From: Chiloscyllium plagiosum
Lineage: Eukaryota
Reading direction: 5' to 3'
Assembly: GCF_004010195.1 (NCBI RefSeq)
Contig: NC_057718.1
Coordinates: forward strand, 71,209,790 to 71,273,789
DNA: 64,000 bases
Within the stretch, counting starts at the first letter, position 1, and the number at the start of each line of letters is the position of its first letter. The position numbers were made by a program, and so were the translations under genes. The notes beneath the pieces were generated by a model. That model ran no database searches. It saw only the letters and a program-made list of their open reading frames with translations, and was not told where the DNA came from. Of the stretch, positions 1 to 64,000 are shown piece by piece.

Positions 1-147
1 TCAAAAGATACCATGATTCCAGATGCCAGCAAAGCATAACACTAAGTCTGACATCCAGCACATTAAAGTTGATATCACGTTTATCTATATGCATGAATCA
101 TTTTTTCCCCTAAAAACACTTTGCTACAAGGTTATCATTTCACATAC

Positions 148-311
148 TGCTGTGGGTTCCAGCGAAGTGCTGCATATTCTGTGGATGACAAAGACTCTTT
201 AAATTGACTCTCCACCTTCCCTCTACACAGAGATGCCCTAGTGACTCTCCCCTTCCCTATTTTCAATTTAGATGCCAACACCTGCAGAGTTTCTATCCTG
301 GGGTAAGAAAT
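148..311 (-). CDS. Candidate internal exon of unidentified minus-strand host gene (ISYPRIETLQVLASKLKIGKGRVTRASLCRGKVESQFKESLSSTEYAALRWNPQ)
   Basis: Non-repetitive 164 nt bounded on the minus strand by acceptor TTGATTGTTATACAG and donor GTATGT. One frame is open and the other two contain stops. Protein not recognised; could be UTR. Confidence 0.5.
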
Positions 312-363
312 CTGTATAACAATCAAATTTGAAGTCACCACTTCATTTACCAGCTCATCCTTT

Positions 364-671
364 GATTTAGATTACATTTAGATTTAGATTAGATTAGATT
401 ACATTACAGTGTGGAAACAGGCCCTTCGGCCCAACAAGTCCCTACATTTACCCCTTACCCAACACTACGGGCAATTTAGCATGGCCAATTCACCTGACCT
501 GCACAGTTTCTGGACTGTGGGAGGAAACCGGAGTACCCGGAGGAAACCCAGACAGACACGGGGAGAACGTGCAAACTCCACACAGTCAGTCAGTCGCCTG
601 AGGCGGGAATTGAACCCGGGTCTCCGGCGCTGTGAGGCAGCAGTGCTAACCACTGTGCCACCGTGCCGCCC
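364..671 (-). mobile_element. HE1-type tRNA-derived V-SINE
   Basis: Head GGCGGCACGGTGGCACAGTGGTTAGCAC with B box GGTTCAATTCCC, V-domain GTGTGGAGTTTGCACGTTCTCC, (TCTAA)n tail. Confidence 0.9.
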
Positions 672-1810
672 TTTGCTGCCCTCTACCGGAATCAAATTGG
701 TACATAAACATCTTAGACCTACTTAAGCAACTACTAACAATAGCTTTTGATGATAATTGGTGCTTAGGACCCACCACCCACCTCTTCCTGTTTGGAATAA
801 TTAATCCCATGAACGAGTCTGGTAGCTAACCCACTACAGCTACCAGACTGAGCAACCTGCTCTCTGTTCTGTGCCCAGTTCTGGTCTCCCTGATGTATGA
901 AGCTAACAATCGCACAACACCAGATAATAGTCCAACAGGTTTATTTGGAAGCACCAGCTTTCAAAGTGCTGATTTTTTTGTCAGGCGGTTGTGGAGCAGA
1001 ATCATAACACACAGAATTTATATAGCAACAGGATTGTCGCGTCATGGAATGTATTATTAAACAAATTTAGCTTAAGTCTTTCATCTTTTAGAATGGTCGT
1101 GTTAGTGTTGGTTCCTTCATATGTAAATCCCAGAACTGTTGAAAGGTACATTCTCAAGATAGCTTTTAACAATAGGTGTCATCTCAGGTTTAATAATGCA
1201 TTGAAGTTGAGAGGTTTTGGTCGAGGATGAAGCAGATGAGCTGCAGAACGGGGCTTGGAGATTGGCAGTTGTTAGTACTGAGGCTGTTGTCATGATGCTG
1301 TCATTGCGGGGATGCTGGTGTAGAGTGCTGAAACATCCATTGTGACGAGGAATGTTCCTGGTTCGACTGGTATGTGGGTCAAGAATGTGGTGCTGGAAAA
1401 GTACAACAGGACAGGCAGCATCCTAGGAGCAGGAGAATCTACGTTTTGGGCATAAGCCCTTCATCAGGACCGTGGGTGCTGAGTTTCTGCCAGAAATCTG
1501 TAGTGTTGCTGGGGGTCCCCTGGGGGTCCCCTGTACAATGGGTTTCAAGATGCCTTTGACATAACTAGAGACATTCCCACATTGGGTCCCATTGCCTGAT
1601 TCAATAGGGCGCCCTGGTATGTTGGCTTTGTGTATCTTTGGAAAGCAGCAGAAATTTGACCTCAGGAGGCCGACACAAGCTGTAACTGATAGGGTATCCT
1701 TTATTGTCCAGTACGTCCCAGGAGCCGAAAAACTACGCCATATTCTTCACAGCCTGCAACACACTATCAATGAGCATTTCCCAGGCCTCCACTTGTTGCC
1801 TTTAAACAAC

Positions 1811-2281
1811 TGTTAGGTTCTTGTCCCAAGGTTTCACACTAGAGATGCAATGTGCACACACCAACTTCTGCAAACAGTTAAAGTTTATTAAAGCATGAAC
1901 AAGCAAGGTGTTCCCCTTTGACCACCTGCCCACACCCCCTCGCATGTGTGCGAGGTTGAGTCAAAGTGAGTCAAAGTGAACAAAGAAAATACATCCCCTT
2001 TATACAGGTCAGTTGGCCATGTCTCTGAAGCTCTGGCCACTCCCCCAGTCACATGGCACTCAAGACAACTCAGTCACTCACAGTCACATGATACCCCAGG
2101 TATAATGACAGGATTAGCTCATCCTCTGTGATAATGCAAATGCTAATGGAAATTGCTATTCAGACTATTTCCTGACTCAGTGATTCCTCAAGACAATGCG
2201 GGTGTGACATACCTCTGGCCAGTAGCATTTCTGAATGGAGGCAATTCAACAACAGTTCCCATTTAATATTTTAACATTACA
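1811..2281 (-). mobile_element. Solo LTR
   Basis: TG...CA termini, flanks CAAC/CAAT, minus-strand AATAAA and TATA-like motifs; interrupts contiguous Penelope sequence. Confidence 0.65.
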
Positions 2282-2328
2282 CAATCACTAAACGTCAAAC
2301 AGATCATTGTTCGCAGCAAACTACCTGA

Positions 2329-3080
2329 TGTAACAACATGGGGTAAACCCCTCTGCTAATTTAAACCTGACACACAGAGAGGCTCACCTTGCTCCATAAT
2401 CTGGTAAATTGAGAGGCAAAGAACTATCCCAAAGGTCACTATTTAAAAGTAAAAATTAACGATTTTATTCTTTAAATCCAACAGAGAATAATAAAACCAA
2501 CAACTATTTACAACTCCTTTCTCTAAACCTATCTTTTACCTCCCACTCGACAATACTGGTCCAATAAAAATCCCGATTTAAGATTTGTAAAAAAATTCAA
2601 ATTTAGAAATCTGCCAGCTGTCGAACCTTCTTTGTATCTTCTTCTGTAGATTTTTCTCTATCATCTTTGTTCAGTATTCTGCTTCACAGGTCTTTCATAT
2701 GAACAGGTACCTTTCAGACAGCTACTCGGCTATCAGTATATATTTGTTGGTTTCCTTGGTTGTTTTCCCCCAGCTGTTGAAAATGTCTGGTTCGATACCC
2801 CAAAACATTGGATTATTTCATGAGCTTTAATGTTGCCAAAACACTAAATTCAAATTTGACCAATCAGTTTAAATTATGTCCCAAGATATCAAAATCCAAT
2901 CAAATTTGGCATTTTGATATCTTGGGACATAATTTAAACTGATTGGTCAAATTTGAATTTATTTTTGTATCATGGCAACTCAGCTACACTATTGGTTTCA
3001 AAGTAAAATGTTACATTTTAACTTTTTTCAGTATGCTCTGTGCCAACCTCCAGTCTCTCAAAGGTACAGATCACGTAACA
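2329..3080 (-). mobile_element. Solo LTR (same family as 56988-57449 and about 59925-61977)
   Basis: TGTAACA...GTAACA termini; homologous 3' ends and internal AAATTCAAATTT segment shared with the other copies. Confidence 0.7.
2845..2961. repeat. Perfect 51-bp inverted repeat with 15-nt loop
   Basis: 2845-2895 is the exact reverse complement of 2911-2961. Confidence 0.95.
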
Positions 3081-3629
3081 CGAGGCTTCAGGGCAACACC
3101 ATACAACCCTGTCCAGGCAGGTGCTGCAAGATGTGCCAGAGTGTTGACACTGATACCACCATTACATGTAGGTACACCACCCACCATGTATGCAGCAGGT
3201 ACTCACGTGACTCGGCCAATGTAGTCTATCTCATACCCTCTAGACAAGGATGCCCTGAAGCATGGTACATTGGCGAGACCAAGCAGAGGCTATGGCATGG
3301 ACGATTGGACACCACACAACAACCACCAGACAGGAGTGTTCACTCCCAGTTGGGGAATACTTCAGCAGTCCAGGACATTCAACCTCAGACCTTCAAGTGA
3401 CCATCCTGTAAGGCGGACTTCGAGACAAACAACAACGCAAAGTGGTCAAGCAGAGGCTGATAGCCAAGTTCAGTACCCATGTGGATGGCCTCAACCGGGA
3501 CCTTGGGTTCATGTCACATTACAGCTGACCACACTGCACTATACACTCACACGCGTGCACGTACACACACACATACTCCTACAGACCCACATACTCACAC
3601 AGACCCTCTCTCACACATACACTCACAAA

Positions 3630-4700
3630 TTGGGCAGAGAGATTTGGGAGTGCAGGTCCATTGTACCCTGAAGATTGCTGCACAGGTGGATAGAGTGGTC
3701 AAGAAGGCATATGGTATGCTTGCCTTCATTGGACAGGGTATTGAGTATAAGAGCTGACAAGTCATGTTAAAATTGTACATGACATTGGTTCGGCTGCATT
3801 TAGAATACTGTGTACAGTTCTGGTCGCCACATTACACCAAAAGGATGTGGACGCTTTGGAGAGGGTGCAGAGAAGGTTTACAAGGATGTTGCATGGTATG
3901 GAAGGTGCTAGCTATGAAGAAAGGTTGAGTAGGTTAGGGTTGTTTTCATTAGAAAAAAGGAGATTGAGGGGGGAACCTGACTGAGGTTTACAAAATCATG
4001 AAGGGTATAGACAGGGTGGATAGAGACAAGCTTTTTCCCAGGGTGAAGGATTCAATAATGAGAGGTCATGCTTTCAAGGTGAGAGATGGAAAGTTTAAGG
4101 GGGATACACACAGCAAGTACTCCACACAGAGGGTGGTGGGCATTTGGAACGCTTTGCCAGCAGAGGTGGTAGAGGCAGGCACTGCAGATTCATTTCAGAT
4201 GCATCTGAACAAATGCATGAGTAGGTGGGGAGCAGAAGGATACAGATGCTTTTGAGGTTTACAAAATTATGAGGGGCACAGATAGGATAAATAGGCAAAC
4301 ACCTGGGGTCGGGGAGTCCAGAACTAGAGGGCATTGGTTTAGGGCAAGAGGAGAAAGATATAAAAGAGACCTAAGGGGCAACTTTTCCACGCAGAGGATG
4401 GTGCGTGTATGGATTGAGCTGCCAGAGGAAGTGGTAGAGGCTGGTACAATTGCAACATTTAAGAGGCATTTGGATGGTTATATGAATAGGAAGGGTTTGG
4501 AGGAATATGGGCCGGGTGCTGGCAGGTGGGACTATATTGGGTTAGGATATCTGGTCAGCATGGACGGGTTGGACCAAAGGGTCTGTTTCCATGCTGCACA
4601 TCTCTATGACTCTATAACAGGTTTACACAGTACATTTGGATCGGCTCAGGCTTGGAGGGCCGAAGGGCCTGTACCTGGGCTGTAAATTTTCTTTGTTCTA
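3630..4700 (+). mobile_element. CR1-clade LINE 3' fragments (one nested in another)
   Basis: RT C-terminal motifs QRDLGVQVH, LEYCVQFWSP, TQRVV-WN-LP; 3' UTR ends at about 4617 and about 4700. Confidence 0.9.
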
Positions 4701-5229
4701 TATACCCCCACACTCATACACACACCCTCTCACAGACTTATACCCCATCACACTTTCACACATACATACACACAAGTTTGTGGAGTGAATTTGTACTTGC
4801 AGAATTACATTTTATTTTACTCAAAAACTGCATAAATCCATGTAAGATTCTGTAAATCCCACTTTAGAAATAGAATCAGTCTGACCTCACACTAGGACAC
4901 AGAGACTTCAACCTCACACCTTCAATGCATTATCTGAGCTGAGGTGTTAAAGCTATCTTGAGAATGTAACTTTAAAAAAGTTCTGGGATTTACATCTGAA
5001 TGAACCAGAAAGATGAAGCTAAATTTGTTTAATATTACATTCCATGAGACTGCAATCCTGTTGCTATAAATTCTGTGTCTCATGATTCTGCTCCACAATC
5101 ACCGAAGAAGCAGCGTTTTGAAGGCTAGTGCTTCCAAATAAACCTGTTGGACTATAACCTGGTGTTGTGAGATTTTTAATTTTGCCCACCCCAGTCCAAC
5201 ACCGGCACCTCTAAATCCTGATATTAAGA

Positions 5230-6010
5230 CTGATATTAATCTGGAGAGGGATCAGAAGGGATTTACCAGGACGTTGCCAGGAATGGAGAGATTGAGATTA
5301 GATTAGATTCTACAGTGTGGAAACAGGCCCTTCAACACAACAAGTCCACACTGCCCCTCCGAAGAGAAACCCACCCAAACCCATTCCCCTACCCTATATT
5401 TACCCCTGACTAACACATGTAACACTGTGGGCAATTTAGCATGGCCAATTCACCTGACCTGCACATCTTTGGATTGTCGGAGGAAACCCACCCAGACACA
5501 GGGAAATTGTGCAAACTCCACACAGACAGTTGCCGAGGCGGGAATTGAACCCGGGTCTCTGGCGCTGTGAGACAGCAGTGCTAACCACGGTGCCACCATG
5601 CCGCCTTGAGTTACAGGAGAGGCTGGATAGGCTGGACATTTTTTTTTACTGGAGCATAGGAAGTTAACAGGTGACCTTATAAAGGCTTATAAATAAAATG
5701 AATGGCACGTGTCTTTTCCATAGGGAAGAGGATTTCAAGACTAGGGGCATATTTTTAAGATGGGAAGAGAAAGGTTTTAAAAAAAAAACACATTGGGACA
5801 TTTCTATTTTGTGCGGAATGAATTTCCAGAGGAAGTGATAGATCTCAGCACCATCACAACATTTAGAAGACATTTAGATAAATACACAAATAAGAAATGT
5901 TCAGAGGGATATGGGCCAAGATAGGCAGGTGGGACTAATCTAGTTTGGGATTATCATCGGCAAAGACTGGTTGGACCATGAGGTCTGTTTCCATGCTGCT
6001 TGACTCTATT
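5230..6010 (+). mobile_element. CR1 LINE 3' end with HE1-type SINE inserted on the minus strand (5291-5605)
   Basis: CR1 C-terminal and 3' UTR similarity; full SINE head, V-domain and tail. Confidence 0.85.
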
Positions 6011-6169
6011 AGCTTCCACAGTTTGTCACTATTTTTCAGAGGTGGAAGAGCTTATGACCCCAAATGCCGAGATCCCTCTTAGGAAACCCTGAACTCACAC
6101 ACTTAGAACCCTTATCCATGCAACATGGAATTTAATTCCATCCTTTCACAAATCCCATATCCTTAACCT

Positions 6170-9100
6170 CCTTCCTTGCTCAGTATTGCCTTTCTATATT
6201 CCTTAACTTAATTAATCACCTCTCACTTATCTGGAATAAATTTTGTCTGCCACTTGGCTCTCCATTCTACCAGCTTGTTTAGGTCTTATCAAACTTCATT
6301 GTTATCACCCTGACTGTTTGCCACTCATGTAAGTTGGGTATCAAAGAACAAAGAACAGTATAGCACAGAAACAGGACCCTTCAGCCCATCAAAACTGCAC
6401 ACCATTCCCTGCCTGTTCATTTATCTCTCAAGATGCATCTTAAACGCTGCTATTGAATCTGCCTCCACAACCTCCTCCGGCAGCTCATTCCAGGCACTTA
6501 CCACCATCTGTGCAAAATAAAACTTGCCTCTCACGTCTCCTTTAAATTTACCCCCATTTACCTTAAACATATGTCCCCAAGTAATGGGAAAAAAGACCCT
6601 GACTATCAATTCTATCTATGCTGCTCATAATTTTGTAATCTTCTATCAGGTGGATCAATAGATATGGAGTTGGAAAAGCATATCAGATCAGCCAGCATCA
6701 GAGGAGCAACAAAGTCAATGTTTCAAGCCAAAACCCTTCATCAGGACTAGCATCTGCAGTCCCTACCGTGTCCAAATCAGGTGGCCCTAATCCTTCAACA
6801 TTTCCGAGACTCAGCATCCACCATGTCCTTCTCCTTTGTGAATACTGATGCTAAGTATTCATTAAAGGCCTCAGTTACTTCCTCCAGCTCCATGCATAAA
6901 TCCTCTCCTTTGACCTTGAATGGATCTATCCTTTCCCTAGCTATGTTCTTGCTCCTTATGCATAAAACGCCTTGCGGTTTTCCTTAATTCAAAGTTATTT
7001 CATGGCCCCTTTTAGCACTCCTAATTTCTTGTTTGAATACTTTCAATAAATCAAGTTTGTCCAATCTCTCCTCATAGCTAACATGCTCCAAACTGGTAAA
7101 CCATTGACCAGTTTTCTCTAACCACTTCTGTATCCTCTCCAAATCTTCCCCATCCTCTGGTAGCATAGCGACCTGAAGAGCACACAGTTTTCCACAAACG
7201 TAACCTCAATAAAGCTGAATATAGCTGGTTGCCATGCTACCAATTTTTATACTCTATGCCCTTAAAAATTAAGGCAAGCATGCCATTGGTCTTCTTGACC
7301 ACCTTATACACTTTCAGAGAACTGAGGACATAGATATCTCTGGATGTTAACACTTCTAAGGGTTCTGCCATTTACTGTATACTTCACTCCTGCATTAGAT
7401 CTTACAAAGCTATGGGGAGAGGCTGAACAGGCTGGGGCTGTTTTCCCTGGAGCGCCGGAAGCTGAGGGGTGACCTTGTAGATGTTTACAAAATTATGAGG
7501 GGCATGAATAGGATAAATAGACAAAAGTCTTTTCCTAGGGGTCGGGGAGTCCAGAACTAGAGGGCATAGGTTTAGGGCGAGAGGGGAAAGATATAAAAGA
7601 GACCTAAGGAACAACGTTTTCACGCAGAGGGTGGTACGGGTATGGAATGAGCTGCCAGAGGAAGTGGTGTAGGCTGGTACAATTGCAACATTTAAGAGGC
7701 ATTTGGATGGGTATATGAATAGGAAGGGTTTGGAGGGATATGGACCGGGTGCTGGCAGGTGGGACTAAATTGAGTTGGGATATCTAGTCGGCATGGACCG
7801 AAGGGTCTGTTTCCATGCTGTACATCTCTATGACTCTATTTGTCCAGTTGAAACTCCATCTGGCTTTTCTCCATCCGAGTCACCAAGTTATCTATACCTT
7901 GGCGTATTATCTTGCAATCCTCCTCACTAAATGCAGCTCTCCCAGTCTTGTGTATCATCCACAAACTTATTAATCAAGCCACAAATATGCTCCTACAAAT
8001 CATTTATACATATTATAAACAACAGGGATCCCAGCACTGCTCCCGACAGAACACAACTGGTCACAGATTTCCAATCTGAAAAACATCTTTGCACTACTAC
8101 TCTTCTTCCATGACTAAGCCAGTTCTGCATCCATCTTACTAGCTCACTGCGGATACCAAGCAACTTCACCTTTTGTCTGCCACGAAGAAGCTATCAAAGA
8201 CTTTGCTAAAGTCCATATGAACACCTACTGCCCTGCACTTTGACACTTTCTCAAAAAACTCAAATCAAGTTTGAGAGACAATCTTCCCCACAAAAGCCAG
8301 GCTGCCAATAGCTAATAAGTCCATGTTTCTAAATGTGAGTAAATCCTACCTATAAGAAGCTTCGCGAATGATTTCCTTACAACTGACACAGGGCTCACCG
8401 GCCTGCAATGTCCTGAATTATCCCTGTTACCCTTCTCACATTGATTACTTTCCAGCCCTCTGGCACTTCTCATGACTAAAGAGGATGCAAAGATTTCATA
8501 CAAAGCCCCAGCAATTTTCTAACCTGTCTCAATCAGCATTTTGGGACAGATCCCATCAAATCTTGGGGGCTTATTGACCTTGCTGCTTTTTAAAACACCC
8601 TATAGTCCCTCCTTTTTGATTTTAATATGCTCCAGAATATTAACATATCCCTCCCAAGACTCACCACCCACTGACCCCTTCTCCTTTGTGAATACCAATG
8701 ACATGTATTCATTAAGGAATCCAGCACTTCCTCCAGCTCCACACAAGTTGCTTTCCCTACCTATACCCTTGCTCCTTATAAAACACAAAATGCCTTGGTA
8801 TTTTTCTGAATCCTGTTTGCCAAATACATTTCACAGCACCTTTTAGCCCTCCTAATTCATTCCTGGAGTACTTTTCTGCCATCTTTCTATTCTTTGATGG
8901 CTCTCTGTCTTCACTTTCCTGAACACTGCATATGGTTGTATTTTCTTTGAGACTTAGCCCTCAATTTCACTTGTCATCCAAGGTTCCTGAATCTTGCCAT
9001 CCTTATCTTTCATTTTCAGAGAAACTTGCTGGTGTTGAACTCTAATCAAAAAAGACATTAAAAGTTTCCCACATGACAGATGTGGATTCATACTCAAACA

Positions 9101-9800
9101 GCCACCCCTAAACTACATTCCCCTGTTCCTGCCTAATACTGTGATTGCTAGCCTTCCCCAAATTTAGTACTTTCACCCAAGGACTACACTTTATCCTTAC
9201 CAGAACTTACAACTTACAAACTTATGGTCACTGAGCCTGAAATGAACTTTGGTCACCTAGCCGGACTCATTTCCCAATACTAGGTCTAGTATGGTCCCTT
9301 GCCTAGTTGGAATATTTACATATTGTTTCAAAAAAACCAGTCTTGTATGCACCTAACCAATTCCTCCACTCAAACCGCTGGCGCAAAGCGAATCCCAGTC
9401 AACATAGAGGGAGTTCAAATCACCCACAACAATTTTGTTGTTTTCATATTTTTCCATAAGCATATTCATTCATCTCTCACCTACTGGCTCTGGAAGAACT
9501 GAAGTGCAATCCCAAGGTAACTACATCCTTCCTACTCCTGAGATCTACCCACCTGGCCACGATAGATGAGCCATCCAAGGTGTCCTCCCAATACAACTGA
9601 TATTCTCTCTTAGCAGCAAGACAACTCCCCCACCTGTTTTATGTCCCTTTCTATCTCGCCTGAAATATCTAAATATTGGAATGTTAAGCTGCCAGACCCT
9701 CTCTCAACCAAATCTCTCTAATGAAGATATCATAGTTTTACATTTTAATCCACAATAACGACATCATAGTTATACATATTAATCCACTATCAAGTATCAA
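6170..9800 (-). mobile_element. Degraded CR1 LINE ORF2 fragments, with a younger plus-strand CR1 3' end at about 7402-7840
   Basis: Endonuclease and RT fragments (e.g. LNEYMSLVFTKEK, RPVSPVSVV); 7402-7840 closely matches other young CR1 3' ends. Confidence 0.8.
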
Positions 9801-10924
9801 ACTTTGAAACTTTCCCAAGTATTCCAAAATCCAAGGGACAATGAATCATAATCAGAATAAGTCAAATTTAGATTAACATGAAATGTCACTTATGTCAAAG
9901 GAGTCAATCATTACTGCATTCAGATAAGCCCCATAGAACAATGCCTATAATAGCCCAAAATTCTGCACAACTACCCTGCACTGTATGGAAATACAGAAAA
10001 AGGATGATGATAAATCGCTAGACTTGCTGAGCCATTATATTTAGTCAACTTAGAATTAAAGTTTAATTCAGCAACTAATATCAAACAAGCTGTCAGCTGT
10101 AACACATATTGGAATATCCAGCATTCCTAGCTTAAAGTGTAACCACAATGAGGGTGACACCAAACATCGAAATATAACAAAGGTGCCAATGGAATGATAG
10201 TCCCCACAAAACAATGTTACCCAAAGAATGTTAGTTGGATAACATTGTTCCTCTTATTGACCAGAAGGGAATAACAATACTGAGGAGTCAGTTAAAGGTG
10301 GTAAATTCTGCATTATGATGCAAGCCACTTTAATCACACTAAGGAAGAACTATCACACATGGTCATATGGAACTTGTTTATGTGAGTGCTTAAAAATGCT
10401 GCTGTAACTGATGACCATTGGAGTTGCTTGCCTAGCCTGTGTCTTGGCACTCTCCCATTATATACAATTAAAATAAATGCTGCAATCTGATGGTCATGTA
10501 TCCTGTATGCATGAGTTAACAGTCAAACTTGGAGTGGAAATTTTGAAAACTACCTAAGCTGGTCATGTAATCATGCTGATCACTCAATGGAGTTGAACAC
10601 AGGGACGTGAATTTATGGAGCATGAGGTAAGCCATCATGAGGAGCCTGTGAAAAGACATGCAAAACCTGCAAGTATGAGTAAACCTGAGAGAAAGTTAAA
10701 AGTCAGAGAACAACGTAAAATCATCGCACAAAGTGGAGAACATATTGTGAAGACATGGGACATTTCACCATTAGGTTTGTCCATCATTTTGAAACACAAG
10801 CCAAAATCTTGGACCAGTTCAACAAACAAGCATTCTCTCCAGCAAGGAAAAGGAAGAGAATGGCGCCAATCTCAATACTGCAACAAGTTCTGTTCAACAT
10901 GTTCCAAGGCAACTTGAGCAAAGA

Positions 10925-13900
10925 ACATTCCCACCTCTAATAAAGGAAAGCACACCAAATGCCATCATCACTATTCTATCTACCTGCGACTCTACTTTCA
11001 AGGAACTATGAACCTGGATTCCAAGGTGTCTTTGTTCAGTAATACTCCCCAGGACCTCACCATTAAATGTATACGTTATGCCCTGACTTACCTTTCCAAA
11101 ATGCAGCACATCTAAATTAAACTCCATCTGCCACTTCTCAGCCCATTGGCCCATCTGATCAAGATCCCGTTGTAATAAGGTAACCTTCTTTGCAATCCAC
11201 TACACCTTCAATTTTGGTGTCAGCTGCAAACTTACTAACTATACCTCTTATGCTCACATCCAAATCATTTGTATAAATGACGAAAAATAGTGGACCCAGC
11301 ACTGATCCTTGTGGCACACCGCTGGTCAGTCTGAAGAGCAAACGTCCACTACCACCTTTGTTGTTTTTTACCTTTGCTACCTTATTCAAGTGGCTAATTC
11401 TCCCTGTATTCTATGTCATCTAACCTTGTTAATCAGTCTCCCATGAGGAACCTTGTCTAATGCCTTACTGAAGTCCATATAGACCACATCCACCGCTCTG
11501 CCCTCATCAATCCTCTTTGTTACTTCTTCAATAAACTTAATCAAGGACTTGCCCACCACCAACGTCAGACTCACTGGTCTATAGTTCCCTGGCTTTTCCT
11601 TACCACCTTTCTTCAATATTAGCACTATGTTAGCCAACCTTCAGTCTTCTGATACCTCACCTGTGGCTATCAATGGTACAAATATCTCAGCAAGGGGCCG
11701 AACAATCACTTCCCAAGCTTACTATAGAGTTTCGCTGTACACCTGATTGGGTCTCAGGGATTTATCCACCTTTATCCATTTTAAAATGTCCAGTACCACC
11801 TCCTCTGCAAAATGGACATCTTTCAACATGTCACTATTTATTTCCCCAAGTTCTGTAATCTCCACGTCCTTCGCCATAGTAAACACGGATGCAAAATACT
11901 TGTTTAGGAGCTCCCCCATCTCCTGCGGTTCCATACATAGGCAGCCTTGCTGATTTTAAAGAGGCCGTATTCTCTCCCTAGTTGTTCTTTTGTCCTAAAT
12001 GTCTTTGTAGAACCCCTTTGGATTCTCCTTGGCCCTATTTTTCAAAGCGACCTCATGTCTCCTTTTTGTCCTCCTGATTTCCCCAAGTGTATTCCCATTG
12101 CCTTTAAACTCTAAGGATTCGCTCAATCTCTGCTGTCTATGACACACACTTTCTTCTTTTTCTTGACCAAAACCTCAATTTCTCTACTCACCCAGTATTT
12201 CATCTTTCACCCTTACAGGTACATACTGTTTCTGGACTCTCATTACCTCATTTTTGAAGGCTTCCCATTTTCTAGCCATCCCTTTGACATCCTGTTTATC
12301 ACCCAACCCCCCCCACCCTTCAGTCAAAGCAAAACGCACAGAGACACAGTACGGCTTTACCTCAATCTTTATTCCGGGCCCTGGAGGGAGAGAGAATGAT
12401 CCACCGTGTGCACAGAGACATGAGTTCTTGGTCTTCTCTCGAACAAGTTTCTTAATGAACTGTATAGTCATTTTACAGGGAGGAGCATCCACATAAGACA
12501 ACATACATATTAATTGGGTGACCGTTATAATCAGCCAGTGTCAATAGTAGAGTAGTGAGATTAAGCCTTCTACTGTTATACAATTAATGCTCTTAACCTT
12601 GTCAACTGACCTTACAAACAGAATGTTTCCAATATTGTTAAATGGCTCTACAAAATGACTGTTTTTCCACCTTGTTAATCCATTACCTCCAACACCCCAT
12701 TATTAACTGTAAGTTCTTATCTGATCTGAGTTGTGCTCAGCTGAACCTCTTGTTTCACAAAATTCAGAACTTAACTCTTTCCCTACCTGCTCATACCCTG
12801 TACACATTCTCACCTTGACCTGTGAAAATCTACTCCCAATCAAATTTTGAAAGTTCTTGCCTAATTCTTTCAAAATTGGCTTTCCTCCAATGTAGAACTT
12901 GAACGTCTGGATCCAATCTATCCTTTACTGTCACTACTTTAAAATTAATACAGTTATGATCACTGGCCAGAGACTATTCATCTATTGGCACCTCAGTCAC
13001 CTGCCCTGCCTTATTTCCCAAGAGTAGATCAATTCTTGGCACCTTCTCCAGGAGGTACATCCACATACTGAATCAGAAAACTTTCTTGTACACACTTAAA
13101 TTCCTCTCCATTGAAACTCATAACACTATGGCCGTCCTACTATGTTTGGAAAGTCAAAATCCCCTATCATAACTACCCTGTTATTCTTACTGATAACTGA
13201 GATCTTACAAATTTGTTTCTCAATTTCTTGCTAACTATTGCTGAGTCTATAGTACAATCCCAATGAGTTGACCATCCCTTTCTTATTTCTCAGTTTCACA
13301 TAAATAACACCCCTGGTCATTTCCCAGGAATATCTTCAAAATACCGCTGTAATATTATCGCAGAATAAAAACACCACTACCCCTCCATTTTCACCCCCCT
13401 CCCCCACTGTGATCTATCCATTCAATGAAACTATACCCTGGAACACTAAGCTGTTAGTCCTAACTGTCCCTGAACCAAGTCTCTGAAGCTGCTATGATAT
13501 CCAAGTCCCATGTTCCCAACCATGCCCTGCGTTCATTTGCCTTACCTAGAAGGCCTCTTACACTGAAATAAACTTAGTTTGATTTACAAGTCCTACCTCA
13601 TTCTCTGCCATGTTCCTGCCTGCCCTGACTGTTTGACTTGCTCCTTTTCCCAACTGTACCAGTCTCAGACTGATCTCTTTCCTCCTTATCTCTCTGGATT
13701 CCACCAACTCCCCAACCTTACACGAGCTTAACCCCTTCCCTGGTGACTTTTTTTTGGAGAAAACGTTTCATTTTCAGACAAGTTTTTTTCTTGCTTTTTT
13801 TTTATAGTATTTTTAATGCTGATTATGGAAATAACTTATTAGAGGAGCTTGCACTCTCATCTGATGTATCCAAGCTTCTAACAGAAGGTACATACTCATT

Positions 13901-14620
13901 GTCATCTTCTGATCTCAACATCTGGGTATAATTTGTAAAAGAAAACCAGAAAAAAAACGAATGACAGTGTGTGCCCAAAAGCGGTGCGTCAACGCTTCTT
14001 GCAATGCCTGTGGCGGAAGAGACACAGCTACCGACATATGAGTCACTGAGTATACTTGTTTCTCGCTGAGAAGGGCCCAGAAATGCCGAGAATTGACGTA
14101 TAAAATAGTCTGTGGTTGCTTTTGAAATTATATGTTTTGGACGAGTTTACTTGTCGCACTCTGAAAAAGACAATTTGGGTGAAGACGAGTTAACTCATCT
14201 TTGCCGGGTAAGGGGTTAAATTCTCCCTAGCAGCTCTAGCACATCTCCCCACTAGTATATATTACACCCCTTCCAATTCAGGTGCCATCTGTGCTTCTTT
14301 TACAGGTCACTGCTACCCTAGAAGAGATTCCAACGATCCAAAAATGGGAATCATTCTCCCCTGCACTAGCTCCTCAGCCATGCATTCATCTGCTGTCTTC
14401 CTATTCCTAACCCTAACTTCAACCTCGTGGCACCTGGAATAATCCAGATTTTACAATGCTCGAGGATCTCCTTTTGAAATTCTTGCCTAATTTCCTACAT
14501 CTTCTCATAGCCATAGAGTCAAACCTTGTCCTTTTCCCTTCCTATCTTATTTGTTTCAACGTGCACAATGACCTCCTGTGCTTCCTCTCCCTTTTGAGAA
14601 TATTGTGCATCCTCTCAGGG
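10925..14620 (-). mobile_element. CR1 LINE ORF2 remnant with insertions (LTR-like insert at about 12290-12810; piggyBac MITE)
   Basis: SGVPQGSVLGPL, YMDFSKALDKVPH, GNYRPVSLT, ELLNKYFASVFT. Confidence 0.9.
13732..14215 (-). mobile_element. piggyBac-derived non-autonomous element (484 bp)
   Basis: TTAA at 13728-13731 and 14216-14219; TIRs CCCCTTCCCTGG and CCCCTTACCCGG; subterminal palindrome AGACGAGTTAACTCATCT; an uninterrupted equivalent site is present in the CR1 copy at about 42075-42110. Confidence 0.85.
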
Positions 14621-14624
14621 ACAT

Positions 14625-16760
14625 AGCCATAGAGATGTACAGCATGGAAACAGACCCTTCGGTCCAACCTGTCCATGCCGATCAGATATCCCAACCCAAT
14701 CTAGTCCCACCTGCCAGCACCCGGCCCATATCCCTCCAAACCCTTCCTATTCATATACCCATCCAAATGCCTCTTAAATGTTGCAATTGCAAACCTCCAC
14801 CACATCCTCTGGCAGCTCATTCCATACACGTACTACCCAGTGTGAAAACGTTGCCCCTCAGGTCTCTTTTATATCTTTCCCTCTCACCCTAAACCTATGC
14901 TCTCTACTTCTGGACTCCCCGATCCCAGGGAAAAGACTTTGTCTATTCATCCTATCCATGCCCCTCATAATTTTATAAACCTCTATAAGGTCACCCCTCA
15001 GCTTCCGACGCTCCAGGGAAAACAGCCCCAGCCTGTTCAGCCTCTCCATATAGCTCAAATCCTCCAACCCTGGCAACATCCTTGTAAATCTCTTCTGAAC
15101 CCTTTCAAGTTTCACAACATCTTTCCGATAGGAAGGAGACTAGAACTGCATACAGTATTCCAACAGTGGCCTAACCAATGTCCTGTACAGCCACAACATG
15201 ACCTCCCAACTCTTGTACTCAATACTCTGACCAATAAAGGAAAGCATACCAAACGCCTGTCTGCGACTCCACTTTGAAGGAGCTATGAACCTGCACTCCA
15301 AGGTCTCTTTGGTCAGCAACACTCCCTAGGACCTTACCATTAAGTGTATAAGTCCTGCTAAGATTTGCTTTCTCAAAATGCAGCACGTCGCATTTAACGG
15401 AATTAAACTCCATCTGCAACTTCTGCCATTGGCCCATCTCGTCCAAATCCTGTTGTAATCTGAGGTAACTCGCTTCGCTGTCCACTACACCTCCAATTTC
15501 GGTGTCATCTGCAAACTTACTAACTGTACTTCTTATGCTCGCATCCAAATCATTTATGTAAATGACAAAACGTAGAGGACCCAGCATCGATCCTTGTGGC
15601 ACACCACTGGTCACAGGCCTCCAGTCTGAAAAACAACCCTCCACCACCACCACCCTCTGTCTTCTATCTTTGAGCCAGTTCTGTATCCAAATGGCTAGTT
15701 CTCCCTGTATTTCNNNNNNNNNNNNNNNNNNNNNNNNNNNNNNNNNNNNNNNNNNNNNNNNNNNNNNNNNNNNNNNNNNNNNNNNNNNNNNNNNNNNNNN
15801 NNNNNNNNNNNNNNNNNNNNNNNNNNNNNNNNNNTGATACAAATATCTCAGCAAGAGGCCCAGCAATCACTTCACTAGCTTCCCACAGAGTTCTCAGGTA
15901 CACCTGATCAGGTCCTGGGGAGTTATCCACCTTTAACCGTTTCAAGACATCCAGCACTTCCTCCTCTGTAATCTGGACATTTTGCAAGATGTCACCATCT
16001 ATTTCCCTACAATCTATATCTTCCACAGTAAATACTGATGCAAAATATTCATTTAGTATCTCCCCCATTTTCTGTGACTCCACACAAAGGCCGCATTGCT
16101 GATCTTTGAGGGGCCCCTATTCTCTCCCTAGTTACCCTTTTTTCCTTAATATATTTGTAAAAACCCTTTGGATTCTCCTTAATTCTATTTGCCAAAGCTA
16201 TCTCATGTCCCCTTTTTGCCCTCCTGATTTCCCTCTGATCATGACACCAAGAAGGCAACACACCATTCTGATTTCTCACTGTCTGCCACAGAAATGTTTA
16301 TCTGTGCCTCTGACTATAGAATCCATCACAATTGACTGCTTAGAATCTGACGTACCTGTTACATTGGAGCCAGTCTCGGTACCAGCAACCTGGCTGTCAA
16401 TGCTACATTCGGAGAGTCCATCACCCCCTACATTTTCTAAAACAGCATACTTGTTGGGAATGGAGATAGCCACAGGATAATCCTGCACGAAATGTCAATC
16501 TCTCCTACCTTTCCTGGAGGTAACCAATGTCTCTGACTGTATCTGTATCTGTATCTGGAGTTTTTCTCTCTTGCGAGAATTTCCATCTGTCACACCCCTC
16601 AGCTTCTGTAAATTCCTCATTGCCCCTAACTGCCATTCAACCAATCCAATAGGATTCGCAACCAAACACACTTACTGCAGACATAATCATCAGTAACATG
16701 GAAACCCACATGTTCCACATCCATGAGGAAGAGCACATCACTCTACTAAAGGCCATCTAA
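14625..16760 (-). mobile_element. Young CR1 LINE ORF2 3' half plus adjacent CR1 ORF1 (esterase) fragment; contains assembly gap 15714-15834
   Basis: SKFADDTEIGG, SGVPQGSMLGP, LEYCMQF; ORF1 fragment NKYAVLENVGG...DSIVRGTD. Confidence 0.9.
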
Positions 16761-17389
16761 CATATTGAATAAACGAATAAAAACGAGAAGAGAGAAGAGG
16801 TACAGGACAGAAGGTGTTGCATCTGAATGCGCACATATAAAAAAAAAAGAAATTAAATAAATAGCAACAAACAAAGTAGGGTCAGATGATGTAGAATCTG
16901 TGTGGCTAGAATTGAGTACCAACAAAGGTTAAAAAAAAAATGGGAGTTATCTACAGGCCTCCAAACAGTAGTCAGGATTTGGGGCATAAGATGCACCAAG
17001 AGATAGAAAAGGCATGTAAGAAAGGCAAGGTTACAGGGATCATGGGGAATTTTAATATGCAGGTGGACTAGGAAAATCAGATTGGTAGTGGATCGCAAAA
17101 CAAGGAATTTATGGAATGTCTACAAGATGGCTTTTTTGGAGCAGCTTGAGGTGGACCCCACTAGGGAACAGGAAATTCTGGATTTAGAGTTGCGCAATGA
17201 GGCAGACTTGATAAGGTTCAAGATTAGAGTGGCGCTGTAAAAGCATTGCAGGTCAGACAGCATCTGAGATGAAGGAAAACTGATATTTCGGGCAAAAGCC
17301 CTTGATCAGAACTGCAGATGATCAGCATCTGCATCATCTGTATATCATCTGACTCTACTTTGTTTGTTGCTATTGATTTTTTTTTAAGA

Positions 17390-17688
17390 GTAGATTAGAT
17401 TCCCTACAGTGTGGAAACAGGGCCTTCGGCCCAACCAGTCCACACTGACCCTCCAAAGAGTAACCCACCCAAACCCATTTCCCTCTGACTAATGCACACG
17501 ATGGGAAATTTAGCATGGCCAATTCACCTAACCTGCACATCTTTGAGACTGTGGGAGGAAACTGGAGCACCCGGAGGAAACCCACGCAGACACGGGGAGA
17601 ATGTGCAAACTCCACACAGACAGTCCCGAGGCTGGAATTGAACCTGGGACCCTGGTGCTGTGAGGCAGCAGTGCTAACCACGGAGCCA
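17390..17688 (-). mobile_element. HE1-type V-SINE
   Basis: A and B boxes, V-domain, TCTAA tail. Confidence 0.9.
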
Positions 17689-18527
17689 TATTTAATTTCT
17701 TTTTTTCTTACTAACAAGGCAACCCACCCCCTCTGTCCACCTGCCAATCCTTTTGGGATGCTTATCTTTGGATATTTCACTTCCAGTCCTGATCCCAGTG
17801 CAGCCATGTCTCTGACACCCACCACATCATACCTGCCAATTGTGACGTGCGCTACAAGCTCATTTATTTTATTTTGTGTACAGTCTTACCCACTTCTGCC
17901 AGATTTGATAACTTAAGCTCTCTTAGGAGGCAGTGACTGTAACATGATAAATTGCAGAGTAAATTCTAAGAGGGAGAAGGTGGAATCAGATGTAATGGTA
18001 TTACGGTTGAATAAAGGCAACTACACAGGCATGAGTGAGCAGCTGACCAGAATTCGACTGGGAGAGGAGCCCAGCAGGAAAGATAGTGAAACAGCAATGG
18101 CTGAAGTTTCTGGGTGTAATTCTAGTGACCCAACAAAAATTCATTCGGAGGAAAAAGAAACATACTAAAAGGAGAATGAGGCAACCATGGCAAACCAGGG
18201 ACGTCAGGGACAGCATAAAAGCAAAAGTGAAAGGATATACTGTGGTGATGGGCAGTGGGAAGCCAGAGGATTGGAAAGCCTACAAAGTCCAACAGAGGAC
18301 AATGAAGAAAGAAATGAGAGAGATTAAATAGGAGGGTAAGCAAACCAGTAATATTAGGAAAGATTGCAAGAGCTTCTTTAGATATATAAAAGGTTCAAGA
18401 GAGGCAAAAGTGGACATTTGGGTCATTTGGAAAATGATGCTGGAGAAATAGTAATGGAAACAAAGAAATCGCTGAGGAACTGAATAAGTACTTTGTGTCA
18501 GTCTTCAAGGTGGAAGAAAAAGTAATA

Positions 18528-19247
18528 CAGAGGAACCTTGATTAACCAAACAAGATTTCGGTTGGATAATTGATTTCCTGTGGGGCTCAGAGTTTTCTGT
18601 GAAGTCTGCTCCCAGTTCAGGGGACTAGGCAAAAACAACACTGCACGCGAGCCCCGACCTCCCTCCCTGTCCCACCACTACCCCCCCCCATCCATCCGCC
18701 ACCAACCCCATCCACTCCCACTCACCTGCCCGCACTCAACCCCATCCAACATCATCCCTTGCCTGCCCTGAACCCTGCACCACCATCCATCCCTACCCAC
18801 CATCTAATCCCCGCCCCCACACTTGCTGCTGCCCCTCCTCCAGCCGGGGCAGCTGGACTGTACATCAACAGTAAGACTGCTGCTACCTTTGTGGGGTCAA
18901 ATTCAAATAGCGCACACACCTCTTTGACAGGTTCCACCTCTACCCTGTACAGGACAATATTGGAGACATGATCTGGGGAAAGGGAGGTTTAGGGTTCACC
19001 CCTATGTAGAACTCCAGGGGAAGTGTGGGGACAGAGAGCGAGGGCGGGTGGTCAGTCATTTCAAGAAGGTGCCTGGACTGTCCAGGACTGTTCTCAGCAG
19101 CATTTCAGCGAGCTGAGTTCATTTTTAATCATTGTACCTGTAAACAAAAGACGCGATCAGGGTTGAAACAGCTCAACGCAATGTTTCTCTTGGGATCTTG
19201 CGATCCCCTCCTGATAATCCAATATTTGGATAATTGAGGTTCCTCTG
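18528..19247. mobile_element. TcMar/Tigger-like MITE
   Basis: TIRs CAGAGGAACCTTGATTAACCAAA and CAGAGGAACCTCAATTATCCAAA (reverse complement); TA on the left, TG (probably mutated TA) on the right; interrupts CR1 ORF2. Confidence 0.75.
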
Positions 19248-19559
19248 TGTACCAAAAATTCGAGGGAGACATGGGCCAGAGAGGAGTACAGTGGCCATCA
19301 CCAAGGAGAAGGTGATAGAAAAACTGAAAAGGTCTGAAAGTGGATAAATCACCTGGACCAGCTGGGCTACACCATAGGAGTTCTGAAAGAGATAGTGGAG
19401 GCTATTGTAGTGATCCTTCAGGTACACTGGAGTCAGGAAGGATCCCAGAGGACTGGAAACTCACTAATGTAAGTCCCTTGTTTAAGAAAGGACTAAGGCA
19501 AAACACGGGAAATTATAGGCCAACTAGCCAGACCTGAGTTGTTGGTAAGATTATGTAGT

Positions 19560-19765
19560 GTGGTACTGGAAAAGCCGAGCAGGTCAGGCAGCATCCGAGG
19601 AGCAGGAGAGTCGAAATTTCGGGCATAAGCCCCGATTCCTAATGAAGGGCTTATCACCAAAATGTTGACTCTCTTGTTCCTCGGATGCCGCCTGACTGGC
19701 TGTGCTTTTCCAGCACCACACTCTCCAACTCTGTCCTCCAGCATCTGTAGTCCTCACTTTCTGCC
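19560..19765. mobile_element. Hairpin mini-element derived from Penelope pseudo-LTR
   Basis: Inverted arms around a decayed hammerhead core; 16-bp TSD GGTAAGATTATGTAGT / GGTAATATTATGCAGT. Confidence 0.75.
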
Positions 19766-21261
19766 GGTAATATTATGCAGTCCATTGTGAAGTATGAGAT
19801 TTCTGAATGCTTGGAAGTGCATGGTAAAAAATAGGGCAAAGTCAGCAGAGCTTCATCAAGGAGAAGTCATGCCTGACAAATCTGCTAGAATTCTTTGAGG
19901 TAGTAACGAGCAGTTAAGACCATGGAGAGCCAATGGGTGTCATCTATCTGGACTTCCAGGCCTTTGAAAAGGTGCCACATAGGAGGCTGCTGGGTAAGAT
20001 AAGGGGCCATGGTGTTAGAGGCAAGCTACTAGCATGGATAAAAGATTGGCTATCTGGCAGAAGGCAGAGAGTGGGGATAAAAGGGTCCTCCTCAGGATGG
20101 CAGCCAGTGACTAGTGGTGTTCAACAAGGGTCGGTGTTGGTACCACAACCTTTCACTGCATACATTAATGATCTGGTTGAAGGCACTGAGGGCATTCTGG
20201 CTAAGTTTGCAGATGATACAAAGATAGGTAGAGGGCAGGTAGCATTTAGGATGTAGGGAGGCTATAGAAAGATTCAGGCAGATTTGGAGAGTGGGCAAAG
20301 AAATGGCAGATGAAATACAATGTGGAAAGTGTTGCGTACGAAGAATAGAGGCATGGATTATTTCCTAAGTGGGGAAAAATATCAGAAATCCAAAGTGCAA
20401 AGGGACTTGGAAGTCAGAATCCAGGTTTCTCTTCAGACAAACTTGCAGATTAAGTTAGTAGTTAGGAAGGCAAACACAATGTTGTTATTCATCTTGACAG
20501 GACTGGAATATAAAAGCAGGGATGTACTTCTGAGGGTTTAAAAAGGCTCTGATCAGACCACATTTAAAGTACTGTGAGCAATATTAGGTCCCACACCTCA
20601 GGAAAGATGCACTGGCCCTGGTGTGTGTGCAGAGGAGGTTGACTAGAATGATCCCAGGAATAAAAGGCTTGACATTTGAGGGCTCTGGGACTATACTCGA
20701 TGGAGTTTAGAAGGGTGAGGGAGAATCTTACTGAAAGCTAGAGAATACTGAATGACTTGGACAGATGGACGCTGTAAAGACATTTCCATTGGCAGCCTGA
20801 GAGCAAAGGCACTTCAGAGCAGAGATGAGGAAAAATGTCTTTAGCCAGAGAGTGGTGAATCTATAAAATTCATTGCCACGGAAGGCTATGAAGGCCAGGT
20901 CACTGAGTATATTTAAAACAGAGATAGATAAGTATATTGCCAAGGGGACCAAAGGTTATAGAGAGAAAGCGAAAAAATGGGGTTGAAACACCTCTCAGCC
21001 ATGATCAAATGGCAAAGCAGATTTGACAGGCCGAAGAGCCTAATTCTGCTCCTATGTTTTATGGTCTTGTCTTTGCACCTGAACAATCGCAGATCCAGAA
21101 AATAGCATGGTCTTACTGCTCTAAAAAACACTGCTCCAGGCTAACTTGGTACCAATATTTTATATCTTTAAAATTTAATGAAGAGACAGATCTCAATAAA
21201 TCATGTATTCAAAGAAGAACCCACTCTACTCCCTATTATTGATTTTTTTAAAAACAGTAAG

Positions 21262-21700
21262 ATTATACTTAAAGACTGTCCACTTTGCTGCTCCTGTGCT
21301 GGGACCTCTCCCACACAGGTTTCTCCAAGGTCAGCTGTGAATTTCACCGTTTATTAATTTTTCTTTGATGTACTCCAAGGTCCAGAGTTACTTCAACTCA
21401 AACATCAAAGGCAGTAGCTGTGCAGAATCACTGCTGTGCCAGACAGCACAGTGTAGGTTTCTTTCTCATTTGACTCACTTCCCACGTGGTCTCTATCTTT
21501 GTGCCTCTTTCTCCTTTTTAAAGTGACGTTGTTTTGATCTTTTTTCCCCCAAAGTTCCAAAACAATGTAACAACTTATAAAACCGTAATTACTGCTCCTG
21601 AAATTCAAGGAAATCAGGTCCAACAATTAAAATCTCTTGAAAAAAAATCAACAACTCTTACAGCCACAATTTTCCCTGTCCTCCATCTTAGATTACCAAG
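21262..21700 (-). mobile_element. CR1 LINE 5' UTR fragment
   Basis: Reverse complement resembles the CR1 5' UTR at 43495-43900 (GGTAAT-AAGATGGAGGAC start). Confidence 0.7.
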
Positions 21701-22269
21701 GAATTCAATGAACTCAAATCCTGGCACGTATCCCCGCTGCTCATAGGGTCAGCTGATGTGACTACTGGACAGTCAGATCTCAGAATGAAATCTGGCTTGA
21801 TAAATTGCGTTAAATATGGTGATTATTCACTGAATCATAGACACACAAGACTGAATCTTTTCTTTAACAAAAAGATACTTATTACACTAAAGGAAAAGAA
21901 TAAAACAAATGAAGCTGAATGGAAGACAGTTTTGAAGAACTTAAAACACACAGTAAAGCAAAGTCTGAAATATTTCCCATCATTATCACTTTACAGTTAA
22001 CCAAATCCAGAAAAAATATCGTTCCATACCAAATCTTTATATCTGACTTCAATGCTTCTCCCCAGTCTGTCCTGTGAACTTTTCTAACATGAATACACAC
22101 TTAACCAAAAGTTTAGACATTCCTAGACTTCCACTAATCAGCAGATTGCTAACCAACAACAGTACAGTATTCTGAAGGAGGTGGGGGAGTAGCCAGAACC
22201 AGATTTTGGAAGAAAAATAAATTAGTTTCAGCAAGCAGACTTTAACCAATTAGGCAGGTAACTGAAAAG

Positions 22270-25200
22270 TCAGGACTTCAAAAGTTAATAATCTCCAGAT
22301 CACTCCATCTGCCATGCACAGGTGAGTACAGGAACAGAAGGATACAACAGATGAACGTGTGGTTGGAGGGATGGTGTAGGAGAGAGGGTTTTAGATTTCT
22401 GAGGTATTTTGACTATTCCTGGGGTAAGTAGGAATTGTACAAGTTGGATGTGTTACATCTGAACAGGAAAGGACCAAAAACATTATTGTTGGGAGGGTTG
22501 CCATTGCTAATGGGTGGATTGAAACTATTTTTTTGAGGTGGGGTCATCTGCTGTTGAGTAGTTCAGAGAGGAGAGAAGCTGAAATAGAACTAGAAGTTAA
22601 AATGTCAGTGAATCTGGAAGACAGAAGAAGCAAAGGCTAGAGAAGAATGAAGTTAGTTTAAAAAGACTAAATTGAACATATATTAATGCAAGGAGATGAG
22701 GAATTAGACAGACAACCTGAGGGGATAGTCGCACAGAACTATGATAATCAAAGCTATGAGACAGACTTGGTTGAAAGATTGGCAGCTCAACATTCCTGGC
22801 ACTATTAAATAAAAAAAGAAAAAAGGTGGACAGGGTTGCAATATTGATCAAAGAAAACAAAAACAATCATAGGAGTGAGGAGGGATGCTTTATTAGAAGG
22901 ATCATTTAATTAGGCCACACGGGTAGAAGTAAAAATCATAAAAGGGACAATCATGCTGTTGGGTGTGCCCTAAGACCACCAAGTTGTAAGGGAGGATGAA
23001 GTATGTAACCAAAATTCAGGGAAGTGCAAGAACAAGACAGTCAGAGTCAGGGATTTTATCTACTCCAATACTAAGTGGGATAGTTGCAAAGTGCAAGGCA
23101 GAGAGGGAGTATGTGTTAGAACCCTCATTGATTTTTCATTTTATTTCAATCAATTTTTAGTTATGAGCTGCAAAAAAATAATATACCAAACAAGCTTTGT
23201 TTGAGAGACAGGGCCTAAGAGCAAATTGCAGGCTACACCTTGATTCAAAATGTTGTAAAAGACACAGCAATCCCAGGAAGAGCCATCTGTTTAAACAGAT
23301 GGCAAAGTTGGCTGTTAATGAGTTCAGCATCTGGGAATTGGTTCAGGCAAGTCAACAAGAAACACTAGCAAATGGCAATTAACTGAATTGTAATTGAGGC
23401 CTCGGGAAGAGTTGATCAGTTTATATGTTGAATGAGAATTATAGTCGTTTTTTTTAAACTAAGTTTTCTAAAAAATGGTTCTGAGCTGCTACATGAAGAC
23501 AGCATGAAGGTTTCAAAGCTCCATGCCTAATCTTCAACCTTTTGGGCTTCTGGAAGGCCAAAGAGTAGAAAGCAGAAGTAAAAGTACTGCCTTAGCCTGG
23601 GTGACCTGAGAAGGTGACCCGAATCAATGTTTCAGAAAACAATAAAGGAGTCCACATGTTTGCCTGTAAAACAATGCATTGAGAAAACCATTCAAGTAAT
23701 CTGGCCAATTTTTAAAAAAATATTTCTTCATTTATTCCCGAACCATGTTTGTATGGTTGGCTTTTGTTAGGTCTTTGGTTTAAGACAAAAAACTGGTGCC
23801 TGGAAATTAATTATTCACAATACCTGAAATTAGCTCTCCAAAAGTCTGGTTTGGAACCACTATTTAGGGGCCTTCAATGGTTTAGTTTTACTGTAGTGCA
23901 AATACAGAAATGAAAAGACTGATTCCATTCATCTGTTTGTTTCCATGTCGTATAGAGTGCAAAGTCTTAAAATGCATCTGGGAGAGCTCTTCTGGCCTGT
24001 CCACAGAAAAACCAACAAGCAAGATTCGAAAATTAGTGCTGGCAAGTCAAAGATGTTATCAGTACAGGAGCATTTTAAAAACAGTGACCATAACACAGTT
24101 AGATATAGCACAATTATGGAAAAGGATATGGTTGGACCAAGAACAAAAGTTCTAAACTGAGGGAAAGCAAATTCTACAAAGATGAGATATGTTTGGACAC
24201 AAGCCAACTGAGAGCAGTTATTTGCAAATAAAAGTGTCAGAACAGTGGAAAGCATTCAAGGAGGAAATAGCAAGTGTACAGGGCAAATATGTTCCTGTAA
24301 AGGCAAAAATGGTAAGACCAAGACTTAAGAAACCTGAAAATGAAGGGATGTAAAAATTATGATTAAGAGAGCACAAGAAAGTTATAGGAACTAACAAGGG
24401 TTCAATACACCAGAGTCCCTAGAGAGGTATAAAAATGCAGGATGCATCAGAAAGCAAAGACTGTGCATGAGAAAGTGTCAACAGGCAGAATTAAATAAAA
24501 CCCTAAGAGGTTTTATAACAAGCAAGTCAATAACTAGGGAAAGATCAATAGTGTTCATGTAGACTCAGAAGACAATGGGCACAGTCCTCAATGAACATTT
24601 TGCATTGGTCCTCACAATGAGAAAGGATGCTGCAGGTGTCAGTAACCACTGTGGAGGAAAATTAAAACAAAATTAATCCCGGGTGATTCTCGTGGTTTTA
24701 GTATTCTTCAAAGTGGGCACATCTGCAGGCCCAGATGAGATATATCTCAAACGAAAACAGAAATTACTGGAGAAACTTAGCAAGTCTGGCACATCTCTCA
24801 AAGAAATAGAGTTAACACTGAATCCAGTAATGCCTCGAGGATTTGAATAGCAACTTCGTAGCTTTTATAGTTGAAGACTATAAAGCTTTCCAAAATGACT
24901 AAATAATCAAGGGTCAAAAGGAAGAGAGGAAATAAATTGAGTAACTATCAGTAGAGACAAGGTGTAATGGGAACAAATGGGGATAAAAGACCGATATGAC
25001 CCCTGATCTTGATGGGATGCATCCTTGGATATTAAAAGAAATAGTTACAGAGATAGTGGGTGTACTTTTGGTAATCTTGCAAGAATCTTAAATACTGGAA
25101 AATTCTCAGAGAATTGGAAAAGTGCCAATATAACACATTTATATAACAAAGGAAAGGGGATAAAAATAAACAGACAACTATACGCCGATTAGCTTAATGT

Positions 25201-27990
25201 CTATTATTAGGAAACAAATAGAGGTTCGACTATAAAGGGTGCAATACACAATACAATCAAGCAGAGTCAGCATGGCTTCAAAAAACCATAAATTAGGCCT
25301 GACAAGTTTACTAGAATTCTTTGAAGAAATAACATGTAGAATAGATGAAGGAGAAGCCGCGCATATAACATATTTGGATTTTCAGAAGGAGTTTACAAAA
25401 ACTACCACACATTAGGCTCCTAATAAGACAAGAACATGGATACAAAGATTGGCTGATTATTAGAATACAGAGAGTTGGACTAAGAAAGGCATATCCAGGA
25501 TAGTGACCTGTAACAAGTGGAGTGCCAAAGCGATTAGTCCCAGGATCACAATTACTTACATTATATATGAATGACTTAGATGAGGTAAGTAAACATACTA
25601 TAGCCAGGTTTGTGACTTGCACAAAAATAGGTGAGAAGGCAAGTGGTGAAGATGGCACAGGGTCGACAGAGGGATAAAGAGAGATTAAGTGAGAGGGCAT
25701 AAACAGGACAGATGGAAAAATGCGAGGTTATGTACTTTGATAGGAAGAAAAGAATTGCTGATTATTTAAAATGGAAAAAGATTGCAGAAAGTCATAGACA
25801 GAGAGATTGGAGTCCTTGAGCATGGATCACAAAGTTAGCATCCAAGTTTAACTTGTAATAGGGTAAATGGAATTTATTTCAAAGAAACATAAAAGTAGGG
25901 AGGTTTTGCTAAAGCTATACCAAATACTGAACAGACTGAATAGTGTGGACATTAGGAAGGTGTTTCCATTGGCAGGGGAGATGAGGACACAGGGACATAG
26001 CCTTAGAGTAAAGGAAAATCCTTTAGAATTGTGATAAAGAAAAACTTCTTTAGACTAAGTGGTGAATCTGTAGAGGCCAGGTCATTGAATATATCTAAAA
26101 CAGAGATAGATAAGTTCTTGATTGCCAAGGAGAAAGCAAGAAATGGATTTGAAAAACCTATCAGCCAGGATTGATTGGCAGATCAGATTGATTGGCCAAA
26201 TGGCCTGATTTCTGCTCCTATATCTTATACAATGCACAAGTCAGAACACAGCTGCAATACTGTCATCCATTTCAGACCTCTTAACTAAGAAAGATGATAA
26301 TGGCACAGGCAAGTTCATCAGGGTGATACAGGATAGGAGGCACTGTCTTATGAGGAGAGGTTGAGTACATTCTGTCAAGGAGAGGCAACCTCATTGAAAT
26401 ATGGAAGATTTACTGTACACAACAGGGTACATGTTAGAAGGTTGTTTCCCCTTGTAGGGGAGTCCAGGACCAGAGGGCATAACTTCAGAGTATGGGGTCA
26501 CCCATTCAAGACAGAAATATCTCAGAGAATTTTCTTCACCACAAAGGATTGTTGAGTCTAGATCATTAAATATATTCAAGGCTGAGATAGACAATAGACA
26601 ATAGAGTTTCATTCTGCATGCTTTCATTCATTTGTTCACTTTCTGATCAGTCTCCTGTTAATGTCAGTTGATTCATTGTTTAAATTTAAGAGATTGCTAT
26701 TCGGACTAACCTGCGAGCTTACTGAATCAGACCTCTCAGACTGGTTCTGCTGCACTCTTTGGTTAAGTTCAGAAATGTGTAATCAATAAGGGAATCCAAG
26801 GGTTATAGGAAAAAAGCAAGAAAGTGTAGTGAGGGTTATCAGATTAGCCACGATCTCACTGAATTGCAGAACAGATAAAATAGGCTGACCAGCCTAATTC
26901 TCTATCCACATCTTGTGGTTAAAAGAGCAACCAAGTTATGTTAGAACTGAATAAAATGCTCGTTAAGCCACAACTTCAGTACTGCACACAGCTCTGATCA
27001 GCACATTAGTACATTTACCACTGTTAAGGACTAAGCCAGACCACTCTTAAAACAGGCAGCTCAGACCATAACTTTGCAATTTGTTTTGGAAAGTGTACAG
27101 AGAAAATTACCCGGATTAAGTTAGCTAGGTTGACTATTAGATTTTAAAACAGACAAAAATGTATTCATAAAATTACACAATGAAACACAAAGAACAGAAC
27201 AAAGAACTCAGCCTATCCAACTAGATTTAATTATGCTGTTCCGAATATATACAACAGTCCCAGTAAGCAAACTTCGTTTAAAAACCAGTATAGATGGAAC
27301 ACATGCTTACAGGTTGAAATTGAAGGGCAGAAGAGTTTACACATGGCTCCCTGTTGAACTTTGCACCAGCTCAGACTGAACTAAAACTGCTCAGCTCAGC
27401 GAGAGAGCGAGCCATGCCCCTTTCTTTATAAAGGTCACTTCTAAAACATGACCACTTTGGCCTGAAGTCTCATCTGTTTACATACAAACAAAAGGCCTCT
27501 CAAAATCCTTTTCATCCCTGTACCAAACCAGCCTGAATGGAGGCTGGCCCGGTTTATTGCTCCTCTGAACAAAAGAAATCAAGGACACAGTCTCCTTGAG
27601 CCAAGGAACAGGTTTTAGAAAAAAAAAGATGCTAGCTTTGTGACACTACCTTCTTAGAAAGAGAGTGCAGAACAGATTTACCAGGACGCTGATTTGGCTT
27701 AACTGTCTGAATTATCACAGAATGGGTAGTCTGGGGTTGCTTTGCTTGGAGCAGTGAATTTTAAGTGGCAATCTGATAGACATGCATAAGGTTATGTGGG
27801 GCATAGATAGCAAGAAAAGGAAGGCACATTTTTCTATATTAGATCAATAGCAAAGTATAAACATCACAGAAAAACATCCATCACCGAACCATGTCTGAAT
27901 CAACCATGATGCCATTCAAAACAACCAGAAGGAATGGATTTAAGCTAAGAGATAGAAAGCTAAAACAGAGAGCTAAGAAGAAATGTTTTC
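22270..27990 (+). mobile_element. Old CR1 LINE fragments with LTR-like inserts (about 23112-23900 and 27022-27645)
   Basis: ORF1 end, endonuclease and RT remnants with many frameshifts. Confidence 0.7.
27022..27645 (-). mobile_element. Solo LTR
   Basis: TGTTA...TGACA termini, flanks CCAC/CTAC. Confidence 0.65.
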
Positions 27991-28315
27991 ACTAAACAAA
28001 ATTACATGAACATTCCAATGGGTTTGCAGTCACCTGCTCCCGAACACATGGGCATTTTGGCCTTACACATATCTTTGAACTGTCACAAAATCCAAACCCC
28101 TATGCTATGAGTTTGAAATCCAAAAAGTATTTTAAAAAATCTCTAAATTTCTATCACAACAGCACTCACCCTACATTCCATATCTGCTTAGTATTTACAT
28201 GCTGATCAAAGTGTTTTTGTGCTCCATTTTCTGTTAATTACTATTCTGTTCTCCCCTTGACAGTTATGCTTCCTAAATCAATTCTCTCATAATTTATTCT
28301 ACTTAGTCTGCTTAC

Positions 28316-29430
28316 TGTAGTGATTGTAATGAGGTTAGTCCCAGGTCATAGAATCCTTATAGTGCTGAAACGGTGCACACCAACCCACTCCCCTACCCTA
28401 TATCTGTAAATGCTGCATTTCCCATGGCTAATCTACCTAGCTTGCACGCCTTTGGACTGTGGGAGGAAACTTGAGCACCCACTGGAAGCCCTTGCAAGCA
28501 CGAGAGAGCGTGCAAACTCCATAGAGTCGTCTAAGGCTGGAATCGAACCCAGGTCCCTGACACCAAGAGGCAGTAGTGCAAACTACTGAACCACCATGCC
28601 ACCCATGGAATGTGGGCATAGACCTCAGATTAGGAGTTCCCTGATTGGAGTGTTAATCTGGTCCAATCAGGATGCCCCATCTGACATAAGAACAGGAGTA
28701 TCTGGCTCCACTGGAGCTGAATCAATGTTAAGAACCTCCATGTGTAAATAAAGGGTGACTTGGTGGCAGGATACAAACCTCTGTGGAGTTTTTTCAGTGG
28801 CAACGAGGGAAAAGCATGCTCCTGAAGAAATTCACTTGCAACAGCAATCTTTCAGTTGGGGTAAGCACTTCTGGCATCATGCATCATTATTTGGGAAGCT
28901 TGACTGTTCTATCCAGCCAAAGACTGAGCCCAATATGTGAAATTAATATATTGTTTTCTGGGCAAATGACATTGGGGCAGATGAAAAGCAACAAGTAATT
29001 CTCCAGACTGTTTGTGCACCCACAGCTTTATTGACTATTAAGAGCCTAGATTTTCCCTGGTGTACCAGATACTAAAACCTTTCAAGAGTTGATTTAGTTG
29101 AGGAATATTATGACCTCAAGCATCCTCTAATTCAAAGAAGCTACCCGTTTTACTCAGCAATTCGAGAACAAGGAGAATCCATAGCTGGAGGTTTGACTGG
29201 GTTAAGATGACTGGCAAAGGCATATGACTTTGGTTTAACCCTTAAATGAAATGCTGAAAGACCATTTGGTATGTGGGATTAATGGTAAAACGCATACCAG
29301 CTGAAGCCCAACTGAACTTCAAACTGACACTACAACTGGCTTTATCAGTGAGTTTATGTCTTTATGAGTTGATGGCTTTATGAGTTGCAGGATATTCCAA
29401 TGGAAGTGGATACCCTTGCCAGTCCAACTG
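28316..29430 (+). mobile_element. Gypsy (Mag-like) LTR retrotransposon 5' end: LTR 28316-28796 (with SINE insert 28346-28604), PBS, decayed gag
   Basis: TG...CA LTR with AATAAA; PBS TGGCAACGAGG at 28798; gag remnants LFGKLD, REQGESI, EMLKDHLVCGIN. Confidence 0.75.
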
Positions 29431-29575
29431 AGCTATCACAAAGTAAATGCAAAAAAATTGGATATTAAAATTTTGTTTTGCTTTATTACAATTCAGAAAA
29501 CAAAAGTAGGCAAAATTAACTTAAAAACTAACATAACTCTAGGAAATTGATACTGATTAAGAGACAGAAACTCAC

Positions 29576-29621
29576 CCAGATTGAATGTGTGAAAATTGTG
29601 GTACTTAGAAATGATAAAATC
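29576..29621 (-). other. Candidate 46-nt exon of minus-strand host gene
   Basis: Acceptor TTATCTTGCACTAG and consensus donor GTGAGT in unique sequence; reads ILSFLSTTIFTHSIW or DFIISKYHNFHTFNL. Confidence 0.45.
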
Positions 29622-29709
29622 CTAGTGCAAGATAATTTACATCTCAGTTTTAAATGAAATAAGTGAGAACACAGAAGACAACCCGAACATAAATGTTACT
29701 ATAAACTTC

Positions 29710-30175
29710 TCATAGGAAGGATTTAGAGGAATATTGGCCAGGTGCTAGCAGGTGGAACTAGATTGGGTTGGGATATCTGGTCGGCTCCCATTTCTATTTT
29801 AAGCCTGATGCAGCACAAGGGTTAGGAACAGCCCCTCGTTTTTCCATTTGGAACAAATTATTGCGCACGTTGAACTCTCCTGAACTCTACAACATGGATA
29901 GGATAGACAAAGTATTTTCCCTATGGCTGGGGAGTCCAGAACTAGAGGGCATAGGTTTAGGGTGAGAGGGGAAAGATATAAAAGAGACNNNNNNNNNNNC
30001 TGGTACAATTGCAACATTTAAGAGGCATTTGGATGGGTATATGAATAGGAAGGGTTTGGAGGGATATTGGCCGGGTGCTGGCAGGTGGGACTAGATTGGG
30101 TTGGGATATCTGTACAGCATGGACAGGTTGGACCGAAGGGTCTGTTTCCATGCTGTACAGCTCTATGACTCTATA
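29710..30175 (+). mobile_element. CR1 LINE 3' end fragments (gap 29989-29999)
   Basis: Near-identical to other CR1 3' UTRs ending CTCTATGACTCTAT. Confidence 0.85.
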
Positions 30176-30840
30176 AATGGGGCTAATAATTGCAGATGTT
30201 CGCCAGAGCTGGTTTGCAATCAGAATATTCTTAGGTTTGTACCCAATATAAAATATGGAAAAAAACCCATGCTGAGACATCGAATGAAAGCCCTGACTTT
30301 GGGTACTTGCTGGAGTCAAACAATCTCAATGGAATATGGAGCAAATGGACAGCAGAAGACATTGGACGCTGGGTTGTTGATCACTGGTTATCTCAGCAAT
30401 AACGAGCAAGCAGCAAAGGCCAGATGAACCCAGATGAAGATATATATGCTGAAATACAGACAAGTGATAGCAAGAACCTAGGACCTAGCAACAGAACAAA
30501 GAACTCTAAAGACTGATCACCTGTAATACTCGGTATAAGTTGTAAACACTTATTTTATTAGTTACTTATTAATGTTATAATACATGTAATCCTTGGTAAA
30601 TTAGTCTGTGACACATTAGTTATGCAAGTTAAAGATAAGAGAAAAAGGTTCGCATAACATGAATATGCACTTCACAGCCTTCCAGGCTCAACTTAAGAGT
30701 TCAACAACTTCAAGCCATGAACTCTATCCTTCAGAGGGATACTTCTTCCCCTGTATCTGTCCAGTGTTTTCATGCTTCTATTTTCAATCAGTTTTTTAAA
30801 AATCACAACATCAGGTTATAGTCTAACAGGTTTATTTGAA

Positions 30841-30878
30841 AGCACTTGCTTTTGGAGCGCTGCTCCTTCATCAGGTAG
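30841..30878 (-). ncRNA. Decayed Penelope hammerhead motif, family C
   Basis: CUGAUGA-A-GGAGC-AGC-GCUCC-AAAAGCAA; core positions mutated relative to GAAAGCUA. Confidence 0.55.
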
Positions 30879-31354
30879 CTAACATGTTGGCCTATAACTT
30901 GGTGTTGTGTGACTTTTAAACTTTGTCCACCCCAGTCCAACACTGGCTCCTCCACATCATTTTCATTCAGCACTGACCTATATTACTATTCTCAGCATCT
31001 GGAGAACAATATTTTCTTTACAACTATTACCACTTCATAGTCCTTCTATTCTGACACCTTTGATCTCTACCCTCTCATATCTTGGAACTTTCCCTGACCA
31101 TTCAGCCATTCCCCCTTTTTCCAAACAGCAAATATTCATCACATTCCCACTTCTTATCCCCTCCAACGAATCATACTTGTCTCGATACATGAACTTTCAA
31201 ATTAGAATTAGATTTTATTGTCACATGTACTCAAGAATAATAACATGCAAGTAAAGTGAAGAGTGGGAGAAAGTGAGGACGGCAGATGCTGGAGATCAAA
31301 GTACAGAGTATGGTGCTGGAAAAGCACAGGTCAAGCAGCATCCCAGGAGCAGGA

Positions 31355-31390
31355 GAATCGACGTTTCGGGCATAAACCCTTCATCAGGAA
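31355..31390 (-). ncRNA. Minimal type I hammerhead ribozyme motif, family A (Penelope)
   Basis: UUC-CUGAUGA-A-GGGU-UUAU-GCCC-GAA-ACGU-C/GA: intact core, palindromic ACGU in place of stem III. Confidence 0.7.
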
Positions 31391-32004
31391 GAGTGTATAA
31401 AGTAGCCATTCTCCAGCGCCATTTTGATTACAAAACCGGAATGTTAAAAAAAAATTGAAGAGCCAAAAGGTAAGAAAATTTCTAAATCGTAAGTCTCAAG
31501 CTTTGTTTCGATAAAGGTGTTTGGAATGCTCAGCAGGCTCTCGGTTCCGCCCACGGCTTTGAGTCTGCATCAGCCTGCAATTCTCGTGTCGATCGCTGGG
31601 AGGAGCTGAATTCTGTTGCCACTGTAGATGTCACCACCACCTTCGATCACTGGGAGGAGCCATTCCGCTACTGCATCCAACCGCTGGGACCACCGGCAAG
31701 GGGTCACCATTATGCCAAAGATATGCTCTCTCTACCAAATGTCATGCTGCCGCTGGCTTCGGTTGCCAAGAGGAGCTCGGGAGCTACCTTCGATCCCACC
31801 GCCACTCCAATCACTGTGAGGCTGCCACCATTCTGCGCACAAGACACTGTCGCTGCTGCCAAATTGTCACAAAAAGCTTTAAAGAAAAGCAAATGAAAAG
31901 AAAACAAAGAGCAAAGTAAAAAGTAAGCAAACAGGAGTAGACAAGCCCCGGGGTCAGCCCTGCGACTTCGCCGACTCAAAAGAAACATTAATCTTCTTAA
32001 TACA

Positions 32005-32480
32005 TGTTCTGGATTAGTGGTGCTGGAAGAGCACAGCAGTTCAGGCAGCATCCAAGAAGCAGCGAAATCGACGTTTCGGGCAAAAGTCCTTCATCAGGAA
32101 TAAAGGCAGAGAGCCTTAAGCATGGAGAGATAAGCTAGAGTAGGGTGGGGGTGGGGAGAAAGTAGCATAGAGTACAATGGGTGAGTGGGGGAGGGAATGA
32201 AGGTGATAGGTNNNNNNNNNNNNNNNNNNNNNNNNNNNNNNNNNNNNNNNNNNNNNNNNNNNNNNNNNNNNNNNNNNNNNNNNNNNNNNNNNNNNNNNNN
32301 NNNNNNNNNNNNNNNNNNNNNNNNNNNNNNNNNNNNNNNNNNNNNNNNNNNNNNNNNNNGGGCGGTTTGGTTGATTGGTGCGGGTGTCCCGGAGATGTTC
32401 CCTAAAGCGCTCTGCTAGGAGGCGCCCAGTCTCCCCAATGTAGAGGAGACCGCATCGGGAGCAACGGATACAATAATACA
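32005..32480 (-). mobile_element. Penelope-like element 3' part with hammerhead motif at 32066-32100 (gap 32212-32359)
   Basis: GIY-YIG YCIRCSRCGLLYIGETGRLLAERFREH; CUGAUGA...GAAACGUC. Confidence 0.85.
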
Positions 32481-34187
32481 TGTTGCCAGACGTGAATTTC
32501 TCCAGTTCTTTCTGTTTTCATTTATTAACTTACAAATTTCCCTTTATTCACTTCATTAGTCAAGCATTGAGAGACAGAAACGAGGAAATTGTGACACCTG
32601 CTGTCAGACAGAACCTGAACATCTTGAAACCAGCTGATCACAGACAACCAGGATAAATTTGTACTGAAGCAAAAATTGCTGGAGAAACTGCAATTTTGTC
32701 TTTGTTTCAGAACCTCCAGCTTTTGTTTTAGATTAGTGATGAATTTATACAGGATAGATCACGGCTGATGGACCTTATTCATTTTATTTTAGGGATTTGA
32801 CGAAGTAGTGGGAATATCGTGAATGTTATAATTATTCCAGACTGTACGGGATGAAGTCCCCAAAAGAGAATTTTAGCCACAGTGGAAATCTATGGAATTG
32901 AGGCTCAGTTTGGAAATTGATTAAATGCCAGGAGACAATCAAATCCAAATCTCACTTGCAGTGTCTGTAGGGATCAACATTGCAGCGTCAACATTTCACC
33001 ATTTTTATTAACTATAATCCTATTATTTGACATGACCTACCTTTCACAAAGCCACATAAGTTTCTCCCTGATCAGCTAGTTTCAAGACGATCAGTCACCT
33101 TAATTATAGGTTCAAGTAATCTGAAGATATTAGGCAAACCAAGCAATAAATTCCTGGTAACAAATCAAAAAATTGCAATATTGGAAATCTGAAACAAAAA
33201 TAGAAATTGCTGGAGAAACTCAACAGGTCTGACTGCATCTGTTGAGCGAAAGCAGAGTTAATGTTTCAAGTCCAGTGACCCTGGACTCCCTAGTTGCTTT
33301 TTTAGATTAGATTACTTAGTGTGGAAACAGGCCCTTCAGCCCAACAAGTCCACACCGACCCACCGAAGCGAAACCCACCCATACCCCTACATTTACCCCT
33401 TTAACCTAACACTACCGGCAATTTAGCATGGCCAATTCACCTGACCCACTGTGCCGCCCTGTTCTTAAGTAATGAGAGTTCTTAAAGAGAGAACTTTGGA
33501 AGATTAGCAAATGACACAAAGAGCAGCATTATCAGCAGTGCAGGTTGAACTACAACATTATGAATAAGTGTTCACAGATTAGATGATTGGCCAAAATTGT
33601 CACAAATGGATTTCAAAGTAGGCAAACATGAAAGCATCCACTGTAGAACTTGAGGACAGAGATGGTAAAATGTGAGAAAAAGTGGGAGGTGCAAACAAGT
33701 TCTGGAACATGCCACAAAAATGGGTGAAAAACCTAATGGAATACTAGGCTTTATATGTGGAGGGGCAGACTTGCGTGCCAAAAGGTATACACATTACCTG
33801 GCACTTATTATTCCCAAACCTAGGGAAGGATAACATTGCAGCAACTCATATTGATGCTTTGTTAGCATCATTCAAAGCAACAAACTACCATGTAAACAGA
33901 CAAGTAGCAGCAGGGGAACATCAACTGCAAGTTCCCCTCCAAACTACCCACCATCCTGACTTGAAGTCACCATTCCTTCACAGGTACTGGATCAAATTCT
34001 GAAACTCCTTCCTTAATAGCACCGTGTCTCGACACCCCAAAGACTGTCTGTATTATCACAGATATTTTGAAGTGTGAATTTGCTGTGTTTGTATGATAGA
34101 GAGTAAATTCACCACAAAGTTAAACATGCCCAATGTAGTCCAAGTTCACTTTTGATGAGAAAAGTATATTAATACTGTTAGCCAAAA

Positions 34188-34950
34188 GCAATGGAGTTCA
34201 ACCCTGCCAAGTGTGAGGTTGTCCATTTTGGAAAGACAAATAAGAATGCGGAATACAAGGTTAACGGTAGGGTTCTTAGTGAGGTGGAGGAACAGAGGGA
34301 TCTTGGGGTCTATGTTCATAGGTCTTTGAAAGTTGCCACTCAGGTGGATAGAGCTTGTAAGAAGGCCTATGGTGTATTAGCATTGATTAGCAGAGGGATT
34401 GAATTCAAGAGTCATTAAGTGATGTTGCAACTGTACAGGACTTTGGTTAGGCCACAATTGGAGTACTGTGTGCAGTTCTGGTCGCCTCACTTTAGGAAGG
34501 ATGTGGAAGCTTTGGAGAGGGTGCAGAGAAGATTTACCAGGATGTTGCCTGGAATAGAGAATAGGTCGTACGAGGGTAGGTTGAGAGTGCTAGGCCTTTT
34601 CTCGTTGGAACGACGAAGGATGAGGGGTGACTTGATAGAGGTTTATAAGATGATCAGAGGAATAGATAGAGTAGACAGTCAGAAACTTTTTCCCCAGGTA
34701 CAACAGAGTGTTACAAGGGGACATAAATTTAAGGTGAAGGGTGGAAGGTATAGGGGAGATGTCAGGGGTGGGTTCTTTACCCAGAGAGTGGTGGGGCCAT
34801 GGAATGCGCTGCCTGTGGGAGTGGTAGAGTCAGAATCTTTGGTGACCTTTAAGCGGCAATTGGATGGGTGCTTAAGCTAGGACAAATGTTCGGCACAAAA
34901 TCGTGGGCCGAAGGGCCTGTTCAGTGCTGTATTGTTCTATGTTCTATGTT
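34188..34950 (+). mobile_element. Young 5'-truncated CR1 LINE 3' end
   Basis: Nearly open RT C-terminus (ORFs 34191 and 34419), (GTTCTAT)n tail. Confidence 0.9.
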
Positions 34951-37590
34951 CAAGGTAATGAGTGTTCAGGAGCAGCATATTCCTGTTAGCTTGAACACTG
35001 GATGACTTATGATATTCAGGCACTGGTCAAGATAAGAAAGGGGGCATATGTCAGGGAGAGGCAGCTGGGATCAAATAAATCCTTTGAGAAGTAAGGGGAT
35101 GCAGGAGTACAAAACAAGTGACATGAGATAGCTTTAGCAGTTAAAGTAAAAGAGAATCCAAAGAGATTCTAAAATATATGAAGGGCAAAACACTAACAAG
35201 GGAAAGAATTATGGCCCCTTAAAGATCAAGGGGTCATCTATGTGTGAAGTCGCAGGAGGTGGATCAGATCCTAAATAAATATTTCTCATTCAGTATTTAA
35301 TGTGCAGAAACATGTGGAAACTAGGGAACCAGTCGGGGGGTGTGTGAGATTTAGGTCCAAGTAGATAAATCCCTTGGACCTAAATCAATTGTATCCCAGG
35401 GAAGCTAGGGAAGAAATTGCAGGGTCCTGAGCAAGCATATTTCCAACATCAGAACGGAGGTATGGGAAGACTGGAGGGTGGCTAATGTTGTACCATTATT
35501 GAACAAAGGCTGCAAAGAAAAGCCAGGAAACTACAGACCGGTGATCCTGATGTCAGCTGTGGACAACTTGTTGGAGGGGATTCTGAGAGACAGGATGCTA
35601 GAGAGATTTGAGAAGATTTGTAGCACAGGTTTAGGTTCTGGATGTAGTTTTGCTTGCTGAGCTGGAAGGTTCATTTGCAGATGTTTCATCACTATGCCAG
35701 GCAACATCTTCAGTGAGCCTCCAGACAAAGCACTGCTGGTGTTTCCTGCTTTCCAATTGGAATGCCATGCTTCTAGGAATTCTCGTGCACGTCTCTGTTT
35801 GGCTTGTCCTAGGATGGATGTGTTGTCCCAGTCGAAGTGGTGTTCTTCCTTATCTGTAACTAAGGATACTAGTAAGAGTGGGTCATGTCGTTTTGTGGCT
35901 AGTTGATGTTCATGTATCCTGGTGGCTAGTTTTCAGCCTATTTATCTAATGTAGTGTTTATTACAGTTCTTGCATGGTATTTTGATATTTACATTAGGTT
36001 TGCTTGTTGTCTGTAGCCCACAAACGCACCAATACATTAAACAGCAACTAATGAACTTGAAATACTCTATACAGTCAAACAGGCAGAAAATTAGCCACCA
36101 GGATACATGAACATCAACTAGCCACAAAACAACATGACCCTCTCCTACTACTATCCTTACATATAGATAAGAAAGGACATCACTTCGACTGGGACAACAC
36201 ATCTATCCCAGGACAAGCCAAAACAGACACATGCACGAGAATTCCTAGAAGCATGGCATTCCAACCAGAACTCGATCAATAAACACATTAACTTGGATCC
36301 CATTTGCCACCCCCTGAGAAAAAGAAAGAACAGGAAATGGTGTCAATACAGGAAATGATATTGCCAACCCAAGGAAACCCAAACATATAAATAGAAAGCA
36401 GGAAAGCAGTGCTTCGTCCAGAGGCTCACTGAAGATGTTACCTAGTATGGTGATGAAATGTCTGAAAATGAACCTTCCAGCTCAGCAAGCAAACCTACAT
36501 CCAGGGGATCCACATGCATTTGGAAAGGCAAGGACTGATCAGGGATAGTCAGCATGGTTTTGTGGATGGGAAAGCATGCCTCACAAATTTGATCGCATTC
36601 TTTGAGGAAGTCACCAAGACAGATGAAGGCAGAATTGTAGGCACTGTCTATATGAATTTTAGCAACACTTTCACCAAGTTCCACATGGTAGACTGATTAG
36701 TAAGGCTGGATCACTTGGAATTCAGAGACAGCTAGCCAACTGGATACAGAATTTGGGTGACAGAGATTGGTGGTCGAGGGTTATTGTTCAGTCTGGACAC
36801 CTGTGACCAGCAGTGTGTCACAGGGATCATTGCCGAGTCCACTGTTTGACATTTATATAAATTATGAGATTTTTGAAGGCGTGGTTAGTAAATTTGCAGA
36901 TGACACTAAAATTGGTGTTTGGTGGACAGTGTAGGTTATCTAAGAATAAAAGGGGACCTTGATCAACTAGGCCAGTGGGCAAAGGAATGGCAGATGGATT
37001 TTAATTCAGATCAATGCAACAAACCAGAGGAGAACTTGCACAACTAAGGTTGGGCCCTGGGGAGTGTTGTTGAAAAGAGAGATCTAGGGGTGCAGGTACA
37101 CAGTTCCTTGAAAGTGGCATCACAGGTAGACAGGGTGGTGAAGGCAGCATTTGGCATGCTTGCCTTCATCAGTCAGAGCACGGAGTACAGGAGTTGAGAT
37201 GTCATGTTACGGCTGTTCAAGATATTGGTAAGGCCATGTTTGGAATACTTTGGATAATTCTGGAAGGAACTGGAACAGGTGCAACAAAGATTTACAAGGG
37301 TATTATCGAGACTGGAAGGTTTGAGTTATAAGAAGACGCTGAACTGGTGGGAACCCTTTTCTCTGGAGAATAGGAAGCTGAGGTTATAGAGGTTATGAAA
37401 TCATAAGGAGCATAGAGCCAAGCTCTTTTACCTACTGTAGTGGAGTCCAAAACTAGACAAAATAGGTTTAAGGAGAGAGGGAGAAGATTTAAAAGGGTCA
37501 TGAGGGGTAACCTTTTCACAAAGAGGTAGGTGCGTTTCTGGAGTGAGCTGCCAGAGGAAGTAGTAGAGTTGGGTACAATTACAATAATTA
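34950..37590 (+). mobile_element. Degraded CR1 LINE ORF2
   Basis: ANVVPL-KG-KEKPGNYRP, SQHGFV-GK-CLTNL, KFADDTKIG. Confidence 0.85.
35597..36510. mobile_element. Penelope-like element (family B) in inverted-repeat configuration
   Basis: 35597-36020 is largely the reverse complement of 36020-36510; GIY-YIG remnant; decayed hammerheads at 35680-35716 (-) and 36424-36465 (+). Confidence 0.8.
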
Positions 37591-38149
37591 ACAAGGTAAA
37601 AACAATGACTGCAGATGCTGGAAACCAGATTCTGGATCAGTGGTGCTGAAAGAGCACAGCAATTCAGGCAGCATCCGACGAGCAGCAAAATCGATGTTTC
37701 GGGCAAAAGCCCTTCATCATGAATAAAGGCAGAGAGCCTGAAGCGTGGACAGATAAGCTCAAGTTAAAAGGCGAATATAACACAAAAACAGGCACAAATG
37801 AGGCTGTGAACTGAAATGTTGCAGGCCCACCATGAGACATACAAGGAAACAATATCCAGTTATGTCTCAATGAAGATTCAGTTCACTCATTTCTGAGTGT
37901 TACATTTTCTGTTAAATTACGAGCCTAGCATGGGAAGCTAAATAACCATGACGACAGGACAGGCATATGACAAGTTTGGGGCTGTTGATTGAATGGTTTC
38001 ATGATGGGTGAGGGTGGGTGTGTAGGTGTGCACTACATGGTTTGAAGTTGTGCTATGCTATTCTTGCAAATATAAACTAAATTGACAGTTTCAGAGATTT
38101 GGAAAGGTACTGATTGCTGAAGTCTCATTTGCACAGCACAATGTGTGAC

Positions 38150-38750
38150 AATACCTCCTCCCTCACCTCTATCCAAGGCTCTAAAGGAGCCTTCCACATC
38201 CATCAAAGTTTTACTTGCACATCCACTAATATCATTTATTGTATCCGTTGCTCCCGATGCGGTCTCCTCTACATTGGGGGGACTGGGCGCCTCCTAGCAG
38301 AGCGCTTTAGGGAACATCTCCGAAACACCCGCACCAATCAACCAAACCTCCCCATGGCCCAATATTTCAACTCCCCCTCCCACTCTGCCGAGGACATGGA
38401 GGTCCTGGGCCTCCTTCACCGCCGCTCCCTCACCACCAGACGCCTGGAGGTAGAACGCCTCATCTTCCGCCTTGGAACACTTCAACCCCAGGGCATCAAT
38501 GTGGACTTCAACAGCTTCCTCATTTCCCCTTCACCCACCTCATCCTAGTTTCAAACTTCCAGCTCCACATTGTCCCCTTGATTTGTCCGACCTGCCTAGC
38601 TCCTTTTCCACCTATCCACTCCACACTCTCCTCCCTGACCTATCACCTTCATCTCCTCCCCCACTCACCTATTGTACTCTATGCTACTTTCTCCCCACCC
38701 CCACCCTCCTCTGGCTTATCTCTCCACTCTTCAGGCTCTCTGCCTTTACT
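38150..38750 (+). mobile_element. Penelope-like element GIY-YIG 3' fragment
   Basis: ORF 38114-38548 FTCTSTNIIYCIRCSRCGLLYIG...LGTLQPQGINVDF. Confidence 0.9.
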
Positions 38751-39319
38751 GTACTGTAACTAACTTGCATTTAAAGTAACTAGCCATGCAAAAATTTCTA
38801 GAATCAATGTCTCTTGCCCAAGGTCTTTCAAGAAACCTACTTTCTGAACTTTCCAAGCCAGAAAATGGTCAAGAAGATTCATTATTATGCAAAAACTGAC
38901 ACTTTCCATGAACCTCAGGTCAGAATCATAGCACTCTATTACATTTTCAAATCATACACTTCTCCACTAGTTACACAATTTCCAATAGCATAGCTGTAGC
39001 ATGATTAGTATGGGAATACGGAGGACTCCAAAACAGCCATCAGATGTAAGGAACTACATAGCTACAAAGTGACTTCAAAATAACTGATTTCAAAATAATC
39101 AACTGATTTGAACCGAGGGACAAAAAAAGCAGTGAAAGCAAAGTTCCCTGAAGCACTTCTGTTTACACTAAAATAATTTAATTTCGCTACAAAGATTCCG
39201 CTCGTTTGGGGGATCAATAGTATATTAACATGTTTATACATACAGTTCACCAAAATTAAATTTCTGGATGACTGGAAGTATGGAAAATAAAGAACATGAA
39301 AGCATGGGAAGGGTTAAAG

Positions 39320-39830
39320 CATGAAGACCACTGGCAATCTGTTACAAGGGGTCTGTGAAATGCTAAACTAATCAAAAGGTCACTGTGGCAGGATGGGATA
39401 AGAATAGTGGAATACTGCTACACCAATTAGCAAAGTCAGGTTGGGGCTGAAAGGTCACTGTGGTGGGATGAGATAACAACAATTAGTAAAGTCAGCTTTG
39501 CCTGCTAAATATCATCATGGCAGGTTGGGACAGGTCGTGACAATAAATATTTAGGATATGACATTAAATTATTTAATTAATAACTGGTAGAGTCAGCCTG
39601 CTTGAGACCCTTGTGGCAGAACATGACATTAAATATTTATTCAATGGTTAGCAGGGTCAGGCTGGGACAAGAGACCATTGCGCTAGATGGGGTAGTAAAA
39701 TATCTAATCATGACATTAGAATAATATTTAGTAGGGTCTGGATGGAAGATCATTGTGGCAGAGGTGGTAGTAAGTATCTAATCATGACATTAGAATGTAG
39801 GAAAAACTATAGTGGCAGAAGTCGAGAGAT
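39320..39830. repeat. Degenerate tandem repeat, about 7 units of 55-95 bp
   Basis: Recurring (G/A)(T/C)CA(C/T)TGTGGCAG, TAG-A--GTCAG and ATGACATTA motifs; TATCTAATCATGACATTAGAAT occurs twice. Confidence 0.7.
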
Positions 39831-40103
39831 AATATGAACATTCTTTGTTTATTATACATCTGGAGTGAGGTAGTTCTGACTAACAGGTAAAAGGATGAAG
39901 GGTGTTCGGTGAAGGGGTAAATGTAGGGTCTGGGTGGGTTGCGCTTCTGTGGGTCGGTGTGGATTTGTTGGGCCGAAGGGGCTGTTTCCACACTGTAACT
40001 AGTCTAATCTAAAAAAAATTACTGCAGATGCTGGAAACCAGATTCTGGATTAGTGGTGCTGGAAAAGCACAGCAGTTCAGGCAGCATCCGAGGAACAGTA
40101 AAA

Positions 40104-40135
40104 TCGACGTTTCGGGCAAAAGCCCTTCATCAGGT
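40104..40135 (-). ncRNA. Minimal hammerhead motif, family A, in Penelope 3' fragment (40015-40135)
   Basis: CUGAUGA-A-GGGC-UUUU-GCCC-GAAACGUC; stem I truncated. Confidence 0.6.
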
Positions 40136-40199
40136 TGGGCATGATGATATTTAGCTGATAAGCTAACAAAAACAAAAAAGGTATAAAGAGCCACAGACT

Positions 40200-41120
40200 C
40201 TGAAGTTCGGAGGCATTCAAGAATTCGCGCTCTCAGTGTCACGGTTTTTTTGTTTGCAAATAAAAGACCTACTTCTTGCGGAACTCCCCGCGTCTCCTGG
40301 TGATTCGATACATTTTCTCCAGGATAAAAGTAACTTCCCATTCGCCGAAGGACAGTCGAAAAAACCAAGCTTCTTATTCACGCAGACACAACCCCAATCA
40401 CCCAACACACACTTGAAATTTCACAACAGCAACTACGAATACTGATAAACACTTGTTCCCCCAATTCGGAACTCTACTGAATCCTAGAATTTCCTATCCA
40501 ATCCAAGTTGAGTAAAGCAGAACTTCCGGATGTAAATCCCAAAATTGCTTTTTTTTATTAGTTGGCCTCCTGATCTCCTCCAGAAGCGAAATATTCCGTA
40601 TGTAGCTTTTCCATACCACTTACTATTTCAGGACCACATCTGCAAGGCCAAGAACTGGAACCTCTCAATATTCAGACCTAATCCAGTCAATGATTTAATT
40701 TCTAAAACTTCAGCCCACAGGCCCGGTTCACCAACAATCCCGCCCCGACATTCAAGAGGGCAAAACCACGGGACAGGGAATAGTCCTACCTTCTAGTTCC
40801 ACTCACCCCCTCCTTCACAACGCGAAAACCAATCTTCTAAACAAACACTTACAAGTCCATGATACCGGAGAAAATATTCTGCTGAAATCCCCGACTCCTG
40901 GCAGCGACGACCACACGCACAAAGTACGCGTCAGACGCAGAGAACACCTTTCCGGTCAACAGCAGGCGCTCCCCCGTCACGTGATGCCAAGGTGCTGAAA
41001 CTGTGTTTAATGGTATTGTTTGTTCGAAATTGTAGAAAATCATATTAATTTTAACTTAACCTAATAAGTGACGTTTTTGCGACTAATAAACAGATAGCAG
41101 CGAATCATAGAAATTTACGT
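40200..41120 (-). promoter_or_regulatory. CpG-rich promoter region
   Basis: Clear CpG enrichment in unique sequence; GTCACGTGA E-box 40976-40984; ETS motifs TTTCCGG at about 40949-40955 and ACTTCCGG at 40522-40529. Confidence 0.7.
40853..40960 (-). other. Candidate first exon of minus-strand gene
   Basis: Consensus donor GTAAGT at 40852-40847, preceded by ATC-ATG-G (strong Kozak, ATG at 40860); 5' boundary approximate. Confidence 0.55.
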
Positions 41121-41145
41121 ACAGAGGTAGACACAGTCCAGGGTT

Positions 41146-41330
41146 AGAGGAAAACACTGCCAATGCTGGAATCCAAGGTAGAGAAGAAAGAGGCTGGAAG
41201 AACGCCGCAAACCAGGCAGAATCAACCTATTGCAGGTGTAACCCAGGCCCACGGTTACACCTGAAACGCTGCCTGGCTTGCTGTGTTCTTCCAGCCTCCT
41301 GCTTGTCTATATTCGCTTCAGGATTGTCTG
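41146..41330. mobile_element. Hairpin mini-element, Penelope-derived
   Basis: Inverted arms GAGGCTGGAAGAAC...CCAGGCAG / CTGCCTGG...GTTCTTCCAGCCTC; inner stem CAGGTGTAACC/GGTTACACCTG; flanking repeat CACAGT(GGT)CCAGGGTT. Confidence 0.6.
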
Positions 41331-41429
41331 CACAGTGGTCCAGGGTTGTCTGTCTCAACCTCACCTTGGTCCCTAAACTACCGCAGGCACCTCCCAAATG
41401 AGATGAGGTTATCTACCTTTCAGGCCGAC

Positions 41430-43480
41430 GTTTTAGCACCCCTCCATCCTTTTAGGGGAAGCATCCACATACTGAATCAGAAAATTGTCTTGTACACACT
41501 TAAGAAATTCCTCTCCATCTAAAGCTTTAACACTATGGCAGTCACAGTCGATGTTCGGAAAGTTAAAATCCCCTATCATAACCACCATATTATTCTTACA
41601 GATAGCTGAGATCTCCTTACAAGTTTGTTTCTCAATTTCCCTGACTATTGGGGGAGTCTATAATACAATCCCAATAAGGTGATCATCCCTTTCTTATTTC
41701 TCAGTTCCACCCAAATAACTTCCCTGGATGTATTTCCAGGAATATCCTCCCTCAGCACAGTTGTCATGTTATCCCTTATCAAAAACGCCACTCCCCCTCC
41801 TCTCTTGCCTCCCTTTCTATCCTTCCTGTAGCATTTGCTTCCTGGAACATTAACTGCCAGTCCTGTCCATCTCTGAGCCATGTCTCTGTAATTACTATGA
41901 TATCCCAGTCCCATGTTACTAACCATGCCCTGAGTTCATCTGCCTTCCCTGTTAGTCGCCTTGCATTGAAATAAATGCAGTTTAATTTATTCAGCCTGAC
42001 TGTTTGACTCGCTTCTGTTCTCAAATGTACCAGTCTCAGATTGATTGATTTCCTCTCTATCTCCCTGGGTCCCACCCCTTACTAGTTTAAATCCTCCCAA
42101 GCAATTCTAGCAAATTTCCCTGCCAGTATATTAGTCCCCTTCCAATTTAGGTGCAATCCATCCTTCTTATACATCTGGTGCCTTTCTCTTGCATCATGGC
42201 AGATAAAATGAATAAAATAGTTATAACTGTTTAGCATTAAGTTCTGTGAGAAAGAACAATAGCTGCAAGGTTATGTCAAGATTCTTACATTCATTCTCAT
42301 GGTCACTGTGACTGCAGTAGCCATTTTAAACTGAAGACAAATTACTATTGCCAGATGAAGATTGAAAATGGATGCTTTTAATTGTTGATTCCACTATACT
42401 TTATCACATGTCCTGTGCAAATGTATTTTAAATGTTGCAGTTGTACCAGCCTCTGCCACTTTTTCTCTTGCAGCACGTTCCATATAAGCACCACCCTCTG
42501 TGTGTAAAGGTTGCGCCTCAGGTCCCTTTTAAATCTTTCCTCTCCCACATTAAACCCATACCTCTAGTTTTGGACTCCCCTACCCTGTGGAAAAGATCTT
42601 GGTTAGTCACCTTATCTATGCCTCTTGATTTTATAAACCTGTCTCAGGTCACACCTAAGATTCTTACGCTCCAGGGAAAAAGTCCCAACCCATTCAACAT
42701 CTCCTGATAACTCAAACCTGATGATTCAGTAACATCCTTGTAGAATCATCGAATCCCTACAGCTTGGAAACAGGCCATTCAGCACATTGAGTCCACAATG
42801 ACCCTCTGAAGAGGGGACCCACACCATCGCTATAACCCTGCATTTCCCATGACTAATCCATCCTGCCTGCACATTCCTGGACACTATGGATAATTTAGCA
42901 TGGCCAATCCAGAGTCCACACATCTTTGAACTGTGGGAAGAAACCAGACCACCTGTAGGAAACCCACTGTAGACACAGGAAGAATGTGCAAACTCCAGAC
43001 AGACAGGTTCCCGAGAGAAAATAGAATCCAGATCTCGTGTGCTGTGAGACAGCAGTGCCGACCATAAAAGTAAATCCATTTTGCACCCTTTCCAATTTAA
43101 TAACATCCTTCCTATAGCAGGGCAACCAGAATATCGCACAGCACTCCAAATGTGACCTTACCAATGTCTCATACATCTAGAACATCCTTATCCGATACTC
43201 AATGCTCTGACCAATGAAGGCAAGCATTCCAAACACCACCTTCACTACCCTGTCTACCTGTGATGCCACTTTCAAGGAACTATGTACCTGCACCCTTAAG
43301 TCTCTCTGTTCAACAACACTCTCCAGGATCTTGCCATTAACTGTGTAAGTCCTTCCCTGGTTTGACTTAACAAAATGCAACCTCACTTTATCTGAATTAA
43401 ACACCATCTGCCATTCCTTGGTCCACTGGCCTAGTTAATCATGATCTCCCTGAATTCTTAGGGAATCTTCTTCACTATCC
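41430..43480 (-). mobile_element. CR1 LINE fragments (endonuclease region and 3' end) with HE1-type SINE at 42741-43064
   Basis: CIYFNAR, IVITETWL, RGGGVAFLI, LGLYYR; QRDL-VQVHSSLK. Confidence 0.85.
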
Positions 43481-43494
43481 ATTATACGTAGGAT

Positions 43495-44945
43495 TCTGGG
43501 TAATTCAAGATGGAGGACGGGAAAACTTTCTGGCTGTAACAGCTGCTTCTTATATTGAGGTATTTTAGGTGTTGGAGGTGATTTCCTCGAATTCCAGGAG
43601 CAGCAATTACTGTTTTATATGCTGTTGCATTCTTTTGGAACTTAGAAAAAAAAATCAAAACAGCAGTTTTAAAAGGGAGAAGAACAAACAAAGGAAGCAC
43701 ATGGTGAGGTCAGTGCAAGAGAGAAAGAGAGAGAAAGAAACTGACACAGCAGTGAACCTGCACAGTCACTGTTTTTGTTGTTTGAATTCATGTATCGCTG
43801 GACATTGTTAATTTTCCCAGGCGCACTCCAAACAGTGAAATTCACAACTGATCTTGGAGGAACTGTTTGGGTGAAGTTCACAGCACAGAAGCAGATAAGT
43901 GTATTGTTTTTAAGTGGGACCTATAGAAAGTCTGCAGAAGTGAGTAGAGTGAGTTCTTTCTTGATGACATGTTTTTTGAGATATGTCTGTTGATTAAACT
44001 TAAAATATAAGCCATAACTATTAATTTAACCTGGGGCAGTATTTTGTAGAGGAATAAGACACTGTTATTTTCTGGGTCTGTAGATTGTGAAGGAGCAAAA
44101 ATGGCCTTTAGTAGAGTGATAGGCGCTTCTTGTCAGATGTGGGAGTTTAAAGAGAGTTTAAGGGTTTCTGAGGATTATATCTGCAATAAATGCTGTTGGT
44201 TGTGAATCTTATCAGATCAAATGGATCGGTTGGAGAGATGGTCAGGAGCAATGAGGAATTTGCAACGGCAACAGTATGTGATGGATGGCAGTTATAGGAA
44301 GGGGAAAGTCTCAGATACAGTCACATAGATGGGTTAACTCCAGGAAAGGTAAGAGAGGTATGCAGCTAGTGCAGGAGCCTTCTGTGGCTATACTAATTTA
44401 AAACAAGTATGTTGTTTTGGAAAATGTAAGGGTTGATGGATTCTCAGGGGAACATAGCACGAACAGCCAAGTTTCTGGTCTGGAGACTGGCTCTAATGCA
44501 ATGAGGGATACATCAGGTTCCAAGAGATCAATTGTGTTAGGGGACTCTCTAGTCAGAGGTACAGACAGACGTTTCTGTGGCCAGCAGTGAAAAATCAGAA
44601 TGGTGTTGCTTTCCTGGTGCCAGGGCCAGGGATGTCTCAGACAGGGTGCAGAATGTTCTCCAGGAGGAGAGGGGCCAGCAAGAGGTCATTGTCCAAGTTG
44701 GAACCAATGACATAAGAAGAGAAAAGGTTGAGATTCTGCAGGGAGATTAGAGTTAGGCAGAAATTTAAAAAGGAGGCCCTTGAGAGTAGTAATACCTGGA
44801 TTACTCCCAGTGCTAAGAGCTAGTGAGGGTAGGAATAGGAGAATAGAGCAGATGAATGCATGGCTGAGGAGCTGGTGTATGGGAGAAGGATTCACATTTC
44901 TGGACCATTGGAATCTCTTTTGGGGTAGAAGTGACGTGTACAATG
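43495..44945 (+). mobile_element. CR1 LINE 5' UTR and decayed ORF1 (zinc finger plus SGNH esterase)
   Basis: CQMWE...DYICNKC, VLGDSLVRG, VGTNDI, FLDHWNLFWGR. Confidence 0.85.
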
Positions 44946-45164
44946 TGGGAAAGGGAACATGCGAGAATGTAATGCAAATAAAAGCTATAAAATATGCTGC
45001 CTTCTTGCTAAAAATCAGAGATCTCTCAGTAGTCCATCCAGATACATCTTGATTGATACTCTGGATGATAGAATATCGATCTATTGATCTCTCGGCCGGC
45101 TTGATAACAATAAAAGAGTGCTATTTTGCAACCTGTGAGTGGTCCGAGAATTTCTAAGTTTACA

Positions 45165-45455
45165 TTAGATTAGATTCCCTACAATGTGGAAACAGGCCCT
45201 TCAGCCCAACCAGTCCACACCGACCCTCAGACCCATTTCCCTCTGACTAATGCATCTAACAATATGTGCAATTTAGCATAGCCAATTCACCTGACCTGCA
45301 CATATTTGGACTGTGGGAGGAAACCGGAGCTCCCGGACAAAACCCATGCAAACACATGGAGAATGTGCAAACTCCGCACATACAGTCGCCCCAGGCTGGA
45401 ATCAAACCTGGGACCCTGATGTTGTGGAGGCAGCAGTGCTAACCACTGAGCCCTT
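45165..45455 (-). mobile_element. HE1-type V-SINE
   Basis: Head, V-domain and tail as in the other copies. Confidence 0.85.
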
Positions 45456-47159
45456 GTGTTTAGAGGGATGAGCCAAATGCAGGCAAATGGGTTTAGTTCA
45501 GTTTAGGAAACCTGGTTGGTATGCCACAAGTTGGACCAAAGGGCTTGTTTTTCTACTATATGAATCTATGACACTTAAATGAGCATACATCCTGGACAAC
45601 CACATTGATACAATGGACTGGACCTTAATGCAGCAGTCAATCTACTAGCCAAATGGACAGACACAAGAAGTACATTTGTTGAAGTTCCAATATTTTGAGT
45701 GAAAAATGTGATTACTTGTGTCTTCAATTTGACATGTTCCTATGAGTTACAAGTATAGTGGTAGCAATTATGGTTAAAAAAAAATTAAAGAAACTAAGAA
45801 AGAAACAACCCCAAATAGTAACTACATGGCCTATGTAGGAAGATACATGGGTTCTTACCAGAAATTTACAGCAATAATAATGGGTGATTTAAACCTACAT
45901 ATGAATTGGACAATAAAAATACCCTGGAAGATGGATTCATAGAATGTTTCCCAGACAGTATCTTTGTGCAAATATGCTAGTGTCAACTAAGGGCAGGTTG
46001 GATATTTTCCTAATTAACCTATTCAAAAGATATTATTACATAGCTCTAGACTTGAATGCAGGTCTTCTACCAAAGAGATAGGGACAGCACTACTGCACAA
46101 CAAGAGCCCTCCCAAACAGCAGGCTATTCTAGACTCAGCAATGAGCAATGTGATAGGACTGATAAATCTCATAAAGATGTCCCTTGAAAACAGTGATCAT
46201 AACATGATTGAATTTCATATTCAGTGTGAGGGAGAGAAAAGAACGGATTGAACAGTTGAGTTTTAAACTTAAATAAAGGTAATTATGCTGATATAAAGAT
46301 GGATTTGTCCAAAATAATTAGGAAATCTTGAAAAGGGGGTAGGCCAACAGAAATACAGTGGAAGACACTTAAGATGATGTTATCACACAAGTTGCGTTTC
46401 AGTAAGAAAGAAATGAAAAATATGCACCAATCATTACTAATGAAGGAAGTTAAACCAACAAATTGAAATAAAAAGCATACAATTCTCAAATTCTCATAAA
46501 CATTTGTGGCAGTTCAGAAGATGTGACAGGATAGAAAAAATAGCTAAAAATCATAGGGTATAAATTACAGTAGGAGACAAAGCATATGCTATGTTCAAAA
46601 CAGTCTTTCTCCCTATTTTCACCACCTGCCCTTTAACAGAATTTTTTCCACTTCCTGTTTTTTGACTGACTTTGCAAGACCTGGAGTATAGAAGAAGTTG
46701 GGTTTCTTTCACACACTCAGGTACAGGGTGAGAGGAACCTTGCAAACATAGAAGCAGACATAGAATCAGCATGAATAAAAAGATTTTTCAATCAATAACA
46801 ATTTTAAAATAACACATTTAAGGAATACCATTTTATCAATGTTGCTTTTAAAAATGGAATCCAAAATTTCAATGTTGGAGTTAGCCATCTGGAATCTTTT
46901 TCTATGAATGACTGATTGGCTCGCTAGTTGTTGAAAAGTCTTTCTTCTTTAAAAGTCTTCTGAGAAGATTTTACTGAAACATGGCTTCCGCATCACTGTT
47001 TTGATTAAAGGGTGTTTTTCGTTGCAGAGTTCAGAAATGCAGGTTGGTGTCAGTTTTTTTTTAAACTTTTTTTTTTTAAACTTTTTTTTCCCTTTTGTAG
47101 CCTGGAGTTGAAATGTTGATAATAATAGATATTATATGGAGCAGTTCTGACCTGCTATT

Positions 47160-50100
47160 TCAGAATTGTAGCAGTAGAAAGACCATTCGGCGACCCAGCA
47201 AGTCTGAGTCTATAGTGCTCCTCCCAAGACTTGGGCAAAGTGGGCCACCCACCCCCACCACACTCACCAAATCATTTCAAATAGCTGTTTAATTTAATTA
47301 GTTGCTTAGTATTAAATTTAAACAATCTAATCTTTCGTAAAAATGACTAAAGGGAAGGAAGCCCGCAGCTCTCAGCAAGCAGGAACCCCTCACCCACCCT
47401 CTCCAGCTGCAGCTGAGGCGTCCGCAGCCGCTCCGGGGGACTTACCTACGGTGGCAAGTCTTGTGGAAATCATCTCCAAACTGGATGCGAAGATCGACGC
47501 TTTCATCGAAGAATCCCAAAGTCGATGGGACTCACTCTCGGCCGCGCTGCAAAAGCACAACCGAGACATGAAAGAAATCGAGCGCCAAGTCAGAGGGGCG
47601 GAGCTAAAGGCCGCGACCTCCAAAACTACAGCGCAATCGGCCGTGGATCGGGTCCGGACTCTCGAACAGCGAGTCCGGACTTAGAGAATCATATTGATGA
47701 CCTCGATAATCGAGGTCACCGAAAAAAATATTCGTTTGCTGTGCCTTCCCGAACGGGAAGAGGAAGGCCAGCTTACAGCGTTTCTTGAGCAGTGGCTGCC
47801 ACAGCTTTTAAATCTGGAGGCCAGATTAGGCCCGGTAAGGGTGGAATGGGCCTACCAGTTTGCAATACATGGGCCCGGCTTGAACCAGCGCCTTCGCCCG
47901 GTCCTGTTCCAGCTGCAGAGCGATAGGGAGAGGCAGATACTCCTAGAAGCCTCTAGAAATCTTGGAAAAGATTCCCAAGCCATGATCTATAAAGGATCCA
48001 AGATCATGTTATTCCAGGTCTTTTCCCCAGCTCTGGTCCGGGGAATGTTGGCGAAGAAGTGTTTAGGGACTTAAATATTCAGTACTCCTTATGCTACCCA
48101 GCAACGCTACGCTTTAACCATGAAGGATCCGTGTATAACTTCGGATCGCCAGAAAAGGCGAAGGAATGTTTGGACTCTCTTAGATAAATTGTAAGAGACA
48201 ATGGATGTTGGTTTGCCTTTACCCCATTTACCCCATTCCGGTTTATATCCCCCCCCCCTTTTCTTTTTTCTTACCTTACTGTTTAATATTATCTTGGGGG
48301 GGTGGGGAGAGGGATTTATTTATTTGTTCTCTAGTTAACAATTTTCTCCCCCCCTTGGGGTTGTTTTTTTTTATTATTCTATGTATATTCTATTTTACCT
48401 CTGTCTCTAGGAGCGGGGTTGTTTTCCCTTGCTATTTTGTATTATTATATTTAATTATTATTTGTTAAGGTTGTAATTTTATAGTTATATATGCTTACAC
48501 ATGGTATTAACATTATCAAATATATCCAGGTGTGGGTGGGGCGGTAGGGTGCTCACTGTTAACTCTAGCTTTGTATTATATCTGAATTCTCCTCATCTTA
48601 TTGAGGAGCGCCTGGGTCAAAGGTGGGGCATTGGTTGGGAGGGGATACGATGGACCTTTGGAAAGGAAGTGATACCCCCTGGGAACAGGGGGAAAATCTC
48701 CATTTAAATATGTTTTTTATTATTATTTAGAAATAGTTTTTTATTATACTGTTGTGAGTGTATTAGAGAGCCTTTAGTTTTGTGAATTTTATATGCTCTA
48801 TGCTCGGGATGTTCTGGATAGGGTTTCCCCTCCCGAGGGGTCTCGGATTTGCCCGGATGATTATGGTTGATCAGTCGGTTAAGTGGTGCACCTGGAATGT
48901 CCCCCCCGGCACACCCTTTTAAATTTATAATGGAAGCCTTCTCAAAATTGATGGCTTTTGGTGCCCGTCATACAATTATAGGGGGAGACTTTAATTGTAT
49001 TATGGATCCGGAAATAGATAGGATTCCCAAGAGTACTGCAGGAGTATCTCCCAGATCTAGACAATTGGTGGATCTGAACGAAGAATTAGGATTAGTAGAT
49101 GTCTTCATCCACAGGGTAGAGATTTTTCTTTTTACTCCAATCCACATGAATGCCATACCAGAATTGATACGTTTTTTGCCCCCTCGATTTTTTTAAATTC
49201 CATATCATCCTGTAAAATAGGTAGTATAGCAATTTCCGACCATGCTGCTGTATATATGGAAACCAAGGCGAGGACATCCCCTCGGCATTGGCATATGGAC
49301 CCCTTTCTAATGAAAGACAGTAAATTTGTAAAGTACATCTCTCAAGAATTTAAAACTTTTTTAGAAATTAATTTAGGTACAGCTAGCAACCCATCAATGA
49401 TGTGGGAGACCATCAAAGCTTACACGCGAGGTTTGATCATCTCCTACTCAGCGACCCAGAAAAAATTAAAGGGAGAACAACAGCATCTGCTTAAAAGCAG
49501 CTGAAACTGCATATGCTGATAGACCTTCTATTATTAAATTGCAAAGGATTACGGCCCTTAGGACAGCTCTAAACACTACGCTTACCCAAATGGCTCAGAG
49601 GGAAATATTATTTGCAAAACAAAGGTTATATGAATTTGGCGACAAACCGGGTAGATACATAGCATTTCTTGCAAAGAAAAAAAAGGCCCCTCAAACTATC
49701 ACGTCTATCAAGGAAAGTACGGGTATTTTGACTCATGATCATAAAAAGATTAAATGCAATCTTTAGAAAATTTTATTCTGATTTATATAAATCGCAGGAG
49801 TGTGAAGACAGGACGAGGAGGATGCAATCATTTTAAAAAAATTTGACCTTTCCCGCCTAACTCCGGAACAGGTATCGGTCTTAAATGCTCCCCTAACAGT
49901 CCAAGAAATACTTGATGCAATTAGGCAACTTCAGAGCGGTAAGGCACCGGGCCCAGATGGTTTTCAAGCTGAATTCTATAAAGAATTTACAGAAATATTG
50001 GCTGGTCCACTTATGGACATGTATAACTATGCATATAGTCAGGGTTGTCTCCCACCTTCGCTGAAAGAGGCAAATATCTCTCTTATCCTTAAAAAAGGAA

Positions 50101-51250
50101 AGGATGCAGAAGATTGTATGTCATACAGACCAATATCCTTGCTAAATGTAGATTTTAAAATCCTTTCTAAAACGTTAGCACTGAGACTAGAAGGGGTACT
50201 GCCACATATTATAAAGGAGGATCAGACGGGGTTTATTAAGGGCCGTAGATCATCCAATAATATTAGAAGGGTTTTGAATATGATTCAAGCCTGTCATCAG
50301 GGAAAGATACCAGGAGTAGTAGTTTCATTAGACGCGGAAAAGGCATTTGATAGGGTTGTTTTACATATTTGTTTTACACATCGGAAAGATTTGGCATTGG
50401 AAAGGTGTTTATCAAATGGGTCTCAACATTGTATAGTGATCCCAAAGCAGTTGTGGTTACCAATGGATTAGGTTCGGATAGCTTCAGTGTGGGTAGGGGG
50501 TGCCGTCAGGAATGTCCCCTCTTGCCATTGTTATTTACATTAATAATTGAACCACTAGCAGAAGCTATACGGGCTGATCCTAATATAACGGCCCCGAGGA
50601 TTGGTACAGGTCAACATAAAATTACCCTTTATGCAGATGATGTTCTTCTATTCCTCAGTAATTCTCTGATGTCCATACCTCGCTTAATCCAAGTTAATAC
50701 ATTTAGCGCATTCTCAGGCTATAAAATTAATTTCTCAAAATCGGAGGTTTTGCCAATGGGTGGCCTTGCTATGATACCCCACTTAGTGGACGGATCCCAC
50801 TTTCCCTTTCGGTGGTCCCGGGAGGGTTTCTTATTGTTGTGGTTCTGTTCGCCGAGCTGGAAGTTTTTGTTGCAAACGTTTCGTCTTCTGGCTAGGTGAC
50901 ATCATCAGTGCTTGGGAGCCTCCTGCGAAACGCTTCTTTGATGTTTCCTCCCCTGGAGGGTTTCTTATATTTAGGTATTTTCAGTATTTGGTCAGTTATA
51001 CAAGGCTAACTTTGTGCATTTACTAGATAGGATAAGGCAGGACCTCCAGCGATGGGGAGACCTTCCAATTTCCTGGCTGGGTAGAATAGCACTAATTAAA
51101 ATGAATGTCCTGCCCTGTCTCCTATACCCTAGGAGAACGCTTCCGGTGATGCTGCCGAGGCTGGCACTCCGTAAATTATATGGCTGGTTGGGTTCCTTTA
51201 TCTGGAATCATAGTCGGCCCCTCATTAAGCTGAGGAAGCTACAGCTTCCT
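47160..51250 (+). mobile_element. L1-clade LINE, 5'-intact but decayed and 3'-truncated (ORF1 47343-48187, ORF2 from 48863)
   Basis: ORF1 coiled coil plus DDLDNRG-RKNIR, RPVLF, YPATL; ORF2 WNV, GGDFN, ISDH, GKAPGPDGF, YRPISLLN, SLDAEKAFDRV, LYADD; T-rich inter-ORF spacer. Confidence 0.9.
50835..50950 (-). mobile_element. 116-bp Penelope family B terminal fragment carrying an intact hammerhead (50872-50911)
   Basis: 18-bp TSD CCC(G/T)GGAGGGTTTCTTAT; GCA-CUGAUGA-U-GUC-loop-GAC-GAA-ACGU-U/UGC. Confidence 0.8.
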
Positions 51251-51497
51251 AACCTGCAATCTTCTTCCTGACCTCTCCGTCCCCATCCCCACTCCGGTCT
51301 ATCACCCTCACCTTAACCTCCTTCCACCTATCGCATTTCCTAAGCCCCTCCCCCAAGTCCCTCCTCCCTAACTTTTATCTTAGCCTGATGGGCACACTTT
51401 CCTCATTCCTGAAGAAGGGCTCATGCCCGAAACGTTGATTCTCCTGCTCCTTGGATGCTGCCTGACCTGCTGCGCTTTTCCAGCAACACATTTTCAG
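51250..51497 (+). mobile_element. Penelope 3' end with intact hammerhead core (51405-51441)
   Basis: AUUC-CUGAAGA-A-GGGC-UCAU-GCCC-GAAACGUU-GA. Confidence 0.8.
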
Positions 51498-51499
51498 AA

Positions 51500-54310
51500 C
51501 AAGAAACAGGAGTAAACAAAAGAAGGCAGATGCGATTAAGGCATTTTAGAAGTATATTAAATAGCATTACAAAGAAAAGAGTGGGGCCTATTGGAGATCA
51601 CATGGTAATCTGCGTGGATCCAGACGATGTGGGTGAGGTCTGAAATGAATGTTACTCATCTGTATTCATGAAAGAAACATGTTGAGGTTCTAAAGCATGT
51701 TAAAGTTGATAATATTAAGATTATTAATAAAAGGTGGTATTAGATGTTTTAGCGGCATAAAAAGGTGCATAAATTCCCAGGGCCCGATGAAATGTATCCC
51801 AGACTGCAATGAAAGGCAAGACAGGAGATTGCTGGGGCCCTGGCAGAGATATTTAATTTTCACTGGTCACAGATGAAGAGCCAGGTGACTGGAGGATAGC
51901 TAACATAGGACAGCATGGATAGGCCAGGTAATTACAGATCATTTAGTCTGACATCACTGATAAGAAAACTATTGGAAAAAATTCTGAGGGACTGGATGCA
52001 TCAATGCTTGGAAAGACTAAGACAAGGATTAATCACAGATTTGTTAGAAGGAGATTTTGTCTGTCTTATTTAATTGAGTTTTTTGAAAAGATGACTAAAT
52101 GCATTGATGACGGTAGTGCAGTTGATGTGGTTTACATTGTCTTGAGTAAGGCATTTCAAAAAGGTTCGTCCAAAAGATAAGAACCCATGCAACCGATGGC
52201 AAGTTGGCAAACTGCAACCAAAATCTTGCAGCAATTTGAAGGCAAATGGTGATTGTGGAAGGGTGTTTTTGTGAGTGGAGGCGTATGACCATCAGTTGTA
52301 TCACAGATCAGTGCCAGGATCCTTGTTGTTTGTTATGTACATTCACATGCAATTTGTTAGTGTGGAAGGTATAGTTAGCAAGTTTGCAGATGACACCATA
52401 AGACATAGGAGTATAATTAGGGTGTATAATTCAGCCCATCAAGTCTGCCACTCTATTCAATCATGGCTGATATGTCTCTCAACTCCAAGTCCCCATAACG
52501 GCACGGTGGGCGGCACTGTGGCTCAGTGGTTAGCACTGCTGCCTCACAGCGCCAGGGACCCGTGTTCAATTCCTGCCTCGGGCAACTGTCTGTGTGGAGT
52601 TTGCACGTTCTCCCAGTGTCTGCGTGGGTTTCCTCCGGGTGCTCCGGTTTCCTCCCACAGTCTAAAGATGTGCAGGTTAGATGAATTGGCCATGCTAAAT
52701 TGCCCGTAGTGTTAGGTGTAGGGGAATGGGACTGGGTGGGTTGCTCTTCGGCAGGTCGGTGTGGGCTTGGTGGGCCAAAGGGCCTGTTTCCACACTGGAG
52801 GGAATCTAATCTAATCTAATCATAACCCTTGATCCCCTTACCAATCAAAAAGCTATCTATTCTGTCTTAAATATCTCAATAACTTGGCCTCCACAGCACT
52901 CTGCAACAATGAGTTCCACAGATTAACCATCTTCTGGCTGAAAGAGTTCTTCCTCACCTCAGTTCTAAAGGGTTCAATCCAGTCCTGGTCTCTTCTACAT
53001 CTTCTCCACGTCCACTCTATCCAGGCCTCTCAGTATTCTGTAAGTTTCAATCAGATTGCCACTTATTTTTCAAAACTTCATCGAGTACATACCCAGAGTT
53101 CTCATATGATAAGCCTTTCATCCTGGGATCATTCATATAAACCTCCTCTGTACCCCTCCAAACACAGCACATCTTTCCTTAGATACAGTGCCCAAAACTG
53201 CTCACAATATTCCAAATGTGGTCTGACCAGAGCCTTATACAGCAGTACATTTTTGCTCCTGCATTCTATCCTTCTTGAAATGAATCCTAACATTGTGTTT
53301 GCCTTTCTAACTGCCAACTGAACCTCCATGTTAACCTTAAAGGAATCCTGAACTCTGACTTCCAAGTCCTTTGTGCTTCAGATTTCTGAAGCCTTTCCCC
53401 ACTTAGAAAATGATTACGCCTCTACTCTTCTACCAAAATGCACAACCTCACAATTCACCCATTGTATTCCATCTGCCATATCTTCATCCACTTTCCTAGC
53501 CTGTCCAAGACTTCTTACAGCTTCCCGGCTTCCTCAACACTACCTTCCCCTCCACTTATCTTTGTGTCAAATGCAAACTAAGTAACAATGCCCTCATTTC
53601 CTTCATCCAGATCAATAATGTTTAATATCAATATTTACAGACCCTGCAGAACTCTACTAACCACTAGTTGCCATCCCGAAAGAGACTTCTTTACCCCTAC
53701 TCTCTTGCCTTCTGCCAGTCAGCCAATTCTCGACCCATGCCAGTATCTTGTCCCTAACACCATGGTCTCCCTAATTATTTCAGATCCTCCTGTGCGGCAC
53801 CTTGTCAAAAGCCTTTTTGGAAATCTGAATAGATCATATCCACTGGCTCTCATTTGTTTAACATGCTTGTTACCTACTCAAAGAATTCTAACAGATTTTT
53901 CAGGCATGAACATCCCCTGACTCAGCTCTACTTTCCCCATGCACTTGTAAGTACTTGGTAAACTCATCCTAAATGGACTCTTCAAATCATACCAATGACT
54001 TAGGTCAGGCTAACCAGCTGATAGTTTCCTGCCTTCTGCCTCAAATGATGGAAGAACTAAGCACATCAGTGCAAAAGAGAAGGCTGAAGCTTTCGCAGCA
54101 ATCTTCAACCAGAAGCACTGAGTGGATGATCCACCTCAGCTTCCTTCAATGGTCCCCAGCATTACAAATTCCAGTCTTCAGCCAATTCAATTCACTCTAC
54201 ATGATATTAAGAAATGGTTGGAGACATTGGATAGTGCAAAAGCTACAGGCCCTGACAACATTCTGGAAATAGTATTGAAGACTTGTACTCCAGAAATTGC
54301 CACTCCCTGT
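51500..54310. mobile_element. CR1-clade LINE fragments on both strands, with HE1-type SINE on the plus strand at 52500-52821
   Basis: SKFADDT, LEYCEQFW, KATGPDNI motifs; complete SINE. Confidence 0.8.
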
Positions 54311-55316
54311 TTAAAATAAGCAACAGGCCACTTGATGCTCCTTCCACATTCCAGAATATAATGTGGCAGACTCTGGATTCAGTTTCATAGCTAATTGTTT
54401 TAGCACAATTAGGATCCCCGCAAGAATGGGGGGATGGTTATAACTCGGAAAACAGAGAATAGAAGGTTATTCATACAAGCTGCCGTATAGAAGTGTTTGC
54501 GAGAAGCAGGTTTCCCCAGAAGCAAGGACAGTGTATGGCAAAGGGGATGGATATGGTTAACAGCTTTGTGTTCTATGTGTAGAGAATTAGAAGAGTGCCA
54601 GGCCAAAAAGGAAACTTGAGGCCGCAGTGACGGCGTTAGAACAGTGTAACATCATTCTAGCAGAAGCAGTAAAGACAGCACAGAAGAGAGCCGAGAAGGT
54701 GGAAGAGAAGCACTGACATAGTATGCTATCTGGTGAAGGTACAACAGAAAAAGAGAGCAAAACAGTGCAATTGGAAAGTTGACCCAGCCAATGTGCGCAC
54801 ATTATTAACTTCACAATTAGAATTTGGCATTCACCTGATTCAGAATGTGAATGGATGGAAGGGGAAGGGGGTGCTCTCGGAGCCATCTTCAGAAAAGGGA
54901 TTAGTAGCATGATCTCTAATAACAAATAAGGCAAAATTAATAGTAGGACAAAACCCACAAAATTCAAGAATATTGAGAGATTACTCTAGGTTTGAATAAC
55001 AGTATTTGGGGTTGCACTTTAAGCAGGAGTCAGGTGAACTTTTCAAGTCTTGGCTGACGGGGTCATGGGATTAGTATGCCACCCATATCATTCTGAGTGT
55101 CACCAAGTGAGGAAATCTGAGAGCATTAAGTAGTGATCCACATGCGAATAACAGTTTTAGCAACATAAAGCAAACTAGATTGCTGTGGGATGCACTGTTA
55201 CTACCAGTAGGAACCAATATCCATCCCTGATCAATTGGGAAGGAGATGTTGAAAAATGGGAGAACATACCAGAAAGTATAAAACATCTGAAAGATTTGGC
55301 TTCAGCAGTATGTATT

Positions 55317-56382
55317 GGCAAGTCAGGCAGCATCTGAGAAGCAAGAGAGTCGGTGTTTTGACTTTCACCATAGGACTGGGGAAGGGGACTGAGAAGTAAA
55401 TAGGGGGAGGCAGGTGGGGCTGGAGAAAAGGTAGTTGGGATGGCTATAGGTGGGCAAAGGCAGGAGGTGATTGTGATAGGTTAGTTGGGCTGTACTGCAT
55501 CCGTTGCTCTCGATGTGGTCTCCTCTATATCAGAGACTGAGTGCAAACTCGCAGAATTTTTTAAGAATCCCTACAGTGTGGAAACAGGCCCTTCAGTCCA
55601 CACTGACTCTCCAAAGAGCAACCCACCCAGACCAATTCCCCTATCCTATTATCCTATATTTACCCCTGCACCTAATCAACACATCCCTGAAAACAATGGG
55701 CAATTTATCATGGCCAATTCACCGAACCTATACATCTTTGGATTGTGGGAGGAAACTGGAGCACCCAGAGGAAACCCACGCAGTCACGGGGAGAATGTGC
55801 AAACTCCACACAGACAAACACCCGAGGTTGGAATCAAACCTGGGTCCCTGGCGCTGTGAGGCAGCAGAGCTAACCACTGAGCCACCGTGCTGCCTTCAGG
55901 GAACATCTCTGGTCTGTACGCACCATCCAATTCCGGCTTCCTGGAGCCATAGATTTCAATTCCCTCTCCCACTCCTCCCATGCCAAGGTCAACTGCAAAC
56001 CAGAGAAGGAACACATCAGCTTCCATCTCAGAAGCCTACAACCACACAGCCTCAACATTGAATTCACAGTTTCCAAATCTCTCCTCCCTGCACCTAATCC
56101 TAGATCCAACCCTCCAACTGAGCCCCACTCTCTTGATCTGCCCTACCTGTCCATCTTGCTTCCCATCAATCTATCACAATCACCTCCTACCTTCACCCAC
56201 CTATCGCCATCCCAACTATATTTCCCCCTGCCCCACCTCTTCCTCCTCCCCAGTCATGAGGAAGGGTTAAGCCTGAAATGTTCACTGTCTTGCTCATCAG
56301 ATGCTGCCTGACCTGCTGTGCTTTTTCCAATGTCACACTTTATCAACTCTGACTTCTCTAGCATCTCACGATCTCCAAGTGG
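55317..56382. mobile_element. Penelope-like insertion (inverted structure) into ERV gag, itself containing an HE1-type SINE (55562-55893, -)
   Basis: 9-bp TSD GTATGTATT at 55308-55316 and 56383-56391; GIY-YIG remnant. Confidence 0.75.
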
Positions 56383-56987
56383 GTATGTATTCTCAACAGT
56401 TTCAGGGTCCAGACCAGGAAGCTTTCACAGCTGGAATGAGGAGCCAACTAATGTTAAGTGGTCTGGGCTGGATGAGAGATGCTGTATTAGCCCTATTAGG
56501 GCCAACCCAGAGACAGGCAGTGGAACAGGCATGTTTGTTGTTAGGACAGTTAGAGGATGTGGAGGCTGGTAAGCAAACAAACAATGAGGCCCACCCAAGC
56601 AAGGGAGAACAGGGACAAGGTGGGTTGGGTTCAAAGGTGGAACAAAACATAAATCAGAGAAGAAATGCTTGAGAAATTATTAAAAGCAGGAATAGAGTAG
56701 GGTAAGATAGATGGTATATCCACAGTTACCATATACACAATGTGGAGGACGCACTGCTCTCCAAAAGGTAAGGAAGTGAGAGATACTAAATGAGATGTGG
56801 AGGGAGAAAGTGACTGCATCTCCCACATCATCACTATACCCTAAGCTGGAGAAGCAAGGGCAGTTGTGGTGAGCCAGCCAGCCAATTGATTAAAGTGGGG
56901 CCGCGACTCTGGGGTGTTTGCAAGGGTGACCAGAGATCCAAGACCTCATATCCCCAAGACCGCTTATTGGAGGAAAGTCAAAGGCAA

Positions 56988-57449
56988 TGTAAACCAGATA
57001 TCACATCATTAGACACTAATATTATACAAGGCAATCCACATGTTTTGCCAACATTGAACCAATGAGATGATCTGATGTTGGGGGGATATAAGAATCCAGA
57101 CATTTTGAAAATTAATCAGAGTTCAACTGCTGCAGAGAGAAACTGCTGGAGATTGCCCACCAAACATCCTGCTCTCAAAGAAATTAGAAAACACTATCAA
57201 AAGGTAAATCTTCATGTGAAATATACTCAATAAAAAAAAAAGACAGTAGAAAGGGGGCCTTAGATTTGTGAATAATTGTTGGTTAATGTTGACTTTTAGA
57301 GTTAAAGAATAAATTTATATTATTTCCTTTAAATAATGGCATTTAGGAGATCTTGGTCACTCAGATTTTAACAGATTACAAGAGGAGGCGAGCTTTTCTG
57401 GGTGTTTGGTTTACTTAACAGAAAAAAGGTTTGCCTCCGTGTCATAACA
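56988..57449 (+). mobile_element. LTR fragment occupying the ERV protease region
   Basis: 3' end TTTGCCTCCGTGTCATAACA homologous to the LTRs at 2329-3080 and about 61977. Confidence 0.65.
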
Positions 57450-58829
57450 GTACAATGTGCTGTAAAGAAATATGATGGAAGTTGGCAAATGATAGTTGAT
57501 TACCGCCAATTCAAGAAATATGCTCCTCAAACGTCAATGGCCATGCTTAATATAGTCACTGTATAGAAAATTTGTCACAGGGACCAAATGCCTGGTATGC
57601 CATTATTGATCTAACAAATGTCTTTTGCTCGATACCAATAAGCCCAGAATCACAAGCTCAGTTTGATTTTACATGGGAAGCTTGCCAATATACCTTCTGT
57701 TGGCTACCACAAATTACCTACACCCAACCTTGTAGCAAGGGACTTAGATAGGTGTCCACTGCACCAGACATTTATGCAGCACATTACATTGATTATATAT
57801 TGATCCACAGACCAATGGATACTGCTTTGGCAGAAGCTCTAGCCATATTGGTGCACCATATGCAAGACAGAGGTTCGGAAGTGAACCCAAAGAAGATACA
57901 GGGACAAGCACAGTGCAGTTTTCAGACATTTAGTGGACAAAAGGGGGATAGAGTCATCATTGAAAAAGTAAAGAATAAAAATACAAGAAATGGCTGTTCC
58001 AATTAGCAAGGCTGAGGCATAGAAAATTATAGGTCTGTTTGGATATTGGTGCAGATATATGCCTCACTTTAACAGGTTAAGAAGACTTTTGTCATTACTT
58101 GAAAGAAAGCTCAGTTTGAATGGGGCGATGAACAACAGAAAGCATTGATGGCCGCGAAAGAGGCTGTAGCACTAGCACTTCCCCAGGCACCTCAGATACC
58201 TGGCTTACCATGTGAATGTCAAGTATCAGTAGTGTAAAATGTAGCAACGTGGTGCTTATGTCAGAGACAGAAGGGGAAAGCAATGCCTTTGGGCTTCCAG
58301 TCCAGAAAACTGTCTGAGGCAGCTATGCACTACACGTCATTTGAAAAGCAACCTCTGGCTTGCTACTGGGGCCTAGTAGAAACTGAAAAGCAGATGGGTG
58401 AGGACAAAGTGCTCCTCAGACCTGAATTATCAGTCCTGACATGTGTTACCTGATGTTGTGAACCACAAGATCGGTACAGCCCAATAAAGCTGCAATGTAA
58501 AATGAAAATGGTGTATGGCTGATTGAGCCAAGAAGGGAAAGGAACTGGTTGCCAACTCTATGTACAAATAACTGAATACAACTAAGTCAACAAACTCAGA
58601 GTTCCAACCTGGCTACACGTGCATCTCCAGTTCAATGGGACATTCTGTTTGAATAACTGTCCAAAGATACTCATCACTCTGCTTGGTACACTGATGGATC
58701 AGCCACCTGGAGGAATGGCCAAGGGTGATGGTGAGCAGTTTAATCCCTTCACACATACAATCATCCATAGTAAAAGGAGATGGGGGAAATCGAGCCCATG
58801 TACCGAATTGGCTGCTGGAGAGTCAGTGT

Positions 58830-59615
58830 CTATATTAAGTATAAAGGGAAACTAGGGAGAGAATAGGGCCCCTCAAAGATTAGCAAGGCAGTCTGTCTCA
58901 GAGGAGTCACAGGAGATGAGGAGCTACTAAATGTGTACTTTGCATCAGTGTTTACTGAAGAAGGACATGGAACAAATAGAATGTGGGGAAATGAATGGTC
59001 ACATCTCGAAAAATTTCCACATTATAGAGGATGGATGCTGGATGTCTTGAAACGCAAAGAAGTGGATAAATCCTCAGGACCTGATCAGGTGTACCTTAGA
59101 ACTGTGGGAAGCGATTGCTGGGCCCCTTGTATCATTGATAGTCACAGGAGGTGCCGGAAGACTGGAGGTTGGCTAATGTGGTGCCACTGTTTAAGAAAGG
59201 TGGTAAGGAAAAGCCCAGTGAGCCTGATATCAGTGGTGGGCAAGTTGCTGCAGGGAATCCTGAGAGACAGGATTTACTTGTATTTGGAAAGGCAAGGACT
59301 AATTAGGGATAGTCAACATGGCTTTGTGCATGGGAAATCACATCTCTCAAACTTGATCGAGTTTTTTGAAGAAGTAACAAAGAGGATTGAGGAGGGCAGA
59401 GCCGTGGACGTGATCTATATGGATTTCAGTAAGGCATTTGACGAGGTTCCTCGTGGAAGACTGGTTAGCAACGTTAGATCTCATGCAAACCAGGGAGATC
59501 TAGCCATTTGGATACAGGACTGGCTTGAAGGTAAAAGATAAAGGATGGTGGTGGAGGGCGGCTTTTCAGACTGGAGCCCTGTGGCCAGTGGTGTGCCACA
59601 AGGATTGGTGCTACC
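58830..59615 (+). mobile_element. CR1 LINE RT fragment
   Basis: ORF 58933: SQHGFVHGKS-LSNLIEFFEEVT, IYMDFSKAFD. Confidence 0.9.
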
Positions 59616-59924
59616 ACAGGCATTGTATAATCTACATAATTGGCCTCTGAAAGGAGGAACACCCATGAGTAGATGGTTTAAAGGAGGTGGCCAGTTACAT
59701 ACTCCTTAGTCAACTCCAACTTCTGACAGCCTTTGCACAGGGGAAACATTTGTGCACACCACACACAACACCCACCTAAGCCTAAAAACAACAAATGCTG
59801 GCGATCACAGTGGGTCAGGCAGCACCCATGGAGAGACAGCACGCTAATGTTTCAAGTCTAGAACTGAAGTAAAGTGTGGAGGGATGCCATTAATGCTGTG
59901 GTTCGGAGGGCTGTTGTTGGAAAG

Positions 59925-61977
59925 AGTGTGTGTTCACTTTAAGATGTGCTGAATTTTTAAAGTAAATTTAAATACAGCCATGGCTCTAGAATAGAACAGC
60001 TAAGAGACAGGTTGTTCCAAAATAGATACATGTAGCAAATGGCTGTTAAATGGATACCGGAGTTTGGTTGCTGACTTAGTGGAGAAAGTGAGGTCTGCAG
60101 ATGCTGGAGATCAGAGCTGAAAATGTGTTGCTGGAGAAGCGCAGCAGGTCAGGCAGCATCCAGGGAACAGGAGAATCGACGTTTCGGGCATTTCCTGAAG
60201 AAGGGCTTATGCCCGAAACGTTGATTCTCCTGTTCCCTGGATGCTGCCTGACCTGCTGCGCTTCTCCAGCAACACATTTGCTGACTTAGTAACAATTCAA
60301 ATTTAACCAATTAATTAAAATTATGCCCAGGATACTAAAACCCAATTGAGTTTGAATTTATGTATGAACAACATCGGACGAATGAGAGGAGTATAAAACC
60401 AGGCAATTTGAAAATTGATCAGAGCAACTACTGCCGAACAGCAGAGCAACTACAATGGAGCCAGAGAGCCAACTGCCCATCTAACATCTTGCTGTCAAAG
60501 ACATAGGAAGGTACTCTCTATCAAAAGGTACCTTTTCCTGTAAAAGCAGTAAAAAGTAAGACAACAACCCAGGGAGTTCAGCAGATAGAAGCAGAGAATG
60601 TGTGGACTTGAGATTAAGTTAATGTAATGCTTAATAATTGTGGATTTTGGGTAATCTGTAGAAGCGTGGTATGTTGGATCCATCTGGTTTCATTTTTTGG
60701 AAGTCTGTCTCCTTTAATTCTCCATATTTCTGAAGATTTTTGAATAAGACGGTGATTAGGTTCTCTAGATTTGGGTCTATTTTCACATGTTGTTGGTAAG
60801 TGTCAATATCTGCAACTGTGCATTCGCTTTCTCAATGTACTCTGTTCATTTTAAAATGACTGTCAAGCATCCTTTGTCTGCAGGTAGGAGAGCAATGTTT
60901 TTTATCTTTTGAGTTCTTCTAGTGCCTTCCTTTCTTGTGTATTGAGTGTGTTTCCTTCCATTTTCCTGCTTAATGTTGGTACAACTGTCTGTATGATGTT
61001 TTGCTAGGTTTCTTCTGTGAGTTAATTATCTTTCAGTGTTGTTTCTAATGCTGCTAAGAAATCTTTCTTGTCTGCATCCTGGAAGTTGTAATTTAATCGT
61101 CTTTTCAGTGTCTGTTAAGTGTCGGACAGATAATATTTTATTATCCATGCTTGGAGTTGGTCTACTTTTTTTTCCTGCAGGTCTAGTTTTTTTGTTTTCT
61201 TATTAAAGCAGCTGCTAATGAACTTAAAAGACCCTATATGTAACAAAGTACCTTGCAAGAACTACAACACTATACTGGACAAACAGGCAGAAAACTAACC
61301 ATCAGGATACATGAACATCAACTCGCCACAAAAAGACATGACCCCTCTCACTAGCATCCTTACATACAGATAATGAAGGACACCACTTCGATTGGGACAA
61401 CACATCTATTCTAGGACAAGCCAAACAGAGACATACACGAGAATTCTTAGAAGCATGGTATTCCAACCGGAACTGTATCAACAAACACATTGACTTGGAT
61501 CCCATTTGCCACCCCCTGAGAAAAAAAAAGAACAGGAAGTAACATCAACAACCCAAGGAAACCTAAACACAAATAGAAAGCAGGACATAAAACCAGTGCT
61601 TCACCAGAGGCTCATTGATGATGTTACCTAGTATGATGATGAAACTTCTGAAAATGAACCTTCCAGCTCAGCCAGCAAACGTACATCTAGAACCTCAACC
61701 TGAGCTACAAATCTTCTGAAAACTCACTTAATAATTGTGTTATTGGAGGAGCATTTTTATAGAGTTGGGACCAGATCGTAAGTAGTTAAGAAAAAGGGGC
61801 TTGGATTTCTTTTTTTGTTGTTTAGAGTTCGCAAGTAGAATTCAGAAAATAACTTCAATACTTTAAAAAAAATGTATGAGTTCCCTTTCACTCACTCACT
61901 TTTAACAGATTGCAAAGTGAGCTTTTCCGGATGTTTGGTTTTAATTAACAGAGGAGTTTGTCCTCCACGCTGTAACA
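59925..61977 (+). mobile_element. Solo LTR with nested Penelope insertions (60081-60277 and about 60650-61730)
   Basis: Homology to 2329-3080; ends CTGTAACA. Confidence 0.65.
60081..60277. mobile_element. Hairpin mini-element with hammerhead core
   Basis: 13-bp TSD TTGCTGACTTAGT; 71-bp arms (60121-60191 and 60209-60279) with one mismatch; CUGAAGA lies in the 17-nt loop. Confidence 0.85.
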
Positions 61978-61999
61978 ATGTGTCTCCTGTCAGACTTGA

Positions 62000-63560
62000 A
62001 AGGACAGTAAGTGGGGAGAATATGATAACAAGCTAAAAGAATTGGAAAGAAATGGTTCACAATTTCAAAGGTGTTGAATTCAATATTAAGCCCAGAAGGC
62101 TATAAAGTGGCTTGGATTTGTTATTTTTTGTTGTTCAGTGTTCGCAATTAGAATTCGGAAAATAAATGTTTTTTTTTAAACATTGGAATTAGGAGTTCTC
62201 TTAAAGTGCCTAGTCTGAAGATGAAATGTTGTTCCTCCAGTTTGCACTGTTTCAGTAGAACACCACAGCATGCGGAGGACAGATACAACATCCTGCTCGC
62301 ATGCCCATGTATTAAAATAACCGGCTACAGGATGATCAAGGTACTGCTTGCGTACAAACCAGTGATGTTCCGCAAAGCAGTCCCCAGTCTGCATTTGATT
62401 TCACCATTCTAGAGAAAGCCACATTGGGTGTAGTGAATACAATACACAAGAATGGAGAAGGTACAGTTGAAATGCTATTAGGAGACAACAAGGTCTGCAG
62501 ATGCTGGAAATCAGAGTTGAGAGTGTGTTGCTGGCAAAGCACAGCAGGTCAGGCAGCATCCAAGGAGCAGTAAAATCAACATTTCGGGCTGGAACCCTAC
62601 ATCATAAATGAGATGGGAGGATTGGAAGGGGAAATTGTTGTGGGTTAGGACCAGTTCAAAGCCAAACAAATAAGTGTCAATAGAAGGGTACTGGTGGGAC
62701 ATCGGGAGAGGAAGAAACAGAGAGCTTCACAAGCCTGACTACCGCAGCCGACCTATCGTTTCAGCCTGCTGCTGCCTCATCGAACTCACCTACACCTACC
62801 TCGATACTGTCCCTCCACTGGTCCAGGAACCCCTCCCCATATACTTTGGGACACCACCCATGCCCTGCACCTCCTCCAAAACTTCCATTTCCTCAGCCCC
62901 CAAAGCCTCATCTTCACTATGGCATCCAGTCCCTCTACACCTCTAACTGCCATGACCAGGGCAATAGACAATAGGTGCCATTCTGCCCCTCGAGCCTGCA
63001 CCACCATTTAATATGATCATGGCTGATCATCCTTAATCAGTATCCTGTTCCTGCCTTATCTCCATAACCCTTGATTCCACTATCCTTGAGAGCTCTATCT
63101 AACTCTTTCTTAAATGAATCCAGAGACTGGGCCTCCACTGCCCTCTGGGGCAGAGCATTCCACACAGCCACCACTCTCTGGGTGAAGAAGCTTCTCCTCA
63201 TCTCTGTCCTCCAAGCCCTCTGTTTCTTCCTCTCCCGACATCCCCCCCCCCCACATATATTCTTATTCGTTTGCCTGAACTGATCCTCATCCTCAACAAT
63301 TTCTGCTTCCAATCCTCCCACCTCATTCCCAATTTTTCTGCTCCTCGTATGCTGCTTGACCTGCTGTGCTTTTCCAGCAACACACAAGAGTTGAAATGCT
63401 GCTTCACCGAGAAAGACTGTTTAGGCCTTTGGATGGTGAGCAGGAAAGAGGTGAAGGGGCAGTTGTTGCACCTTCTGTAGTTATAAGGGAAGGTGCCATG
63501 GAGAGGGAGTGGGGGTGGTGTTGGTGGTTGTGGAATGGACAAGGGTTTCCCAGAGGGAAT
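62000..63560. mobile_element. Penelope-like fragments on both strands, with a CR1 3' end on the minus strand at about 62965-63207
   Basis: GIY-YIG and RT remnants (RPIVSAC, ILNNFCF); FFTQRVVAVWNALP. Confidence 0.7.
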
Positions 63561-64000
63561 GATGAAATACTTGCCCATGGACATGATGATACCTATTGGA
63601 TATTGATAATGGGGCATTAAGTATCAGAGTATATGGACAGAGGGAAGTCAACAAAAAGAGGTTAACAAAAAGGTTGTTAAAGATTGTACACTGATAAGAT
63701 ATGATTTCTTCACAGAACCATGCAAATTTATTATGGATAGATGCTGCTGTGGATGATTGATCAGTTGGCAGCTGCTGTAATTAAACTCACTGCGATAATT
63801 AATTTGATGTACACTCTATTGTTATTTATACTGATGGTTATTTTTATTGTAGTGTTAATTTTCTGATCTAGGTTACATACTATTATTATACCACCTTGTG
63901 CAGCTGTCACTGATTGACATCTGCATTTACAATTGTAATATGCGTTGTCAAATATTATTGAACATTGAGCATTATGTGAACATTCCCAAATGTGTCTAAG

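Follow-up and report, generated by a model that had tools for sequence, protein, structure and literature searches.

A broken, truncated remnant of an old ERV-L-related retrovirus in the shark Chiloscyllium plagiosum

The described family that bears most directly on this locus is rh_ty_ERV3, an ERV consensus from the whale shark (Xu et al. 2018, PMC6001957, S2 Data and S2 Fig). Going by the tip order and support numbers of the tree in that paper, Rh_ty_ERV3 is listed with HERVL and Murine_ERVL as its neighbours in clade Huo, and the same source holds an ERV-L-like element of killifish, No_fu_ERV1. Published frog elements include XtERV-S of Xenopus tropicalis, which is intact and carries a class I-type env (PMC8278194), and AnERV6/8 of anurans (bioRxiv 10.1101/2024.07.05.601823). 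The first-pass annotation of our locus described the lineage as best known from amniotes, which understates the range that these frog and killifish elements document. The mammalian hallmarks of ERV-L (a dUTPase after integrase, no env and a Leu PBS) fall in parts that our copy has lost. In cartilaginous fish, a 2024 screen of six chondrichthyan genomes is reported to give 2843 clade III RT loci and to make clade III the majority class of ERV RTs (PMC11089739). CmiERV lineage I of the elephant shark is likewise a class III-side ERV, but it groups with snakehead retrovirus and not with ERV-L (PMC4422223). Passages of four further sources (PMC10699275, PMC10435555, bioRxiv 10.1101/2021.11.23.469661 and 10.64898/2026.05.06.723177) contain no ERV-L statement for sharks.

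The window analysed here is a 64-kb stretch (64,000 nucleotides) of the C. plagiosum genome. It contains an ERV-L-like element at 54318-58816 whose surviving pieces all lie in order on the + strand (Table 1), the order being that of MuERV-L / HERV-L. The first-pass annotation had proposed colinear gag, protease start, RT, connection domain and RNase H, and tblastn, Pfam and alignment recovered each of them in that sequence.

Table 1. Parts of the element and the repeats that interrupt or flank it (window positions).
Feature	Position	Strand	Basis
LINE-like fragment, outside provirus, abuts gag start	54050..54310	+	translation
gag 5' part, broken (matrix-like N-terminus, coiled stretch, first half of capsid)	54318..55304	+	alignment to P0188
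Insertion 1: composite host repeat, about 1.07 kb, inverted arms	55305..56375	.	repeat matches
Nested repeat inside insertion 1, presumably SINE-like	55564-55899		
gag 3' part, broken (second half of capsid and C-terminal region)	56376..56900	+	tblastn
Protease start; short deletion damages catalytic motif	56929..57090	+	tblastn, alignment; right edge by eye
Insertions 2 and 3, host repeats	57093-57221 and 57263-57422	.	repeat matches
Reverse transcriptase (fingers, palm, thumb), broken	57450..58120	+	Pfam RVT_1 E 1e-6; phmmer E 1e-51
Tether/connection domain (degenerate RNase H fold) and linker	58121..58623	+	Pfam RT_RNaseH_2 E 1e-9
True RNase H start, truncated	58624..58816	+	tblastn
LINE-type RT fragment, outside provirus, ends element 3'	58831..59612	+	RVT_1 E 1.4e-6

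In a frameshift-aware alignment, the 5' part of gag pairs with residues 7-375 of P0188, a protein of the stingray Hemitrygon akajei (92/318 identical, with 6 stops and 5 frameshifts). Five stretches of the stingray gag (residues 7-500) match 54318-56766 colinearly, each at E<1, with a best E of 5e-5 and 153 bits in sum; none of 50 shuffled queries gave a match in the region. Residues 388-439 locate the 3' part (E 5e-5), and the block formed by this part and the protease start is identical to P0188 at 67 of 181 positions, with 5 stops and 4 frameshifts. Pfam has no family for the element's gag. By eye, we saw no CCHC knuckle in 56376-56900, a decayed gag end, and Pfam finds none in P0188; ERV-L-like Gag is described as having no CCHC zinc knuckle (PMC8278194 Table 2).

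The two parts of gag are separated by insertion 1, whose edges we placed by eye against rh_ty_ERV3, where the flanking gag text is contiguous. Elsewhere in the window, pieces of this insertion recur up to 8-11 times. It has no Pfam match, and its components are presumably Penelope-like and SINE-like repeats.

Our gag is nearly the same as that of rh_ty_ERV3 and makes the same run into the protease start. Compared by eye, 54880-55070 is identical at 161 of 191 nucleotides (84%), above the gag DNA identity of about 80% that we took to mark the family; 56379-56573 agrees at 55 of 65 amino acids, and a further gag comparison at 44 of 64. A 20-nt motif from 54880-55070 gave one match, with 1 mismatch, and no match in 100 shuffles. 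All of this comparison lies in gag, within the first 400 letters of the published sequence. The window copy differs in being decayed, in carrying three repeat insertions and in ending within RNase H, and it retains about 510 nt of gag 5' of the start of the published consensus. We conclude that the locus is very probably a dead fragment of an ERV-L-like (class III, clade Huo) provirus from the family published as rh_ty_ERV3 or from a very close sister family. The first-pass annotation implied a new lineage while granting that an existing shark family would remove the novelty, and that novelty is refuted: a 2018 paper had already described the family in the whale shark (PMC6001957). By itself, the element adds a further dead copy to a shark ERV family already on record and is of small significance.

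It is quite improbable that the element belongs instead to a distinct, uncatalogued ERV-L-like sister family sharing gag with rh_ty_ERV3, whether through its own invasion or as a gag/pol recombinant. Such a family would fit the 16% divergence in DNA from the whale-shark consensus over the single stretch counted, the restriction of that comparison to gag, and protein identities that never exceed about 58% among 1.84 billion representatives, where the best match has a phmmer E of 1e-51. It would also fit the fact that the window's gag, used as a query, found no relative. However, a 16% difference together with many stops and indels is what long decay would give in a copy belonging to rh_ty_ERV3 itself, and where the copies of a family have decayed, no intact protein is left to be found. 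The word-index protein searches covered longer proteins only and are insensitive; they returned nothing for the broken gag (163 candidates) and missed even pol (2226 candidates). Even if true, this alternative would describe a sibling of a published family.

Downstream of gag, the protease start is weak when taken alone (E 0.07), and only about the first third of the domain remains, at about 56929-57040. Insertions 2 and 3, which follow it, match 60396-60545, and 2352-2516 / 61892-61952, elsewhere in the window. Residues of about 585-718 of P0188 have no counterpart in the window, so that some 135 codons, from protease and the RT N-terminus, cannot be recognised where these insertions sit; the break therefore reflects loss as well as insertion. 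The three insertions of the first-pass annotation stand as three repeat blocks, but they do not by themselves account for this gap.

The pol block is identical to protein P0182 at 197 of 442 positions, with 10 stops and 9 frameshifts, and P0182, not the stingray rows, also gives the top pairwise pol score (50% over 231 columns). The catalytic motif of the RT keeps its YI-type start with one aspartate substituted. Its nearest relatives read YIDD, the type that belongs to ERV-L-like RT (PMC8278194 Table 2). RT and tether motifs are shared with MuERV-L / HERV-L, and MuERV-L pol matches the window at E 2e-44, with 36% identity in a single-frame read. The motifs quoted in the first-pass annotation are ERV-L's; the window's own read WYAIIDLTNVFCSIP, SEVNPKKIQG, GLFGYW, FEWGDEQQKA and FEKQPLACYWGLVETE.

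Following the RT, the RT_RNaseH_2 match covers P0001 residues 191-278, i.e. 58121-58384, and linker matches lie at 58443-58553. A second, true RNase H starts near 58681 (tblastn E 1e-4 to 6e-3, the former with both P0188 and P0169), where the Pfam RNase_H model aligns at positions 5-26 of 141 with an E of 0.18 only. A separate connection domain ahead of RNase H, which the first-pass annotation took as the mark of a retrovirus rather than a Gypsy element, is thus present. Of the RNase H itself only the start survives, because a LINE-type repeat cuts it off at about 58830.

To place the element, we built a tree of RT and tether with 48 rows, to which the window contributes 231 of 392 columns on a long end branch (0.88). 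P0180 was identified as ERV-L from four motif positions all offset by 58 from the ERV-L column of PMC8278194 Table 2, and its cluster contains mouse records; P0190 was identified as XtERV-S from four positions all offset by 17 from the XtERV-S column of the same table. The window falls in a 100/100 clade of 29 rows with MuERV-L and XtERV-S, joined by a branch of length 0.98 and apart from class I. Within it, an inner clade of 23 rows (97/95) includes the window and XtERV-S Pol, the latter being farther from the window (E 2e-31). The nearest neighbours are two stingray proteins, P0188 and P0004 (96/95), with protein identities to the window of only about 28-38%. MuERV-L is not sister to the window with starred support (94/86, a group of 12 rows). 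Other presumed class III rows lie outside the ERV-L-like clade, and its sister is class I (93/89, unstarred). The tree does not show deep class III monophyly.

A SnRV-like or foamy-like class III element is highly improbable. Elephant-shark ERVs of SnRV type are published (PMC4422223), the best PDB matches are foamy and MLV RT, and named SnRV, foamy, HERV-L and HERV-S rows are absent from the tree. But those PDB matches are weak (E 1e-8) beside the match to MuERV-L Pol, and the 100/100 branch ties the window to MuERV-L and XtERV-S. In the published tip order, moreover, SnRV is listed beside Rh_ty_ERV2 and far from Rh_ty_ERV3 (PMC6001957), and the first 400 letters of rh_ty_ERV2 gag are unlike the window's. 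As judged from the alignment and tree, the element reads as an ERV-L-like class III (clade Huo) retrovirus and not as Gypsy or epsilon, which bears out the class given in the first-pass annotation.

There is next to no probability that it is a Gypsy/Metaviridae retrotransposon or epsilonretrovirus-like element: some Gypsy lineages do carry two RNase H-like domains, and proteins of both types appear in the tail of the protein match list, but identities there are 23-29% against 35-42% to ERV-L-like proteins. The tree rejects both, with the five Gypsy-type rows, labelled from tree position and Pfam, forming their own group (100/100), the class I rows with WEHV1 another (98/89), the window outside each, and its RT grouping with retroviruses.

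We found no LTR, PBS, integrase, dUTPase or env for the element in the 64-kb window. Queries from the integrase, dUTPase and later RNase H regions of three relatives have no credible match there, with nothing below E 0.1 for integrase or dUTPase, and the 76 matches outside the element come from 7 of 347 queries and lie in the window's LINE-type repeats. A PBS-like pattern matched at 3 places elsewhere in the window (0.71 expected) and nowhere near the element, and ARAGORN found 0 tRNA genes. These absences are explained by truncation, as LINE-type fragments replace both ends. The 5' fragment occupies the expected place of leader, PBS and 5' LTR; it has no Pfam match and no PBS-like match nearby, and its translation appears similar to LINE ORF2. 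The 3' fragment, presumably CR1, is matched at up to 4 other sites of the window and by LINE-derived parts of bird gene models.

In total, the frameshift-aware alignments span 941 codons, with about 21 stops and 18 frameshifts, bearing out the many frameshifts of the first-pass annotation. The element is a broken, truncated remnant of an old ERV-L-related retrovirus, an ordinary fossil copy, and it is predicted to make no protein and to be unable to move. Mouse Fv1 is derived from ERV-L gag; that our gag was co-opted in an Fv1-like way, or that its breaks are assembly errors, has negligible probability, because a 1-kb repeat splits gag, gag with pro carries about 11 stops and 9 frameshifts, and the stops are substitutions rather than homopolymer slips. 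In addition, up to 0.57 of sampled 31-mers occur in the contigs of a second study, a share that about 40 errors would lower, though not exclude. Among DNA sequencing data, 8 runs of organism A, drawn from 2 studies of which one may be the source, contain the element's words in shares of 0.46-0.80; no RNA run is listed with its words. Contamination from a mammal or bird was considered and rejected, since repeats of the window are inserted inside the element and its nearest kin are elasmobranch.

By analogy with other retroviruses, the ancestor would have made Gag and a Gag-Pol polyprotein and reverse-transcribed its RNA, and a provirus would have integrated into germline DNA of an ancestral shark. 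This copy was presumably silenced, then decayed neutrally under passive inheritance. At least three host repeats would have inserted into it, and deletions at the LINE-type junctions would have removed the LTRs, most of pro, integrase and whatever lay downstream. The family may have spread either by infection, with an env, or within the cell as mammalian ERV-L does. An old copy with nested repeats could serve as a dating point through orthologous sites in other carpet sharks. In organism B, 0.21-0.31 of the element's words occur in 8 runs from 4 studies, with smaller shares in B and C; an orthologous copy in B is only a lead, as the stretch contains common repeats.

The pairing with the two stingray proteins raises a broader reading, which we consider unlikely: an elasmobranch-only ERV-L-like sublineage that adjoins MuERV-L and co-diverged with sharks and rays. 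If true, mammalian ERV-L would have its nearest marine relatives here, and the ERV-L group would predate the shark-ray split; vertical descent and a sister position would give a deep marine root to the group that supplied MERVL and Fv1. Against co-divergence, the clade departs from host phylogeny (owl by lungfish and frog, white shark by killifish), its branches are short for so great an age, and the MuERV-L link is unstarred. We found no paper stating a shark and ray ERV-L sublineage, although a tree already in print includes its whale-shark member. In P0188, protease, RT, RNase H and integrase are present and dUTPase has no match; P0002 and P0182 carry a dUTPase after integrase. Viral contigs scanned with P0188 gave 26 pattern matches, 0 of them confirmed, and an Atlas search with the stingray gag gave scores that were all under 0.9, which makes its look-alikes leads at most.

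Relatives of the element also occur in bichir, killifish, lungfish, amphibians, rays and white shark, and the lineage is therefore not amniote-centred. With turtles, birds and mammals, ERV-L-like retroviruses range over jawed vertebrates, their proteins mostly hidden under the label 'uncharacterized protein'; P0188 and P0004 are annotated merely in this way. P0161/P0178 (white shark/killifish) fall in the window's 23-row clade as a separate subclade (100/99), so that sharks carry at least two ERV-L-like lineages. The published No_fu_ERV1 (PMC6001957) comes from the same killifish species as the member of this group.

Translation of window positions 54000-59200 yields short frames only. A single-frame read across the RT and tether, with X put at its seven stops (P0001), matches two Pfam families, RVT_1 (E 1e-6) and, for the tether, RT_RNaseH_2 (E 1e-9). 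Among 1.84 billion representative proteins, P0001 has 456 matches at E<=0.001, five of them below 1e-30 (best 1e-51), and the best named ones are gene models of caecilian, bichir, stingray, toadfish and white shark. With the RT region of the best match as query, 190 relatives were found and 120 listed; those listed come from amphibians, lungfish, killifish, rays, sharks and birds.

The colinear gag described in the first-pass annotation is recovered by the stingray (Hemitrygon akajei) gag-pol model P0188, and none of 50 shuffled versions of this query match the gag region. Taken by itself, the start of the protease scores weakly (E 0.07), yet it lies in register with the neighboring blocks. 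The RNase H described there is also present, but only as its start. The motifs quoted are ERV-L's own; the versions in the window are similar, not identical.

Coordinates of the retroviral remnants, the largest described insertion and other features of the window
Feature	Position	Observation
Gag	54318-56766 (+)	Five colinear matches to P0188
Gag segment compared with rh_ty_ERV3	54880-55070	161/191 nt and 44/64 aa identical (by eye)
Gag segment compared with rh_ty_ERV3	56379-56573	55/65 aa identical (by eye)
Insertion in gag	55305-56375	Inverted arms enclose a nested SINE-like repeat
Inverted arms of insertion	55402-55482, 56168-56247	84%
Further inverted arm pair	55318-55350, 56284-56316	
P0001 (RT, tether)	57551-58516	
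Second RNase H	near 58681 to about 58830	Cut at its far end
Decayed LINE upstream of the element	47685-51545	ORF1-like and RT-bearing frames
RVT_1 match in this LINE	49806-50468	E 1.6e-14
Assembly gaps (N runs)	15714-15834, 29989-29999, 32212-32359	None of the three in the element

We drew a first FastTree tree from 94 rows out of 283 proteins and ran IQ-TREE on 48 of those 94, hand-picked to cover each group; group labels are our own except for named rows. The IQ-TREE alignment has 392 columns, 231 of them filled for the window element after masking of out-of-frame stretches, and its rows exclude named SnRV, HERV-L, HERV-S and foamy sequences as well as the long-branched P0093 of the FastTree tree. 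Motif offsets against Table 2 of PMC8278194 tie two rows to published elements: four motifs of P0180 (a cluster of 753 members, mouse records among them) are all offset by 58 from ERV-L Y12713, and four of P0190 are all offset by 17 from XtERV-S. P0057 is named as WEHV1 Pol.

The window element joins MuERV-L and XtERV-S in a 29-row clade (branch supports 100/100), lies inside a 23-row clade (97/95) and pairs with two stingray rows (96/95). Separate groups are formed by the class I rows (98/89) and by those of Gypsy type (100/100), and six presumed SnRV/foamy-side rows fall outside the ERV-L-like clade, whose sister, unstarred, is class I. The ERV-L-like identity first proposed from motifs withstands the RT tree, and we conclude that the element is a fragment of an ERV-L-like (class III) provirus in decay. 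Its position on the RT and tether tree places it in the broad ERV-L-like group, the markers of strict ERV-L (dUTPase, env status, PBS) falling in its lost parts. Its ancestor functioned in the manner of a class III retrovirus that has a tether and RNase H.

The family, which the first reading could not place as catalogued or not, is not new: it is the published whale-shark family rh_ty_ERV3 (consensus of about 5.7 kb; Xu et al. 2018, PMC6001957), or a very close sister. Our comparison, counted by eye, covers the first 400 bases and 400 residues of the consensus, and membership is supported on gag, the region compared. The gag sequence flanking the 1-kb insertion runs uninterrupted in rh_ty_ERV3, and a 20-base motif of the consensus has a single match in the window, at one mismatch (shuffles, 0/100). 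The 2018 publication places rh_ty_ERV3 beside HERV-L and MuERV-L. In the extracted text of its S2 Fig, where placement is tip order rather than the drawing, clade Huo is headed by Rh_ty_ERV3, No_fu_ERV1, HERVL, Murine_ERVL/Nan_par_ERV9 and HERVS, with supports 0.83 and 0.99 printed beside them; snakehead retrovirus comes far later, beside Rh_ty_ERV2. Passages of its main text on rh_ty_ERV3 do not term it ERV-L-like.

Clade III accounts for most ERV RTs in six chondrichthyan genomes (2843 loci; PMC11089739), elephant shark carries SnRV-like and epsilon-like lineages (PMC4422223), and frogs have ERV-L-like elements (PMC8278194; bioRxiv 10.1101/2024.07.05.601823). A literature search, most subscription papers being outside its reach, found no paper devoted to shark ERV-L and none on ERV-L, whale shark and retrovirus together.

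The window and stingray copies could form an elasmobranch sublineage next to mammalian ERV-L and older than the shark-ray split. We consider this improbable: the tree disregards host phylogeny, which points to host jumps, the conclusion that PMC6001957 reached for groups of clade Huo.

The gene order, kinship, breakage and truncation of the element are direct observations. Frameshift-aware alignment over 941 codons (318+181+442) counts 21 stops (6+5+10) and 18 frameshifts (5+4+9), those in gag at approximate positions, having been aligned at 29-37% identity. The element lacks about 135 codons of protease and the start of RT, and its RT catalytic motif carries a substitution. As the first reading held, three insertions interrupt the element, seen as repeat blocks in a self-comparison of the window. 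The inverted-arm shape of the one in gag is known from Penelope-like elements. Neither integrase nor dUTPase left a trace anywhere in the 64-kb window; neither the 20 largest repeat families listed nor the self-comparison includes a long direct repeat bracketing the element, and a scan with one PBS-like pattern found no such site near it. The element is inert. Following established retrovirology, a virus would have integrated into the germline of an ancestral shark and the copy would then have been silenced, with neutral decay, repeat insertion and deletion following.

In the gag stretch counted, the element differs by 16% from the rh_ty_ERV3 consensus. At the elephant-shark SINE rate of 1.0-1.1 x 10^-3 substitutions per site per million years (PMC5499810), its age would be roughly 150 million years provided that the founding viruses resembled each other, a soft figure given the paper's other, about seven times slower rate. 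Element DNA is present in eight sequencing runs of one organism from two studies (word share 0.46-0.80), one of which may be the assembly source.

Several relatives deserve mention. A barn owl gene model (P0167) shares 71% identity with a caecilian Pol across the RT region and sits within a set of frog, newt and lungfish rows, which looks like an amphibian-to-bird jump; burrowing owl P0183 is similar (64%). White shark P0161, P0007 and P0218, a second shark ERV-L-like lineage, group with killifish P0178 on short branches (100/99), suggesting shark-teleost transfer. Stingray P0188 (13-member cluster) carries gag, protease, RT, RNase H and integrase and, unlike MuERV-L and P0182, has no dUTPase match. 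P0190 has no Pfam dUTPase match either, though the published paper assigns one, and dUTPase looks patchy within the clade. P0093, an unnamed Logan protein of 1374 aa (single record, contig of 7586 nt), has an ERV-L-like protease-RT-tether; a thymidylate kinase (PF02223, E 2e-20) is inserted ahead of its RNase H, which is followed by thymidine kinase (PF00265, E 4e-8) and dUTPase, with no integrase match. It is either a mis-assembly or a retroviral-type Pol with an unusual load of nucleotide-metabolism domains.
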